This document shows, piece by piece, positions 1 to 64,000 of a stretch of DNA of 64,000 nt (position 1 is the first letter of the stretch; every line of letters begins with the position of its first letter). The translations under genes were made by a program, and so were the position numbers. Source of the DNA: Microcoleaceae cyanobacterium (GTDB lineage Bacteria > Cyanobacteriota > Cyanobacteriia > Cyanobacteriales > Microcoleaceae). Under the pieces are notes generated by a model. The model was not told where the DNA came from, did no database searches, and saw only the letters and a program-made list of their open reading frames with translations. The stretch spans positions 42,984 to 106,983 of the forward strand of contig JBOFUV010000131.1 in the NCBI GenBank assembly GCA_051652765.1. The letters are read 5' to 3'.

Positions 1-267
1 GGGGGGTGGGTTTGCGGATCTTTGGCTTTCAGGTCTCCTCCTAAGCTGGAGTTCCTTTCTCTCAGTTGCTGTTGCGGACTACTCACAATTCATGGTGTTG
101 GCATCGTCTATTTTATATTGGGTAACATGAATGCCATGCTGAGCCCAACTGTTCCGCTGACTGAAGCGCTCTACAGATATTCGCTGTATCCCTTCCCTGG
201 GCAGTTTGGGGTTGCTTGTGCTGTGACTGTTTTATCCTATGTGCTGCGAGGTTTGATGTTCTACTAG
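1..267 (+). CDS. bioY: Biotin transporter BioY, C-terminal part (5' truncated by window)
   Basis: Frame 1 is open from base 1: GGWVCGSLAF...LLTIHGVGIVY...YSLYPFPGQFGVACAV..LRGLMFY, resembling cyanobacterial BioY C-termini; sits next to lspA. Confidence 0.7.
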   Translation, partial: GGWVCGSLAFRSPPKLEFLSLSCCCGLLTIHGVGIVYFILGNMNAMLSPTVPLTEALYRYSLYPFPGQFGVACAVTVLSYVLRGLMFY

Positions 268-281
268 CCAAGATTAAGCCT

Positions 282-770
282 TTGAAAAAAAATTCTCTCT
301 TTTGGACTGCTGCTGTCACGAGCTTAATCGTTGATCATCTCACAAAATTTTGGGTGGTACAAACGTTTGAGTTAACTGCTCCACCTGAGACTGTTCCGAT
401 CTGGCCAGGAGTTTTTCATTTCACCTATGTTGTCAATACGGGGGCTGCTTTTAGTCTGTTTCATGGCGGAGTATTTTGGCTGCGCTGGCTTTCCCTAGGA
501 GTGAGTTTATTCTTGCTGGCGATCGCTCTATTTGGCCCCCGATTGAACCGCTTAGAACAGTTAGGATATGGCCTAATTTTAGGGGGTGCTCTGGGAAATG
601 GAATTGATCGCTTTGTTTCTGGTCATGTTGTTGATTTTTTGGACTTTCGCTTGATCCAGTTTCCCGTGTTTAATCTGGCCGATGTCTCAATCAATATTGG
701 GATTTTTTGCTTGTTGATAGTCACATTTAGACAAGACTTCATCCGTCACCCCCCCGAAGAACGGCGCTAA
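282..770 (+). CDS. lspA: Lipoprotein signal peptidase II
   Basis: DHLTK, NTGAAFS, GALGNGIDR, VVDF, FPVFNLAD motifs; likely TTG start at 282 (track starts at 216). Confidence 0.95.
   Translation: MKKNSLFWTAAVTSLIVDHLTKFWVVQTFELTAPPETVPIWPGVFHFTYVVNTGAAFSLFHGGVFWLRWLSLGVSLFLLAIALFGPRLNRLEQLGYGLILGGALGNGIDRFVSGHVVDFLDFRLIQFPVFNLADVSINIGIFCLLIVTFRQDFIRHPPEERR
519..526. repeat. HIP1 octamer GCGATCGC (one example; recurs throughout, e.g. 3603-3610)
   Basis: Many exact GCGATCGC copies across the window; established cyanobacterial signature. Confidence 0.9.
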
Positions 771-865
771 CCGCTTGAAGTTTAGAGCAATCAAGAGAGG
801 TTGTTCCTACAGACTGGCTGCGCTAACGTAGAAGTTATCAGTAATCGTAGTTATCAGCAAAAACG

Positions 866-1192
866 ATGGACAAATTTGCTTCTCCTGCCCTGATCAATCA
901 CCGCCTGAACAGCCCAACAACAACTGTTCTAGGGGAGTTCAGTGAGTTAGAACTGGCTCAAGCTCTAGCGGAAAAACTAGCAATTTCTGAGCGAGACTGG
1001 CATCGACTCAAATCCAACCCTCAGGCAAGAGCAAATGAACTCGCTGCTGCGGCTCTAATTTTTCTGCTCAAAAAGCAACCTGGGGAAGCTCTACCTCGTT
1101 TGGAGCAAGCAGTAGGTTGGCTGAATCACTCTGTCAAAGCTCCTCCTTGCCCAACCCATGGTGTTAAGACTGTTTCTAACGAGAGCGACTAA
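866..1192 (+). CDS. Conserved cyanobacterial hypothetical protein
   Basis: 108-aa ORF with LAQALAEKLAISERDWHRLK and C-terminal PPCPTHG, typical of the small gene convergent with pmgA. Confidence 0.75.
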   Translation: MDKFASPALINHRLNSPTTTVLGEFSELELAQALAEKLAISERDWHRLKSNPQARANELAAAALIFLLKKQPGEALPRLEQAVGWLNHSVKAPPCPTHGVKTVSNESD

Positions 1193-1637
1193 AGCTCTCA
1201 AGGTCTTTACGCAGAGTCAGCTCTGTTCCTCGATAGTTCCATTCAACTCGGTCAAAGACTTGATGTAGGATGTAGAGACCTCGTCCACATTCATGATCAA
1301 CATGGGGCAGATCACTATCCCAAATAGGAAGAGATTCTGAGCGACTTAGGCAACAACATTGGGGAGGTTGGAACCCGCTTCCCTGATCAGAAATAATCCA
1401 CCAGAGTTGATTCTTTAAAACCGAAAATCGAACGACAATCGTTTTATTGGGATCTAGCTCGTTACCATGCTTTGCTGCATTGACCAACGCCTCCTGCAGT
1501 CCAAGCCGTAACTCAGCCTGCCATTGACTCGGGACTTCAGCTAGAAGGAGATCGAGGACAGGACAAAGGTAAAGCGTGGAAGCAAAGCTTACAGTCACCC
1601 AGTTTCGTTTGGCCGGACGCGATGAGACTGCAATCAC
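1176..1637 (-). CDS. pmgA: Anti-sigma-factor-like ATP-binding regulator PmgA
   Basis: SFASTLYLCPVLDLLL, LQEALVNAAKHGN, DQGSGF, GRGLYIL (RsbW-type HATPase fold). Confidence 0.85.
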   Translation of the reverse strand: MIAVSSRPAKRNWVTVSFASTLYLCPVLDLLLAEVPSQWQAELRLGLQEALVNAAKHGNELDPNKTIVVRFSVLKNQLWWIISDQGSGFQPPQCCCLSRSESLPIWDSDLPHVDHECGRGLYILHQVFDRVEWNYRGTELTLRKDLESFSRSR

Positions 1638-1974
1638 TCAGAAAACTCCCTAGCTAACTGATGGACATTGTTCACGTTCTGACGCATAGACTGAACATTC
1701 TCCCATAGCTTTGACTCAGTGGATTTGACTCAGCGAGAACGTCAAACTCGAGTATTCGTTCTTACTTTTAAGGTTACCAAAACCCTCGCTAAAATACATC
1801 CTCTGGAACATGCCGTTTTAGAAATTCTCCTTGAATTTTTGCTCCGCAGGGTGGGAAGAAAGCCCCTAGGATCGGTACAAGGAGCAATTGAAGCGCCAGC
1901 CAGACTGAACTTTGATTCAAAAAATCTGTTACGATGACTCACAGGCTTTACAAGAACTTTACAAAATTCACAAA

Positions 1975-2910
1975 ATGTCCTTAGCTGTAGTAACTGATGC
2001 CAGTTCGGATCTAGGTGAATACTGGCAGTGGCGGGATCAGTTAATTTATTATGTTCATCGCGATGTCCATCTGGGTGCATCCTCATCTCAGCGCGCGGCT
2101 CTGCTGATGGTTCATGGGTTTGGGGCTTCAACAGATCACTGGCGCAAAAATATTCTGGGTTTGCAGGCAGATTTTGAGGTCTGGGCGATTGACTTGGTGG
2201 GGTTTGGACGGTCAGCCAAACCCAGTTGGGACTACAGCGGTGAACTTTGGCGAGATCAACTGCATGACTTTATCACTCAGGTGATTCAGCGCCCTACGGT
2301 TCTGATTGGAAATTCCCTAGGGGGCTACAGTGCCCTGAGTACAGCAGCTTCTGATCCAGAATTAACAGCGGGTTTAATTTTGCTGAATAGTGCTGGGCCT
2401 TTCACTGAACCTCAACCCCAGGCAGAACTATCTCCTGGGCAGAAAACCAGGTTGCAACTCCGGCGATCGCTGTTTCGGCAGAGTTGGGTCAGTTTTTTGA
2501 TTTTTCAATGGACACGGCGACGCTCCCTGATTCGTCGCGTTCTCAAGCAAGTTTATCTCGATCAAAGTGCTGTCACTGAGCAGCTTGTAGAAGAAATCTA
2601 TCGTCCATCTTGTGCTCCTGGGGCGGCTCAAGTTTTTGCCTCAGTGTTCAAATCGCCTTCGGGTGACCCAGTAGATGTTTTGTTGAACCGGCTTCAATGC
2701 CCTCTATTGCTCCTCTGGGGAGAGGGTGACCCGTGGATGGATTGTCGCAGTCGTAGCGTTAAATTTCACCAGCATTATCCCCAACTGACGGAATATTTTC
2801 TGCAAGCGGGCCATTGTCCCCATGATGAAATTCCTAATCAAGTCAACGATTTGATTCGGTCTTGGGTATTGTCTTTGGATCAATTTGCTGAAGCCGAGGT
2901 TAGTCTGTGA
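1975..2910 (+). CDS. Alpha/beta fold hydrolase
   Basis: HGFGAS, DLVGFGRS, GNSLGG nucleophile motif, AGHCPHDE; ATG at 1975 preferred. Confidence 0.9.
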   Translation: MSLAVVTDASSDLGEYWQWRDQLIYYVHRDVHLGASSSQRAALLMVHGFGASTDHWRKNILGLQADFEVWAIDLVGFGRSAKPSWDYSGELWRDQLHDFITQVIQRPTVLIGNSLGGYSALSTAASDPELTAGLILLNSAGPFTEPQPQAELSPGQKTRLQLRRSLFRQSWVSFLIFQWTRRRSLIRRVLKQVYLDQSAVTEQLVEEIYRPSCAPGAAQVFASVFKSPSGDPVDVLLNRLQCPLLLLWGEGDPWMDCRSRSVKFHQHYPQLTEYFLQAGHCPHDEIPNQVNDLIRSWVLSLDQFAEAEVSL

Positions 2911-2934
2911 TCAAGGGAACTCGACGCGGAAGTT

Positions 2935-3291
2935 TTACCAGGAAAATTTGGGATGAATTCTAGGATTGAGCTTCTCCTGAACAAGTTTGCCTTCTTTCAA
3001 ATGCTGCTGAACAATTGTAGGAACATCAGAGGGCTGAACCCATGCATACCAAGTCTCATCCGGCAGTATACGAACACTAGGGCCAATGTTGCATTGCCCC
3101 ATACACCCACTACATTCAACCTCAAAACCTGGATTGATTAGGGCCTGGAAGGCTTTCAGGGTTTCTGCAGCACCGTTCCTCAGACAGGATTGATGTTGAC
3201 AAACTAAAACCCGGTAAACGGTTTCAGATGAAGCAATTTGGCTACTAGCAAGACTGTCAGAAAATGTATTTTCAGAAAGGGTTTCAGGCAT
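2935..3291 (-). CDS. Thioredoxin-like (2Fe-2S) ferredoxin
   Basis: VCQHQSC...CMGQCNIGP...WY motif. Confidence 0.85.
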   Translation of the reverse strand: MPETLSENTFSDSLASSQIASSETVYRVLVCQHQSCLRNGAAETLKAFQALINPGFEVECSGCMGQCNIGPSVRILPDETWYAWVQPSDVPTIVQQHLKEGKLVQEKLNPRIHPKFSW

Positions 3292-3439
3292 CAGGATTGA
3301 GTCAGATCGATGGTTTCTACTCTTTCCATTATGGGCGATGAAAGTTTTGGATCGTTATCTCGAACTCCGCATAATTTAATCGGTTCAAAGCTTTGATCCT
3401 CAAAGCTCTGAACTCTTTTGCATAAGCATCAATTTAAGC

Positions 3440-4354
3440 TTACTGAACAGGTTTGATTTCTAGAAGCCCATCGGCGGTAAATTTTACTTCAAACTGAGTT
3501 GTTTCTTTTCCAGATGCAGTAGTAGTGCCCATTTTTACTAACCCTGGAAGGGGAGTATTATCCAAGTTTTGTTTAGCAACTTCAGACTGAGGCTCAACCT
3601 GAGCGATCGCCCCCTCAGGGGTTACCTGCAAGAGATAAGCAGAGTCTTCTGTCACTGGCGTATTCTTCTTTGTCCACTCCTGATCAAGCTTGTCATAAAC
3701 GGTTTGGCTCAGTTGAGTGACATCAACTGCTGCGGTTGAGGTCTGAGGTTTTGTGGCAGTGTCTGGCATTGGAGTTGAGGTTGATGCTGAAGTGCTGTCA
3801 GTAGAAACTTTTGGGGTTTCTGTACTAGAGGATGATGTTGCCACAGGGGCTGAGGTCTCTGCAGAAATCGGAGTTGCATCAGGGGAAACCGTCGGAGCAG
3901 GAGAAGTGGTTGTTTCTAGTTTGGCCGCTGTCGTTGCTGGGGAGGGGGAGGTCGTTGTGGTTTTGGCTTCCGAGTCCAGAATTGTGGATTCGGTCGTTGC
4001 CGAGGTTGAAGGCGTGAGTTCGGTTGTGGTAGGTGTTGCCGTTATTTCCGGGGTTGCTGCTGCGATTGGCTTAGGAGTTTCAACTGGAACTAGGGTGGTA
4101 GATGCTGGTGTCTCTTGCAGGTCAGGGGATGACGTTACTACGGTTTCCGTTACCGTGGTGGATTCGTTAGCAGTCACAGGGGGCAAGGGATTCAGAGCAA
4201 TAGAGCCCCATAATGTTCCCAAGATAGATGCAGCCAGAGCAACAATTGACGTTGCTTTTAGGGTTGAGGGCATTTCTGAACTTGTGGCTGAATCAACTGA
4301 ATGATCCTGACTCTTAGAGTAGTTAGGGTGCATGTTCAATACCTCGTAGATCAA
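3440..4354 (-). CDS. Hypothetical secreted or membrane-anchored Ser/Thr/Pro-rich protein
   Basis: N-terminal hydrophobic segment, long T/S/P/A-rich linker, globular C-terminal domain. Confidence 0.75.
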   Translation of the reverse strand: MIYEVLNMHPNYSKSQDHSVDSATSSEMPSTLKATSIVALAASILGTLWGSIALNPLPPVTANESTTVTETVVTSSPDLQETPASTTLVPVETPKPIAAATPEITATPTTTELTPSTSATTESTILDSEAKTTTTSPSPATTAAKLETTTSPAPTVSPDATPISAETSAPVATSSSSTETPKVSTDSTSASTSTPMPDTATKPQTSTAAVDVTQLSQTVYDKLDQEWTKKNTPVTEDSAYLLQVTPEGAIAQVEPQSEVAKQNLDNTPLPGLVKMGTTTASGKETTQFEVKFTADGLLEIKPVQ

Positions 4355-4534
4355 AACATTTGGAGTTGAAAAATATTGTTACACAATTCCAAATTTTCCT
4401 GCGTTTTTCAAGGACAAAAGACCACCTAATTCAGCGTTCAAAGGAATGACTTAGATGGGATATTCTGAGCGAACTCTCTTTTCAAATTCAGATCAAATTC
4501 AGAATATCCTAATACACTAAAACCCTTAAATTTA

Positions 4535-4550
4535 TGTATTCATAACTACA
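4535..4550. promoter_or_regulatory. NtcA-type binding site TGTA-N8-TACA
   Basis: tGTAttcataacTACa is a perfect consensus; a minus-strand TAGGAT (-10-like) lies at 4511-4506 toward ORF 3440-4354. Confidence 0.55.
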
Positions 4551-4693
4551 CTTAAGATCGCCAATTTAAGAAAGATGATGTTGCCCTTGTGACACTAGTG
4601 ATTTGTCTGGACAAACTTCACAGGTTGGGGTGACAGTTTTCTTCTTCTGCCTAGCAGTACAAAATGAAATCTAATCAGCCTCAACCCTAAACT

Positions 4694-5659
<966 letters not shown>

Positions 5660-5799
5660 CTAAAACTCAATTAAAACGTTCTCCTATTGTAGGAATCTTA
5701 CACGAATCTAGCTATTCTAACGTTTAACTATTCTTACAATGTTTTTACAATGTAAACTTTTGCTGTTTCAGGAGTCGCCCAATCTATCTAAATCGTCTC

Positions 5800-8700
5800 T
5801 CAAGGATTTTTGTAACAAGCATTTTTGTAAATCACTTCAGCTTCTATGCCTAAAGTTTTAAAACGTTGTGTAACAGCTTCACTATCTTCAACCCAAAGTT
5901 GAGGATTATCACTGTAGAGACGAACCGTTTGTTGATGATTTTGACCTAGAACCAAGACTTCGATTGGGACTTTAACTGCATGGGGATTGCCCGAGTATTC
6001 GGTCAGAACAGCCTTCAGATCATTCAACATTTGAGCTTCCTTTAAAATTGTTTTAGGGAATACTTTAAGCCTGACGACTGGCTGAGAAAATGATTGAATA
6101 GAACGATCAGATATCTGAGAGGTTACTTCTGGCTGAAGCGCAACTGTTGATGATTGAACCAACTCAAACTTAGATAGTTCAGATGTTAATAACTCAGGTT
6201 TAACTGACTCAACTGTTTCAACAATCAGTTGAATCTTATCTTCATCCCGACTATCAGAGCAATCGGCTCGACCTGTGATTAGAACAACTTCGCCTTCCTT
6301 CAGTTGATTTTGAATCGCTTGATAAGTTCGCGGAAAAACGACTGCTTCAACTTGTTGCGTTAAGTCTTCTACCTGTAAAAAAGCCATCGGATCACCCTTT
6401 TTTGTAACGTGAAACTTGACCGTTGTCAGCATTACAATTGCCTTGATCATAGACTTGCTTTTCTGTTCTGAGATCTCAGATAAAGTGATCACATCTGGAT
6501 CTGAATTTGCGGCAACAATTGTTTTTAAAGGGTGATCTGAAACATAAAATCCTAGCAATTCTTTCTCAAATTGTAACTTTTCTTGGGTTGGAAAATCTTC
6601 AACTTTGGGGGCAGGAGGAGCATCCTCATGGGATTGACTGGTCAACGAAGTTTCACCCAGAAGATCAAAAATACTGCCTTGACCAATCGCTCGATCTTTG
6701 GCCTTATTTTGCGCCCAAGCCGTTAACTTTTCTAGATGCTGAATCGATTGTTTGCGATTTGGATTTAGACTGCTCAGTGCACCACATTTCACTAAAGATT
6801 CTAAAGCACGACTATTCACAATCTGTAGACTAACGCGATCGCAAAAATCTGCTAAATCCTTAAATTTTCCACCCTCATGACGAGCAGACAAAATATTCTC
6901 AATTGCCCCCTCTCCAACATTTTTAATTGCAGAAAGACCAAAAATAATTTTGCCATCTGTTGGCGTAAAATCAAACCCCGATTGATTGACATCTGGCGGG
7001 ACAACATTGATCTTTAGTCTCCGTTGACAAGAATCAATATATTTCTGAATTTTATCAGTAGTGCCACTGTTTTCTGTGAGTAAAGCCGCCATGTACTCAA
7101 CAGGATAGTTTGCCTTTAAATATGCCGTAATATAAGTTACATAGCCATAGGCAGTCGAGTGAGATTTGTTAAAACAATACTCTGCAAACTTAACCATCTT
7201 GTCGAACAAACTTTTGGCAATCTTTTGATCAATTCCATTTTCACTTGTCCGAGCAATAAAAGTTTCCTGGTGCTTTTCCATCTCTGAGACTTTCTTCTTT
7301 CCCATAGCTCGACGGAGTAAATCTGCTTCGCCCAGGGAATAATTTGCCAAGTCCTGAGCGACTCTCATAATCTGCTCTTGATAGACTAAAATTCCGTAGG
7401 TTTCTTGAAGAATGGGTTCCAACAAAGGATGCTCGTATTCAATCGGTTCTCGGCCATGTTTGCGATTAATAAAATCAGGAATCAAACCTGCATCAAGCGG
7501 CCCTGGTCGATAGAGGGCTAGAATCGACGATAAATCTTCAATACTAGACGGCTTCAGATCCCTAACAATTTGTCGCATTCCTGAGGATTCAAGCTGAAAG
7601 ATGCCTTCTAAATCTCCTTTAGCCAGAAGATGATAGGTTTTTTGAATATCTTCGGGCAGTTTTTTTGCTGTACCACGGGCTAAAATTTCCATGGTTTTCC
7701 GTTCAGAGGCTGGAAGTTCATAGGGGTCAATCGTCAGGCTATAATTCTGCTGAATATAACCGAGCGATCGCTGGATTGTTGTTAAATTCTTCAGCCCTAG
7801 GAAATCCATTTTCAACAATCCAATGGCCTCAATATCTTCCATAAAATATTGAGTAATCACGGCCCCGTCATTATTTCTTTGGAGTGGAACAATTTCATCC
7901 AAAGCCTCCTTGGAAATTACAACTCCAGCTGCATGAACCCCAAAGGTTTTATTAGTACCTTCAATCCGAATTGCCATGTCTAGCCATTGTCGCACTGGAA
8001 TTGTATTGATCTCTTCTCCAGCATCATTCTTAATTGGAACGTGTTCTTGTTCATAAGCCGTTTTAAATTCTAATGAAGGCGTTTCATCAGAAATCATGAC
8101 CTTAAGCTTTGCAGGTTTTCCACGGGATACCGGAATTAACTTTGCCATTTGATCCGATTTACTATACGGAATTCCCAGAACTCGCGCCACATCTCTTAAC
8201 ACCGCCTTGGATGTCATCCGATTGAAGGTAATAATTTGAGAGACCTTATCCTTGCCGTATTTGTCTGTAACATATTGAATCATTTCATCCCGCCGTTCAA
8301 TACAAAAGTCCGTATCAATATCCGGCATTGACTTTCGTTCTGGATTTAAAAATCGCTCAAATAACAAGCCATGATGAACGGGATCAATATTTGTAATTTC
8401 TAGTGCATAAGCGACCAGAGAACCTGCTGCCGAACCTCGGCCAGGGCCAACTGGAATATCATGATCTCTGGCATATTTGATATAGTCCCAAACCACCAGA
8501 AAATAGGTTGAAAATCCCATTTTCTGCATCATTTTTAGTTCGTAGTCTAAGCGCTCTCGATAAACAGAACTGACTTCAGTCCGATTGTCTGCTTTTAATC
8601 GTTCTAGGAGTCCTTGCCAAGCGACTTCTTCTAAGTAGGTATCGGGAGTATAATTGGCAGGCAGTGGATAATCTGGGATGCGGGGTTCCCCTAAAATTCC

Positions 8701-9546
8701 AGTATAGTCCTCAACTTTTTCAGCAACGGTTACTGTGTTGGCGATCGCGGTTTTGATCACATCTTCTGGTAGATGATCTTGGAACAATTGAGCCATTTCT
8801 TCAGCAGATTTTAAATATTCTGTACCGCTATAGCGCATTCGTCGCTCATCTACAATTAATTTTTGCGTGTTGATACACAACAAAGCATCGTGAGCTTCAA
8901 CGTCATTGCAGGAGATAAAATGAGAGTCATTAGTGGCAATAATTTCAATGTCAAATTCCCGCGCAATTTTTACGAGTTCAACATTCACTAAACGGTCTTC
9001 AAGAGAGCCATGATCTTGAACTTCAAGATAGTAGTCTTCTTCAAAAATTTGCTTGTACCATTGAGCAATGGTTCGAGCTACATCATATCTGCCTTGCAAA
9101 ATAGCTTGAGGAATTTCTCCTCCCAGACAGGCACTCGTGACAATTAAGCCTTCATGATATTGTTCTAACAGTTCTTTGTTAATACAAGGACGAGCAAAAA
9201 TTCCCTTTCCTTGAAATCCTTGAAGATGGGAAATCGTCGTGAGTTTAACCAGATTTTTATAACCTTGAGTATTTTTAGCCAAGACAACCTGATGGTATTT
9301 TTTTCGTCGAGTTTCTTGCTTTTCAAGTTCCCCATTGACTACATACATTTCATTCCCAATAATGGGTTTAATTCCTTTGTTTTGACAGAGTTTAATCAAC
9401 TCGACTGCCCCGTACATTACCCCGTGATCGGTAACAGCGATTGCTGTCATTTCTAACTCTAATGCTCGATCAATCAATTGGGGTAATTGAGACGCTCCAT
9501 CCAGCAAGCTATAATCACTATGAATATGTAACCCAACAAAAGACAT
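5800..9546 (-). CDS. dnaE: DNA polymerase III alpha subunit, continuous and intein-free
   Basis: [14 protein letters not shown] domain, [31 protein letters not shown] fold. Confidence 0.97.
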
Positions 9547-9571
9547 AGATTTAAGTAGTCAAATAAATAAG

Positions 9572-11350
9572 ATGATTGATTTTCGTAATCTTAACACTAT
9601 CTGGACTTCTATTTTAGTTGAAACGCTACATTGTCTGGGGTTAAAAACAGCAATTCTTTGTCCAGGTTCACGGTCTGGCCCGTTAACAGTTGCCTTTGCT
9701 CAACACCCTGAAATCGAGTCAATTCCTATCTTAGATGAGCGTTCTGCTGCGTTTTTTGCCCTAGGAACAGCTCGAAAATCTGGCCTACCTACGGTTTTAG
9801 TCTGTACATCCGGAACAGCAGGAGCTAATTTCTATCCTGCGGTCATTGAAGCTAAAGAAAGTTGTATACCTCTGATTATTTTAACAGCCGATCGCCCCCC
9901 TGAACTGAGAAACTGTCATGCTGGACAAACCGTAGATCAAGTAAAGTTATATGGCCATTATCCCAATTGGCAAATGGAGTTGAGATTACCTGCAATTGAG
10001 TTCAAAGCATTATCCTATCTTCGACAGATGATCATCTATAGTTGGGAGCGATCACTAATCCCTATTCCCGGCGTTGTTCATCTCAATCTTCCCTTTGATA
10101 TCCCTTTAGATCCGATCTCAAAACTAGAGGCTAATGCCCTAGAAAATCAGTTTCCAACTGATTTTTTTATAACTGTAAAACAGGGAAAAAACATCCGTTC
10201 AGTCTTGGATTTGGAACCTCCTCTTACCTCTTATTTAAGTCATTGGCAGTCTTATGATCGTGGTATTTTAATTGCGGGAGTAGCCCAACCCAATTGTCCT
10301 CAAGTTTATGCTCAAGCTGTTATGCAATTGGCTCGTTTTTTGAATTGGCCAATCTTAGCTGAAGGGCTATCTCCTGTGCGGAATTATCATCATCTTTACG
10401 AACCGATCATTTCAACCTATGATTTGATTTTACGTAATCCTCAATTAGCAGAATCCCTATCCCCTCAAGTTGTGATTCAAGTGGGGGAATTGCCCACAAG
10501 CAAACTGTTGCGTACTTGGCTTGAAGAGACTGCCGTTGAGACTTTTATTTTGGATTCAACCTATCAAAATCTAGACCCATTACATCGTCCAACATTACAT
10601 TTGCGAATCTCGATAGAACAGCTTCTAGAAGTTTTGTTATCAGAGAACTTCTTAACCTCAGATCCAGCAAAGCCGTCTACTTATTTAAACCAATGGTTGA
10701 ATGTAGAAATTCAAGCTAGAGCCTTGATCAACGAGGGGATGAAAACCTTAGATGAACTAATAGAGCCTAAGGTTTCCTGGCTACTTCCTCAAGTTTTGCC
10801 GATGAAGACTCCCATTTTTATTTCGAATAGTATGCCTGTTCGGGATGTTGAATTCTTTTGGCAGCCTAATTCTAGTCAAATTCAACCCTTTTTTAACCGG
10901 GGGGCAAATGGAATTGATGGAACTTTATCAACTGCATTAGGCATTGCTCATCGGAATCAAAGTAGTGTTTTGCTGACGGGAGACCTGGCCCTTTTACATG
11001 ACATTAATGGGTTTTTATTCCACAATCAACTTCGAGGACATTTAACAATTTTATTAATTAATAATCAAGGCGGTGGGATTTTTGAAATGCTACCGATTGC
11101 TAGATTTGATCCCCCATTTGAAAAGTTTTTTGCCACTCCTCAAGCGATTAATTTTGCTCAACTGTGTACCGCTTATCCAGTTGCTTATCAGATGATTTCA
11201 TCTTGGTCAGAACTAGAAAGGGCTCTGAGTCCTTTACCTCAGTCTGGAATCCGAGTTCTGGAAATTTGCACGAATCGGAAATCAGACGCATTATGGCGAT
11301 TGCAATTATTTAATCGGTTCAGCGTCGAAGACCTGAATTTAGGGCTTTAA
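9572..11350 (+). CDS. menD: SEPHCHC synthase
   Basis: CPGSRSGPL, DERSAAFFALG, TSGTAGAN, NRGANGIDG, GDLALLHD. Confidence 0.96.
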   Translation: MIDFRNLNTIWTSILVETLHCLGLKTAILCPGSRSGPLTVAFAQHPEIESIPILDERSAAFFALGTARKSGLPTVLVCTSGTAGANFYPAVIEAKESCIPLIILTADRPPELRNCHAGQTVDQVKLYGHYPNWQMELRLPAIEFKALSYLRQMIIYSWERSLIPIPGVVHLNLPFDIPLDPISKLEANALENQFPTDFFITVKQGKNIRSVLDLEPPLTSYLSHWQSYDRGILIAGVAQPNCPQVYAQAVMQLARFLNWPILAEGLSPVRNYHHLYEPIISTYDLILRNPQLAESLSPQVVIQVGELPTSKLLRTWLEETAVETFILDSTYQNLDPLHRPTLHLRISIEQLLEVLLSENFLTSDPAKPSTYLNQWLNVEIQARALINEGMKTLDELIEPKVSWLLPQVLPMKTPIFISNSMPVRDVEFFWQPNSSQIQPFFNRGANGIDGTLSTALGIAHRNQSSVLLTGDLALLHDINGFLFHNQLRGHLTILLINNQGGGIFEMLPIARFDPPFEKFFATPQAINFAQLCTAYPVAYQMISSWSELERALSPLPQSGIRVLEICTNRKSDALWRLQLFNRFSVEDLNLGL

Positions 11351-11652
11351 ACAGGAGCTTGAGCCAGTAAAGCATCTAGATTTCCGGCTGTATTCAGGTG
11401 ATGGAGATCGTCACAGCCACCGATGTGTTGATTGTTGATAAAGATTTGTGGGACTGAACGACGACCATTCGCCCGCTCTGACATTTTAATCCGGGCGGCT
11501 CCGTCGCCGTCAATTTTGTATTCAGTGTATTGAACTCCTTTCCACCACAGGAGTAACTTTGCTCGAATGCAATAGGGGCAGGTTTGCCAGGTATAAATTT
11601 CGACGTTAGCTTTAACCTGATCCGAACGATGCTTAAAAAAGGCGTTTAGCAT
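11347..11652 (-). CDS. grxC: Glutaredoxin 3
   Basis: CPYC active site, SVPQIFI, IGGCDDL. Confidence 0.92.
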   Translation of the reverse strand: MLNAFFKHRSDQVKANVEIYTWQTCPYCIRAKLLLWWKGVQYTEYKIDGDGAARIKMSERANGRRSVPQIFINNQHIGGCDDLHHLNTAGNLDALLAQAPV

Positions 11653-11689
11653 TGGAGTAGAACCTCTCTAAAAAGCAGTTGACTGAAAG

Positions 11690-11944
11690 CTAATAGCTAT
11701 TAACACTCAACCGTCTAGTTCCTGGCTTAACTCGATTGCCCCGACGGAAGTCTTTTAACATGACTGCGTAATAGTAGCCCACGAAGCACAGGTTAATGCC
11801 AAAGAAAACGGCAGTGAGCAAAAATCTCAACACAGAGGCGATACCAAAGTCTGAGAACAGGGCAAACATTGAAAAGACGACTGAACACAGGCCAAACCCA
11901 GAGGCAAAAGAGCTGAGAACTAGAAGACGAATTTTAGACATCAC
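11690..11944 (-). CDS. Small two-TM hypothetical membrane protein
   Basis: 84-aa ORF with two hydrophobic segments, co-oriented with neighbours. Confidence 0.55.
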   Translation of the reverse strand: MMSKIRLLVLSSFASGFGLCSVVFSMFALFSDFGIASVLRFLLTAVFFGINLCFVGYYYAVMLKDFRRGNRVKPGTRRLSVNSY

Positions 11945-12227
11945 TGAACTAGAGAATTACTTAACGGTATATCTGACGGTTGTCTGCTGAACTTGGTTAA
12001 GGAACAGAACTGCTGTCATCTCTCAGAGGTTGAACAGTATAGTTCTATCTAAAAGCAAGCCATGGCTCAACTTCTTCAAGATCATTGACTCTGTCAATCA
12101 GAGTTTTAACTTCGTATTTTATCTGTATTTTAGCGATGTTTTAACGATGTTTTAAAGACCTCAAGTCAATTTCTCCAATTGGCTGAGGCGGGCGTTTGCC
12201 CGCATTGCCTTTTAACAGCTCACTGAT

Positions 12228-12998
12228 TTACATCTTATCCAGTTGTTGGCGTAGGTCTTCTAGTTCAGCATCCACTACAGTAGAAGCCTGGACACCACTA
12301 CTTCCTGCAGGCAACTGACCTTGAACTTGGGGTGCAGGGCCAAGCTGCATCTGAGCTTTGAGAGATGCCAGTTCATCATCAACATCGGTGCCTGCTTCTA
12401 GCTGAGCGAATTGACTCTCTAGGTCTGATCCTGCGAGTTCCCCAGCAGCTTGGGATTTGGCTTCCATTTGTAAGACTTTTTCTTCCATCCGCTCGAAAGC
12501 AGCAGCCGAGCCTGATGTATTGATACCCCCAATCATGCCCTGCAATTGCTCATTCGCTTTGGCTGCTTGAGACCGAGCCTTGAGCATGTTTTTCTTCGTT
12601 TTTGCCTCAGAAATCTTACTCTCTAGAGTAATTAGATTGCGTCTGAGGCCGTCAACCTGGGAGGTTTGTTGATCGAGGGTGCCTTTAATCGCATTTGCTT
12701 GTTCTGTGAAGCTTTTCTTCCGCTGTAAAGCTTCCCTGGCTAGGCCCTCATCCCCTTTTTGCAATGCCAGTTGCGCGCGGGTTTGCCACTGGTTGGCCTG
12801 GGATTGATACTGATTGTATTGTTGCTGGCTGCGCTTTTCGGTTGCGATCGCCTGGGCAACAGCCTGACGAAGCTGCACCATATCCTCTTGCATATCAATC
12901 ACAGCCTGCTCCAGGATTTTCTCTGGATCTTCAGCCTTACTAACCAGATCATTCAAGTTTGATCTAACAACTCGGTTAATGCGATCAAATAGTCCCAT
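12228..12998 (-). CDS. vipp1: Vipp1/IM30 (PspA family with C-terminal extension)
   Basis: MGLFDRINRVVRSNLN..AEDPEKILEQ; extra C-terminal helix VDAELEDLRQQLDKM. Confidence 0.9.
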   Translation of the reverse strand: MGLFDRINRVVRSNLNDLVSKAEDPEKILEQAVIDMQEDMVQLRQAVAQAIATEKRSQQQYNQYQSQANQWQTRAQLALQKGDEGLAREALQRKKSFTEQANAIKGTLDQQTSQVDGLRRNLITLESKISEAKTKKNMLKARSQAAKANEQLQGMIGGINTSGSAAAFERMEEKVLQMEAKSQAAGELAGSDLESQFAQLEAGTDVDDELASLKAQMQLGPAPQVQGQLPAGSSGVQASTVVDAELEDLRQQLDKM

Positions 12999-13174
12999 GA
13001 CGCTGTTCTTCCTTAAAACAAATAGTAGTTAGGGTTCATCGTCCTTCAGAAGCATTTCGCCTCAAGTAGCCTAATCAGTTATTCAGATTGCCCTATGGAA
13101 ATGCTACCAGTCCTACGTCCAGTTTAGCGCTAGAACTGAAAATCCTAACTCCCATTCCTAGGGTTAACGTCCCA

Positions 13175-13864
13175 CTAGGGATGCTCAATTTCGGTATCTT
13201 GGCCTCTGAGCAAAAGTCGGGCCTTCATAGCTGCAAGTTCAGCATCAACATCTCCCCCCGCTTCTAATGCCGCAAATTGCCGCTCGATTTCAGTCGAGGT
13301 CAAGCTAGCACTGGCCTCCGAGCGGGCTTCTAGTTGAATCACCTGATCCTCCATCCGCTCAAACGCTGTCCAGACACCATTGGTGGACATATTACCCAGA
13401 GCCTGATTGAGTTTTTCAGCCGCCTTAGCCGAGCGAGCACGGGCAGTGTAGAGGTCTTTTTTGGCTTTCATCTCGCTAATTTTGACTTCTAGCTGTCGCA
13501 TGTTGCGCCGGAGTCCATCAACGATTTGAGTTTGTTGCTCCAACTGTAGCCTTGTTGCCGTAGAGGTTTCAAGGTAAGACTTCCTTCGGGTCAGGGCATC
13601 CCGCGCCAACCCTTCCTGCCCTTTTTGCAGGGCCAGTTGAGCCCGACGATACCATTCTTCCTGGGTATCCCTAGCTTGAACATACTGGCGCTCCGTTCGT
13701 TTTTGGGTGGCGATCGCTTGAGCAACGGCTTGCCGGAGTTGTAGCAAGTCTTCTTGCATATCCATGAGCACTTGCTCCAGAATTTTCTCTGGATCTTCAG
13801 CTTGGCTCACCAAACTATTCAGGTTGGCCCGAATCACTTGCCAGAGACGACTTAGAACTCCCAT
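13175..13864 (-). CDS. pspA: PspA/IM30 family protein (short form)
   Basis: AEDPEKILEQ, AFERMED, lacks the Vipp1 extension; tandem with vipp1. Confidence 0.85.
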   Translation of the reverse strand: MGVLSRLWQVIRANLNSLVSQAEDPEKILEQVLMDMQEDLLQLRQAVAQAIATQKRTERQYVQARDTQEEWYRRAQLALQKGQEGLARDALTRRKSYLETSTATRLQLEQQTQIVDGLRRNMRQLEVKISEMKAKKDLYTARARSAKAAEKLNQALGNMSTNGVWTAFERMEDQVIQLEARSEASASLTSTEIERQFAALEAGGDVDAELAAMKARLLLRGQDTEIEHP

Positions 13865-13966
13865 GACTCAACGTAGTTTTCCATCAGGTTAATCAACCAT
13901 TCGACAGACGTATGCTTCGCACTTAGCTCTTAGCTTAACTTTTATCTTCTAACTTGGCTTTTTAAT

Positions 13967-15358
13967 TTACTCCCCTGCAGTCGGAATATCAAACTGAGGA
14001 GAAAGACCTCGATCACTTAACTCCTTCGCAAGCTGTTGAGCCGCAGTTTGGGTATCCAATGCCCCCAGTTGAATCTGGGTACCCGCTTTGAATTCCCGGA
14101 CGTAGGCATCAGGCACAATTACCCTGGCTTTCTCCAGAGAACTCACATCACTGTAGGGTACGACTACGTAATACAAACCATCCACGGCCCGAGTCGGCTC
14201 AGTCTGGGGCTGATTGGCTGATTGATTAGCTTGATTAGCTGGAGGAGTTGCGCCTGCTGCGGGCTGAGGAGATGGCGTTGCGGCAGCTTGCGTTGCCGGG
14301 GCCTGAGGCTCTGGCAACAGTTCCTTGCTGAGATTGTTCAAGCTAGGGCCTGTGGGCTGGAGGGTTGGGGGGGCTAAATTTTGGGGTGGGTTAAGGGGGT
14401 TGGCTGGAGACACCACTGGGGCTGGAATTGGACTAGGGCTAGGATTGACGTTGCTGAGAGTATTGAGGTCAAGGTCAACAAACTCCTGGGCTGCAAGGTT
14501 CGGCGACTGCGCTGAACTGCCTGGTGAGGATGAGACTGGCGCTGCGGTATTGCCTGAAGAGGGTTGAGGAAGGGTCTCTGGATCGCCCGCCTTGAAAAAG
14601 CGGTTCAATCCCAAGGTTGCTCTGCCGTTGGGGGACATCACAACATAACCCAGGGTCATACAGGAGCCCAAAAGCAACAACATGGAGACAATTCCCAAAG
14701 GGCTAAGCAAACTAGCAATTGAGCTGCGCTGACCCCGGACTCTTGCCCTAGGCTGATCAATAGTTTTCACCAAGGCTTCGGAAGATTCCAAGTAATCTTC
14801 CGGGGGCGTGAGATATTGCTCCGAACCTGATGATGTAGAACTAGCTCTTGAAGAATTTGTTCTTAAAGAATTGGCCCTTGCAGAACTTGTTCCTAAGCTG
14901 TGAAAGCCCTGGGTTGAGCCGCTTTGGACTTGAGTCCGGGGAACTAAAGGGGCAGCCTCCGTATTCATCACAACTGATTCCCAACCTGCTGGGGAAGTTG
15001 CAGTGCCTAACGTCTGACCAACCCGGTTAGAATCTGCACTTGTAGAACCTGCACTGGGTTCTAGGCGACTATCGTCTGAAGTTACAGCCAAGACTTGAGA
15101 CGGTTTGTGGGCGTGCTGGGTATTGGCGGGATCAAGCGAAATTTGTTTGATGCGCTTGCGCTGACGACGATATCGAGTGAGTTCTTCTTCCAATTGAACA
15201 TCTAGACAACCAAGGACTGATTGAAGCTGAGGCGATATCTCCGACTGAGAAGAAGCGGTTGAGAATGAAGAACTGATCGGCTGAATCATGACGAAATCCT
15301 CGCAAAATCTGATGAAGTCTATGGGGCTACATCCTAGAGAGCGTCTTAAAACTTTCAC
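13967..15358 (-). CDS. Hypothetical single-TM protein with Pro-rich linker and C-terminal SPOR-like domain
   Basis: LDVQLEEELTRYRRQR N-terminus, TM segment, YYVVV...PDAYVR...IQLGA C-terminus; start may be downstream (MIQPIS). Confidence 0.75.
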   Translation of the reverse strand: MKVLRRSLGCSPIDFIRFCEDFVMIQPISSSFSTASSQSEISPQLQSVLGCLDVQLEEELTRYRRQRKRIKQISLDPANTQHAHKPSQVLAVTSDDSRLEPSAGSTSADSNRVGQTLGTATSPAGWESVVMNTEAAPLVPRTQVQSGSTQGFHSLGTSSARANSLRTNSSRASSTSSGSEQYLTPPEDYLESSEALVKTIDQPRARVRGQRSSIASLLSPLGIVSMLLLLGSCMTLGYVVMSPNGRATLGLNRFFKAGDPETLPQPSSGNTAAPVSSSPGSSAQSPNLAAQEFVDLDLNTLSNVNPSPSPIPAPVVSPANPLNPPQNLAPPTLQPTGPSLNNLSKELLPEPQAPATQAAATPSPQPAAGATPPANQANQSANQPQTEPTRAVDGLYYVVVPYSDVSSLEKARVIVPDAYVREFKAGTQIQLGALDTQTAAQQLAKELSDRGLSPQFDIPTAGE

Positions 15359-15804
15359 CTAGACCCTAGCCTAGCATTATTGCTCAACGACCTCTCCGTT
15401 CCTTGAATAATATCAAGTTTTCTGAAGTTTCGATGAGAACCAGTGGCCTCAAGCCTTGTTGGAAAAAATGACTGCTTCTTTAAGGGTTATTAAAGATCGA
15501 TCAGATTTAATCCACTTAAAATGTGTTTTTGATCACAAACTCTAATCCAATTTTCACTTGATCCCCAGTCACTTTTCTGCTGTTATTCCCCTCAGTAGAC
15601 AGGTTTTACAGATCTTAATATTCCTGCCTTTGAATGTATCTGTGTTTAAAGCAAATCTAAAGTAAACCTAAAAATCAGATGTATCCCAACCTGGCTCTAA
15701 CTGGTATGGGATCACGACTAACAGGCATTTAAACCAGATTTTCAGTAGATCAGAATAAAAGATATGAATCAGCAGGCCGAAAATGATTTTATGAAAATAA
15801 TTTT

Positions 15805-16071
15805 ATGAAAATAACCGATCGCCAAACTTCTTGCTGTCGCTATTGCCAACACTACACTCCCGAAGGACGGCGAGGTGGTCAATGTAGTCAACTCAACGTT
15901 CCGGTTCATGGCGAGTGGGGCGCATGTTCCCTTGCGGTGCAAGCTTTTGCTCCAGTCTGGGAACACCCGATGGAAGCGTTAGCGATATCTAGTCAGGTTG
16001 CTCCAACTCACACAGAAATATTGACCTCAAGCCCCGTGCCCTCAACCTCACCGACTCCTGTTTTGGTTTAA
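15805..16071 (+). CDS. Small Cys-rich conserved hypothetical protein
   Basis: CRYCQHYTPEGRRGGQCSQLNVPVHGEWGAC motif. Confidence 0.75.
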   Translation: MKITDRQTSCCRYCQHYTPEGRRGGQCSQLNVPVHGEWGACSLAVQAFAPVWEHPMEALAISSQVAPTHTEILTSSPVPSTSPTPVLV

Positions 16072-16084
16072 GATCGTAGCTTGT

Positions 16085-16918
16085 TTAAGGCAGCCAGGGA
16101 TACTGACGGAAATTTGGCTGCCGCTTCTCTAGGAACGCTTGTTTTCCTTCATTCCCCTCGTCGCTCATGTAGTAGAGTAGGGTGGCATTTCCAGCCAATT
16201 CCTGTAACCCAGCTTGACCATCGCAGTCTGCATTAAAAGCGGCCTTGAGACACCGAATGGCAATCGGACTTTTCTCCAGAATTTCGTTGGCCCATTGAAT
16301 TCCTTCGGCCTCCAACTGCTCTACTGGCACAACACAGTTGATCAGGCCCATGTCTAGGGCTTGTTGAGCATCGTATTGGCGACAGAGAAACCAAATCTCG
16401 CGGGCTTTTTTCTGGCCAACACTGCGAGCCAGGTAGCTTGCCCCAAATCCACCGTCAAAACTACCTACCTTTGGGCCAGTCTGACCAAAAATAGCATTGT
16501 CAGCCGCAATGGTTAAATCACAGATCAAATGCAAGACATGGCCTCCACCAATGGCATAGCCCGCAACTAGGGCGATCGCAACTTTGGGCATGGAACGGAT
16601 CAGTCGTTGGAGATCGAGGACATTCAGCCGGGGGATACCTGTTTCATCGACATAGCCTGCTTCCCCCCGCACACTCTGATCTCCCCCTGAACAAAACGCA
16701 TACTTCCCGTCAGTATGGGGGCCAGCACCGGTGAATAAAACCACCCCGATCTTGAGATCTTCCCGGACATCGACGAAGGCATCGTACAGTTCGACCACCG
16801 TTTTGGGTCGGAAGGCATTGCGTTTGTGAGGACGGTTGATTGTGATTTTAGCGATTCCATCCGCTTTCTGATAGAGGATATCCTCGTAGATTTTGACCGT
16901 TTGCCAATCAACAGACAT
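16085..16918 (-). CDS. menB: 1,4-dihydroxy-2-naphthoyl-CoA synthase
   Basis: [30 protein letters not shown] at 16918. Confidence 0.97.
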
Positions 16919-17021
16919 TGCTCTCTCTGAAGTCCTTTTCTGAAATCCTTTGTGAAAAGGAAGTATAGTACACCCTAAATGCGTTGGTCGAGTCAGACAG
17001 AATTTCTTCACAAGTCATTGG

Positions 17022-17927
17022 TCACAGGCCCAGCTTCTCTAGAACAGACTTTGTGGAAACAATATGACGGTCTAACCCTAATTTTTGGGGTTCAATACCA
17101 AGGGCGAGGGCAATCAGTTGAGGCAAGTGTAAAACGGGTAAGCCCAGGGATTGACCGATGACCTGTTCAACATCAGGTTGGCGAGAATCCAAGTTGAGAT
17201 GACAGAGGGGACAGGGGGTCACCAAGCAATCTGCACCTTGAGCCATGGCTTCCTGAATGTGATTTCCGGCCATCCGAAAGGAGAGTTCGGGCGCATAGCT
17301 AGAAATGGGCCAACCGCAACATTGGGTGCGCCCCCGGTAATAAATTGGGGTGGCCCCAACTGCCCGGAAGACATTTTCCATGGATTCAGGTTGGTGGGGA
17401 TCGTCATAGGGCAAACTTGCCTGACCTCGAAGCAAATAGCATCCGTAGAACGCAGCACATTTTAACCCAGACAATTTACGGGTGACCCGTTGTTCAATTT
17501 CATTCAAGCCGTAGTCCCCAATTAAGGCCCAGAGCAAATGTTTTACCACCGTTGCCCCCTTGTAAGGAGAACAACTTTGTTGATTTAACAGAGTATTAAT
17601 CTGCTGAACGTAGGCTGAATCAGTCTCTTGCAAGGTTTTCAGGCGTTCATCAACCCTTCCTAAAACTCCCTGGCAGGTGCTGCAATGGGTCAGCAGGGGC
17701 AAATTCAATTCCTCGGCCAAGGCAATGTTACGGGCATTGACAGTATCTTCCAGCAATTGAGAATCTTCTTTAAATGTGCCTGAGCCACAACAGGCTGCTT
17801 TTTTTAACTCAACTAGCTCAATCCCCAAGGTTCGAGTCAAAATTTGAGTTGAGTCATAAAGCTCCCGGCAAGCTCCCTGAGCCACACAACCAGGAAAGTA
17901 AGCATATTTTAGGGTTTTAGATGGCAT
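17022..17927 (-). CDS. hdrB: Heterodisulfide reductase subunit B-like (CCG domain) protein
   Basis: YFPGC, CCGSG, CSTC, QCCG, PCPLC motifs. Confidence 0.85.
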   Translation of the reverse strand: MPSKTLKYAYFPGCVAQGACRELYDSTQILTRTLGIELVELKKAACCGSGTFKEDSQLLEDTVNARNIALAEELNLPLLTHCSTCQGVLGRVDERLKTLQETDSAYVQQINTLLNQQSCSPYKGATVVKHLLWALIGDYGLNEIEQRVTRKLSGLKCAAFYGCYLLRGQASLPYDDPHQPESMENVFRAVGATPIYYRGRTQCCGWPISSYAPELSFRMAGNHIQEAMAQGADCLVTPCPLCHLNLDSRQPDVEQVIGQSLGLPVLHLPQLIALALGIEPQKLGLDRHIVSTKSVLEKLGL

Positions 17928-18105
17928 GGCTTTATCTTTTGGTTCTAAGTTCCATCATCGCCTGTACTGCTCGAAATTCCAAATTCAGGAGAGCCCTGGA
18001 TCTTTGCTTTTTCTTAACAAAGTGCTAAGAACTCTTGCCTGAGGAATCCCACTTTCAGCTAAGATATTATACGCGGCATTTAACTTAAGAAAGGATTCGC
18101 AGTCT

Positions 18106-18351
18106 ATGAGTGACACGTTTGACAAGGTAAAAAAGATTGTTGCAGAGCAGCTTGAGGTTGAACCCGAGCAAGTTACCCCTGAAGCAAACTTTGCAAATGA
18201 CCTAGGCGCAGACTCCCTCGACACCGTAGAGTTAGTCATGGCTCTGGAAGAAGAATTTGATATTGAGATTCCCGATGAAGCTGCGGAGCAGATCCTAACC
18301 GTTCAGGCCGTTGTAGACTACATCGATAGCAAAGTCAAAGCATCCGCTTAG
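18106..18351 (+). CDS. acpP: Acyl carrier protein
   Basis: [20 protein letters not shown]. Confidence 0.97.
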
Positions 18352-18453
18352 AGACTTTCCCCTGAATTTGAAATCGAATCAAATTACCTTTTACCTAAAC
18401 CTCTGCATTTTGCATTCGGGCGTTCATTGCTGAAAACGAAAATCATAACTGAT

Positions 18454-19698
18454 ATGAACCATAAGCGCGTTGTTGTAACAGGTCTGGGCGCAATTACTCC
18501 GATCGGTAATACCCTGGTGGAGTATTGGCAAGGATTGTTGGACGGGCAGAATGGAATAGGTGCAATCACTTTGTTTGATGCGTCTAGGCATGACTGTCGG
18601 ATCGCAGGGGAGGTGAAAGGATTTGAAGCCAGCGACTACCTTCCTCGGAAGGACGCAAAGCGAATGGATCGATTTTCTCAGTTTGCAGTGGTTGCCAGTC
18701 AACAGGCGATCGCTGATGCAAACTTTGTCATTGATGACCTGAATGCAGACCAGGTTGGTGTGATCATCGGTACAGGGATTGGGGGACTCAAAGTCCTTGA
18801 AGATCAGCACGAGGTCTATCTTACCCGTGGCCCAGATCGATGTAGCCCCTTCATGATTCCAACCATGATTGCGAACATGGCAGCGGGGTTGACGGCAATT
18901 CATCTGGGTGCAAAGGGGCCAAACTCCTGTACTGTAACGGCCTGCGCTGCCGGATCAAATGCAGTGGGTGATGCCTTTCGACTAATTCAACGGGGCTATG
19001 CTCAAGCGATGATCTGTGGGGGGACAGAGGCAGCGGTTACACCCTTGTCCCTGGCTGGGTTTGCCGCTGCCAGAACCCTTTCAACTCGAAATGACGACCC
19101 CAGTCGAGCCTGTCGTCCCTTTGATCAGGATCGGGATGGATTTGTGATGGGAGAAGGATCGGGAATCTTAATTCTGGAAGAGATGGAGTATGCCCTGAGT
19201 CGGGGGGCGCAAATTTATGCAGAAATTGTCGGCTATGGCATGACCTGTGATGCTTACCACATGACTTCTCCTGTACCGGGTGGGGAGGGAGCAACTCGAG
19301 CAATGGCTTTGGCGATGAAAGATGCAGGGTTGACTCCCGATCGGGTGGACTATATCAATGCCCATGGAACTAGTACTCCGCTCAATGATTCCAATGAAAC
19401 CGCAGCGATCAAGCGGGCATTGGGGGAAGAGGCATATAAGGTCGCTGTCAGCTCTACCAAATCCATGACAGGCCATTTATTAGGGGGTTCTGGCGGAATT
19501 GAGGCTGTCGCAACCGTGATGGCGATCGCCAATGACAAGCTACCCCCAACGATCAACCTGGAAAATCCTGATCCTGCCTGTGATTTGGATTACGTTGCCA
19601 ATCACAGTCGTGACAAGGTGGTGAATGTTGCCTTGTCCAACTCTTTTGGGTTTGGGGGTCACAACGTTACTTTAGCCTTTAAAAAGTTTTGCAAGTAG
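18454..19698 (+). CDS. fabF: Beta-ketoacyl-ACP synthase II
   Basis: [37 protein letters not shown]; follows acpP. Confidence 0.97.
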
Positions 19699-19784
19699 AT
19701 TTTGTAAGTCAGTTTTGCTTGTCAGCTTTGCAAGTCATAAACTTTTGCCAGTCAACTCGGGGTCAAACTTAGGGCTTGGTTGTT

Positions 19785-19826
19785 AATCAGTCAGGATGTT
19801 TCTACTAGAAGGCATTCTGACTGATT
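19785..19826 (+). terminator. Strong hairpin downstream of fabF
   Basis: aatcagtcaggatg...cattctgactgatt inverted repeat. Confidence 0.55.
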
Positions 19827-20048
19827 CACAGTTGACATGAGTTGCTAAAGTAAAGTCAGGATTTAGACAGTTAAGTGGTTTGCTCCCCCGGCTTCCAAAC
19901 GTTGGCTAAGGTTGGCTAAGGTCTGATACAAAAGTTGAGCCGAGCCTTCCTAACCCCCTTTGGGAAGGGGATCAAACAGCACTTTGTTAAAACAGTTACT
20001 AAAACAATCACTAAAACAATCACTAAAGCACTCACTAATGATAAATCT

Positions 20049-20561
20049 ATGTTAAGTACTGCTCAACTGCTCACTTACTCTCAATGGGCTGGAATTGCCA
20101 CCTTGGTTTTTGCGGTTATTACTGGCCTTGGGTTCATTTTTAACTGGGGAATTCGCTTCCGGTTGGTCGGTGTGACTGCATTCATGGGAGTTTTAGCCGG
20201 GGGTATCTTTGGCTTGGGGTTGGGGTTATTCACACGGACAGAAATCCCTGGAGCGCTCAGCTACAGCCGTGTGTTTGACGATGGGGCGAGACAAATCGTG
20301 ATTACAGTCGCACCAGACATTACAGAATCTCAGTTGGCAGCAACCCTGCAGCAAGCGGGATCTGATTTATTCTCTCCGGGCCGAGTGGGACGTGCTAACC
20401 AATCCCTGTCAATTCGCGCCCGAACCTTAATTCATCCTCAACCGGGTATTTCTGAGCCCTTGTATTTGGGGGAGATCAAACGTTCCCTCTCCCAGCGCGA
20501 AGATAACAATTTTGAGATCAATCTCTTTCCTGAGGCGATCGCCAAGCTCCACAAGACGTGA
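20049..20561 (+). CDS. ycf51: Ycf51 family protein
   Basis: WGIRFRLVGVTAF, VFDDGA, DLFSPGR, PGISEPLYLG; ATG at 20049. Confidence 0.8.
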   Translation: MLSTAQLLTYSQWAGIATLVFAVITGLGFIFNWGIRFRLVGVTAFMGVLAGGIFGLGLGLFTRTEIPGALSYSRVFDDGARQIVITVAPDITESQLAATLQQAGSDLFSPGRVGRANQSLSIRARTLIHPQPGISEPLYLGEIKRSLSQREDNNFEINLFPEAIAKLHKT

Positions 20562-20605
20562 AAGTCCTAGACGAAGTTCCAACAAAGTGCAGGAGAGTTT
20601 GAGCA

Positions 20606-22303
20606 TTGAGCGATCGCGAACCGTTGCAGTCCTCTAAACTTGAAGCATCAGGTCAACCCCCTGAATTGTTAGAATTCATCCCTGCGATCGCCCAGATGGT
20701 GATCGCGATCGGTGCTATTCCCAAAGAGATTGTCAGACGCTACCAACAAATCAATCCTCACTGTCAATTTGTCACCCTAGAATCAGGGGATTTAATGGCG
20801 GCGGGACTGGCAGTAGGATCAATTGATTGCCTGCTGTTTGATGGTACCTTAGCCCATTTTCATCATTTTTCAGCAGTCCTCTCTCATCAACTGGATTTTT
20901 TGCGAGATGGCGGGCAAGTTTTAACCCTGATTCCCAATGCTCAATACTGGGTAAATATTGTAAATCTGTTGCGAGGGAAAGTCGAACCCTTGGAAGTTGC
21001 AAGGTCTAGCTTCAATCCCACCAGTTTGACCCTAGATCAAATTCAACATCTGTTCCAAGCAGTCGAACTGCAAATTTATGAAATTCAAACTCGCGGCCAA
21101 AAAGATGAACAATTTCAACAGTTTCAACATCTTCTCCAGCCGATGGTTCAGGCTCTAGGGATTGAGCCTAATCGTTTTGCGACCCAAACTGCGGCCCAAC
21201 GCTATGTTGTGCGGGCGATCAAATCTCCCCAACGTCCTCGCAGGCTGTTAATTCAAACCCTGATGATGGCTCCCACTGCCTGCGATCGCGTGCGAGTCTT
21301 GGAACCGGATCAACTCAGTCGAACCCTGCCTGGAGTTCGGGCGGTGGCCGCTGCAAAAACATGGCCTAACGTCACCCCGGTACCGGGGGAGGAAAAAGTG
21401 TTGATCTGGCAGCGCACGATCATGTCCTATTCAGACCATCTGCCTCGCTTAAAACAGTTGTTGCAGCAAGACTACTTGATCATTGCCGAAATTGACGATA
21501 ATCCCTTGAGGCGCAAAGAATATGCTGACCATCACTATCTGAGTTATCGGGGCTGTCATGCCGTTCAAACCTCCACAGAACCCTTAGCAACTTTCCTGCG
21601 CCAACTGAATCCCTACGTTGGCGTTTTTCCAAATCAGTTGGCGTTCCTGCCTTCTCCCCGAACGGCGGAAAACTGGGACAATACCCATCAAGACAATACC
21701 CATCAAGACGACCCTCCCAAAAAAGTCACCTTATTTTTTGGGGCCCTGAATCGGGAACAGGATTGGCAGCCGATCATGGAGGCTCTCAATCGAGTTCTTG
21801 TAGCCCATCAAAATCAGGTTTGGGTAAAAGTCATCCACGATCGCCAATTTTTTGACTGTTTAGCAACTTCCCAAAAAGACTTTGAACCTTTTTGCGGCTA
21901 TGATCGCTATCAGGAAATCTTACATACCTGTCATATTGGGTTGTTGCCCCTAGCTCCAACGGCAGTAAATCTGATGAAATCCGACTTGAAGTTTGTAGAA
22001 TGTGCAGGGCATGGAGTTGCCGTTTTAGCGAGTCCAACTGTTTATGAACGCTCAATTATCGATGGAGAAACTGGGGTGATTTATTGCACCGTGAAACAAT
22101 TTGAATCCCAGCTTCAAGAGCTGATTACCAATCATACACTCCGACAACAAATTGCAACGAAGGCTTACTATTGGGTACGGGATCACCGTTTATTGTCCCA
22201 ACACTTTCATCACCGTCGGGACTGGTATTATCAACTCCGAGATCAATTGCCTCAATTGAACCGATCTCTGCGCGATCGCGTGCCCGAATTATTTACAGAT
22301 TGA
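20606..22303 (+). CDS. Glycosyltransferase with degenerate methyltransferase-like N-terminal domain
   Basis: N-terminal LRDGGQVLTLIPNAQYW; C-terminal GT-B features (EIDD, KSDLKFVECA, IIDGETG). Confidence 0.75.
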   Translation: MSDREPLQSSKLEASGQPPELLEFIPAIAQMVIAIGAIPKEIVRRYQQINPHCQFVTLESGDLMAAGLAVGSIDCLLFDGTLAHFHHFSAVLSHQLDFLRDGGQVLTLIPNAQYWVNIVNLLRGKVEPLEVARSSFNPTSLTLDQIQHLFQAVELQIYEIQTRGQKDEQFQQFQHLLQPMVQALGIEPNRFATQTAAQRYVVRAIKSPQRPRRLLIQTLMMAPTACDRVRVLEPDQLSRTLPGVRAVAAAKTWPNVTPVPGEEKVLIWQRTIMSYSDHLPRLKQLLQQDYLIIAEIDDNPLRRKEYADHHYLSYRGCHAVQTSTEPLATFLRQLNPYVGVFPNQLAFLPSPRTAENWDNTHQDNTHQDDPPKKVTLFFGALNREQDWQPIMEALNRVLVAHQNQVWVKVIHDRQFFDCLATSQKDFEPFCGYDRYQEILHTCHIGLLPLAPTAVNLMKSDLKFVECAGHGVAVLASPTVYERSIIDGETGVIYCTVKQFESQLQELITNHTLRQQIATKAYYWVRDHRLLSQHFHHRRDWYYQLRDQLPQLNRSLRDRVPELFTD

Positions 22304-22394
22304 TTTTTAGGTTCTAGGTTTTAAGTCTTGATTCTTGATTCTTAATTCTTAATTTTCAACTCTTAACTCTTAATCTTTAATTTCAACTATAAAA

Positions 22395-23294
22395 ATGAAA
22401 ATTTTAATTGTCTTACCCCATTTTTATAATGCTCAATCTGAAAGTAAACATGCCTCTCAAGGGAAAGATCCCAGACCTCGAATCATGGCGTTGAGTATGG
22501 CTCTAACCAGCTTGCAAGGACTTTATAGTCAATCTCAATGCATGATCAATATCGGAAAATGTATCACAATTCCGGTCAATCAAGCTCCGGAAAATCAGCT
22601 AGATATTATAATTTGTACAACTGGAAATTGTCATTTACTCTCTCAGCTTCCGCTCCCGACAACCCTCTATAAACATCACACAACAGATTCAGAACCGATG
22701 ATGTTAGGATTTGAATGTCAGGCTGTATTGCGAGATCACTTGGGAAAATATGATTATTATTGCTATTTAGAAGATGATCTGATTTTGCACGATCCCTGGC
22801 TGTTTATTAAACTTGACTGGTTTAATTCCCATGCCGGAGCGCACTGCTTGCTGCAACCCAATCGTTACGAAGTATCTCCCCATGGAGAAGTGATTAAAGC
22901 CTATATTGATGGCGATTTATACCCTCACCTCACAGCCAATTTTCAGAACGTCCAAGATCAGCCTCAATTTATTGGCAAAGTCATGGAGCAACCTGTTAAG
23001 TTTCAGCGCCCATTAAACCCCCATTCGGGTTGTTACTTTCTAACGGCTGAGCAAGTGGAAGCTTGGGCAAGGCAGCCCTATTTTTTAGATCGAGATTGCA
23101 GTTTTATTGGCCCCCTAGAAAGTGCTGCAACCCTGGGAATTATGAAAACATTTAAAATTTACAAACCCATTGCCAAGTCTGCAAATTTCTTGGAGATTCA
23201 ACATTTTGGCTCTAACTTTCTCAGCTTGGTGGGTAAGCAAGTCAAGGTAGCCCATGTGTCTAGTGCTAGCTCAAGTCAAGATTCAGTTCTATAA
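22395..23294 (+). CDS. Conserved hypothetical protein, possible GT-A-like fold
   Basis: 299-aa ORF with YDYYCYLEDDL (DxD-like) motif, downstream of a glycosyltransferase. Confidence 0.7.
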   Translation: MKILIVLPHFYNAQSESKHASQGKDPRPRIMALSMALTSLQGLYSQSQCMINIGKCITIPVNQAPENQLDIIICTTGNCHLLSQLPLPTTLYKHHTTDSEPMMLGFECQAVLRDHLGKYDYYCYLEDDLILHDPWLFIKLDWFNSHAGAHCLLQPNRYEVSPHGEVIKAYIDGDLYPHLTANFQNVQDQPQFIGKVMEQPVKFQRPLNPHSGCYFLTAEQVEAWARQPYFLDRDCSFIGPLESAATLGIMKTFKIYKPIAKSANFLEIQHFGSNFLSLVGKQVKVAHVSSASSSQDSVL

Positions 23295-23463
23295 TTTATT
23301 TTTGTGTCATGACTGCAAGATAGCCTGAACTCTTGTCAGGATATTGGCTTCAATGTCTCTGCAACGGGGTATGGTTAAGACAGGTTTTGTATAAAATATT
23401 CATAGGGAAGCCTGTTGCAAAATTCTGACTGGTAGACCTCAGTTTTAGGGAGAAGCTTCAACC

Positions 23464-24690
23464 TTGAACGTTCAATCGGAGCAGATTAAGCAGCTCATTG
23501 TTAATATTGATGGAGCCTTAAGCCAATCTAACCCCCGTCCCCCCTTAGTGGTGATGGGAGATACTGTGTTGCACTCGCGCCAAGTTCTTGAACAGGTTCG
23601 CAGCTATCTGCTGTCCCTTCAGCAAGAGCTGAATTTAGAGTCCTCTGCTGAACTAAACTCTCCCAGTGCCCCATCGGAAAACCTGCCAGAATCCTTAAAA
23701 CAATTTCTTCAGCAGGAGTTCACGGTGCTTCATGCTCAAATTATTCAGGGGTTCCAGCAGGAGATCAAGACCCTACAACAAAACCAAGCGCGGTTGCTTC
23801 AGGAAATTCGTCACCTTCAGGGGGAGCAAAAGTCAAGCCCAGTTCCAATTCCTGACCGTCCTCGGCCTCCTCTCCCTCTCCCCTTTCGCCCGAAGATTCC
23901 CCTACCCCCCCCTCCAGCTTCTCGGCAATTTACGGTACTCCCTACACCTCCCAAGTCCGAAGAGTTTATGCCCGATGGGAGTGCAGACATGCTTCGCCAG
24001 CCACCTCAGCATTCTTCTATCAGCCCCGTGATCTCAGGAACAGATCTTCCTTGGCCTTCTGTTCCTGAAACCCCAGTTCTTAAGACCCCAGTTCTTGGGA
24101 GCAACGATCTGGGTTTAGAAATTGGATTAGAGCCTCTTGCAGAGTTGAGGGATATTTTTGGCCAAATAGACCTGGATGCCTCTCAGCCTCAGTCCCAGGA
24201 TCAAATTCAGGCCCATACTTTGGCTACTCCTGTTGTTCAGGAACCTCAAGAGCCTGACCTCGAAGAAGAGTATGAAACGTGGCTACAAGAGGACTATATC
24301 CATGCCTCTCCGGATGAAGACTTGTTGCCGACTCAAGACACTATCAACTCCATCAGTCAAGTAGAGTCGCGTTTTTTAGTGGAGAAGCAAACCTTAGAAC
24401 AACTTGAAGTTGATCTCATGTCTTTGGAGCAACCGGAGACAGAAGAACAGACCCAAATTCAGTTAGGTGCGACAGAGAACCAGACGGACGCAGAAACGGG
24501 ACTGAGCTTAAAGGATTTGACATTGGAAAATGTACTGTCAGAACAGAGGCTAAACCTGGGTCAGCAACCGTTCGATACTCTAGGGCTTGATCAGCCAGAT
24601 CGAGACGAATTGCCAACTCTAGAGCAACTCGCAGATAAGTTTGGCACTGAGTTTGGCACTGAATCAGGAGAACTAGATGACCCTCGCTAA
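23464..24690 (+). CDS. Hypothetical coiled-coil, Pro-rich, acidic protein
   Basis: 408-aa ORF, low complexity. Confidence 0.7.
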   Translation: MNVQSEQIKQLIVNIDGALSQSNPRPPLVVMGDTVLHSRQVLEQVRSYLLSLQQELNLESSAELNSPSAPSENLPESLKQFLQQEFTVLHAQIIQGFQQEIKTLQQNQARLLQEIRHLQGEQKSSPVPIPDRPRPPLPLPFRPKIPLPPPPASRQFTVLPTPPKSEEFMPDGSADMLRQPPQHSSISPVISGTDLPWPSVPETPVLKTPVLGSNDLGLEIGLEPLAELRDIFGQIDLDASQPQSQDQIQAHTLATPVVQEPQEPDLEEEYETWLQEDYIHASPDEDLLPTQDTINSISQVESRFLVEKQTLEQLEVDLMSLEQPETEEQTQIQLGATENQTDAETGLSLKDLTLENVLSEQRLNLGQQPFDTLGLDQPDRDELPTLEQLADKFGTEFGTESGELDDPR

Positions 24691-24736
24691 CGGCTGGTTA
24701 ATCTGGGTTGATTCAGTTGATGAACCAGCTTAGGAC

Positions 24737-25402
24737 TTAGTTCTGAATCTTCTCAACATAGCCCCAAAGGCTATAGTCTCGGCTCAGCCAGCCATTAAAA
24801 AATGCCATTTGACTAGAATCTTCCTGAACTCGCTTGTAGCGGTAAAGAATGCGCTCATTCACAATTTGCAAAGCCGTGTACTTACTATTCCCCAGTTTCA
24901 GAGCTTCGAGGGTGGGCGCATCAAATCGCCCAGTTTGAGGAAGTCCTAAAGCTTGCTGAAGAAAGGTAATAGAGTTCTCAATGCCAAAGTTTACAGCGGT
25001 ATCAAACATCACAATGGCAAGGGCAGGATGCATCGTCGCTGCGGCGCTGCCGTCCCAATAGCCATCATAGACTTCTAACAACTCAGTCTCCGACATCTGA
25101 GCAACATCAAGGGGAGGCAAGCTTCGCCGAGCCCGATAGGCATTGTACTCAGTCTGCAAAATACCCTTGTAGGTTCTGCCGCCTTTGTCTGCTGGATGGT
25201 CGCTTAATCCCCCTTCAAAATAGAGCGTAAAAGCCAATGCCGCATCAAATAGCTTTTGCTCGTACCCTTTGCTTTGAGCCTGCAATACCGTCTGAGTAGC
25301 AAGAGGAACGGTCACTGTAAACGCCAACAATGCTAAGCCTTGGATAAACTTTGACCTTAGACCCTGCTTTAGACGGGAGGGAACATATTGCTGCTGATTC
25401 AT
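24737..25402 (-). CDS. Glycoside hydrolase family 108 (lysozyme-like) with signal/TM segment
   Basis: FEGGLSDHPADKGGRTYKGI, FDTAVNFG, FFNGWLSR. Confidence 0.85.
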   Translation of the reverse strand: MNQQQYVPSRLKQGLRSKFIQGLALLAFTVTVPLATQTVLQAQSKGYEQKLFDAALAFTLYFEGGLSDHPADKGGRTYKGILQTEYNAYRARRSLPPLDVAQMSETELLEVYDGYWDGSAAATMHPALAIVMFDTAVNFGIENSITFLQQALGLPQTGRFDAPTLEALKLGNSKYTALQIVNERILYRYKRVQEDSSQMAFFNGWLSRDYSLWGYVEKIQN

Positions 25403-25678
25403 AAGCTGTTGATTGGTAAGCTAACTTACGAGGTTTTCGCCTAAACTTTTTCACCTAAGATTGAAACCCAAAGACTTAACCTAAAGGTCTGCTTCAAAAG
25501 TTTACCTTGGAATGGGAGGAAATTGCGGTGGCAAGTCAACTAATATCGGTAAAAACCCACTCCTGACATCATCTCTGCCCCAGCAGAGCAGAATATAGAG
25601 AGTGCTAAAAAACCTGATATGGTGCATAGTACAGAATTTCCTCGATTATTCTAGATAAAATAGATTTGAACGGTTGTA

Positions 25679-27898
25679 ATGCACTCTGACTCCGACTCGA
25701 TTTCTGCACCTCTAACCCCGTCTTTAACCCCTCAGTCTTCCGAAACTCTGATTCAAACGGCAGAACAATATTGTGCTCAGGCCAAGTGGAGTGAGGCGAT
25801 CGCCCTCTGTCAACAGGCAATTCAAGACCAACCGGACTGGGCTGTAGCCTATATCACCTTGGGAAATGCTCAACAGGGTCAAGGACAGATTAAGTCTGCC
25901 ATGGAGTCCTATCAACAGGCCCTAAACCTAAACCCACAGTTGGCTCAAGCTTGGGTTAATTTGGGCAGCATGTTCTATAAGCAACAGGAGTTGTCTCAGG
26001 CGATCGCCCATTATCGTCAGGCGATTGTCCTGAACCCTAATCTCACTGCCGCCTATTGGAATTTGGCTCTGGCTTTAAAACACCAAGGCTTAATCTCTGA
26101 GGCTACGGCTGTTGAACAGCAAGCTCAAACCCTTCAAGCCCAAGCCCTTCAGGTTAGCCAAGGTGACCCAATCACCCTGCTCCATCAAGGCAATCACCTG
26201 GCTGCCCAAGGGAAGTTGGAGGATGCTCTCACCCACTGGCAACATGCGATTTCACTGAAACCTGATTTTGTCCCAGCCTACTGTCAAATCGGCATGATCT
26301 TGCGCCATCAAGGAAAGACCTCACAGGCCCTTCCTTGGTTCGAGAAAGCCCTGGAATTGCAACCTGGTTTTGTTCTGGCCCATCAGCATCGATGTGGCAT
26401 TCTCAGGGACGCTGGAGACTTTGCTGCTGCTCGAAAAGCCGTGAATCAATACGCCATTGCCTGTGAGGCCCAAGACCCGATCATGACGGCCATTTATTTG
26501 ATCAGCACCTATCAAGTTTCGGGCTTGAATCAGATTGCGCAGGAACGGTTTCTGGAGTTGGAGGCCGCTCTAGACCCAGGGATGACCCAAGCAACTCCTG
26601 TTGAACTTAATCCCGTTGAACTCAAAGCTCTCTATGCCAATCTGCTCTTTAGCCTGCCCTATCTGCGGGACAATTTAGAGCAAAACTATCGGTTGCAGCA
26701 CCGAATTGCTAGCCTGTACCGGCATCAGATGCTTGAATCTAATTCTCCTCAAAGCATTGCTGGATACAAGCCAAAATCTGGCAAAACTCCGTTGAAAATT
26801 GGTATTCTCTCCAATCATTTCAACCGCCATTCCGTGGGCTGGTGTAGTGCTGACATTATTCGAGAACTGGCTCACCAGGGTGCTGAAATTTACCTGTATT
26901 GCACCGATCGACTGAACCGAGATGATCGGACGGCTATCTTTGAACAAGTGGCTCAAAAATTCTATCTCCCCGCCCATTATCCAAATGGACTCGTCAATTC
27001 TGCCGAGATTGTCCAGGCCATTCGGACGGATCAACTGGATATTCTCCTAGACCTGGATTCTCTGAGTTTGCCTGTTAATACAGAAATTCTTTGCCAACGC
27101 CCTGCACCGGTCTGTATTTCTTGGTTGGGGTTTGATGCCCCTCAAGTCTCCTCGCACAATTACTTTCTGTGTGATTGGCATACCCATCCGCCGGGACAAG
27201 ACCAATATTACACTGAAAAACTAGTGAGGATGCCGGATACCTTTGTTGCAGTCTCAGGCTTTGCTCAACAGTCTGAAGGAATGACCGATCTTCGCAAAGC
27301 CCACCGGATTGATTCCGATCAAGTGGTCTACCTCTGTGTTGCGCCCGGTCGTAAGTTTAGCCGAGAACTTGCTCAGGCTCAAGTTGCTATCCTTCAACAC
27401 GTTCCCAATAGTATCTTGATTCATAAAGCCTTCGGGGATCGGAATGTATTTCAGTCAACCTATGAAGAGTTCTGTGAAGCCGCAAGGGTGAGTCGGCATC
27501 GAATCAAATTTTTGGATCGATTTCCGACCGAGGAGGAGCATCGCAAAATCTATGGCATGGCCGATATTGTCCTCGATTCCTATCCCTACAACGGCGGAAC
27601 TCATAGCTTAGAAGCGCTGTGGTTTAATGTGCCACTGGTAACCTTGAAAGGCCATCAATTTCTCTCGCGAATGGGCTATTCCTTCCTCAAAGGAGTTGGT
27701 GTAGAATTTGGTGTTGCTGAGTCTTGGGAAGAATACATTGACTACGGAATCCGCCTGGGTCAAGACTCGGAACTCCGACACACCATAGAAAACCAGCTAA
27801 AGCAGGCTAAAGACCCAACTCGACTTGCGCCATTGTGGAACCCAGCTCGGTTTGCTCAAAGCCTCTATCCGATTCTAGAAAAATTACTGATGCAGTAA
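25679..27898 (+). CDS. TPR-containing O-GlcNAc transferase (SPINDLY/GT41 family)
   Basis: N-terminal TPRs; HFNRHSVG, DILLDLD, LDSYPYNGGTHSLEALW. Confidence 0.88.
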   Translation: MHSDSDSISAPLTPSLTPQSSETLIQTAEQYCAQAKWSEAIALCQQAIQDQPDWAVAYITLGNAQQGQGQIKSAMESYQQALNLNPQLAQAWVNLGSMFYKQQELSQAIAHYRQAIVLNPNLTAAYWNLALALKHQGLISEATAVEQQAQTLQAQALQVSQGDPITLLHQGNHLAAQGKLEDALTHWQHAISLKPDFVPAYCQIGMILRHQGKTSQALPWFEKALELQPGFVLAHQHRCGILRDAGDFAAARKAVNQYAIACEAQDPIMTAIYLISTYQVSGLNQIAQERFLELEAALDPGMTQATPVELNPVELKALYANLLFSLPYLRDNLEQNYRLQHRIASLYRHQMLESNSPQSIAGYKPKSGKTPLKIGILSNHFNRHSVGWCSADIIRELAHQGAEIYLYCTDRLNRDDRTAIFEQVAQKFYLPAHYPNGLVNSAEIVQAIRTDQLDILLDLDSLSLPVNTEILCQRPAPVCISWLGFDAPQVSSHNYFLCDWHTHPPGQDQYYTEKLVRMPDTFVAVSGFAQQSEGMTDLRKAHRIDSDQVVYLCVAPGRKFSRELAQAQVAILQHVPNSILIHKAFGDRNVFQSTYEEFCEAARVSRHRIKFLDRFPTEEEHRKIYGMADIVLDSYPYNGGTHSLEALWFNVPLVTLKGHQFLSRMGYSFLKGVGVEFGVAESWEEYIDYGIRLGQDSELRHTIENQLKQAKDPTRLAPLWNPARFAQSLYPILEKLLMQ

Positions 27899-28089
27899 GC
27901 GTAAAGCTGCTCGCGGGACTCCTGTCGAACTTTGCCGTCAATTGCTGCATTTTGCAACTGAATAAAGGCATCAAAGTCAATCCGACTATACTTTGTCCTC
28001 TGAAGTAAGTGTCTCAACCTTGCCTCAGCCTCAAGAGACAAATAACCAGTATTGAGAATCTTTTGAACCAGTTGGGAAATTGTATCCAT
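27865..28089 (-). CDS. Small conserved cyanobacterial hypothetical protein
   Basis: ISQLVQKILNTGYLSLEAE...LQNAAIDGKVRQESRE. Confidence 0.7.
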   Translation of the reverse strand: MDTISQLVQKILNTGYLSLEAEARLRHLLQRTKYSRIDFDAFIQLQNAAIDGKVRQESREQLYAYCISNFSRIG

Positions 28090-28414
28090 CTATACTTGAA
28101 CACCTAAACTACCCAGAGTAATAGCAGTAACGCAGCAAGCTCAGCTTTATACCCTGGCCAAGAAATTTACCATGCCTAGCTAATCTTTACAAGTCTTTAT
28201 ATTTTTACGGTAATTCCTTCTGCGGAAAGTTTTTAAATTCAAGACAGCAGCGCCGCTAATTTAAGAATGAGTAACAGAGGCAACAGCTCTAGTTGCACCA
28301 GTGACTCTAGCAGAACCGCGATCGCCTTTACGACTGATGACGTTCTCTTAATGTATTTCTCTTGACCTGCAATTTAATTTTGGTGAGGGACTCCGCCCTT
28401 GATCTCTCCCACAA

Positions 28415-30358
28415 ATGGCCAGTCAGCCCTATGATGAGAATGTTTATTTTTGTGGTGTGAGGAGAGTTGGTGTGAGTCAATCAGATGTCGTTGCCCTAGC
28501 ACGGCGGGGAAATGCCGATGCGATCGCAGAGCTAATCGATCAAGCCCTACAGCCCCAACGAGTTAGTGCTAAGGCAACGCGGCGAGATCATCATCTTTAT
28601 ATTTTGCTAGAGTCAGAAGCGCTTCCCGAGCAATTAGCCTGTATTCGAGTGGTACAAAACGGGATGCTCAGACTGGAAGCTGCAGGCATTCAGTTTGTTA
28701 CTGTTGTTGGGCAGCAGGTCGGCAAACAAGCCTTTGGCTGGACACACACCCTAAAGTTTCAACCCCCGGTTCAACCTCATACGCCAAGCGGGAAGACCTC
28801 CATTCAACCCTTTCAGCGCCAACCCAAGTCAACCCCTCATCCCCAACCCACTGATCAATCGGTCTCTCCTGATCTGCCCCAGAACCAGCCCCAGAGTCAA
28901 CCCACTCCCCTAAAACCGCCAGTCTACTTTCCCAAAGTACAGCCCAAAGTACAACCCAAAGTAGCTTCTGCCCCAAGTGCTTCGGTTCAGCCACCTGAAG
29001 TCGTTCCCAGTCCCAACCTTCCCCCTCCAATCCCTCACGCTGAAGCATCTCCCTCAACCAAACGGCCCGTTCCCTTCAAATCTCTACTGATGGCGGGGTC
29101 GATCGGGTTAATGATGGCTCCACTGTCTGGTTGGTTATTGGCTCTACCTCAAGAGAAAATCTCTGGCTTTTTCCAACAAACCCTGCCCCAGACCGTTGCC
29201 TCCGTTCCCGAAGCAGCCTCCTCGGTCTGGGAGCAAGGGGCAAATGCAATTCAGATTGACTTGCCAGCACTCCCTTTTTTGGGAAATAACCCTAACGTTC
29301 TGACACCCAAAGGGATTTCTTCTAATGCAACCCTAAAAAACCTGACCACCGTTTCAGAGCTTGCCCTGACTACGATTCAGAACCCAGTTAGTCCAGACAC
29401 CCGGATTAAGCTAAAAGCGGTCGGTGACATCATTCCTGGAACCAATTATCCCTCCAATAAGCTGCATCCCGAGAAAGAGATACTATTCCAGTCTGTGAAA
29501 CCGATTCTGGCGGGATCGGATATTTTATTTGGGAATTTTGAAAGCACCCTCACAACCTATCCCAATAGCGCCAAGAGTATGGGGGGGCTGGTGTTTGCCT
29601 TTAGAACGCCTCCAGAATACACATCAATTTTGCAGGATGCTGGATTTGATATTTTGAGCGTTGCCAATAATCACTCTTTTGACTTCTTTGAGGCTGGGTT
29701 TAATGACACCATTAAAAACATCGACAAGACTGGAATGAAAGCGGTTGGTAGGCGGGATCAGATTGTTTATCACGAGGTCAAAGGGGTCAAGTTTGCTTTC
29801 ATTGGGTTTAGCTATTTCCCAGTTCACAATAATATGTTAGACACTAAAGCGTCTAAAGCTATTGTCAAAAAAGCGGATCAAGAGGCTGATATTGTCGTTG
29901 TTTCAGTTCATGCGGGCGCAGAGGGAACAGCCGCACTACACACGCGCGATCGCACAGAGTATTTCTATGGCGAAAATCGTGGCAATAAAGTTGAGTTTGC
30001 CCACGCCATGGTTGATGCTGGGGCTGATTTGATTCTCGGTCACGGCCCCCACGTACCTCGAGCGATGGAACTCTACAACGGTAAATTAATTGCCTATTCC
30101 CTCGGGAACTTCATGGGATACCGTACCCTATCTGCCCAGGGTGAACTTGGTTATTCCCTGGTGCTAGAAGCTGACCTTGACCCTGTTGGCAATTTCAAAG
30201 GGGGAAAAATTATCCCCGTCCGCCTGACGAGCCAGGGTATTCCCTATCCAGATGATCAAGGCCGTAGTATCGGACTGATTCGCGACTTGACCCAAAGTGA
30301 TTTTTCCAAGACTTCCCTTAAAATTGATGGCCAAGGGACTCTGATCATTCAAGAATAA
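28415..30358 (+). CDS. CapA family (metallophosphatase-fold) protein with N-terminal extension
   Basis: AVGDII, GNFES, ANNHSFD, VHAGAEG, GHGPHV, YSLGNF. Confidence 0.88.
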   Translation: MASQPYDENVYFCGVRRVGVSQSDVVALARRGNADAIAELIDQALQPQRVSAKATRRDHHLYILLESEALPEQLACIRVVQNGMLRLEAAGIQFVTVVGQQVGKQAFGWTHTLKFQPPVQPHTPSGKTSIQPFQRQPKSTPHPQPTDQSVSPDLPQNQPQSQPTPLKPPVYFPKVQPKVQPKVASAPSASVQPPEVVPSPNLPPPIPHAEASPSTKRPVPFKSLLMAGSIGLMMAPLSGWLLALPQEKISGFFQQTLPQTVASVPEAASSVWEQGANAIQIDLPALPFLGNNPNVLTPKGISSNATLKNLTTVSELALTTIQNPVSPDTRIKLKAVGDIIPGTNYPSNKLHPEKEILFQSVKPILAGSDILFGNFESTLTTYPNSAKSMGGLVFAFRTPPEYTSILQDAGFDILSVANNHSFDFFEAGFNDTIKNIDKTGMKAVGRRDQIVYHEVKGVKFAFIGFSYFPVHNNMLDTKASKAIVKKADQEADIVVVSVHAGAEGTAALHTRDRTEYFYGENRGNKVEFAHAMVDAGADLILGHGPHVPRAMELYNGKLIAYSLGNFMGYRTLSAQGELGYSLVLEADLDPVGNFKGGKIIPVRLTSQGIPYPDDQGRSIGLIRDLTQSDFSKTSLKIDGQGTLIIQE

Positions 30359-30401
30359 GTTGATTCAAGCATGGTTGATTCAAGCATGGTTGATTCAAGC
30401 A
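30359..30401 (+). repeat. Short tandem repeat, about three copies of a 15-bp unit (gttgattcaagcatg)
   Basis: Direct reading. Confidence 0.8.
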
Positions 30402-30496
30402 CAAAATTCTCAGGTTTCTTGAAAACTCACTCATCTAGACCATACTGTTGTAAACTTTTGTGTATAAACTTTTATTAAAGTTCATTCAAAATTCTC

Positions 30497-30919
30497 ATGG
30501 TTGAGCAGCCTCTGATTTTATCTCCAATTTATCTGACTGTGCTACTGTCCACTGTTTTTGCAGTAATCAGTGGCCTGATTTTTAAGGATATGCTGGAATA
30601 TTGGGTGGATCGTTGGAGTGAAAACCCGACAACCGATCTTTACTACAAGACTCCAGATTTAGTGCTTGCTTACATTGCAACGACTGTCCTGATTACCCTA
30701 AGTGTTGCTAGCAGTTTAGTTGTGTTTGTTCCGAGTTACTGGATTGCGGGAACATTGGGTGTCCTTGTTGTCATGCCAACGGCCTTTTTGATCTGGGTAC
30801 AGTTGGGTTCTATGCTGAAACTTTTAGAAACCCGTGGATTAGAGGCGGTTGACCTAGATCTGGTCATCAATCCTCCAGTTCAAGACATTCAGCCTCAGTC
30901 TCTGGTGAATAAAGGGTAG
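30497..30919 (+). CDS. Hypothetical membrane protein
   Basis: Three hydrophobic segments; GLIFKDMLEY and WVQLGSML motifs. Confidence 0.75.
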   Translation: MVEQPLILSPIYLTVLLSTVFAVISGLIFKDMLEYWVDRWSENPTTDLYYKTPDLVLAYIATTVLITLSVASSLVVFVPSYWIAGTLGVLVVMPTAFLIWVQLGSMLKLLETRGLEAVDLDLVINPPVQDIQPQSLVNKG

Positions 30920-31151
30920 AACAATTAGCCAGAATTATCAAAGGTATAAGTTCTTGTTAACCCTACTGAGCACCCTTGCATAATTTTGTACGAGTTCGTT
31001 ATGATTAGTTTATCCTAAGCTAATTTCCATGTCGAAAGTTAGTTTAGATTGCTGGACTTAAGCAGCTTCAAATTAGAGTCTAAGGTGAAAGACCTGAAAG
31101 TGATTGGACTTTAGTGTGGAAATTGTTACTGTAGCAAGGAGCCGTCGTTAC

Positions 31152-31292
31152 ATGGAATATATTGAAAAGGTGTTGGAAAAGCTGAGAGAGTGGGCTGAGA
31201 AGGTCATTGAAGCTCTTCTAGGGCCACAAGCGCACCCAGCGCCTGAGCCAATTCCAGTTCCAGTTGAAGATCTTGGACGCTACCGTCGCTGA
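31152..31292 (+). CDS. Small conserved hypothetical protein
   Basis: AGGAG upstream; MEYIEKVLEKLREW..IEALLGP..PEPIPVPV. Confidence 0.65.
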   Translation: MEYIEKVLEKLREWAEKVIEALLGPQAHPAPEPIPVPVEDLGRYRR

Positions 31293-31312
31293 ATGGGTGA
31301 GGCATTATATTT

Positions 31313-31759
31313 TTGTCTAATGTGCTGAGCATTTTAGTACTGCATGGCCCAAACCTAAACTTATTGGGTCAGCGGGAGCCTGAAGTTTATGGAAAGGTTA
31401 CCCTAGCAAGCATTAACCAGATGTTAATGAGTGATGCGAAGGATTTTGGTGTGAGTCTTTCAATTGAGCAGTCCAATCACGAAGGGGTTCTGATCGATCA
31501 GATCCAGCTCGCCGGTGGATGTTTCCAGGGAATTGTGATTAATCCTGGTGCTTTCACCCATACCAGCGTGGCGATTCGGGATGCCCTTGCAGCAGTTGAA
31601 GTTCCAGCAGTTGAGGTTCATCTTAGTAATATCTATTCCAGGGAAGCTTTCCGGCATCACTCTTTCATTGCTCCAGTTGTTATTGGTCAAATTAGCGGTT
31701 TTGGTGCAGAGAGTTATCGCCTTGGTTTGAGGGCACTGGTGAGTTTTTTGGGATGCTAG
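31313..31759 (+). CDS. aroQ: Type II 3-dehydroquinate dehydratase
   Basis: [40 protein letters not shown]. Confidence 0.96.
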
Positions 31760-31815
31760 GAGTAAGCTTGGTAAGTGGAGAAGGTTTCTGGTTGAGAGCC
31801 TTAGGAGATGGGTAA

Positions 31816-32889
31816 ATGCGCTGCCTAGTTTTGAGTCAGTTTCAGGCTTCCCTACTTGGAGCATTTTTAGGTAACACCTTAGGTAGCACCTTAGGTAGCA
31901 CTTTAGGGGGCAAGGATTTGTCGTCCCTAATCATAGCGCCAACTTCTAGTGCCAGTTTGAAGCTTCAGGCTGCTTCGAGTTTTACGGAGCATAATGTTGC
32001 TCTTTCTGGCTTGCTGAGGGTAGCTCAGATGCTAATTCAGTCCCAGTCAGTTCAGCAAGTGGGTTGGGATCGCGTTTGGTTTCAGGTCGAGGGAAAGTAC
32101 CCTAGGAAGATTGAACCAAGCTTTGGTGCAGCAGCAGTTGCTGTTCTGCCAATTGCTTTGTTATTCCATGAAAGTTCTGTTGAACGGGATCGTCAGCTTC
32201 AGTCTATTTCCCAAGCTTGGTGGCCTTGTGTGTTGGAGATTGCTCAAATTGAGGTTATGGTTGCTTTATCAGGGGCGGTTGCTTTCGCCTGTCTAGGAAT
32301 CCTCAATCCGGCAAGGCTCATTCCCCAGATTCTTTCAAGACTCAGCCCGAATTCGATTCTAACAAACCAACTTCAGCAGGTTCAGGGATTTATTGAGCGC
32401 CGGGATGGTTTAGGAACTGTACTTGAATCAATGAATCAGTCTCTGCAAGATTGCAAAGTTTCTGCCTTGCATCAACTCTATCGAGACAGCTTAGCAGTTT
32501 CATTGGCGTTTTACTGCTTTCTCGATACTCCAGAAGATTTCTCGCTAACGCTGCTGCGGGCTGCCCATACAAGTTCTTTCGCCCCATTAACTAGTATATT
32601 CAGTGGGATGCTTTCAGGAGCCTATAACGGTTTGGAGACTATTCCGGTAGGATGGCGCTCAAGCTTGAGACAGCTTAACCAAGGTGAACGAGTGAGTCAG
32701 GTTGAACCCGAGTTTTCAGATGATCTCGAGGCAGTTTCCCCAGGGTTCAGAGAGCCATTTGGGCGTGAAGAGAAAATTTTACAGCTTGGAAGTCAACTTT
32801 TTGCGCTGTGGTCAGGGGCTTACAACCCAGCAACATCAAACTTTCAGGCTGACTGCGTTACTGCTGTGGCATCCGCTTCAGAGATTTGA
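31816..32889 (+). CDS. ADP-ribosylglycohydrolase-like protein (degenerate active site)
   Basis: FQASLLGAFLG, LAFYCFLDTPEDF, GMLSGAYNGLETIP. Confidence 0.75.
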   Translation: MRCLVLSQFQASLLGAFLGNTLGSTLGSTLGGKDLSSLIIAPTSSASLKLQAASSFTEHNVALSGLLRVAQMLIQSQSVQQVGWDRVWFQVEGKYPRKIEPSFGAAAVAVLPIALLFHESSVERDRQLQSISQAWWPCVLEIAQIEVMVALSGAVAFACLGILNPARLIPQILSRLSPNSILTNQLQQVQGFIERRDGLGTVLESMNQSLQDCKVSALHQLYRDSLAVSLAFYCFLDTPEDFSLTLLRAAHTSSFAPLTSIFSGMLSGAYNGLETIPVGWRSSLRQLNQGERVSQVEPEFSDDLEAVSPGFREPFGREEKILQLGSQLFALWSGAYNPATSNFQADCVTAVASASEI

Positions 32890-32976
32890 TCAGGTTTAGT
32901 GATTGTACTCGCTGAGAATCCCCTTAGAATAATCATGGTAGGACTGCATCTATTTCAATCTCGCCTATCGATTTAG

Positions 32977-35478
32977 ATGAATACAATCCAATCCATTACG
33001 CAACAGATTGAACGGCTTTGGAGTCGTACTGCTTTACTGCAAGGAGCCTTGCGTCGAGAGAGAGGTTATTCCTATGTGTTGAAGCCTAGCCCTCCGACTG
33101 AACCTTCCGTTCAGACATCATCTTCGCGCAAATCCCTTGACTTCCCCCAGGGCTTTCGATCTAGAAAGCTAGGGGCTCCTCTCCTCTGGATTTTAGCTGT
33201 AGTCTCCCTGACCAGCGTGATGGGGGTACGGTTTTACAATCAGCCGAAACTAGCCGTGGGGCGCGAGGCCCCTGAAACCCTCTATGCCCCTGCCGATGCA
33301 ACGGTACTTGATCCAAAAACAACTGAAGAGAAACGCAAGGAAGCTCTATTTGGTGTTGTTCCGGTTCTAGTCATCAATTCTGCAGTCAATCAAGAAGTTA
33401 CGAACCAGATTCAAGTCACCCTGCGTCGCGGAAACCTGATCCGGAGTACGGCAAATCCCTTTCCATTTGTTGATCCTGGAATTTTTTCCACAGACGTTCA
33501 GAATTTGTTGCGTTGGATGCCAGAATGGTATTGGCAAGAGGTCTTGAACTCCTTAAAATACGACACTACGGTTCAGCCTCAAATTCAGCCCCATTCTACA
33601 ATTTTGGGTCAGATCTCTGACCAAGTAGATACAGAGTTAATTACTCCAAAGACCTTACAAAAAGCTCTGATTCAGTTGCAGTCTTATCGCCAGCGCTCTG
33701 CGGATGAAGCATTTAATGCTGCAATCGGGCAAATTACTGAAGCGCGTAAACGTTATGCCAAAGCCCTAGTCATGATCGCTCAGCAGTCTCCAACTGAGTT
33801 AGAGAGTGCTTACAATCAGTCCCTCTTGGAATGGTCAGAGGCGACTTGGACTCAAACCAAAATAGGGATTGAACAAGTCAGCAGACAAATGTTAAGCCAG
33901 GGAATTGCCCCAGGGCTAACGGACATCAGTCTACAACAAGCCATTCGAATTCAGGTAACAGCCCTTGTCCCCTCCCCCAGTCAAGACTTTGCAATTCGAT
34001 TTCTGAGTCAAGTTTTGCCCCCTAATTTGATTGAAGACCTCGCAGCAACTCGCAAACGAGCTGAACTAGCCGCCCAAGAAGTACAACCCGTGTTCGTTGG
34101 GATTGTGCAAGGAGAAGTGATTGTGCAAGAGGGGGAGAAAATTACTCAGCAGGAATTTGTTCTCCTAGACTACTTCAACATGAGTGAGCGAGGGGTGAAT
34201 TGGCGCGGCTTACAAAATTTTGTGGGGTTGATGAGCGGGGCCACGGTGATTGTTTTGTTGGTGGGTAAGCAAGTTCGACCCGGTTTGCGTCGGCGAGATT
34301 ACTTTCTATTGTTGTTACTGACTTTGAGTACACCAATCCTCGTGTTACTGAAAGTTCCTTCTACGAATCTGCCCGCAGTCGGATTACTCGCAGGCAGCTT
34401 TTATGGCTCAACTCTGGGGGTGACGGTTGTGACCTTGCTTGCTGTGATTCTCCCGATTGGCCTAGAAGTTGACACGATTTCGTTGCTCGCTAGTGCTGCT
34501 GGGGGGATTTTGGGTAGTTTATTGTCTGGACAGTTGCGATCGCGAGAAGAGCTAGCGCTGCTGGGAGGAGCCGTGGGCCTAGCTCAGGGCGTGGTCTACC
34601 TGATCGTCACTTTGATCCTGAGTTCTACTGCAGGCTCGATTTGGTATGTGGTGTTAGGCAGTGTAGTCCTGAGAATTTTGGAGGGACTGGCTTGGAGTGT
34701 TGTGGCGTTGGGGATCAGCCCTTATCTGGAACACCTGTTTGACTTGATTACCCCAATTCGCTTGGCTGAGCTGGCCAATCCCAATCGCCCTTTATTAAAG
34801 CGATTGGCCACGGAAGCTCCGGGGACATTCCAACACACCATGTTTGTTGCCACCCTGGCCGAAGCTGCCGCCCAGACTCTGGGGTGCAATGTAGAATTGG
34901 TGAGAACTGGAACGCTTTACCATGATATTGGCAAGATGCATGATCCTTTGGGCTTTATTGAGAATCAAATGGGAGGCCCCAATAAGCATGATGAGATTAA
35001 TGATCCGTGGAAAAGCGCTCAGATTATCAAAAAACATGTCAGTGAAGGGTTAGTCATGGCCCGTCGCTGTCGCTTGCCCCAGGCCATTCAAGCTTTTATT
35101 CCTGAACATCAAGGCAAGATGTTGATTGCCTATTTTTATTACCAGGCTGAGCAAGAAGCCAAAGCAGATTCTCAGCTTGTGGTTCAGGAGCAAGACTTTC
35201 GCTATGATGGGCCAATTCCTCAATCTCGGGAAACTGGAATTGTGATGTTGGCAGACTCCTGCGAGGCAGCACTGCGATCGCTCAAAGAGGCAACCCATGA
35301 AGAAGCCCTGCGAATGGTAAATAAAATTCTCCGAGCCCGATGGCAAGATCATCAACTCGTTGATTCTGGCCTGACTCGGGAAAATATGGTAACCATTGCC
35401 GAAGTATTTGTTCGGGTTTGGGAACAGGTGAATCACAAGCGCATTGCTTACCCAAAAGGAGTACTTTACCCACGCTAG
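32977..35478 (+). CDS. 7TM receptor-type HD/HDIG phosphohydrolase (PgpH-like)
   Basis: Extracellular domain, multi-TM region, APGTFQH, YHDIGK, EHQG, MLADSCEAA. Confidence 0.9.
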   Translation: MNTIQSITQQIERLWSRTALLQGALRRERGYSYVLKPSPPTEPSVQTSSSRKSLDFPQGFRSRKLGAPLLWILAVVSLTSVMGVRFYNQPKLAVGREAPETLYAPADATVLDPKTTEEKRKEALFGVVPVLVINSAVNQEVTNQIQVTLRRGNLIRSTANPFPFVDPGIFSTDVQNLLRWMPEWYWQEVLNSLKYDTTVQPQIQPHSTILGQISDQVDTELITPKTLQKALIQLQSYRQRSADEAFNAAIGQITEARKRYAKALVMIAQQSPTELESAYNQSLLEWSEATWTQTKIGIEQVSRQMLSQGIAPGLTDISLQQAIRIQVTALVPSPSQDFAIRFLSQVLPPNLIEDLAATRKRAELAAQEVQPVFVGIVQGEVIVQEGEKITQQEFVLLDYFNMSERGVNWRGLQNFVGLMSGATVIVLLVGKQVRPGLRRRDYFLLLLLTLSTPILVLLKVPSTNLPAVGLLAGSFYGSTLGVTVVTLLAVILPIGLEVDTISLLASAAGGILGSLLSGQLRSREELALLGGAVGLAQGVVYLIVTLILSSTAGSIWYVVLGSVVLRILEGLAWSVVALGISPYLEHLFDLITPIRLAELANPNRPLLKRLATEAPGTFQHTMFVATLAEAAAQTLGCNVELVRTGTLYHDIGKMHDPLGFIENQMGGPNKHDEINDPWKSAQIIKKHVSEGLVMARRCRLPQAIQAFIPEHQGKMLIAYFYYQAEQEAKADSQLVVQEQDFRYDGPIPQSRETGIVMLADSCEAALRSLKEATHEEALRMVNKILRARWQDHQLVDSGLTRENMVTIAEVFVRVWEQVNHKRIAYPKGVLYPR

Positions 35479-35691
35479 TTCAGCTATAGCGGGATCAGGG
35501 AAGTTAGGGTAGGTCTAGCGCAAACCCTTTCTGTTCCTTAGGGTTGGAGATGGAGATTCAATCCTATCGAATGGTCATCCCGGCTGTCTGATCAGACAGG
35601 TGTTATAAAGCTAGCCATGTCATAGTTACAATAAAGTCGCCCCTGTCCAAGCTTGTCTAAAGACTTAAATACCTAAATCCTAATAGAATTT

Positions 35692-36537
35692 TTGATGATG
35701 AGTCGCCGTAGATTATTTAGAGTTTTGTGTGGCTGCTTGATCACCACTATGGTCATACTGTTGAGCTATGGGCAGATTGCTAAAATTATCCAACATAAAG
35801 TCCAACATAAAGTATCAATTTTTTCATCTGTCTCAGAAGCTACTTCTGTTCAGTTGATTGTGTCTGCGGCGGCCAGTTTAACTAATGTAATGGAAGCGAT
35901 TCAGCCAATCTATCAAAAGCAATGGCCGGAGATTAAATTAATCTATAATTTTGGTTCATCCGGTTCTCTTCAGCAACAAATTCAGCAAGGCGCACCTGTT
36001 GATATTTTTATTTCTGCGGCCCCCAAACAAATGAATGAATTAGAAAAAAAAGGGTTGCTTTTGACTGGAACTCGCAAAAACTTACTCACCAATGAAATCG
36101 TTTTAATTGTGCCAAAAGGTAGCACAAAGATTAAGAGTTTTGATGATCTAACTCGCAATCAAGTTCGTAGAATTGCTATCGGCGAGCCCAAGAGTGTTCC
36201 AGTTGGGGAATATGCTCAAGAAGTGCTCACCTTCCTCAAGATTTTTGAGCAAGTACAGCCCAAAATTGTGTATGGCAAAGATGTTCGTCAGGTCTTAAAT
36301 TACGTGGCAACAGGAAATGTGGATGCTGGAATTGTTTATCGCACAGATGCTCAGAATTCTACCAAAGTTGACACCATTGCATCAGCTCCAAAAGGATCTC
36401 ACTCCCCCATTGTCTATCCTGTTGCAGTGATTAAAGACAGCAAGAATCCTGAAGCGGCTCAAGGATTTGTCATGTTTTTATCGAGTAATACCGCGAAAAC
36501 AGTCTTTGAAAAGTTTGGGTTTGGATTGTCCAGTTAG
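35692..36537 (+). CDS. modA: Molybdate ABC transporter substrate-binding protein
   Basis: SAAASL, FGSSGSL, PKSVPVGEYA, DAGIVY. Confidence 0.95.
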   Translation: MMMSRRRLFRVLCGCLITTMVILLSYGQIAKIIQHKVQHKVSIFSSVSEATSVQLIVSAAASLTNVMEAIQPIYQKQWPEIKLIYNFGSSGSLQQQIQQGAPVDIFISAAPKQMNELEKKGLLLTGTRKNLLTNEIVLIVPKGSTKIKSFDDLTRNQVRRIAIGEPKSVPVGEYAQEVLTFLKIFEQVQPKIVYGKDVRQVLNYVATGNVDAGIVYRTDAQNSTKVDTIASAPKGSHSPIVYPVAVIKDSKNPEAAQGFVMFLSSNTAKTVFEKFGFGLSS

Positions 36538-36552
36538 TTAATTGAAGTTTTA

Positions 36553-38466
36553 ATGATTGACAACATTATTACTGATTTTTCTCCAGCCTGGATTTCATTT
36601 AGGGCTGCTGTGATCGCAACATTAATCACCTTTTTTTTGGGGATTATTGCAGCTCGATTCATGCTGAATTATCGTGGGAAAGGTCAGGGATTGATCGATG
36701 CAATCTTGACTGCTCCTCTGGTCTTGCCACCTACAGTAGTTGGATTTTTATTGCTAGTATTATTTGGCCGCTATGGCCCTCTAGGACAACTATTAACAGT
36801 GTTTAATTTTTCAGTGATTTTTACCTGGTATGCCACAGTAATTGCTGCAACAGTTGTCGCTTTTCCCCTGATGTACAAAACAGCCTTAGGAGCATTCAAA
36901 CAAATTGATCAAACCATCTTAGCCTCGGCCAGAACTTTAGGGGCTTCTGAATGGACGATCTTTTGGCGAATTTTATTGCCCTTAGCTAAGCCAGGATTAG
37001 TGGCTGGAACCCTATTAGCATTTGCGCGATCGCTCGGAGAATTTGGTGCAACGTTAATGTTAGCTGGAAGTATTCCCGGTCAAACTCAAACCATTGCCGT
37101 TGCCATTTTTTTTGCCGCAGAAGCAGGCAGAATGGACGAAGCTTTGGTATGGGTGCTGATTATTTTGACAATTTCTTTGGGGATTATTACGGCTATTAAT
37201 ATCTGGTCAGAGGAACCCACGTTAAACCAAACTTCAAACCAAACTTCAAACCAAACTTCAAGCCAAACAGTGAAGGCGAGAACTCAACAGCTATTCTTAG
37301 TAAAAAAGTCGTCACATCCTCATATTCAAGTTAACAATTCCTCAACTGACTTGAACCCTCCACCTCAAATTTGCTTAACAGTTGATATTCAAAAGCAACT
37401 TCCAGGATTCTTATTGAATGTTTCCTTCCAAACCAATGGTAAACCCTTAGGGTTTTTGGGAGCTTCTGGAGCAGGAAAAAGTTTTATTTTGCGCTGCATT
37501 GCTGGATTGGAAACCCCTGACCGAGGACAAATTATTCTGAATGGCAAACTGTTATTTGATGCTGACCAGCGAATTAATTTACCCAGTTATCGTCGTCGAG
37601 TGGGTTATTTATTTCAAAACTATGCTCTCTTCTCTCACTTAACGGTTGCCAAAAATATTGCTTTCGGCTTTCCTAAAGGATTATCAAACCTGCAAATTAA
37701 GCAACGGGTTGAACAACAATTGATTGCTGTAGATTTAACTGGATTGAATCATCGATATCCCCATGAACTCTCCGGCGGACAACAGCAACGGGTAGCTTTG
37801 GCGCGGGTATTGGCGAGTGAACCCGAAGTTTTGTTGCTGGATGAACCTTTTTCTGCTCTGGATACTGACCTGCGCGATCGCATGGAAAAGCTACTGAGAT
37901 CGACATTAGAATCATACCAAGGGGAAACCCTATTTGTCACTCACAATCTTGAGGAAGCCTATCAAGTTTGCCAGAACTTGTTAGTGATTGATCAAGGTCA
38001 GATCTTGGCTCAAGGTTCAAAGCATGAAATTTTTGAACATCCCAATTATTTGAGGGTGGCTCAACTCACTGGCTGTAAAAATTTTTCTGCGGCAATTCCC
38101 CTCGGACAAAATCAAGCGCAAGCCGTGGATTGGGGTTGTATTCTACACACCATTGAACCTATCCCAGATGGATTAGTTCAGGTGGGAATTCGGGCTCACC
38201 AAATTGCTTTTTTACCTTCAGATTATTCCGATCAAATCCCAAAATTCCTCAATATCTTTCCCTGTTGGCTAGCTGCAATTAGCGAAACCCAACACCGGAT
38301 CACGCTATACTTAAAGCTACACAGTTCTCCGATTAATTCCTCAGATTATCATTTGCAAGCTGAGGTATTGAAGGAGAACTGGAGCATGATGAAAGATCAT
38401 CCTTTTCCTTGGCAAGTTCAGCTTAAACCCATGCAATTGATGCTCTTAAAAGAATGCTCAATCTAA
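36553..38466 (+). CDS. modB: Fused molybdate ABC permease/ATPase (ModB-ModC)
   Basis: LVLPPTVVG and FARSLGEFGAT permease, then GASGAGKS, LSGGQQQR, LLDEPF in one ORF. Confidence 0.92.
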   Translation: MIDNIITDFSPAWISFRAAVIATLITFFLGIIAARFMLNYRGKGQGLIDAILTAPLVLPPTVVGFLLLVLFGRYGPLGQLLTVFNFSVIFTWYATVIAATVVAFPLMYKTALGAFKQIDQTILASARTLGASEWTIFWRILLPLAKPGLVAGTLLAFARSLGEFGATLMLAGSIPGQTQTIAVAIFFAAEAGRMDEALVWVLIILTISLGIITAINIWSEEPTLNQTSNQTSNQTSSQTVKARTQQLFLVKKSSHPHIQVNNSSTDLNPPPQICLTVDIQKQLPGFLLNVSFQTNGKPLGFLGASGAGKSFILRCIAGLETPDRGQIILNGKLLFDADQRINLPSYRRRVGYLFQNYALFSHLTVAKNIAFGFPKGLSNLQIKQRVEQQLIAVDLTGLNHRYPHELSGGQQQRVALARVLASEPEVLLLDEPFSALDTDLRDRMEKLLRSTLESYQGETLFVTHNLEEAYQVCQNLLVIDQGQILAQGSKHEIFEHPNYLRVAQLTGCKNFSAAIPLGQNQAQAVDWGCILHTIEPIPDGLVQVGIRAHQIAFLPSDYSDQIPKFLNIFPCWLAAISETQHRITLYLKLHSSPINSSDYHLQAEVLKENWSMMKDHPFPWQVQLKPMQLMLLKECSI

Positions 38467-39023
38467 ACCTTATATTGACATTCAACCTGAAAATTCCTGA
38501 CGATTGCTTGAGTCTGGGCAATCATGTTTGGATCGGGCGATCGCGTCTTGGACATGAAAAAGACAACGACTGCCAGCACTTGAGCATCTGCCAGAATGGG
38601 AATCCCAAACCCAGCTTTGACACTTAACGCTTTCGCAATTTGATTCCGTAAAAAATACGTTTCTGACTGAGCCGAAGCATCCTCAACCCATTCAGGTTGC
38701 TGAGACTGCCATACTCGCCCCGGTATCCCTTCCTCAGGCAGCAAAACAAACGCTTTACTACACACTTGAAACTGTATCCATGAGATTGTTTGATGGATGT
38801 CCAGCTCGGTATTCACCCACCAGGCAGGACTCAGTTCTAGAACATTGTGAGTCCTATTGGGAATCCAAGATTCACCATATTCCCACCCTGTTTTAGCACA
38901 GACAGCAACGAGTAAAGCGGTTAGGGCATTGACCAAGCTTGCCGTTAAATCAAGGGACTGAGTGAGTGAGGGGGGCTGGTCTAAAATGTCCTGTTCAGAC
39001 GGATTGGAAGAATGTTGAGTCAT
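38463..39023 (-). CDS. Stand-alone GAF domain protein
   Basis: WEYGESW, GIPGRVWQSQQPEW, AGFGIPI..VLAVVVFF. Confidence 0.8.
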   Translation of the reverse strand: MTQHSSNPSEQDILDQPPSLTQSLDLTASLVNALTALLVAVCAKTGWEYGESWIPNRTHNVLELSPAWWVNTELDIHQTISWIQFQVCSKAFVLLPEEGIPGRVWQSQQPEWVEDASAQSETYFLRNQIAKALSVKAGFGIPILADAQVLAVVVFFMSKTRSPDPNMIAQTQAIVRNFQVECQYKV

Positions 39024-40034
39024 AGCAACGTTTTGTCAAAACCTCATGAGGAAAATACTAATTCGACCTGGTATCCCTTGTGGCTAATGTCCACGGCTCT
39101 CTCTGTACTGAGTCACTAAGTCACTAAGTCTGCTGGATACAAAGCTATATGAGAACAGCACGAAGAGCTCGTGTTGCCATCCGAACTTGTCTGATGTGAA
39201 AAACTTAGTTAGAGACAACACCTGATTATCCGTTCCACTCAAACTCAACAATGGCGGAGTCATATCAAGTTTTTGGCAGTAGAACTAGTTCAAAACCATG
39301 GACATGGCTTGAGTTCAAAGTTACTGGCAGTCCTTCCTCTATTTTGTTTTTTAAGCTACAGAATCTATTGGTTCATTGATAAAAAGCATGGATTCTATGC
39401 TTTTTCTGCAACACATTCTTATATTTTTTTGACTTAGTATACTCAAATATATTTCTGTTGTTCAAGCTACAAAGATCAATAGAATTTACACATAAAAAGG
39501 GTAAAGGAAAGTGAGATGGTATTAAGCTAAAAGAACGAGCTTTACCAAACTGGATTACCACCAAAGATCTGCTGAGCAGTCCAATTAACTTACTTTAATT
39601 ATACTTTAACTACACTTTAAATATACTTTAACTATACAGTGACGAATTCGGCTGATCCTCTCAACGGAATAGATAAGCCACGACCGGATCAACCGCTATT
39701 TGTAGGGCGAGATATATTTGTTCGATAATTTGGAAGATTTCAGATGACCCTTCCGGAAGTCCTGACTTTACCAGTTAGTTTGGCAGTGCGCTGTTCATGG
39801 TGCTCACACGACTTCAAGATGCGACGCTGAGTTTGTCAAACTGGTCTGATCTAGGTACAGTTAACAGAAAGCCTCTAACTCTATCTCTAGCAATCTGATT
39901 TCAGGCATGAACGAAGTTTGCACAATAGACATCCCATCAAGCGTTACTGATTGCTAAAGGTCAGAACGTTAGAGGCCAATCCATGAAATGAAATTGAATT
40001 GTCAACCAATATTTAAATCCAGGAATTTGTTCAA

Positions 40035-40493
40035 ATGGCTGTTAAAGTTGGCGATTTAGCTCCAGATTTCAATCTCCTCTCTCAAACAGGAGGATCGATC
40101 AGTCTGAAAAACTTTATAGGACAAAAAGCAGTTGTCCTCTATTTTTATCCAAAGGATGACACACCGGGATGCACGGCTGAGGCTTGCGCCTTCCGAGATA
40201 GTTATCAAGTGTTCCAAGATGCCGGAGCGGAGATCATTGGCGTGAGTAGCGACTCTGTGCAATCTCACCAACAATTTGCCGCGAAGTACAACCTGCCTTT
40301 TACCCTACTGAGCGATACTGGAGACGCAGTTCGAAAGCTCTACGGCGTTCCCTCGACTCTGTGGATAATGCCGGGTCGAGTCACCTACGTGATTGACAAA
40401 GACGGAATTGTTCGTCACATTTTTGATTCCATGCTCAACTTCAAAGCCCATGTCGATGAATCCCTCGCCATTTTAGGCGCAAGTCCAGTCTAG
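40035..40493 (+). CDS. bcp: Peroxiredoxin Q/BCP
   Basis: YFYPKDDTPGCTAEACAFRD. Confidence 0.93.
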   Translation: MAVKVGDLAPDFNLLSQTGGSISLKNFIGQKAVVLYFYPKDDTPGCTAEACAFRDSYQVFQDAGAEIIGVSSDSVQSHQQFAAKYNLPFTLLSDTGDAVRKLYGVPSTLWIMPGRVTYVIDKDGIVRHIFDSMLNFKAHVDESLAILGASPV

Positions 40494-40517
40494 TAACTTT
40501 GTTACAGTCACTTTAAC

Positions 40518-40542
40518 GAGTAAGGGTTATCTACCCTTACTC
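40518..40542. terminator. Hairpin between convergent genes
   Basis: gagtaagggt-tatct-acccttactc, perfect 10-bp stem. Confidence 0.6.
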
Positions 40543-40644
40543 AAGATTTTGGATTAAGAACTCATCAAAGTGATCACGGTCAAGGATACTGATGTATCCT
40601 GCTTAAGCTGATAAATTGTGTATCTCTGTAGCAGTGGGCGGACT

Positions 40645-42363
40645 CTATCGAGACAGACATTGATACATTCTGAAATAGTAGCCAGGAACTCGAGACTTGG
40701 ATGCTGAATCTTCTAGACAGTTTTGAGACTCTAGATTTTGAGGAGCTGAAAAATTCACAGTCCATAGATTTAGAGGTCGTGGTGACTGATCCAAGATTTG
40801 ATTTAAAGTATTAACTGAAATTGCCGAATCACCCAACTTCTGAGCTAGTAAAAATTGAGGCTGTTTTCCTGAAGAGTTTAGCCGATTTAGTTCCCAAGCA
40901 ATTCCCATCATTTCTCCAGTTTGCTCATGATTTTTGTGCACGGTTGCAATTAATGTTGGGATTTCTAAACTCAAGGTTGGCGCGATCGCCTTTGCAACTA
41001 AATCAGATCGATCCGGCTTTTGATAGGCCAAGTTGTATGTCACCATGACACTGCTGATCAAGCCAGAAATTAAGATGATTCCAATCCATTTTTTAGTTTG
41101 TTGGGCTTTTTCTATCGTTTGCCACATCAGAGAAAGGTGAACTGCAAATAGACTGAGTAAGAGGGGAAAGTAAGTAAATTGATAACGAGCTGCCAAAGTT
41201 AAATCAATTCCAAAACCATAGGTTGTAATCAATAAAATCAATAGAATACTAACTGTAATGTCTATCAAAACTTGATTATTTTCTTGCCAAGTCTTTGGGA
41301 AGACTGTTCGACTTTGCAAGATTAATTTAATGCTTAGACCCGTCACGCCCAGCATTCCAATTACCGAAGCAATCGTTACTCCCAAGGATTGACTCTCAAC
41401 TGGAAATATAACCACCATTGTGATCATCCAAGCAAAAGTTCTCACGAGAGGGGCGATGAATTCTCTAGAGGATTCCCCATGAAATACCCAACTAATTAAT
41501 CCACTCTCTGAGCTTGAAATACTAAACAGGATTGGCAGCCAGACCAGGCTACCGACCATCGAGCCTAAAGCAGCTAAGTAAATTCTAGTCCAGGCTTGGG
41601 ATTGAGGGAGTCTGTGGAAAAATTCTTGACTTTTTAAGTCAGACTGTTTTTGATTGATTTGTAGCTCTTCTAACCAAAGTTTAACAATAACTAACGCAAT
41701 TGCTCCTAGAACAACGATGAAGAAAAAATGAACAGCAATGCCTAACGTGTTGATTCCAATCCAAGTCAATATTATCCAAACTGGAAGATTAATCTTTTGT
41801 TTTAATCTCTGAATTGCAACAATACAGCAGGATAATGAAGCGATGATCAAGATAATTGCTAATGTATAATGACGGGCTTCTTGCGCGAGATAAACTCCGA
41901 AAGGAGCAATCGCTATCAAAGCCGCTGAGAACTGCCCTACTAATACAGAACGAAAGGCTAGCCAACTCAAACCAAATAGTGCCGGAATTGAGATTGCCCC
42001 TAGAATCGCACTGAGCGATCGCGCTCCCCAAATTGAGACAAATTCACCGGGGTTATCAAATAATTTGACCCAAAGATGAGTCAGAATAAAATAGACTGGA
42101 GGATGATTACTTTCAATCAATAAATTTTGAAAAACTGCTCCTAAATCAATACCAGAATCTAGTGTTAAAGGAGCTAGTAAGGTCTCAAGGCTAATGGGTT
42201 GATCCAAGGGAATGGTTCGGAAGCTATGACCCAAACTAAAGACTAATGTGGCAAATTCATCACTCCAAATAGGTTTAGCTTCCAGATTGATCAGACGCAG
42301 AATCAACCCTAAGCCAAACCATAAAATCAGGAGAACGCTGTGAATTTTATAGTTTTGAGTCAT
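40645..42363 (-). CDS. GT-C fold membrane glycosyltransferase (PMT/GT39-like)
   Basis: WSDE, NHPPVYF, AQEARHY; many TM helices. Confidence 0.85.
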   Translation of the reverse strand: MTQNYKIHSVLLILWFGLGLILRLINLEAKPIWSDEFATLVFSLGHSFRTIPLDQPISLETLLAPLTLDSGIDLGAVFQNLLIESNHPPVYFILTHLWVKLFDNPGEFVSIWGARSLSAILGAISIPALFGLSWLAFRSVLVGQFSAALIAIAPFGVYLAQEARHYTLAIILIIASLSCCIVAIQRLKQKINLPVWIILTWIGINTLGIAVHFFFIVVLGAIALVIVKLWLEELQINQKQSDLKSQEFFHRLPQSQAWTRIYLAALGSMVGSLVWLPILFSISSSESGLISWVFHGESSREFIAPLVRTFAWMITMVVIFPVESQSLGVTIASVIGMLGVTGLSIKLILQSRTVFPKTWQENNQVLIDITVSILLILLITTYGFGIDLTLAARYQFTYFPLLLSLFAVHLSLMWQTIEKAQQTKKWIGIILISGLISSVMVTYNLAYQKPDRSDLVAKAIAPTLSLEIPTLIATVHKNHEQTGEMMGIAWELNRLNSSGKQPQFLLAQKLGDSAISVNTLNQILDQSPRPLNLWTVNFSAPQNLESQNCLEDSASKSRVPGYYFRMYQCLSR

Positions 42364-42500
42364 ACAATAGTTTTTAAATCCGTGAAGGACATTTCAGCCA
42401 CTCAAGTCCCCTTTTTCTGGACGCGAAGCAGCTTCTCGTTAGAGTAGAGAGATTTAGGGATCGCTTCATATCGCATCCTTACAAAAACGGCTGTATTCTC

Positions 42501-44108
42501 CTAAAAACTGCGTTTAACCACTAGAACTTGACCTGGGTTAAGCTTTTTGAGTTCAGGAGTCAAGTCCAGCCAGGGTTGTAGTTGTCCCGGTTGAAACGTT
42601 CGACTCATGACCACATAAATTGAGGTTTGAGCACAGTCAATTCCAGCGCTAATCACAGTTTGCCAAGTGTCAGCCCGAAGTTGATCGGTAATATGCCACT
42701 GACTGTTTTCCCAGCGAAATTCCCGTTGGAAACAAAAAGGAGCATCTTGTTTTCCAGTGATCAATATTTTCTGCAATGTCTTTCGAATTAAATTTGGGAA
42801 AAACCGCCCAAAACTAAGCATAACCAAACGTAATCCAATTAACTTAAGGGGTGACATCTGGGTCTGTTTTGCCCAACCAAGATGCCCAGAAATCACAATT
42901 ACATCTTGTTCAACCGTTATTTGATAAGGCCCAACTAAATGACCAACCGCGTTTTTTAAGGTTTTTCCTTGACGAACCTGAAGTGAAATCTGGGTGTCAG
43001 AAACCAATAATTTATTGTCTCGAAATAGTTTAAAAACGCCTCCTTTATTGAGGGCAATATAGAGTTCTACATTTGGCCGTCGCTTGATTAAAATCTGTGC
43101 TTGTTTGAGCCATAAACTAGCAACATCTCTGGGGATTGGTGCTGGACGTTCTGGAACAAAATCTCGCCAAGCCAGCAAATAATTCCAAGTATGATGGCCG
43201 ATAATATGGTCGTCTGCATAACAGGGGCCCAAGCCATTTTTTAGCCCTTGTAAAAATCGATCATTGATTCTCAATGCTTCTGGCAACCATCGCCCCACCA
43301 GTTCAAAGCCATGGGGGAAAAAGTTGTAGGTATTTCGACTCGTATACTCTCCGCCATAGGTACCATCGGGGTGAATGAAGTAAGCTGCCAACTCCACTGC
43401 TCTGGCGATCGCTTCTCTCAAGCGCGGGTCAGGTTTAATCTGTTCCAAGCGGGCCAAGCAGGAAATCGTCAACGTTTGGTAGCCCGGATCGCATCCTTCA
43501 TACTCGCGGAACCAGCCTTCTTCGTTTTGCCAACTCAGGAGCCGTTCTAGACGAGACGTAATCACCCGCCGCCACTTTGAGGTTTGGAGGACTTGTCCCA
43601 ACCGTTCGAGGCATAGAGCAATCAACGCTTCATGATTTGCCAGTTGACCGCTTTCATGATGGTTTGCTAACCAGTTCGCCCGTTTTTCAAAAAATTTCAG
43701 GGTCTCATAATCCATCAACCCCAGGGATGTATAACTTTCAATACACCCTAAGAGCGAAAAGGCGGTTGCTCCTGAGGCTCGTTCGTAGGGGAAATAATCA
43801 TCACAAGACCCATCTTCATGGGCAGTTTGAACCGCAAATAAGATTCCGGCTTCAACCCATTCTTTCAGCCGAGGTTTTTGATAGTAAGGATTATTCGGCA
43901 AGTCCGTTCCATAGGCCAGAGCTAGGGGCCAAACAAACTCTTGGGCCATACCACTGGGAAAATCGATGATTTTGTAGTGCCAAAAGTTGCGATCAAAACA
44001 GCCATAGGTCGGGCTGTGAGGATTGCGATCCAGCAAAGTCAGAATTTTAGGGATTTGGGCTAGAGCCTCTCTGGCTAGGAGGTCTCGACTGACGATGGAA
44101 TTTTGCAA
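42501..44108 (-). CDS. Conserved hypothetical protein (probable alpha/alpha toroid)
   Basis: 535-aa ORF: DRNPHSPTYGCFDRNFWHYK, EGWFREYEGCDPGY. Confidence 0.75.
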   Translation of the reverse strand: MQNSIVSRDLLAREALAQIPKILTLLDRNPHSPTYGCFDRNFWHYKIIDFPSGMAQEFVWPLALAYGTDLPNNPYYQKPRLKEWVEAGILFAVQTAHEDGSCDDYFPYERASGATAFSLLGCIESYTSLGLMDYETLKFFEKRANWLANHHESGQLANHEALIALCLERLGQVLQTSKWRRVITSRLERLLSWQNEEGWFREYEGCDPGYQTLTISCLARLEQIKPDPRLREAIARAVELAAYFIHPDGTYGGEYTSRNTYNFFPHGFELVGRWLPEALRINDRFLQGLKNGLGPCYADDHIIGHHTWNYLLAWRDFVPERPAPIPRDVASLWLKQAQILIKRRPNVELYIALNKGGVFKLFRDNKLLVSDTQISLQVRQGKTLKNAVGHLVGPYQITVEQDVIVISGHLGWAKQTQMSPLKLIGLRLVMLSFGRFFPNLIRKTLQKILITGKQDAPFCFQREFRWENSQWHITDQLRADTWQTVISAGIDCAQTSIYVVMSRTFQPGQLQPWLDLTPELKKLNPGQVLVVKRSF

Positions 44109-44181
44109 TGAATCGGTATCATAAGCACAACCCCTTATCTTAACCTTTAGTTAGCTTCTTTCTGTATGGAGATTAGATGGC

Positions 44182-44856
44182 ATGATTCTTTGTATTGCGG
44201 ATGTTTTGACCCCAGATGAGCTGCAGCAGATTAATGCTGTCCTCAAAACAGCTAGCTTTGTAGACGGTAAAGCAACGGCTGGGTGGCACGCTCGCTTGGT
44301 CAAGCACAATACTCAGTGGGCTAAAGATGCGGCGATCGCTCCAAAAATCAACAGCCTGATCCATGGAGCCCTAGCCCGGAACGCTCTGTTTCAGATGGCG
44401 GTTCGTCCTAAGTCAGTGAGTCAGCCCTTATTCAGTCGGTATGAATCGGGGATGTTTTACGGCACCCATGTGGACAATGCGGTCATGACAGACAATCAAG
44501 TGTTGATGCGCTCTGATGTTTCACTCACGTTGTTCTTGAGTGATCCGACCACTTATCAGGGGGGAGAGTTGGTCATTGAAACAACCCAGGGGGAAGAGGT
44601 CTTCAAGCTAGAGGCTGGAGCAATCGTCACTTATCCTTCCTCAACGTTGCACCGAGTTGAACCGATTACCCAGGGGATACGCTTAGTGGTTGTTGCTTGG
44701 GTTCAGAGCCTAGTGCGAGACCCAAATCAACGAGAAATTTTGTTTGATCTAGACACTGCCCGCCAGACTTTGTTTCAGCAGTATGGCAAGACTCCAGAAT
44801 TTGATCTGATTGCTAAAAGTCATGCCAACCTCTTGCGTCGGTGGATTGAGCTTTAG
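44182..44856 (+). CDS. piuC: PKHD-type Fe(II)/2OG dioxygenase (PiuC/YbiX family)
   Basis: FVDGKATAG, YGTHVDN, RSDVSLTLFLSDP..YQGGEL, LHRVEP, NLLRRW. Confidence 0.88.
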   Translation: MILCIADVLTPDELQQINAVLKTASFVDGKATAGWHARLVKHNTQWAKDAAIAPKINSLIHGALARNALFQMAVRPKSVSQPLFSRYESGMFYGTHVDNAVMTDNQVLMRSDVSLTLFLSDPTTYQGGELVIETTQGEEVFKLEAGAIVTYPSSTLHRVEPITQGIRLVVVAWVQSLVRDPNQREILFDLDTARQTLFQQYGKTPEFDLIAKSHANLLRRWIEL

Positions 44857-44883
44857 ATAACTAAACATATTTTTAAGTAGTTA

Positions 44884-44913
44884 ATTGACAAATATTTTCA
44901 TTAGATTTAGAAT
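44884..44913 (+). promoter_or_regulatory. Fur-like box overlapping a sigma70-type promoter
   Basis: ATTGACAAATATTTTCATT (44884-44902); TTGACA 44885-44890 and TAGAAT 44908-44913 with 17-bp spacing. Confidence 0.65.
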
Positions 44914-44959
44914 TTCAATTTGAACAGTTGCACATTAAGCCGAAGGTGAGGAGTAACAG

Positions 44960-45730
44960 ATGAGCCACAGTAAAGCGAAGGTTTGGATTGGGATAGGTGC
45001 CTATATTCTTTCAGGCGCTAGTGTGATTACGGCTACTGCTGAGATCTCTTCCGCAGAAGCACAGATGGATCAGACTGACTCTGCGTTGAATAGCCCTGCG
45101 GTTCCCTCGTCCAGTAGCACACAGTTTGTCCAGATGCTAGCTCAAGGTGGAGAGGGCGGTGAGGGTGGTACTCCTGCATTTCAGGACAAGTTGAGCGGGA
45201 GTCAATTGGTGGATGCCCTGCGTCAGGGTGGCTACGTTATCTATTTCCGACATGCCCAGACTGAGAAAGACTACGCTGATCAGATTGATGCCAAAATGGG
45301 AGACTGCTCAACCCAACGGATGTTGAGCGAAATGGGTTGGCAGCAAGCGAAGAATATTGGCCAAGCGTTTCAGGCATTAAAGATTCCTGTTGGTCAGGTT
45401 TACTCCAGTGAATATTGTCGGGCTTGGCAGACGGCAGACTTGGCTTTTGGTCGCCATCAAAAAGATCCGAGACTAAACTTTGAACGCGCTGAAGAATACA
45501 CCGAAGCTCAGGTTGCGAAGATGCGAAGTGCCCTTACTCCCATGTTGGTAGCGGCTCCAGCCAGTGGCATGAATACTGTAATCGTGGGTCATGACGATGT
45601 ATTTGAATCCGCGACGGGTATCTATCCTGAGCCTCAAGGGGTAGCCTATATTGTCAAGCCAGATGGCAAAGGCGGCTTTGAACTCATTGCCAACTTACTT
45701 TCTGACGAGTGGGGAAAACTCTCTCGTTAA
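44960..45730 (+). CDS. Exported histidine phosphatase family protein
   Basis: Signal-like N-terminus, GGEGGEGG, FRHAQT, SSEYCRAWQTA, VGH. Confidence 0.85.
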   Translation: MSHSKAKVWIGIGAYILSGASVITATAEISSAEAQMDQTDSALNSPAVPSSSSTQFVQMLAQGGEGGEGGTPAFQDKLSGSQLVDALRQGGYVIYFRHAQTEKDYADQIDAKMGDCSTQRMLSEMGWQQAKNIGQAFQALKIPVGQVYSSEYCRAWQTADLAFGRHQKDPRLNFERAEEYTEAQVAKMRSALTPMLVAAPASGMNTVIVGHDDVFESATGIYPEPQGVAYIVKPDGKGGFELIANLLSDEWGKLSR

Positions 45731-45757
45731 ATCCAGTTCGAGGACTCATCTTGTACC

Positions 45758-46609
45758 ATGCCTAGATTGCCCGATGCACTTTGGTTAAATGTCAGTCCTA
45801 GCTTTCAAGCCTTTGATCGACCTCTTTTGCATGATTTATCTCAATCTGTCTCAGTTGCTCAGTGGGAATATTCTCAGACTATAGATGAACCTGCGTCCCT
45901 TGAAGTTGCTTTAGATCTACTGCATGACTATCTTGAGAAATGTTGTCTAGAATCTACTCCAGAAAACTTCAAGGTTCATCTTTTGGGTCATAGCACTGGC
46001 GGACTTCTGGGTTTACTTTATGCCCGCCGCTATCCAGAGCATGTCAGATCCTTAACTCTACTTGCAGTTGGGGTTCACCCCGCAGTGAACTGGCAGGCTC
46101 ATTACTACGCCCTGCTTCAGTTTTTGCTGGGCGATCGCCAGATGTTGCTGAATCAGATGGTTCATAGCTTATTTGGTCATCCGGCCAAGCCAGTTGTTCC
46201 CAATTTAGTGGAAGCCCTAGAACAGGATTTAGGGCAAGCTCTATCTCCCCATTCTCTGTTTGATCGCGGCAGCATTCCGTCAGGTGGGGTTAATGTGCCC
46301 CTGTGCGTTTGTGGGAGTCGAGATGATGTGATCGTTGAGCCTAAGGAACTGGAGGGATGGAAACAGTTTTTAAAGTTAGGAGATCGGATTTGGCAGTGTC
46401 CCGGCGGAAGACACTTCTTCCACTATTTTTATCCTGAGCTAGTTAGTGAGCAATTGTTAGACTTTTGGAGTTTTTTGGAAGGGGCGAGTTCTCAACCTTG
46501 CAACGGCAAGAGTAGCTTAACCCGAAATTTGCTGAATCAATCTTTTCTCAATCAGCTTTTTAGGCGTGATTTTATGGAATTTACGGGTGAAACGGCAAGA
46601 TTCTGTTGA
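45758..46609 (+). CDS. IsiC-like alpha/beta hydrolase
   Basis: WLNVSPS, GHSTGG, WQAHYY, GRHFFHYF; paralog of 57821-58579. Confidence 0.8.
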   Translation: MPRLPDALWLNVSPSFQAFDRPLLHDLSQSVSVAQWEYSQTIDEPASLEVALDLLHDYLEKCCLESTPENFKVHLLGHSTGGLLGLLYARRYPEHVRSLTLLAVGVHPAVNWQAHYYALLQFLLGDRQMLLNQMVHSLFGHPAKPVVPNLVEALEQDLGQALSPHSLFDRGSIPSGGVNVPLCVCGSRDDVIVEPKELEGWKQFLKLGDRIWQCPGGRHFFHYFYPELVSEQLLDFWSFLEGASSQPCNGKSSLTRNLLNQSFLNQLFRRDFMEFTGETARFC

Positions 46610-47207
46610 ACATAACTTTGCTGAGCATAACTTTGTTGAACATAACTTTACTGAACATAGCTCTGTTGAACATAACTCTGTTGAAGCTGAAGTTGATTAC
46701 AACCCAGCGGAACCTCAAGTGGATGAAGGCTCTGTTGTAATGCAATCAGTTGTAGTTCAATCAGTTACCACCGATCAAGAACGAGCGGCCCTGTACGAGC
46801 AACGCTGGTTCGTCCTGAGAAAGCCCCTAGCCTTGGAACGGGGGACAGAACAAGATCAGTATGACCCTGAGCCGCAAACCTGTCACTTTGCGGCATCATG
46901 CAGCTCGCAAATGGTTGGGTCTGCTCGCTTTCGGCAACTGTCTCCAACGTTAGGTAGTATTGCTTATGTAGCTGTTTTGCCAGAGTTCCAACGTCGAGGC
47001 ATTGGAACGGCCTTGGTAAAGTATGCGATTAAAATTGCTCGCCAGAGAGACTGTCAACAGGTGCGACTGATGAGTCGGAGCGATGCTATGGATTTCTACA
47101 AAAAGCTAGGATTCTGCGAAATCGGAGCACCCATTGACGTTCTCGGGATTCCCCACCAATTCATGTCCCTTAACTTGCTTTTTGCTCAGGATAAGGAGTT
47201 GAGTTAA
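46566..47207 (+). CDS. GNAT family N-acetyltransferase (ElaA/YjcF-like)
   Basis: RWFVLRKPL, VAVLPEFQRRGIG, FYKKLGF, IPHQFM; start uncertain (46566 or ~46740). Confidence 0.85.
   Translation: MILWNLRVKRQDSVEHNFAEHNFVEHNFTEHSSVEHNSVEAEVDYNPAEPQVDEGSVVMQSVVVQSVTTDQERAALYEQRWFVLRKPLALERGTEQDQYDPEPQTCHFAASCSSQMVGSARFRQLSPTLGSIAYVAVLPEFQRRGIGTALVKYAIKIARQRDCQQVRLMSRSDAMDFYKKLGFCEIGAPIDVLGIPHQFMSLNLLFAQDKELS
46605..46685 (+). repeat. About five degenerate 15-bp tandem repeats (gttgaacataacttt) encoding VEHNF-like units
   Basis: Direct reading. Confidence 0.75.
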
Positions 47208-48174
47208 GTCCTGAATCTAACACCTTTAGCCTTAAATCCTTGATCGCATACTTCACAAATTCCGAAGCTTTTGTAGCATTACAAGACCCAATTAACGTGA
47301 GAGTTTTATGTTCATCTTTTACCAGTTGAGCTTTGCAAGAGTACACAACACTACTACAACGACTAAAAGCTAATTCAACCTGAATGACGGCTTTGTCTGC
47401 ATCAGAACCAATGAATTGACAAGCAACCTTGTAACCCAGCCATTTCCACCCGTAAAACAGCAGGAGTTCTCGCTCTAAAACTTGAATCTCAATCGGCAAG
47501 ATTCCCCAACCCCGATAAACTCGATTGAGGCAATTTGTGCTTCCAGTTTGGGTCAATATACACCGGAAGGAGCTGTCCTCTAGCAAACCATAATATCTGC
47601 CGTCCGGAAAATCAATCATCGTTGGAGCAAACCGATGTCCACCGAAGTGACTACTTCTCCAAATCCGAACATTTTGAATTCCTAGCTCTGCAACTGTTAG
47701 GGTGGCTTGTTTATAGAATGGAATCCCATATTTGGCACAACATTTATCATGGCTACCGTGGGTGCAAACGAGAATGTCTCTAGCCTGACTAGACTGAATT
47801 AATTGCTCTGGTAATTCACCTGCAATGTATTGTCTTGTAGCTTCTGTTGCTTGTTCTAGACTGCTAACTTCGATTTCCCAACCATCATATCCGGTGGAGA
47901 ATTCTTCTTGGATTTGTTCGTATATGATTAACTTTAGTTGACTTAAGTTCTGACGTTGATCTTGAGTAATTAATAGAAATCGAATGGGTAGTTTAGCCTG
48001 CTTCACCTCTTCGACTAAACACTTTAAACGATTAGGAATATGAGAAGACTCAAAGGCATCAGTAGCCCAAGGCATCGGATATTCAATCAAGATATAAGTC
48101 GAGTAGTTTGTTCCGCTCCCAATAATATCTTCATCAGCTTGTCGGCAAGCTTCAGCACAAAAGAACTTATTCAT
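47170..48174 (-). CDS. Sucrase/ferredoxin-like protein
   Basis: VCTHGSHDKCCAKYG, SSHFGGHRFAPT, DGRYYG, YRGWG. Confidence 0.9.
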   Translation of the reverse strand: MNKFFCAEACRQADEDIIGSGTNYSTYILIEYPMPWATDAFESSHIPNRLKCLVEEVKQAKLPIRFLLITQDQRQNLSQLKLIIYEQIQEEFSTGYDGWEIEVSSLEQATEATRQYIAGELPEQLIQSSQARDILVCTHGSHDKCCAKYGIPFYKQATLTVAELGIQNVRIWRSSHFGGHRFAPTMIDFPDGRYYGLLEDSSFRCILTQTGSTNCLNRVYRGWGILPIEIQVLERELLLFYGWKWLGYKVACQFIGSDADKAVIQVELAFSRCSSVVYSCKAQLVKDEHKTLTLIGSCNATKASEFVKYAIKDLRLKVLDSGLNSTPYPEQKAS

Positions 48175-48228
48175 GTTTACAAGTCATTTCTCTACAGGTT
48201 ACTAATTGTTGTTGCTAACATGTTGTTG

Positions 48229-49377
48229 CTAACAGTTAGGGTCTACTAAAACAATGCCTTCAAGGACTAACTGAGAGAGCAATGGCATCAAATCCAGCTC
48301 CCAATCAAATCCGGAAAACCAATCTGTAACATCCCTGCCCGTAAACTGTTCCTGGCTGAATAGTTGTTCAACCCTAGTTTTGGACACCCCTCTTAATGAA
48401 ACTTCTTTGCCGTTGGCAAACACCTGACATTCATCGTCATCAGATTCTTGTAAGATCTGAACCTTTTGAAAGGGGACAGTCTTAAATTGAGTGTCGATGC
48501 CGTGAGGAAATACGTTGAACCCGGCTTGATAGGGGAGAGCATATTGAGTCGTTGGCTGCCCCAAACTGTTTAGGTAGCGACTATACGCCTCACCAACGTT
48601 TTGATCCGTCAGATAGTCAGTCAACGCTTGAACGAGATCCTCAATTGCGGGCAACGTTCTGGGTTGTAACGGTAAACTCCTTCGCCACTGCTCCTGGTTG
48701 CTGAATTCCCCCGCTAGCCATTCCAAAAAGTGAATCCCAGTTTTTGGATGAACTCCCAAAGTCAGATGAATGGAAGGTTCCTCCACGGTCGCTGCATAGT
48801 GCCAATGACCCCGAGGAATATACAACACATCTCCTGGACAAAGAACACAGCTCAAATCGGGATCACCCTCAGGTGGAGTCGCATCGGTAAACCGTTGACT
48901 GGGGAGTGGAGATTGGAACGTTTCGGGGTAGACAGACCACTGCTTAGATCCTGCCACCTGTAATGCAAAAACTTCGTGGGTGTCGTAATGAAGCTTGAAT
49001 CCTGGGTGGCTTGACCAAGAACAGTAGGCATTAACCTGAGTAGGAGACCCTAATTCAAACTGTATCCTTGCAGCAAAATTAGCAATCTCTGGAACATGCT
49101 TGTGAACCTGGCTAAAAATGAGTGTGGCTCCCTGACGACACCAATGCAGCAATTTAGCATTTTCGGATTCATCCAGAACTTTGCCATCAATCGCGAGCCG
49201 TAAGTCAGGATACTTAATTTGGTGAAAGTTGAGCAGATCGTTCAGATGCTCCCAAGAAAACAAGTTTGTGAAGCTTCTTTGACCTTTACTGGATAGAGCG
49301 ATCGCCCGCTTTGTCCAATTGTTTTGAAGAAACTCCTCTACGCTGGAGGGTTGCAAAAGAATAGCAAGGGCTTCCAT
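48229..49377 (-). CDS. JmjC/Cupin_4 (YcfD/ROXA-like) 2OG-Fe(II) oxygenase
   Basis: NAYCS..GFKLHYDTHEVFALQVAGSKQW (HxD), PGDVLYIPRGHWH (distal His), SIHLTLG. Confidence 0.9.
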   Translation of the reverse strand: MEALAILLQPSSVEEFLQNNWTKRAIALSSKGQRSFTNLFSWEHLNDLLNFHQIKYPDLRLAIDGKVLDESENAKLLHWCRQGATLIFSQVHKHVPEIANFAARIQFELGSPTQVNAYCSWSSHPGFKLHYDTHEVFALQVAGSKQWSVYPETFQSPLPSQRFTDATPPEGDPDLSCVLCPGDVLYIPRGHWHYAATVEEPSIHLTLGVHPKTGIHFLEWLAGEFSNQEQWRRSLPLQPRTLPAIEDLVQALTDYLTDQNVGEAYSRYLNSLGQPTTQYALPYQAGFNVFPHGIDTQFKTVPFQKVQILQESDDDECQVFANGKEVSLRGVSKTRVEQLFSQEQFTGRDVTDWFSGFDWELDLMPLLSQLVLEGIVLVDPNC

Positions 49378-49546
49378 AGTCTAGACGTTCTGGCGAAATG
49401 ATTCTAATGCTCAAAGCTTCTGACATTCAAAGCTTTTGACACTCAACGACTCAGTTGATCCCACTTCTAGTCAAAGTTCTCACCTGACAACCCTTGTTGT
49501 TACAACTGTCGTTACAACACCCATCCCCAGACTATAAACTCACCTG

Positions 49547-49584
49547 CATTGGGGGAATTGATCACAAGATCACTCCCCTCAATG
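49547..49584 (-). other. Stem-loop between the small ORF and the JmjC gene
   Basis: cattgggggaattgatc-acaa-gatcactcccctcaatg inverted repeat. Confidence 0.6.
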
Positions 49585-49785
49585 GTTCAGACTCTGTGCC
49601 TAAGACCTGTTAGCAAAAAATACTAAACTAATTCAACAATCAAGACGATTGGCTGATCTAAATCAACTTTGCAAGCTGGGTTGACACTAGGAACCCAACA
49701 GACTTTTGAACGTGTTAGCTAACGATTAGGTCTTACACCCTTGACACCAGCTTACACAAACCTAATTCAGTTGGATAAACCTGTC

Positions 49786-49932
49786 CTAGTCTCCCCCATC
49801 TGAATCAACATTCAGGGGAGCTGCTGTATTCTGAGTCGTTCCGGTTGGAACAACATTCTTGATCTCAATCTGAATCTTGCTAGGACGAGATGGATTCAGG
49901 ACTGAATCACTAGCACTGGATATTGTTGACAT
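49786..49932 (-). CDS. 48-aa peptide absent from the ORF track; candidate RiPP precursor MSTISSASDSVLNPSRPSKIQIEIKNVVPTGTTQNTAAPLNVDSDGGD
   Basis: Manually translated; AGGAG RBS 7 nt before ATG; TAG at 49788-49786; upstream of and co-oriented with the JmjC gene. Confidence 0.7.
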   Translation of the reverse strand: MSTISSASDSVLNPSRPSKIQIEIKNVVPTGTTQNTAAPLNVDSDGGD

Positions 49933-50028
49933 AGTTTGTCTCCTAAGTAGAATGCACCGATCGGGCTCTAAGCAACTCCTAGAAATCTAGGAATTAGACT
50001 TAGATGCGCTTACAAGTATATCTAACAG

Positions 50029-50064
50029 ATTGTAGATATGCAACTGTTGCAAGTCTATCTCAAC
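50029..50064 (-). promoter_or_regulatory. Fur-like box over the putative promoter of the small peptide gene
   Basis: Minus strand GTTGAGATAGACTTGCAAC (50064-50046); TAGACT (50057-50052) then 17 bp then TACAAT (50034-50029). Confidence 0.5.
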
Positions 50065-50192
50065 TAGAAGTGAGTAAAATCGTCATACACGTTGACCTGA
50101 TGCCAACTCTAGCCAGAGGCTTACCCGAACGCTTCTCATCTTTTTAACCTTAGAGTAGATGACACCCTCAACTGAATGTACCTTTAATATCT

Positions 50193-50211
50193 ATTAAGAA
50201 CTACTATCAAT
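50193..50211. promoter_or_regulatory. Fur-like box
   Basis: Minus strand ATTGATAGTAGTTCTTAAT, next to a minus-strand TTGACA at 50222-50217. Confidence 0.5.
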
Positions 50212-50377
50212 AAATTTGTCAAGATTTTAGAGGAGATTGGGCCTACACATTCAAGACATTCAGCCAGAATTTTACTTTGGATGAAGAATTTTAGGTTTTC
50301 TGACTGGGATACAACCCACTATCAACTTGCTTTTTATGTAAAGAAATCGCAACAAACTTGACAACACCATGAATTTT

Positions 50378-50396
50378 ATTGCATATAGTTTTCAAT
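50378..50396 (+). promoter_or_regulatory. Fur-like box upstream of the isiA cluster
   Basis: ATTGCATATAGTTTTCAAT, 19-bp imperfect palindrome, downstream of TTGACA at 50358-50363. Confidence 0.65.
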
Positions 50397-50449
50397 AAGC
50401 AAAGTCTTATGCCAAGATTTTTAGTCAGTAGTTAGCAGAGGGAGGTCGT

Positions 50450-51517
50450 ATGACCAGTATGGTGACTGATGCTTTTCCAGCCGAGGGGAGTGCTTATCCC
50501 TGGTGGGCTGGGAACGGGCGATTAGCGAGTTTATCGGGGCGCTTACTCGGTGCTCACGTTGCCCATGCAGGTCTGATTGTGTTCTGGGCAGGGGCTTATA
50601 CTCTGTTTGAACTCGGGCAGTTCAATCCTGATTTGCCGATGTATGAACAAGGGTTAATTCTGTTGCCTCACCTAGCAGCCCAAGGTTGGGGCGTTGGTGC
50701 GGGAGGAGCCGTGACCAACACTCACCCCTATTTTGTGATTGGAGTGTTGCATCTGATCAGTTCGGCCTTTCTGGGGTTTGGTGGAATTTTCCATGCCATT
50801 AAGGGGCCAGAGGTTCTGGAAAACCAATTTTCCTTCTTTGGCTATTCCTGGGAAGATGGCAAAAAAATGACCACTATCATTGGCATCCACTTGCTATTGC
50901 TGGGCAGTGGTGCATTTTTGTTAGTGGCCAAAGCAATGTTTTTCAATGGCCTTTACGATACCACAATCAGTGATCTGCGGGTGGTGACGAATCCAACCTT
51001 GAATCCGGCCAAAATTTTTGGCTATTTGTTTGGTGCAGAGGGCAAGTATTGGCTAGCTGCCGTGGACAATCTGGAAGATTTGGTTGGGGGTCACACCTAC
51101 ATCGGTTTAATGCTGATCGGTGGTGGCATTTGGCACATTCTGACAGAGCCGTTTGGTTGGACGAAGCGACTGTTCATTTGGTCGGGAGAAGCCTATCTGT
51201 CCTATAGCATTGGGGCTGTGGCTTTGATGTCGTTCATTGCTGCGTTGTTTGTGTCAGTCAATACCATTGCTTACCCCCCTGAATTCTATGGGCCAACTCT
51301 GAACGTTGGACTGGAGCAGTTTCCCTATTTCCGGGGGGAACAGGGAATTTTAACCCCTCGGGTGTGGTTAGCAAATGCTCAGTTTTGGCTTGGCTTTTTC
51401 TTTCTACAAGGTCATATCTTTCATGCTCTGCGAGCTGCGGGATTTGATTTTCGCACGGGCAAGCGTGTCCAAGACTTGGTGTTGGCAGCCAATGCGCCGA
51501 AGGAGGTGACTTCATGA
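50450..51517 (+). CDS. IsiA/Pcb family chlorophyll-binding protein (paralog 1)
   Basis: [47 protein letters not shown]. Confidence 0.92.
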
Positions 51518-52515
51518 CCGTTGCAGTCTCCCAGAAACAAGTCTCCCAGAAACAATATGACTGGTTGGCCGGAAATGCCCGCTTCACCCATCTCTCTGGC
51601 AAGCTCCTCGGGGCCCATGTTGCCCACGCGGGGTTGATTGTTCTTTGGGCTGGAGCAATGACCTTGTTTGAAGTTTCAAAGTTTGATCCGAGTCTTCCAA
51701 TGCCGGAACAAGGGTTAATTTTGTTACCTCACTTAGCCAGTTTGGGAATTGGGGTGGGAGCCGGAGGCCAGATTGTGGATACCTATCCCTATTTTGTGAT
51801 TGGTATGGTGCATTTGATCAGTTCGGCGGTGTTGGGTGCAGGAGGGCTGTACCACACGTTGCTCGGTGCTGACGTTTTACCTCAGGACAACTCCTTCTCT
51901 GGGTTCTTTGGCTATGACTGGACAGATAAGGGCAAGATGACCAGCATCTTGGGAATTCATCTCCTGTTGCTAGGGCTTGGGGCTTGGTTATTGGCGGCGA
52001 AGGCCATGTTTTGGGGTGGGCTCTATGATCCAACCGTTGAACAGGTGCGCGTTGTGACTGACCCCAGCCTGAACCCGGTTCGGATCTTTAGCTACTTGTT
52101 GGGACTACACGGTATAAAAGGCATGGCCGCCGTTAATAACTTGGAAGACTTGGTTGGAGGCCATGTCTGGGTTGGATTCCTGTGTATTCTAGGGGGTCTG
52201 TGGCACATTGGCACCAAACCCTTTGCTTGGGCAGAACGAATTCTGTACTGGTCGGGAGAGGCTTATCTCTGCTACAGTCTGGGCGCTTTGGCCTACATGG
52301 GTTTCCTGGCTGGATATTTTGTCACATTCAACACGGTGGCTTATCCCGAAGCCTTTTACGGGCCAGTCGGTGGCGTGAACGAATTAGGGGCAATCAGCGC
52401 TCGCACGTGGTTAGCCAATAGCCATTTTGTCTTGGCAGGGGTGCTCTTGCTGGGGCACTTCTGGCACGCAATTCGAGTTCGAACCTTTGCTGCAACGGAG
52501 GTAGATTACCGATGA
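51514..52515 (+). CDS. IsiA/Pcb family chlorophyll-binding protein (paralog 2)
   Basis: Same CP43-like motifs; ATGA overlap with upstream gene. Confidence 0.92.
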
Positions 52516-53978
52516 CTGCAACTGCATCCTTTTCATCTCCTCCGTCTCAGGCTAAATCTGTGCAGAAATATGGCTGGTGGGCGGGTAACGCTCGACTGAC
52601 TGAGCTTTCTGGCAGGCTCCTAGGGGCTCATATTGCTCAAGCTGCCTTAATTGTGTTCTGGGCAGGAGCCTATACCTTGTTTGAGCTTTCCCAGTACACT
52701 CCAACTGAACCTCTGTATTCTCAAGGGTTGATTCTGCTGCCTCACCTGGCTAGTTTGGGAATTGGTCTGGGAGAAGGGGGTCAAGTCGTGAACACCTATC
52801 CCTATTTTGCGATTGGGGTGCTGCACTTGGTGAGTTCAGCCGTTCTGGGAGCTGGGGGACTTTACCATGCCTTACTGGGGCCAGAACAGTTGCCAGAAAA
52901 CCAGACGTTCTCTGGTTTCTTTGGCTATGACTGGCGCGACCAGAACAAAATGACCACGATTATCGGCATTCATTTGGTATTGCTGGGGTGTGGGGCTTTA
53001 TTGCTGGTCGCCAAGGCGATGTTTGTGGGCGGGCTGTACGATCCAGCCGTTGGCCATCTGCGCCTTGTCAGTGAACCGACTCTGAATCCAGCCACGATCT
53101 TTGGCTACTTAATTGGGGCTCAGGGGGATGCCGGGATGGCCGCAGTTGACAACCTAGAAGATGTTGTGGGCGGTCACATTTATGTGGGCTTGATTCTGAT
53201 TGGGGGAGGAGTTTGGCATATTTTGACTCAGCCAGGTCGTTGGACTCAGTCCTTGCTGCTGTGGTCAGGGGAAGCTTACTTGTCCTACAGTTTAGGCGCG
53301 TTAGCCTACATGGGATTTCTGGCGGCCTACTTTGTCATGGTCAATGATACCGTCTACCCAATAGTATTTTATGGGCCTGTGGGTTTGTCGGTGACTGAGG
53401 CAGGAATTGTCACCTCTCGCACCTGGTTAGCAACGTCCCATTTTGTGCTGGCCGTGGTGTTCCTCTTTGGTCATCTCTGGCACGCCCTGCGGGTACGGTT
53501 GACTGCCGCCAAATTTGACCTGCAATCTGGAACGTTCATCACACCCAATATTGGTGAACTTCAGGCCATTCAAATGATGGGACAGGTCAATCCGTCTGAC
53601 TTGACTGTGGTGTTTTTGCGAAACTTGCCGATTTATCGTCAGCGAGTCTCCCCCCAGTTTCGGGGCTTGGAAATTGGCATGGCCCATGGTTACTTTCTGG
53701 CGGGGCCGTTGATGGTGTTGAATCCGTTTGGTTTTCAAACCGGATTAACCCTGACCATTGTCTTCGTGAGTTTGATTGCGATCGCTCTGTCTTGGTATCA
53801 AGTAGAAGATTCGGCTGCTAATGCCAGACCTCAACTGTATTGGCTAAAAAATCTGGAGCAGTGGAGTTCCTTCCGCTCTGGTTTTTTGGTGGGCGGGGTC
53901 GGAGGTGCGCTGTTTGCCTACTTCCTAGTCCAAAACACGGAACTGTTCAGGGCGTTGATCCAGGGTGTTCCTGGCTAG
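52512..53978 (+). CDS. IsiA family protein fused to a C-terminal PsaL-like domain
   Basis: CP43-like N-terminal part, then [29 protein letters not shown] and [20 protein letters not shown] (PsaL signatures). Confidence 0.92.
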
Positions 53979-54140
53979 GATAGTCAATTCAAGCGCCATA
54001 AAATTGGCAGTAAATACATTGGAAGCAAACAATTCCATTGATCAAACTTGGATCAACAAACAGGGGTTTTTGGATCTCCAAGTCGTTTCTCAGATCCCTG
54101 TTCTTAAACTTCAATCAACTTCTATCTCAGGTGAACAATC

Positions 54141-55241
54141 ATGCAAAGTTACGGAAAGGCAAAGATTCAATATGGTTGGTGGGCCGGGAATGCGCGCTTT
54201 GCTAACCTATCGGGCTTGTTTATTGCTGCCCATGTTGGTCAAGCTGCGTTAATTACCTTTTGGGTTGGGGCATTTACTCTGTTTGAAATTAGCCGCTATT
54301 CCCCTGATTTCCCCATGGGTGAACAAGGATTAATTCTCCTGCCCCATCTGGCTACCCTAGGTTTGGGCATTGGTAAAGGGGGTGTTGTGGTCAATACCTA
54401 TCCTTATTTTGTTGTGGGAGTGGTTCACTTGATTTCTTCTGCGGTGTTAGGGGCAGGAGCGTTATTTCATGCATTCAAGTGCCCTGAAAACCTCAAAGAT
54501 ACGACGGGCCGCGCCCAGAAGTTTCACTTTGAGTGGAGCGATGCCAAGAAGTTGGGATTTATCTTGGGTCATCATTTGATTTTCCTGGGAGCAGGAGCCT
54601 TGGCGCTGGTAGCAAAAGCCATGTATTTTGGCGGGTTGTATGATTCCACCACTCAAACGGTTCGGGTCGTAACAGCTCCTACCCTCGACCCCTTAGTGAT
54701 CTACGGCTATCAAACTCACTTTGCCACAGTGAACAGCTTGGAAGACTTAGTGGGCGGTCATGTCTATGTGGGGATTCTGCTAATTTTGGGGGGTGCGTGG
54801 CACATTGTAAAGGAGCCCCTTCCCTGGGCAAAACGCCTGTTGATCTTCTCTGGAGAAGCAATTTTGTCCTATTCTCTGGGCGGGATTGCCTTGGCCGGAT
54901 TTGTCGCGGCTTACTTCTGTGCCGTTAACACGTTGGCTTACCCAGTTGAATTCTATGGCCCAGTTCTAGATATTAAGTTGGGTGTGAGTCCTTATTTTGC
55001 CGATACGGTTGTGTTACCCAACGGGGCTCATACGGCCCGATGCTGGTTAGCAAATACCCATTTCTTCTTAGCGTTTTTCTTCCTTCAAGGTCATCTCTGG
55101 CACGCGCTGCGGGCTCTGGGCTTTGACTTCAAGCGGGTTGAAAATGCTCTGAATTCAACCGGAGAAGCTCCAATGACAATCACAGGTCAGCCTGAACCTG
55201 CAAAAGCAACATCTGTCGAAGCAGCTACAGCCGAAGCATAA
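54141..55241 (+). CDS. isiA: Iron stress-induced chlorophyll-binding protein (canonical type)
   Basis: MQSYG...[47 protein letters not shown]. Confidence 0.93.
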
Positions 55242-55336
55242 GTCTTAGGGCGAGCTTGTCTCGCCCTGAACCAGCTTTGAAGCCTTTGATGGAAGTAGTT
55301 ATTTCTTCTAGCTGTCTTGAATTGACTGTCTTAAAT

Positions 55337-55507
55337 GGCGTTGCTGAACTGAGGCATGAATCGGTCGTTCGGCGAGTTCAGCCGAGCCGTCGAACCCTGT
55401 AATGCTGCACTGCCCCCCAAATCCCCCAACCTTGGGGGACTTTGAGAAATGGCTCCCCCAGAATTGGGGGGCAAAGGGGGGCGACCACACCACTATTCAG
55501 CAACGCC
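55337..55507. mobile_element. 171-bp MITE with 12-bp terminal inverted repeats and 8-bp target-site duplication
   Basis: GGCGTTGCTGAA...TTCAGCAACGCC, flanked on both sides by TCTTAAAT (55329-55336, 55508-55515); internal G/C-run palindromes; no transposase. Confidence 0.85.
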
Positions 55508-55541
55508 TCTTAAATTAATTGTCTTGAATCAGGAGGAATCG

Positions 55542-56558
55542 ATGACGGTCTCAAGTTACACGAATTCAACTTACGCCAATTCAACCCATGCCTCAACTTA
55601 CACCCAGGGAACAATTGCAGCAGAAAACCCCCAATTAAGCTGGCTAGTAGGCAATGCTCGGTTGACGAATTTATCGGGTCAATTGTTAGGGGCACACCTC
55701 GCCCATGCAGGGTTAATCATGTTCTGGGCTGGGGCAATTACCGTTGCAGAAGTCAGTCGCTATGTTCCCAATCGTTCCTTCGCCGAACAAAGTCTGGGAC
55801 TGCTGCCCCATTTGGCAACCCTGGGTTGGGGAATTGGCAAAGATGGCGCAATTGTTGACACCTATCCCTACTTTGTGATCGGTATGTTGCACCTGGCAGC
55901 ATCAGCAGTATTAGCCGCCGGGGGGTTTTATCATGTCTTTCGTGGCCCTGCCCGGTTGGAAGATGGAGAAAGACAAGTGGCTCAATTTCATTACGAGTGG
56001 ACGAACCCAAAGCAACTGAGCTTTATTCTGGGTAATCATCTGATTTTTCTGGGAATTGGGGCTTGGTTGTTCGTTTTGAAAGCAATGAAGTTTGGCGGAA
56101 TTTATGATACAGCTTTGGGTCATGGTCGCATCATTGCTGAACCCACTCTCAATCCGGTAACCATTTTTGGTTACTTGTTTGGCCTCAATCATGGCGTGTG
56201 GACACCTCTAGGGATGGCTAGTGTGAACAATCTGGAGGATGTGATCGGCGGTCACATTTGGGTTGGGACGCTGTTAATTGCGGGGGGAGTCTGGCATATC
56301 GTCAGTACACCGTTTCCCTGGGTACAGCGCATTCTACCCATTCAAGCGGATGCAATTCTCAGCTACAGTCTGGGAGCTTTAGGGTTTATGGCTTTTGTCT
56401 CAGCGGCTTTTGTCGGGTTCAACACTACGGTCTTCCCGACTGAATTTTATGGCAGCGATCGCCTCGGTCTAGCCAACATTCAGTTCTTTTTGGGGGTTTT
56501 GGCCTTGGGAGGACATCTCTGGCACGCGGTGCGCGCCCGCTCCCAGATGATCAGCTAA
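55542..56558 (+). CDS. IsiA/Pcb family chlorophyll-binding protein (paralog 5)
   Basis: WLVGNARL, LLGAHLAHAGL, NLEDVIGGH; AGGAGG RBS before ATG at 55542. Confidence 0.92.
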   Translation: MTVSSYTNSTYANSTHASTYTQGTIAAENPQLSWLVGNARLTNLSGQLLGAHLAHAGLIMFWAGAITVAEVSRYVPNRSFAEQSLGLLPHLATLGWGIGKDGAIVDTYPYFVIGMLHLAASAVLAAGGFYHVFRGPARLEDGERQVAQFHYEWTNPKQLSFILGNHLIFLGIGAWLFVLKAMKFGGIYDTALGHGRIIAEPTLNPVTIFGYLFGLNHGVWTPLGMASVNNLEDVIGGHIWVGTLLIAGGVWHIVSTPFPWVQRILPIQADAILSYSLGALGFMAFVSAAFVGFNTTVFPTEFYGSDRLGLANIQFFLGVLALGGHLWHAVRARSQMIS

Positions 56559-56581
56559 CCTGATTTCTCAGGGACTCACGG

Positions 56582-56621
56582 ATTAAAAAATTTTCTCATT
56601 TAACTGAGAAAGATTCCTAAT
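56582..56621. promoter_or_regulatory. Two tandem Fur-like boxes upstream of the isiB unit
   Basis: ATTAAAAAATTTTCTCATT and ACTGAGAAAGATTCCTAAT. Confidence 0.45.
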
Positions 56622-56879
56622 AAGCTAAAATCTGTTAGGATAGAACGTGTTCAGGTATCGCTATAGTTCTAGAGCTTGTATCCCTCGCCTGAAGTTCGAT
56701 TGATCCCTGATAATCTCTGAAAATCTTTTGAGCTGATTCTCAGGGATCTCCCAACACCTCTGATGGGTCAGGATTGAGGAGCGATGCATTTGGAGTTGAT
56801 CAGCTTGATTTGATTCAGAAATTTCTCATCAAACACCGAGTCCGATTTGAGAGATTCGTTTCGTCTTGGGATTAACGTT

Positions 56880-57053
56880 ATGAGAACTTGCCCATGCTGC
56901 GCTGAAACCTTGCTTCATCATATTTCTGGAGGTCGTTGCTACTGGTTCTGTTCTCACTGCTGGCAAGAAATGCCTGTGATTGATACAGCGGCAATCCCTA
57001 AGCTCCATCATCCATCTTTAGGTTTTCCTCAATCCGATTTTATTCCGTTGTAA
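56880..57053 (+). CDS. Small zinc-ribbon-like protein
   Basis: MRTCPCCAETLLHHI...YWFCSHCWQEMP. Confidence 0.75.
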   Translation: MRTCPCCAETLLHHISGGRCYWFCSHCWQEMPVIDTAAIPKLHHPSLGFPQSDFIPL

Positions 57054-57140
57054 GAGTCCTGAATCACTCTGCAATTGAATAGACATCCTGTTAATTCATT
57101 CCTAAATTCACGCACAAATTCACACTCACAAGGAGAAATC

Positions 57141-57653
57141 ATGTCAAAAATTGGCCTATTCTACGGAACAACAACGGGTAAAACGGAATCAGCCGCTGAA
57201 ATGTTGCGAGATGCATTTGGTGGTGAAGATATTGTCACCTTGCATGATGTTGCTGATATTAAAGGGGAAGAATTTAGTGAATACGCAAATGTAATTATCG
57301 GTTGCCCCACCTGGAATATTGGGGAACTTCAAAGTGATTGGGAAGGTTACTTTGATGAGTTAGACGACGTTGATTTCAATGGCAAAAAGGTTGCCTATTT
57401 TGGGACAGGAGATCAAATTGGTTACGCTGATAATTTTCAGGATGCCATGGGAATTCTAGAAGAAAAAATTTCAGAACTGGGAGGTGAAACGGTTGGCTAC
57501 TGGCCCATAGATGGCTATGAACATAGTGAATCTAAAGCCATTAAAAACGGTAAATTTGTGGGCTTGGCTCTAGATGAAGACAACCAATCCGAACTCACCG
57601 AAAAGCGTATTCAACAATGGGTAGCTCAGCTCAAGAGTGAATTTGGAATTTAA
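57141..57653 (+). CDS. isiB: Long-chain flavodoxin
   Basis: IGLFYGTTTGKT, GCPTWNIGELQSDW, GDQIGYADNFQDAMG, GLALDEDNQ; AGGAG RBS. Confidence 0.96.
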   Translation: MSKIGLFYGTTTGKTESAAEMLRDAFGGEDIVTLHDVADIKGEEFSEYANVIIGCPTWNIGELQSDWEGYFDELDDVDFNGKKVAYFGTGDQIGYADNFQDAMGILEEKISELGGETVGYWPIDGYEHSESKAIKNGKFVGLALDEDNQSELTEKRIQQWVAQLKSEFGI

Positions 57654-57820
57654 TCTTAGCTTCAATCATTCGTTCAGCAGTGCGGGCATCTTGTCCGCTA
57701 CTGAAAAGGTTAAGCTCACTTTGTAACAGATTAAGTTTGCAGGACAAGCATCTTGCCTTCCGACCGATCAAGATGATAGTCAGTTGATCGTCTTCAGTCA
57801 TTTATTCAACAAATTCTTTC

Positions 57821-58579
57821 ATGAAAATGCACACTTGTTTGCCTGAAGCTATCTGGTTAAATACAAGTCCAAGTTTTAAACATTTCGACCGAGGGTTACT
57901 AGCTGAAATTGCGACAACAACTCGGATTGGTTACTGGGAATATCAGCAGGATTTAGACGAACCCAGTTTACTCAGCGTTGTGCTAACTCTAGTTCATGAC
58001 TATCTCAAATCCCTCAGTCAGCCTGTTCATTTGATTGGACATAGCACAGGAGGATTAATTGGCTTACTCTATGCGCGCAAGCACCCAGAACGGGTGAAGT
58101 CCCTAACGCTTCTTGCGGTTGGGATTCATCCTGCGGTGGATTGGAAAGCGCATTACTATGTGCAACAGCAATTACTGCCCTGCCCCCGTGAAGAACTACT
58201 TGATCAAATGGTTCGGATGTTGTGTGGTTGTCAGTCTCCCATCGCTGAACAGAAAATTGTTCAGCTTCTCAAGCAAGACTTGGCAGAATCTTTTTCACTG
58301 CATTCGCCCTTTCAACGCATTAGTTTACCTTCCGGTGGCGTGCCTGTTCCGTTAATGATTGGTGGTAGTCAAACCGATAACATTATTAGCCTGCGTGAAT
58401 TGCAAGAGTGGAGAGTTTTTTTTAAACCAGGCGATCGCCTCTGTCAGTTTCCTCAAGGCGGTCACTTTTTTCACTATTTCTTTCCTCAACTGGTAAACGC
58501 AGAAATTCTCAAGTTTTGGACAGAGATTGATCAGTCCTCCAAAACTACCGCCAGTTCTACGGTTAACTGCAATACCTGA
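57821..58579 (+). CDS. isiC: Iron-stress alpha/beta hydrolase
   Basis: GHSTGG, WKAHYY, GHFFHYF; directly after isiB as in known isiABC operons. Confidence 0.75.
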   Translation: MKMHTCLPEAIWLNTSPSFKHFDRGLLAEIATTTRIGYWEYQQDLDEPSLLSVVLTLVHDYLKSLSQPVHLIGHSTGGLIGLLYARKHPERVKSLTLLAVGIHPAVDWKAHYYVQQQLLPCPREELLDQMVRMLCGCQSPIAEQKIVQLLKQDLAESFSLHSPFQRISLPSGGVPVPLMIGGSQTDNIISLRELQEWRVFFKPGDRLCQFPQGGHFFHYFFPQLVNAEILKFWTEIDQSSKTTASSTVNCNT

Positions 58580-58664
58580 ATTCTCAAGCAAACGCACTAG
58601 GATTTGCTTGAGAATTTACCTTTGATTCTGTTAGAAACCTTGTCAATTCTATGGTTTAACTTTT

Positions 58665-58997
58665 ATGGTGATGCTTCACATTCTCCTCCAATTGCAAACT
58701 GCTTGCTACATCATTCGTCCGCTTTATACAATTTGTGCGATTGGATTGATTGCAATCACAACTTGGCTGACTTGGCGAGCGTTTCAAGAGGGCTGGAACC
58801 ACGTCAAACAGTTGCATCAGATTCCCTGTAGTCGTTGTGCCTACTTTACGGGCGATTACCGTCTCAAATGCACTGTTCATCCTTCAATCGCACTCACCGA
58901 ATCAGCAATAGAATGCCGAGACTTCGAATTGGTATCCTGTTCACCGTCATCTAGCTATGCAAAAATCAGTTGTTCAAAGCCTTGCAAAAGTTGTTAA
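58665..58997 (+). CDS. Small membrane-anchored Cys-rich protein (isi-operon-associated type)
   Basis: TM segment then HQIPCSRCAYFTGDYRLKCTVHP..AIECRDF. Confidence 0.75.
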   Translation: MVMLHILLQLQTACYIIRPLYTICAIGLIAITTWLTWRAFQEGWNHVKQLHQIPCSRCAYFTGDYRLKCTVHPSIALTESAIECRDFELVSCSPSSSYAKISCSKPCKSC

Positions 58998-59044
58998 CTC
59001 AACGAGTCCTAAAGAGTAAAAGTTTCAGCTAGAAACTACACCTG

Positions 59045-59079
59045 GAAACCCCATCTACCTGTGGGATGGGGTAGTTCAT
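59045..59079 (+). repeat. Hairpin resembling an IS200/IS605 end remnant; may act as a terminator
   Basis: gaaaccccatc-tacctgtgg-gatggggtagttcat. Confidence 0.4.
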
Positions 59080-59145
59080 GTCCTCTGGCCAACCCTCTAT
59101 CTGATCAAGCTTGCCAGAAGACAGAAGGAGCAAGTGTTAGAACTG

Positions 59146-61251
59146 TTAGGCGGCTGTGAGCAAACCACTATGAATCAGCAAGGGCTTGGTACTGGGTTCC
59201 CGACCTCGAAATGCCTTGAAGACTTCCATCGGATGACGGCTTCCCCCTAAGGCCAAAACAGTATCCCGAAAGCGTTTACCTGTGATTGCAACAGCCGTTT
59301 CATTCCCTAATCCAGCCTCTTCAAAAGCCGCAAAAGCATCAGCGCTCAAGACTTCCGCCCATTTGTAGCTGTAGTATCCTGCCGCATAGCCTCCAGCAAA
59401 AATATGCCCAAAGGAGCAGAGAAAAGCATCTTCAGGGAGGGGTTTGAGGATTGTGGTCTTCTGGGCAATGCGGTTCCGAACATGACTTGCCGTTTCCTCA
59501 CCCCCCGGTTGATAACGGTGATGCAGTTCGATGTCCGTGAATCCAAAGTGAAGTTGACGGAGCATCGTGGTGCCACTCATGTAAGTGCGGGCTGCTAGCA
59601 GCTTTTGGTAGTAATGTTCTGGCAAGGATTCTCCAGTTTGATAGTGCTTGGCCATCCCAAACAACGTTGCCCGGTCGTAACACCAGTTCTCCATAAACTG
59701 GCTGGGTAATTCCACCGCATCCCACTCAACGTTGTTAATGCCAGATACACCGGGATAATCAACACTCGTCAACATGTGTTGTAACCCATGACCGAACTCA
59801 TGAAATAGAGTTTCCACTTCTGAGAACGTCATCAAGCTAGGCTTATCATCAATAGGAGGCGTTTGATTGCACTGCAAGTAGGCAACGGGTAAACGAACTT
59901 GGGCTTGTCCCTGTTCGGATACTTTGGCCCGGTTAACACACTCATCCATCCAAGCACCGCCCCGTTTTTCGACTGGGCGGCTGTAGGGGTCAAGATAAAA
60001 GTAGGCAATGGGTTGACCCGTTTCGTCCGCCACTTGGAAGTAGCGCACATCTGAATGCCAGATGGGAGCATCACCATCGGCGGCAGTGATAGTGATGTCA
60101 AAAATCCGATGGACTAAACCAAACAATCCGTCTAAAACCCGAGGCAGAGAAAAGTAAGGACGGAGTTCCTCATCGGTAAAAGCAAATTTTGCTTCTCGCT
60201 GACGTTCTGCCCAGTAGCTAATATCCCAATGTTTTAAATCTTCAGCTTCTTCAGCGCCTTGAGCCTGGGCAAAGGTTTGCAACTCGGTAAATTCCCTCGT
60301 GGCAGCCTCATAACTCACAACCCTTAGTTCTTCGAGCAAGCCCTCTACTGCATCAACGCTGGGAGCCATTTTGCTAGCCAAACTGAGTTCAGCATAGCTG
60401 TTAAATTCCAACAAGTTTGATTTTTCCCGCCGCAGTTCTAGAATTCGTTCGATCAGGGGATAGTTGTTCAACTCCCCTTTGGAGGCTCGGCTCATATAAG
60501 CTCTATAAACTTTTTCCCGCAAATCTCGCCGTTTGCTGTATTTCAAGAAAGGGCCAAAACTCGGGAAGTCCAGGGTAATTTGCCAAGGGCCAGTTTCAGG
60601 GGTTGCTAGTTCTGCGCCTTCTGATCGAGCTGCCTGGGCAGCCAAACTCAACAAGCTTGGGGGTAATCCCGTCACTTCTTCTGGCGTAGTTAGGGTCAGA
60701 CTGAACGCTTTAGTCGCATCGAGAATGTGATTGGAATACTGGGTTGAGAGTTCTGCGAGTTCAAGCTGAATCTCGTTAAACCGATCTCGCTTTTCTCCCT
60801 CTAGTCCAACCCCCGATAACTCTGCATCCCGAATTGCAGCCTCGATGATCCGCTGTTGGCCAGAGTCTAAGGTGTCCCAGGCTGAACTCTGCCGCAATGT
60901 CTTGAAGGCTTGGTAAAGGACTTGACTCTGATTCAGCCGACTCACAAATCGAATGACTTGGGGCTGTACGGTTTCATGGGCTTGGCGCAGTTCGGAACTG
61001 TTCTTCACGCCCATGAGATGGTTGATGATTCCCCAACTCCACGTTAGGCGTTCCTGTAAGATCTGCAGGGGTTCAACCAACCCTGTCCAAGAGAGTTGAA
61101 CTGTGTTTTCAAGAGTTGTCAAGTCTTGCTCCAGTTCAGCCAACAGTTGCGTCATGGCTGGAACCACATGGGCAGAGGTAATTACTTCAAAAGGAGGTAT
61201 TCCTCTGCCCATCAGTAGAGGATTATCAATCATTACGGTGTTTGCACTCAT
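59146..61251 (-). CDS. prlC: Oligopeptidase A (M3 family)
   Basis: KRGGAWMD, FHEFGHGLQH, VELPSQFMENW, YSYKWAEVL. Confidence 0.95.
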   Translation of the reverse strand: MSANTVMIDNPLLMGRGIPPFEVITSAHVVPAMTQLLAELEQDLTTLENTVQLSWTGLVEPLQILQERLTWSWGIINHLMGVKNSSELRQAHETVQPQVIRFVSRLNQSQVLYQAFKTLRQSSAWDTLDSGQQRIIEAAIRDAELSGVGLEGEKRDRFNEIQLELAELSTQYSNHILDATKAFSLTLTTPEEVTGLPPSLLSLAAQAARSEGAELATPETGPWQITLDFPSFGPFLKYSKRRDLREKVYRAYMSRASKGELNNYPLIERILELRREKSNLLEFNSYAELSLASKMAPSVDAVEGLLEELRVVSYEAATREFTELQTFAQAQGAEEAEDLKHWDISYWAERQREAKFAFTDEELRPYFSLPRVLDGLFGLVHRIFDITITAADGDAPIWHSDVRYFQVADETGQPIAYFYLDPYSRPVEKRGGAWMDECVNRAKVSEQGQAQVRLPVAYLQCNQTPPIDDKPSLMTFSEVETLFHEFGHGLQHMLTSVDYPGVSGINNVEWDAVELPSQFMENWCYDRATLFGMAKHYQTGESLPEHYYQKLLAARTYMSGTTMLRQLHFGFTDIELHHRYQPGGEETASHVRNRIAQKTTILKPLPEDAFLCSFGHIFAGGYAAGYYSYKWAEVLSADAFAAFEEAGLGNETAVAITGKRFRDTVLALGGSRHPMEVFKAFRGREPSTKPLLIHSGLLTAA

Positions 61252-61427
61252 TTACCTGGTCAAGATGTAGGGTGTCACCCTCTGTTATATCAATTTGCTG
61301 GGGCTAAGGGTAGGCTTTTGAGGATAAAGACCCCTATCAGAGAGTTCTACTTTCACTCTAGGATTGGAGGCTTGGGCTTTTCTGGCTTTGGATAGAGCTA
61401 AGTCTGGCCTCTTCAAGCTCAATTATT

Positions 61428-61571
61428 GGGGGCCAAAGGGGACGAAGTCTAGCTTCAAGTTGAGCAGGAGAGCCAATATCAAATCCGGCTGATTGCTGGT
61501 GATCCGGGAGGTGTGGAGGCGTTCGAGAAGCGTTGCGCTAGCATCAGCCTCTACGAAGGCCGCTGGCCCCC
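61428..61571. ncRNA. Candidate structured non-coding RNA or small repeat element (unidentified)
   Basis: GC-rich, closed by 8-bp inverted repeat GGGGGCCA/TGGCCCCC with internal stems. Confidence 0.35.
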
Positions 61572-61583
61572 TCCCACATTTGT

Positions 61584-62183
61584 TTACATGAAGGAACCAA
61601 CCACTCGATTCATATCCATTTCCGCAGGATTCCCCAAGGCCCTGAACTTCCATTGATTGGATTCCTTGTAGATTTCGCCCATCAGCATAGAAATCTTTCC
61701 TGTATAGGAAGCATCCCCCGAGAGGGTATAGCGAGCGATTTCAATGCCGCTGGCATCCATAGCCCGCACAAACGCATTCTCGACCATGCCAAAGTGCTGT
61801 CGTCTTACTTGGGCATCATAGATACTCACCCCAAGAATAATTTGATGATATTTCTCTGAAATCCCATTGAGCTGAATTGTGATTTGTTCGTCATCACCGC
61901 TCCCTTGTCCCGTAAGATTGTCTCCAGAGTGAGTTACTGTTCCATCCTTTGACTTCAGATGACCGTAGTAGACAACATCTTCTTTGTATTCCTTGACTTT
62001 GCCATCTGCTGCGAGCAAGAGGGCGTAGCCATCCAGGTCGAAGTTGGCGTTTCCCCCCAATAGTCCGGCTAAGCCACCTTTCGGTTTAGCAACATCCCAC
62101 CCCAAACCCATTGTGAGTCGTGAGAGGTCGAATTTGCTCTTGTCGAGAATGATACTTTGACCTTTGGTTAAATTAATTGCCAT
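61584..62183 (-). CDS. TerD/TerZ family stress protein
   Basis: MAINLTKGQ, GLGWD, FDLDG, HSGDNLTGQGSGDDEQ; ATG at 62183. Confidence 0.9.
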   Translation of the reverse strand: MAINLTKGQSIILDKSKFDLSRLTMGLGWDVAKPKGGLAGLLGGNANFDLDGYALLLAADGKVKEYKEDVVYYGHLKSKDGTVTHSGDNLTGQGSGDDEQITIQLNGISEKYHQIILGVSIYDAQVRRQHFGMVENAFVRAMDASGIEIARYTLSGDASYTGKISMLMGEIYKESNQWKFRALGNPAEMDMNRVVGSFM

Positions 62184-62285
62184 CTGGATTTCCTCTAAAG
62201 TGAGTGTAAGGAGTTGTGATGAGCTCTGCTTAACTTGAGCATTCAAGTACAAATCTCACAATACTAATTGGATTGCGATCGCAGG

Positions 62286-62855
62286 CTAGGCATACTGGTC
62301 AACAAAGCTTTGCAAACCCGAACTGTAGCCCTGACCAACAGCCTGGAAGCGCCATTCCCCTCCTTTTTTATAAAGTCGCCCAAACTCGACTGCGGTTTCC
62401 CGCGAGAAGTCTTCTTCCAAGTCATACTTGGTGACTTCTGTATCGGTTTCAGCATCATAAATTCGGATGAAAGAATTACGAACTTGACCAAAGTTTTGTC
62501 GTCGTTTGTCAGAGTCGTGAATGGTCACAACAAAAACGATTTCTTCAATGGCCGGATTGATTTTTGTCAGGTCAACTTCAATCGTTTCATCATCTCCGCC
62601 GCCTTCCCCGGTTCGACTATCTCCAAGATGACTGACGGCTTTGTCAGGAGAAACCAGGTTGTTGTAAAACACAAAGTATTCATCCTGGGGAATTTTGCCA
62701 TTTCCACCTAACATAAACACAGAGGCATCCAAGTCAAAAGCCGCCCCAGTATCTGTTAAATTCACATCCCACCCCAGACCCACTCCAGCTTTGGTCAAGC
62801 TCGGAGCTTCTTTTGCCAGGTTAATTCGTTCTCCCTTGCGAATATTGATTGACAT
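62286..62855 (-). CDS. terD: TerD family stress protein
   Basis: GLGWD, FDLDAS, FYNNL, GDSRTGEGGGDDE, WRFQAVGQG. Confidence 0.9.
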   Translation of the reverse strand: MSINIRKGERINLAKEAPSLTKAGVGLGWDVNLTDTGAAFDLDASVFMLGGNGKIPQDEYFVFYNNLVSPDKAVSHLGDSRTGEGGGDDETIEVDLTKINPAIEEIVFVVTIHDSDKRRQNFGQVRNSFIRIYDAETDTEVTKYDLEEDFSRETAVEFGRLYKKGGEWRFQAVGQGYSSGLQSFVDQYA

Positions 62856-62945
62856 TGTTTCAGCCTATGAATTATTTAAGGTTAAGTTCTGAAGGTTAAG
62901 GGTTAAACGCCAAGTTCTAAAGACCACCATTAGTCCAGAATCAAG

Positions 62946-63515
62946 TTAAGTATACTGCTCAACAAAACCAGCCAAACCCGAATTATATCCTTGCCCAACG
63001 GCTTGAAATCTCCATTCCGCATCTTTCAGATAAAGCCGCCCAAATTCCACAGCCGTTTCTCGGGAAAAGTCTTCATCTAGGTCATAGCGAGCGACTTCAT
63101 TTTGAGTCGCAGCATCGTAAATCCGAATATAAGCGTTTCTCACTTGACCAAAATTTTGGCGGCGGGTTTCGGATTCATGAATCGTGACCACAAACAACAT
63201 CTCTTGAATCGCTGCATTCACCTTCGTTAGCTCAACCGTAATATCTTCGTCATCTCCAGTTCCTTCTCCTGTGCGACTGTCCCCCAGGGATTTTACAGAA
63301 TCATCAAGGGACTGCAAGTTGTTGTAAAACACGAAGTAACGCTCGTTCGGAACTTTGCCGTTTTCCCCCAACATAAACACTGAGACATCGAGATCAAATT
63401 GCTCTCCTGTGTCAGTCCGGTTCACGTCCCATCCCAATCCAATTTTTGCCTGAGTCAAGCCTGGGGCCTCTTTTGCCAGACTAATCCGATCGCCTTTTTT
63501 GAGGTTAATTGCCAT
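62946..63515 (-). CDS. terD: TerD family stress protein
   Basis: Same TerD motifs; close paralog of 62286-62855. Confidence 0.9.
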   Translation of the reverse strand: MAINLKKGDRISLAKEAPGLTQAKIGLGWDVNRTDTGEQFDLDVSVFMLGENGKVPNERYFVFYNNLQSLDDSVKSLGDSRTGEGTGDDEDITVELTKVNAAIQEMLFVVTIHESETRRQNFGQVRNAYIRIYDAATQNEVARYDLDEDFSRETAVEFGRLYLKDAEWRFQAVGQGYNSGLAGFVEQYT

Positions 63516-63520
63516 AGTAT

Positions 63521-64000
63521 CTAACTCCTACAAATTATTTGTTTTTGATATTCAGCTTCAGTCATCAAGTCGTGTGAACTTTCAACCCGATCTAAGAATA
63601 CAACTCCGTTGAGATGATCAAGTTCATGTTGGAAAATTCGAGCCACAAAGTCAGTTAAGGTTTGCTCATGGGATTGGCCTTGGCGATCGCTGTACTCAAC
63701 CTGAACCCACTGATAGCGAGGAACTAAGCCCCGAAGTCCCGGAACACTCAGGCATCCTTCCCAATCTTTGAGAATGGTTTCAGAATGACCAACGATCTGA
63801 GGATTGATCATCGCTGTGGGAGTCATCGTGGGCGCATGGGGATATCGCAAACTGGGGCGAGAGGCCACAATAAACAGGCGATCGCTCTGACTGACCTGAG
63901 GGCAAGCAAGGCCAACGCCATGGGTCAATTCAGCCGTTGCAATCAAATTGTCAATTAGGGCTTGGATGCGTTTGTCTGCAACATGAGAAACGGGTTGAGC
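63521..64000 (-). CDS. def: Peptide deformylase (5' truncated by window)
   Basis: GVGLACPQ, EGCLS, QHELDHLNG; frame open to the window end. Confidence 0.93.
   Translation of the reverse strand, partial: AQPVSHVADKRIQALIDNLIATAELTHGVGLACPQVSQSDRLFIVASRPSLRYPHAPTMTPTAMINPQIVGHSETILKDWEGCLSVPGLRGLVPRYQWVQVEYSDRQGQSHEQTLTDFVARIFQHELDHLNGVVFLDRVESSHDLMTEAEYQKQIICRS

What the first reader, a model, noticed from the sequence alone, without database searches (positions are those of the whole stretch)
47170..50064. Candidate iron-regulated RiPP system: Asp-tailed 48-aa peptide + JmjC oxygenase + sucrase-ferredoxin
Seen: on the minus strand, divergent from the isiA cluster, a Fur-like promoter (50029-50064) precedes a strong-RBS 48-aa ORF ending ...AAPLNVDSDGGD. 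Two stem-loops follow, then a Cupin_4/JmjC oxygenase with an intact HxD...H triad, then a sucrase-ferredoxin. Established: YcfD/ROXA-type JmjC enzymes hydroxylate residues in proteins and peptides; beta-hydroxy-Asp is a classic Fe(III) ligand of NRPS siderophores; RiPP loci put a short precursor ahead of the modifying enzyme. Inference: the peptide is a leader plus D-S-D-G-G-D core that the JmjC enzyme hydroxylates to give a ribosomally made iron chelator or signal, with the ferredoxin-like protein in iron release or redox. I know of no described system with this arrangement. No exporter or dedicated protease is evident in the locus.
Basis: partly seen in the sequence, partly recalled or inferred. 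Interest (0 to 1): 0.88.

Follow-up and report, generated by a model that had tools for sequence, protein, structure and literature searches.

The report
Iron-regulated aspartate peptide with hydroxylase
A tiny unannotated gene for an aspartate-rich peptide sits in front of an oxygen-dependent protein hydroxylase and an iron-sulfur protein in many filamentous cyanobacteria, including the ocean nitrogen fixer Trichodesmium, where the enzyme genes are switched on by iron shortage; the unit probably makes a chemically modified, possibly iron-binding peptide, and no description of it was found in print.

Summary
Observation confirmed and extended. The 48-aa ORF is a real conserved gene: a relative with leader strand RxSKIQ[IV]E[VI]K[ED]I and 1-3 cores LNxD[AS]DG[GS]D lies upstream of the JmjC gene in 77 of 80 related loci, under coding selection. 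The JmjC has the ROX fold, intact Fe/2OG residues and a C-terminal winged-helix of RRE topology, but is not a RoxA orthologue. Iron control is supported: a Fur-like box sits just upstream of the -35 in 24 of 33 promoters (background 1.9%), and published Trichodesmium RNA-seq shows both enzyme genes about 3.5-fold up at low iron (PMC12090762 supplement); protein data are weaker. Linkage to isiA is local only. No exporter, protease or TonB receptor accompanies it, so a secreted siderophore is unlikely. Best reading: Fur-controlled Asp beta-hydroxylation giving an iron-handling peptide kept in the cell; chemistry and iron binding are inferred, not shown. This scan noted the cassette before on at least eight other windows; the iron evidence contradicts one of those notes. 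No description found in print.

The parts
50046..50064 (-). Fur-like operator, 19 bp, ending 2 nt before the -35
   Evidence: weak alone, conserved in position in 24 of 33 dereplicated relatives
50015..50043 (-). Probable promoter: -35 TTGCAT (50038-50043), 17-nt spacer, -10 TATACT (50015-50020)
   Evidence: de novo motif; TAnnnT 16-19 nt after the anchor in 27 of 33 relatives against 10.8% background; start site not mapped
49940..49945 (-). Ribosome-binding site TAGGAG
   Evidence: RBS-like word before 71 of 76 homologous ORFs
49786..49932 (-). Precursor peptide, 48 aa
   Evidence: no Pfam or NCBIfam family; single copy in the genome
49852..49887 (-). Leader recognition motif RPSKIQIEIKNV (predicted beta-strand)
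   Evidence: S and I invariant in 73 of 73 unique precursors (selected by this motif), R 67 of 73; coordinates
49789..49815 (-). Core LNVDSDGGD
   Evidence: D 71, D 71, G 72, D 69 of 73; first Asp 24-25 residues after the leader Ser in 72 of 73
49378..49785 (-). Structured spacer with hairpins at about 49712-49756, 49547-49584, 49495-49520, 49409-49443
   Evidence: a stable hairpin follows the peptide stop in 23 of 34 promoters-set loci (z < -2, mononucleotide shuffles); the window's own first 90 nt score z -0.6
48229..49377 (-). JmjC Fe(II)/2-oxoglutarate oxygenase, ROX (NO66/MINA/YcfD) fold, 382 aa
   Evidence: H130, D132, H193, K145, H204 invariant in 108 aligned homologues
48232..48510 (-). 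C-terminal three-strand/three-helix winged-helix domain of RRE topology (residues 290-382)
47170..48174 (-). Sucrase/ferredoxin-like protein with CX8C...HGGH-type [2Fe-2S] motif (C137, C146, H176, H180) and further conserved C6, H139, C145, C298
   Evidence: motif description PMC8482512
46566..47207 (+). Convergent GNAT acetyltransferase, overlapping the ferredoxin stop by 38 nt; probable real start 46743
50193..50211 (.). Second, stronger Fur-like box between this promoter and isiA (a third at 50378-50396)
   Evidence: ranks 21 and 38 of 179; may serve isiA, this operon or both

Best explanation
A four-gene peptide-modification cassette under Fur control. When iron is short, Fur leaves the box next to the -35 and peptide, JmjC and sucrase-ferredoxin are transcribed (box: shown by conservation; induction: published for the two enzyme genes of Trichodesmium erythraeum; Fur binding itself: inferred). 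The JmjC grips the leader strand with its C-terminal RRE-like domain and, with Fe(II), 2-oxoglutarate and O2, beta-hydroxylates Asp residues of the D-x-D-G-x-D core(s) at a fixed distance from the leader (inferred). The product carries clustered alpha-hydroxy-carboxylates, binds Fe(III), and stays in the cell, probably uncleaved, as a carrier or buffer for recycled iron; the [2Fe-2S] protein reduces and releases the iron, and the GNAT acetylates the peptide or a partner (inferred, least certain). Step odds: real peptide gene 0.97; JmjC substrate 0.85; iron-regulated in cyanobacteria 0.85; Asp beta-hydroxylation 0.65; iron handling inside the cell 0.4.
For: Precursor in 77 of 80 loci (76 by pattern; L068 by eye); synonymous:non-synonymous single-base codon differences 3863:1126 over 34 sequences; 1-3 tandem cores (47, 15, 12 of 76). 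Leader motif kept while cores change in a sister clade. Among 44 distant metagenome loci with full context, 20 have Asp-rich peptide plus ferredoxin, 17 neither, 5 ferredoxin only, 2 peptide only. C-terminal domain matches RRE domains: PbtF Z 7.1 (rmsd 3.3, 82 aligned), McbB 7.1, TigE 6.7, TbiB1 6.1. Complex model: score 0.56 against best control 0.02, weak support (mark reached by 51 of 78 solved and 2 of 108 mismatched pairs, but at 0.60 or under by only 5 of 78 solved and by all 4 passing mismatches of 180; runs share at least 42% of contacts; partner pLDDT at least 49). Fur box: 24 of 33 promoters reach 10 of 14 matches at the anchored site against 1.9% background; the consensus ranks 1 of 5040 composition-matched palindromes; a matrix from relatives' boxes finds sites before isiB, isiA (two), futA (two), dpsA and heme oxygenase among the top 45 own-genome hits. 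Tery_3032 and Tery_3033 log2FC high vs low Fe -1.81 (adj. p 3.7e-19) and -1.79 (1.9e-11); isiB -2.12; flanking TRAP genes unchanged. Precedent: SmaO hydroxylates Asp before Gly (PMC12186529); JmjC enzymes BipG and CzlI hydroxylate RiPP precursors; MppG uses a C-terminal RRE. A paralogous ferredoxin lies between a TonB receptor and an Fe-siderophore binding protein (L214) and 4 more beside Fe(II) permeases, 5 of 30 loci.
Against: No modification, iron binding or translation of the peptide has been shown. The RRE fold is shared with ROX enzymes (best match MINA53, Z 9.2), and the RRE matches lie under Z 8, so the fold does not prove leader binding. Iron induction rests on one RNA-seq study with 3+2+2 samples; the peptide gene is not in its table. 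Proteomics is mixed: Tery_3032 is higher in Fe-limited than in Fe/P co-limited cells but is not listed in the replete-vs-limited file, and counts at high CO2 overlap (4.4-5.6 vs 3.2-7.9). The GNAT (Tery_3035) does not respond to iron. A Zur-like variant of the consensus scores almost as well (9.70 vs 9.79), and znuA- and metallothionein-like genes are among the top hits, most of which are unrelated genes. No IdeR or Fur signal before 33 distant precursors. Orthologues of the ferredoxin persist without peptide or JmjC in family f5 (46 of 46 genomes have a Suc_Fer gene), so it has a peptide-independent job. H180 is Asp in the distant ferredoxins (0 of 26 His).
Confidence: 0.45

Rival explanations
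1. Multi-step tailoring pathway to a small molecule. The JmjC hydroxylates Asp (or the invariant Gly, which would cut the backbone), the sucrase-ferredoxin is a second redox enzyme as SmaX is after SmaO, and the GNAT caps the released core; the product is a signal, cofactor or antimicrobial made at low iron, not a chelator.
For: Tandem cores of 7-8 residues look like repeated product units; extra invariant C6, H139, C145, C298 in the ferredoxin suggest a second site; the GNAT orthologue occurs in 8 of 9 cassette genomes and in none of the other 392 searched; SmaO/SmaX precedent.
Against: No protease or exporter is conserved; distant precursors are long irregular Asp/Gly tracts without a clear cut site; the GNAT is not iron-induced and was not found near 78 distant JmjC genes.
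Confidence: 0.25
2. Iron/oxygen sensor. As with FIH or PHD, the degree of hydroxylation reports Fe(II) and 2-oxoglutarate, and the peptide acts as a regulatory adaptor.
For: No export machinery; the enzyme needs Fe(II) yet is induced when iron is short; FIH is the next fold match after ROX enzymes.
Against: No regulator or other target gene is conserved nearby; multiple repeats suit a ligand better than a switch (inference).
Confidence: 0.12
3. Secreted ribosomal siderophore, cut and exported by housekeeping systems and taken up again.
For: Fur box and iron induction; beta-hydroxy-Asp is a siderophore ligand (established knowledge, recalled); a sister clade has signal-peptide precursors; 3 of 5 other cassette genomes have TonB receptors.
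Against: No signal peptide in this clade; no exporter or receptor in 80 close loci (by clustering) or among 115 scanned neighbours of 18 distant loci, apart from unrelated transporters; no TonB receptor in G000, G257 or G293.
Confidence: 0.1
4. The peptide binds another metal (Ca, lanthanide, Zn); D-x-D-G-x-D resembles Ca-binding loops (recalled) and the box could be a Zur site.
For: Core pattern; Zur-like consensus ranks second; no iron-box signal outside cyanobacteria.
Against: Clear response to iron in Trichodesmium; half-site position 6 is mixed (T 20, A 17, G 14 of 52), unlike a strict TGATAAT.
Confidence: 0.05
5. The JmjC is a RoxA/YcfD-type ribosomal-protein hydroxylase and the small ORF is incidental.
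For: Same fold and domain layout; JGI names the homologues 'ribosomal protein L16 Arg81 hydroxylase'.
Against: E. coli RoxA matches at only 27% over 191 aa, E 0.005, and falls outside on a long branch; homologues in only 27 of 401 genomes of the phylum; tight coupling to the peptide; peptide and ferredoxin are both lost at L080.
Confidence: 0.03

Closest known systems
SmaO (group 18 graspetide cluster; PMC12186529, passages read)
   Same: Fe(II)/2OG enzyme that beta-hydroxylates Asp before Gly in a DGDG core of a RiPP precursor
   Different: Works with an ATP-grasp ligase and the HD enzyme SmaX; the paper does not call it JmjC; no sucrase-ferredoxin; no iron regulation seen in the passages
JmjC RiPP tailoring hydroxylases BipG (biphenomycin, PMC12707348) and CzlI (curacozole, PMC11575548); passages read
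   Same: JmjC enzymes acting on precursor peptides; CzlI resembles YxbC and needs flanking sequence
   Different: Accessory enzymes in larger clusters with other class-defining enzymes, proteases and transporters; targets are Orn and Phe. Here the JmjC is the only candidate primary modifier
MppG of Moorena producens (bioRxiv 10.64898/2026.10.04.756588; abstract and passages read)
   Same: Cyanobacterial Fe/2OG peptide hydroxylase with His/Asp/His triad and C-terminal RRE, leader-dependent
   Different: Nif11-type long leader, lanthionine-cyclised core, part of a LanM cluster; sequence not compared here
Ribosomal oxygenases NO66, MINA53, YcfD/RoxA
   Same: Fold (TM about 0.6-0.7), Fe and 2OG residues, C-terminal winged helix
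   Different: 17-21% identity; patchy distribution; dedicated small peptide; iron control
Apd1/Aim32 thioredoxin-like ferredoxins (PMC8482512, passages read)
   Same: CX8C...HX3H motif present in 76 of 76 cyanobacterial cassette proteins
   Different: Extra conserved Cys/His; last His is Asp in distant members; no solved relative
Ribosomal metallophores (bufferins, thiooxazole peptides, methanobactin)
   Same: Small metal-stress-regulated RiPPs proposed to bind metal (two titles seen in a reference list; rest recalled)
   Different: Cys-derived ligands made by MNIO enzymes, mostly for copper, exported (recalled); this core has no Cys
Plant IRON MAN/FEP peptides (recalled, no call)
   Same: Small Asp-rich peptides induced by iron deficiency and acting inside the cell
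   Different: Eukaryotic, no homology tested, no dedicated hydroxylase known to me; an analogy only

Membership tests
RiPP | Short precursor gene with conserved leader and repeated core | tested here: met
RiPP | Co-encoded modifying enzyme with intact active site | tested here: met
RiPP | Leader recognition by an RRE | tested here: inconclusive
   RRE topology is shared with ROX enzymes; complex model weak, no interface given
RiPP | Post-translational modification of the core shown | not testable with these tools
   needs mass spectrometry
RiPP | Leader-removing protease and exporter in the cluster (usual, not universal) | tested here: not met
   no conserved neighbour besides ferredoxin and GNAT across genera; none among 115 distant neighbours
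Ribosomal oxygenases (RoxA/YcfD, NO66, MINA53) | JmjC fold with HxD...H, 2OG-binding Lys and C-terminal winged helix | tested here: met
Ribosomal oxygenases (RoxA/YcfD, NO66, MINA53) | Orthology to RoxA | tested here: not met
   27% over 191 aa, E 0.005; outside on a long, unsure branch; 27 of 401 genomes
Ribosomal oxygenases (RoxA/YcfD, NO66, MINA53) | Hydroxylates a ribosomal protein | not testable with these tools
   needs assay
Fur regulon | Palindromic Fur box within 100 nt upstream of the start site, conserved in orthologues | tested here: met
   consensus recalled; the logo of PMC8634477 could not be seen; Zur not excluded
Fur regulon | Induced by iron limitation | tested here: met
   for JmjC and ferredoxin of T. 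erythraeum; weak at protein level; not met for the GNAT; no data for the peptide gene or the window's organism
Fur regulon | Direct Fur binding | not testable with these tools
   needs EMSA or ChIP
Siderophore systems | Export and TonB-dependent re-uptake genes | tested here: not met
Siderophore systems | High-affinity Fe(III) binding | not testable with these tools
   needs CAS or titration
Apd1/Aim32-type [2Fe-2S] proteins | CX8C...HX3H ligand motif | tested here: met
   C137, C146, H176, H180 in 76 of 76 cyanobacterial rows; H180 in 0 of 26 distant rows

The most novel reading that the evidence does not exclude
A ribosomally encoded beta-hydroxyaspartate iron chelator: a new RiPP class whose defining enzyme is a ROX-fold JmjC that uses its winged helix as an RRE, making an intracellular iron carrier that a bis-His [2Fe-2S] protein unloads, and part of the low-iron response of Trichodesmium and other filamentous cyanobacteria.
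Probability: 0.35. Interest if true: 0.92.

Novelty: new variant of a known kind. Interest (0 to 1): 0.8.

Why it matters
It would add a RiPP class built on a ribosomal-oxygenase-type enzyme, give the first concrete substrate context for the uncharacterised bacterial sucrase-ferredoxins, and offer a gene-encoded route to the hydroxyaspartate ligand known from non-ribosomal siderophores. Iron limits nitrogen fixation by Trichodesmium; two of its iron-responsive 'uncharacterised' genes now have a testable substrate, an unannotated 55-aa peptide. It also suggests that the winged helix of ROX enzymes and the RRE are the same device. One co-expression experiment tests the core claim.

Tried and rejected
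isiA linkage as evidence: rejected, not conserved. Plain promoter scan gave chance-level counts, 6 found against 7.4 expected. No Pfam, NCBIfam or Atlas family for the window peptide and no NCBIfam family for 6 other precursors. IdeR and Fur boxes before 33 distant precursors: at shuffle level. RNA-library contigs of 4 of 4 runs lie over the precursor region of L017, but contigs do not prove transcription and depth cannot rank genes, so the higher depth of short contigs over the peptide and the uncovered stretch just upstream in 3 of 4 runs are not used. Supplements of PMC5776111 and PMC8941076 hold no genome-wide table; PMC4642986 detects Tery_3032 in two injections only. PMC6411698 shows 2,2,2 counts with phosphate against 0,0,1,0,2,0 without, so no phosphate-starvation induction. 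The complex was folded without alignments, which may have lowered the score. The mixture-model tree did not finish; FastTree was used and deep branches are unsure. Foldseek on the C-terminal domain had no match at E <= 0.001. The ferredoxin has no solved relative; the GNAT has only generic matches. Five of the six tests of kin genomes are not independent; no p-value across genomes is relied on.
Full report
Observation. The three ORFs, the RBS, the His-Asp-His triad and a structured spacer are as described. The spacer has about four hairpins. A GNAT gene converges on the ferredoxin and overlaps its end by 38 nt.

The peptide is a real gene. The JmjC query returned 164 relatives in genome contigs, of which the best 80 (50-75% identity, titles almost all cyanobacterial) were kept. 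A 42-66 aa ORF with the leader motif lies 80-1521 nt upstream in 76 by pattern and in L068 by eye. Of the three without it, L041 has only 542 nt upstream, and L076 and L080 show eroded remnants; L080 has also lost the ferredoxin. Among 73 unique peptides the core columns are L 66, N 58, D 71, D 71, G 72, D 69, and the first Asp lies 24-25 residues after the leader Ser in 72. Cores occur once, twice or three times (47, 15, 12 of 76; 2 atypical). Over 34 dereplicated sequences variability by codon position is 0.155, 0.064, 0.357, and synonymous differences outnumber others 3863 to 1126.

The cassette. Ferredoxin follows in 75 of 80 and the GNAT in 67 of 80; several misses are cut contigs. Other neighbours change between genera. 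In 401 genomes of the phylum, 27 have a JmjC homologue at E <= 1e-20. Nine of these carry this peptide-ferredoxin type, and the GNAT orthologue (E < 1e-37) is in 8 of the 9 and in none of the other 392, where the next best E is 5e-16. Within genus g2 the same 5 of 19 genomes have ferredoxin and GNAT. Kin are not independent. A sister clade (L113-L116, L118, L119, L132) has signal-peptide-like precursors with a related leader strand, other Asp/Tyr-rich repeats, a convergent nucleotidyltransferase-like gene (weak hits in 2 of 4) and no ferredoxin. More distant homologues L120-L125 have no such peptide. In the 44 with at least 450 nt upstream and 500 nt downstream, 20 have both peptide and ferredoxin, 17 neither, 5 ferredoxin only, 2 peptide only (34 rows dropped for short context). 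No exporter, protease or receptor recurs among 115 neighbours of 18 such loci.

The enzyme. The AlphaFold model (pLDDT 94) matches NO66, MINA53 and YcfD at TM 0.6-0.7 and about 20% identity. Fe ligands and K145, H204 are invariant in 108 homologues. E. coli RoxA reaches the window gene only at E 0.005 and lies outside the family on a long branch. The last 93 residues fold as three strands and three helices; the best matches are the MINA53 winged helix (Z 9.2) and then a halogenase domain and RRE-bearing proteins at Z 6-7.6. This fits leader binding but does not prove it. The complex prediction gave 0.56 against a best control of 0.02, which the tool rates weak; its calibration counts are given under Best explanation.

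Iron control. A de novo search on 33 dereplicated promoters found a motif that turned out to be the -35/-10 pair. The 19-mer ending 0-2 nt before that anchor reaches 10 of 14 matches to a recalled cyanobacterial Fur consensus in 24 of 33, against 1.9% of other positions, and the consensus ranks first of 5040 rearrangements, with a Zur-like one second. A matrix from 27 relatives' boxes (register chosen with the consensus, so partly circular; window, L001 and L002 left out) ranks sites before isiB, futA, dpsA, isiA, heme oxygenase and RTX calcium-binding proteins in the own genome, with znuA-like, metallothionein-like and many unrelated genes mixed in; the window's own box ranks 121 of 179. Independently, in the supplement of PMC12090762 (rows seen) Tery_3032, whose coordinates equal the JmjC of L017, and Tery_3033 are 3.5-fold higher at low iron, among 157 changed genes, while the upstream TRAP genes and the GNAT Tery_3035 do not move. 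The main text does not name them. Proteomics (PMC4931248, supplement rows and one file part) is mixed, and phosphate starvation does not induce the protein. Outside cyanobacteria no iron box was found.

Where the product acts. The precursors of this clade have no signal peptide, and no TonB-dependent receptor was found in G000 (99.97% complete), G257 or G293, 3 of 6 cassette genomes tested. This favours an intracellular product. The ferredoxin has the Apd1/Aim32 motif plus four further conserved Cys/His; 5 of 30 stand-alone homologues sit by iron-uptake genes, and orthologues survive without peptide and JmjC in family f5.

Mechanism. Most likely: Fur-released transcription, leader-guided beta-hydroxylation of Asp in Asp-Gly cores, an iron-binding acidic peptide kept in the cell, reductive release by the ferredoxin, acetylation by the GNAT (0.45 for the whole chain). 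Gene, conservation, fold and induction are shown; every chemical step is inferred. Main rival: a multi-step tailoring route to a small non-chelating product (0.25).

Known relatives and novelty. Fe/2OG hydroxylases on RiPP precursors are known (SmaO, BipG, CzlI, MppG; passages read), as is the MINA/No66 clade in bacterial peptide clusters (PMC2938197, passages, no mention of ferredoxin). Searches (listings only) found no description of this cassette; the library lacks most subscription journals and bioRxiv supplements. Earlier notes of this scan describe the same unit on at least eight other windows; one said nothing links it to iron, which the box and the RNA-seq rows contradict for cyanobacteria.

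Verdict. Real, widespread, undescribed as far as searched; a new variant of RiPP-type peptide hydroxylation with good support for iron regulation and an untested product. Interest 0.8.

Noticed in passing
window 56847-57053 (+): 68-aa Cys-rich ORF (CPCC...CSHC) before flavodoxin isiB, with a strong Fur-like box at 56582; fits the description of IsiE in PMC8634477. No Pfam or NCBIfam hit; not aligned to IsiE.
   Followed up: partly
window 50450-56558 (+): Five tandem isiA/CP43-like antenna genes (two confirmed by Pfam); the 488-aa one at 52512 has a C-terminal extension that recalls PsaL (from memory, untested).
   Followed up: partly
window 44182-45730 (+): PKHD/YbiX-type Fe dioxygenase, then a histidine-phosphatase-like gene with a strong Fur-like box at 44884 (rank 5), in a genome with no TonB receptor.
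   Followed up: partly
window 45758-46609 and 57821-58579 (+): Two related alpha/beta hydrolases flank the iron region; a homologue lies near the cassette in 4 of 80 loci (L001, L002, L075, L078).
   Followed up: partly
window 46566-46742 (+): The GNAT frame begins with EHNF/EHNS-type repeats absent from homologues; the real start is probably 46743.
   Followed up: no
L113-L116, L118, L119, L132: Sister JmjC clade with signal-peptide-like precursors, cores such as YDRGQD, NYDYSR, DQTQD, and a convergent nucleotidyltransferase-like gene: a probable second, exported RiPP type.
   Followed up: partly
L117, L127, L128: JmjC homologues beside genes that look like SagB/YcaO, TfuA and lanthipeptide enzymes (labels from reading the translations, not scanned).
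   Followed up: no
L155, L159, L186: Precursors with Trp-rich repeats (WDGDGWD) before related JmjC genes; no ferredoxin hit in these short contigs.
   Followed up: no
L215-L242: Cassette-type ferredoxin orthologues standing alone in family f5; two have strong Fur-like boxes (L218, L236).
   Followed up: partly
G000 C150:5309 and 6989: Two near-perfect Fur-like boxes before a 744-aa RTX calcium-binding protein and a 414-aa unknown protein.
   Followed up: partly
L105 and L250 (G056): JmjC and GNAT each carry one internal TAA, suggesting joint decay of the cassette.
   Followed up: no
L041 1-542: Long tandem repeat fills the spacer before the JmjC; in the Okeania/Trichodesmium group the peptide lies 500-1500 nt upstream.
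   Followed up: no
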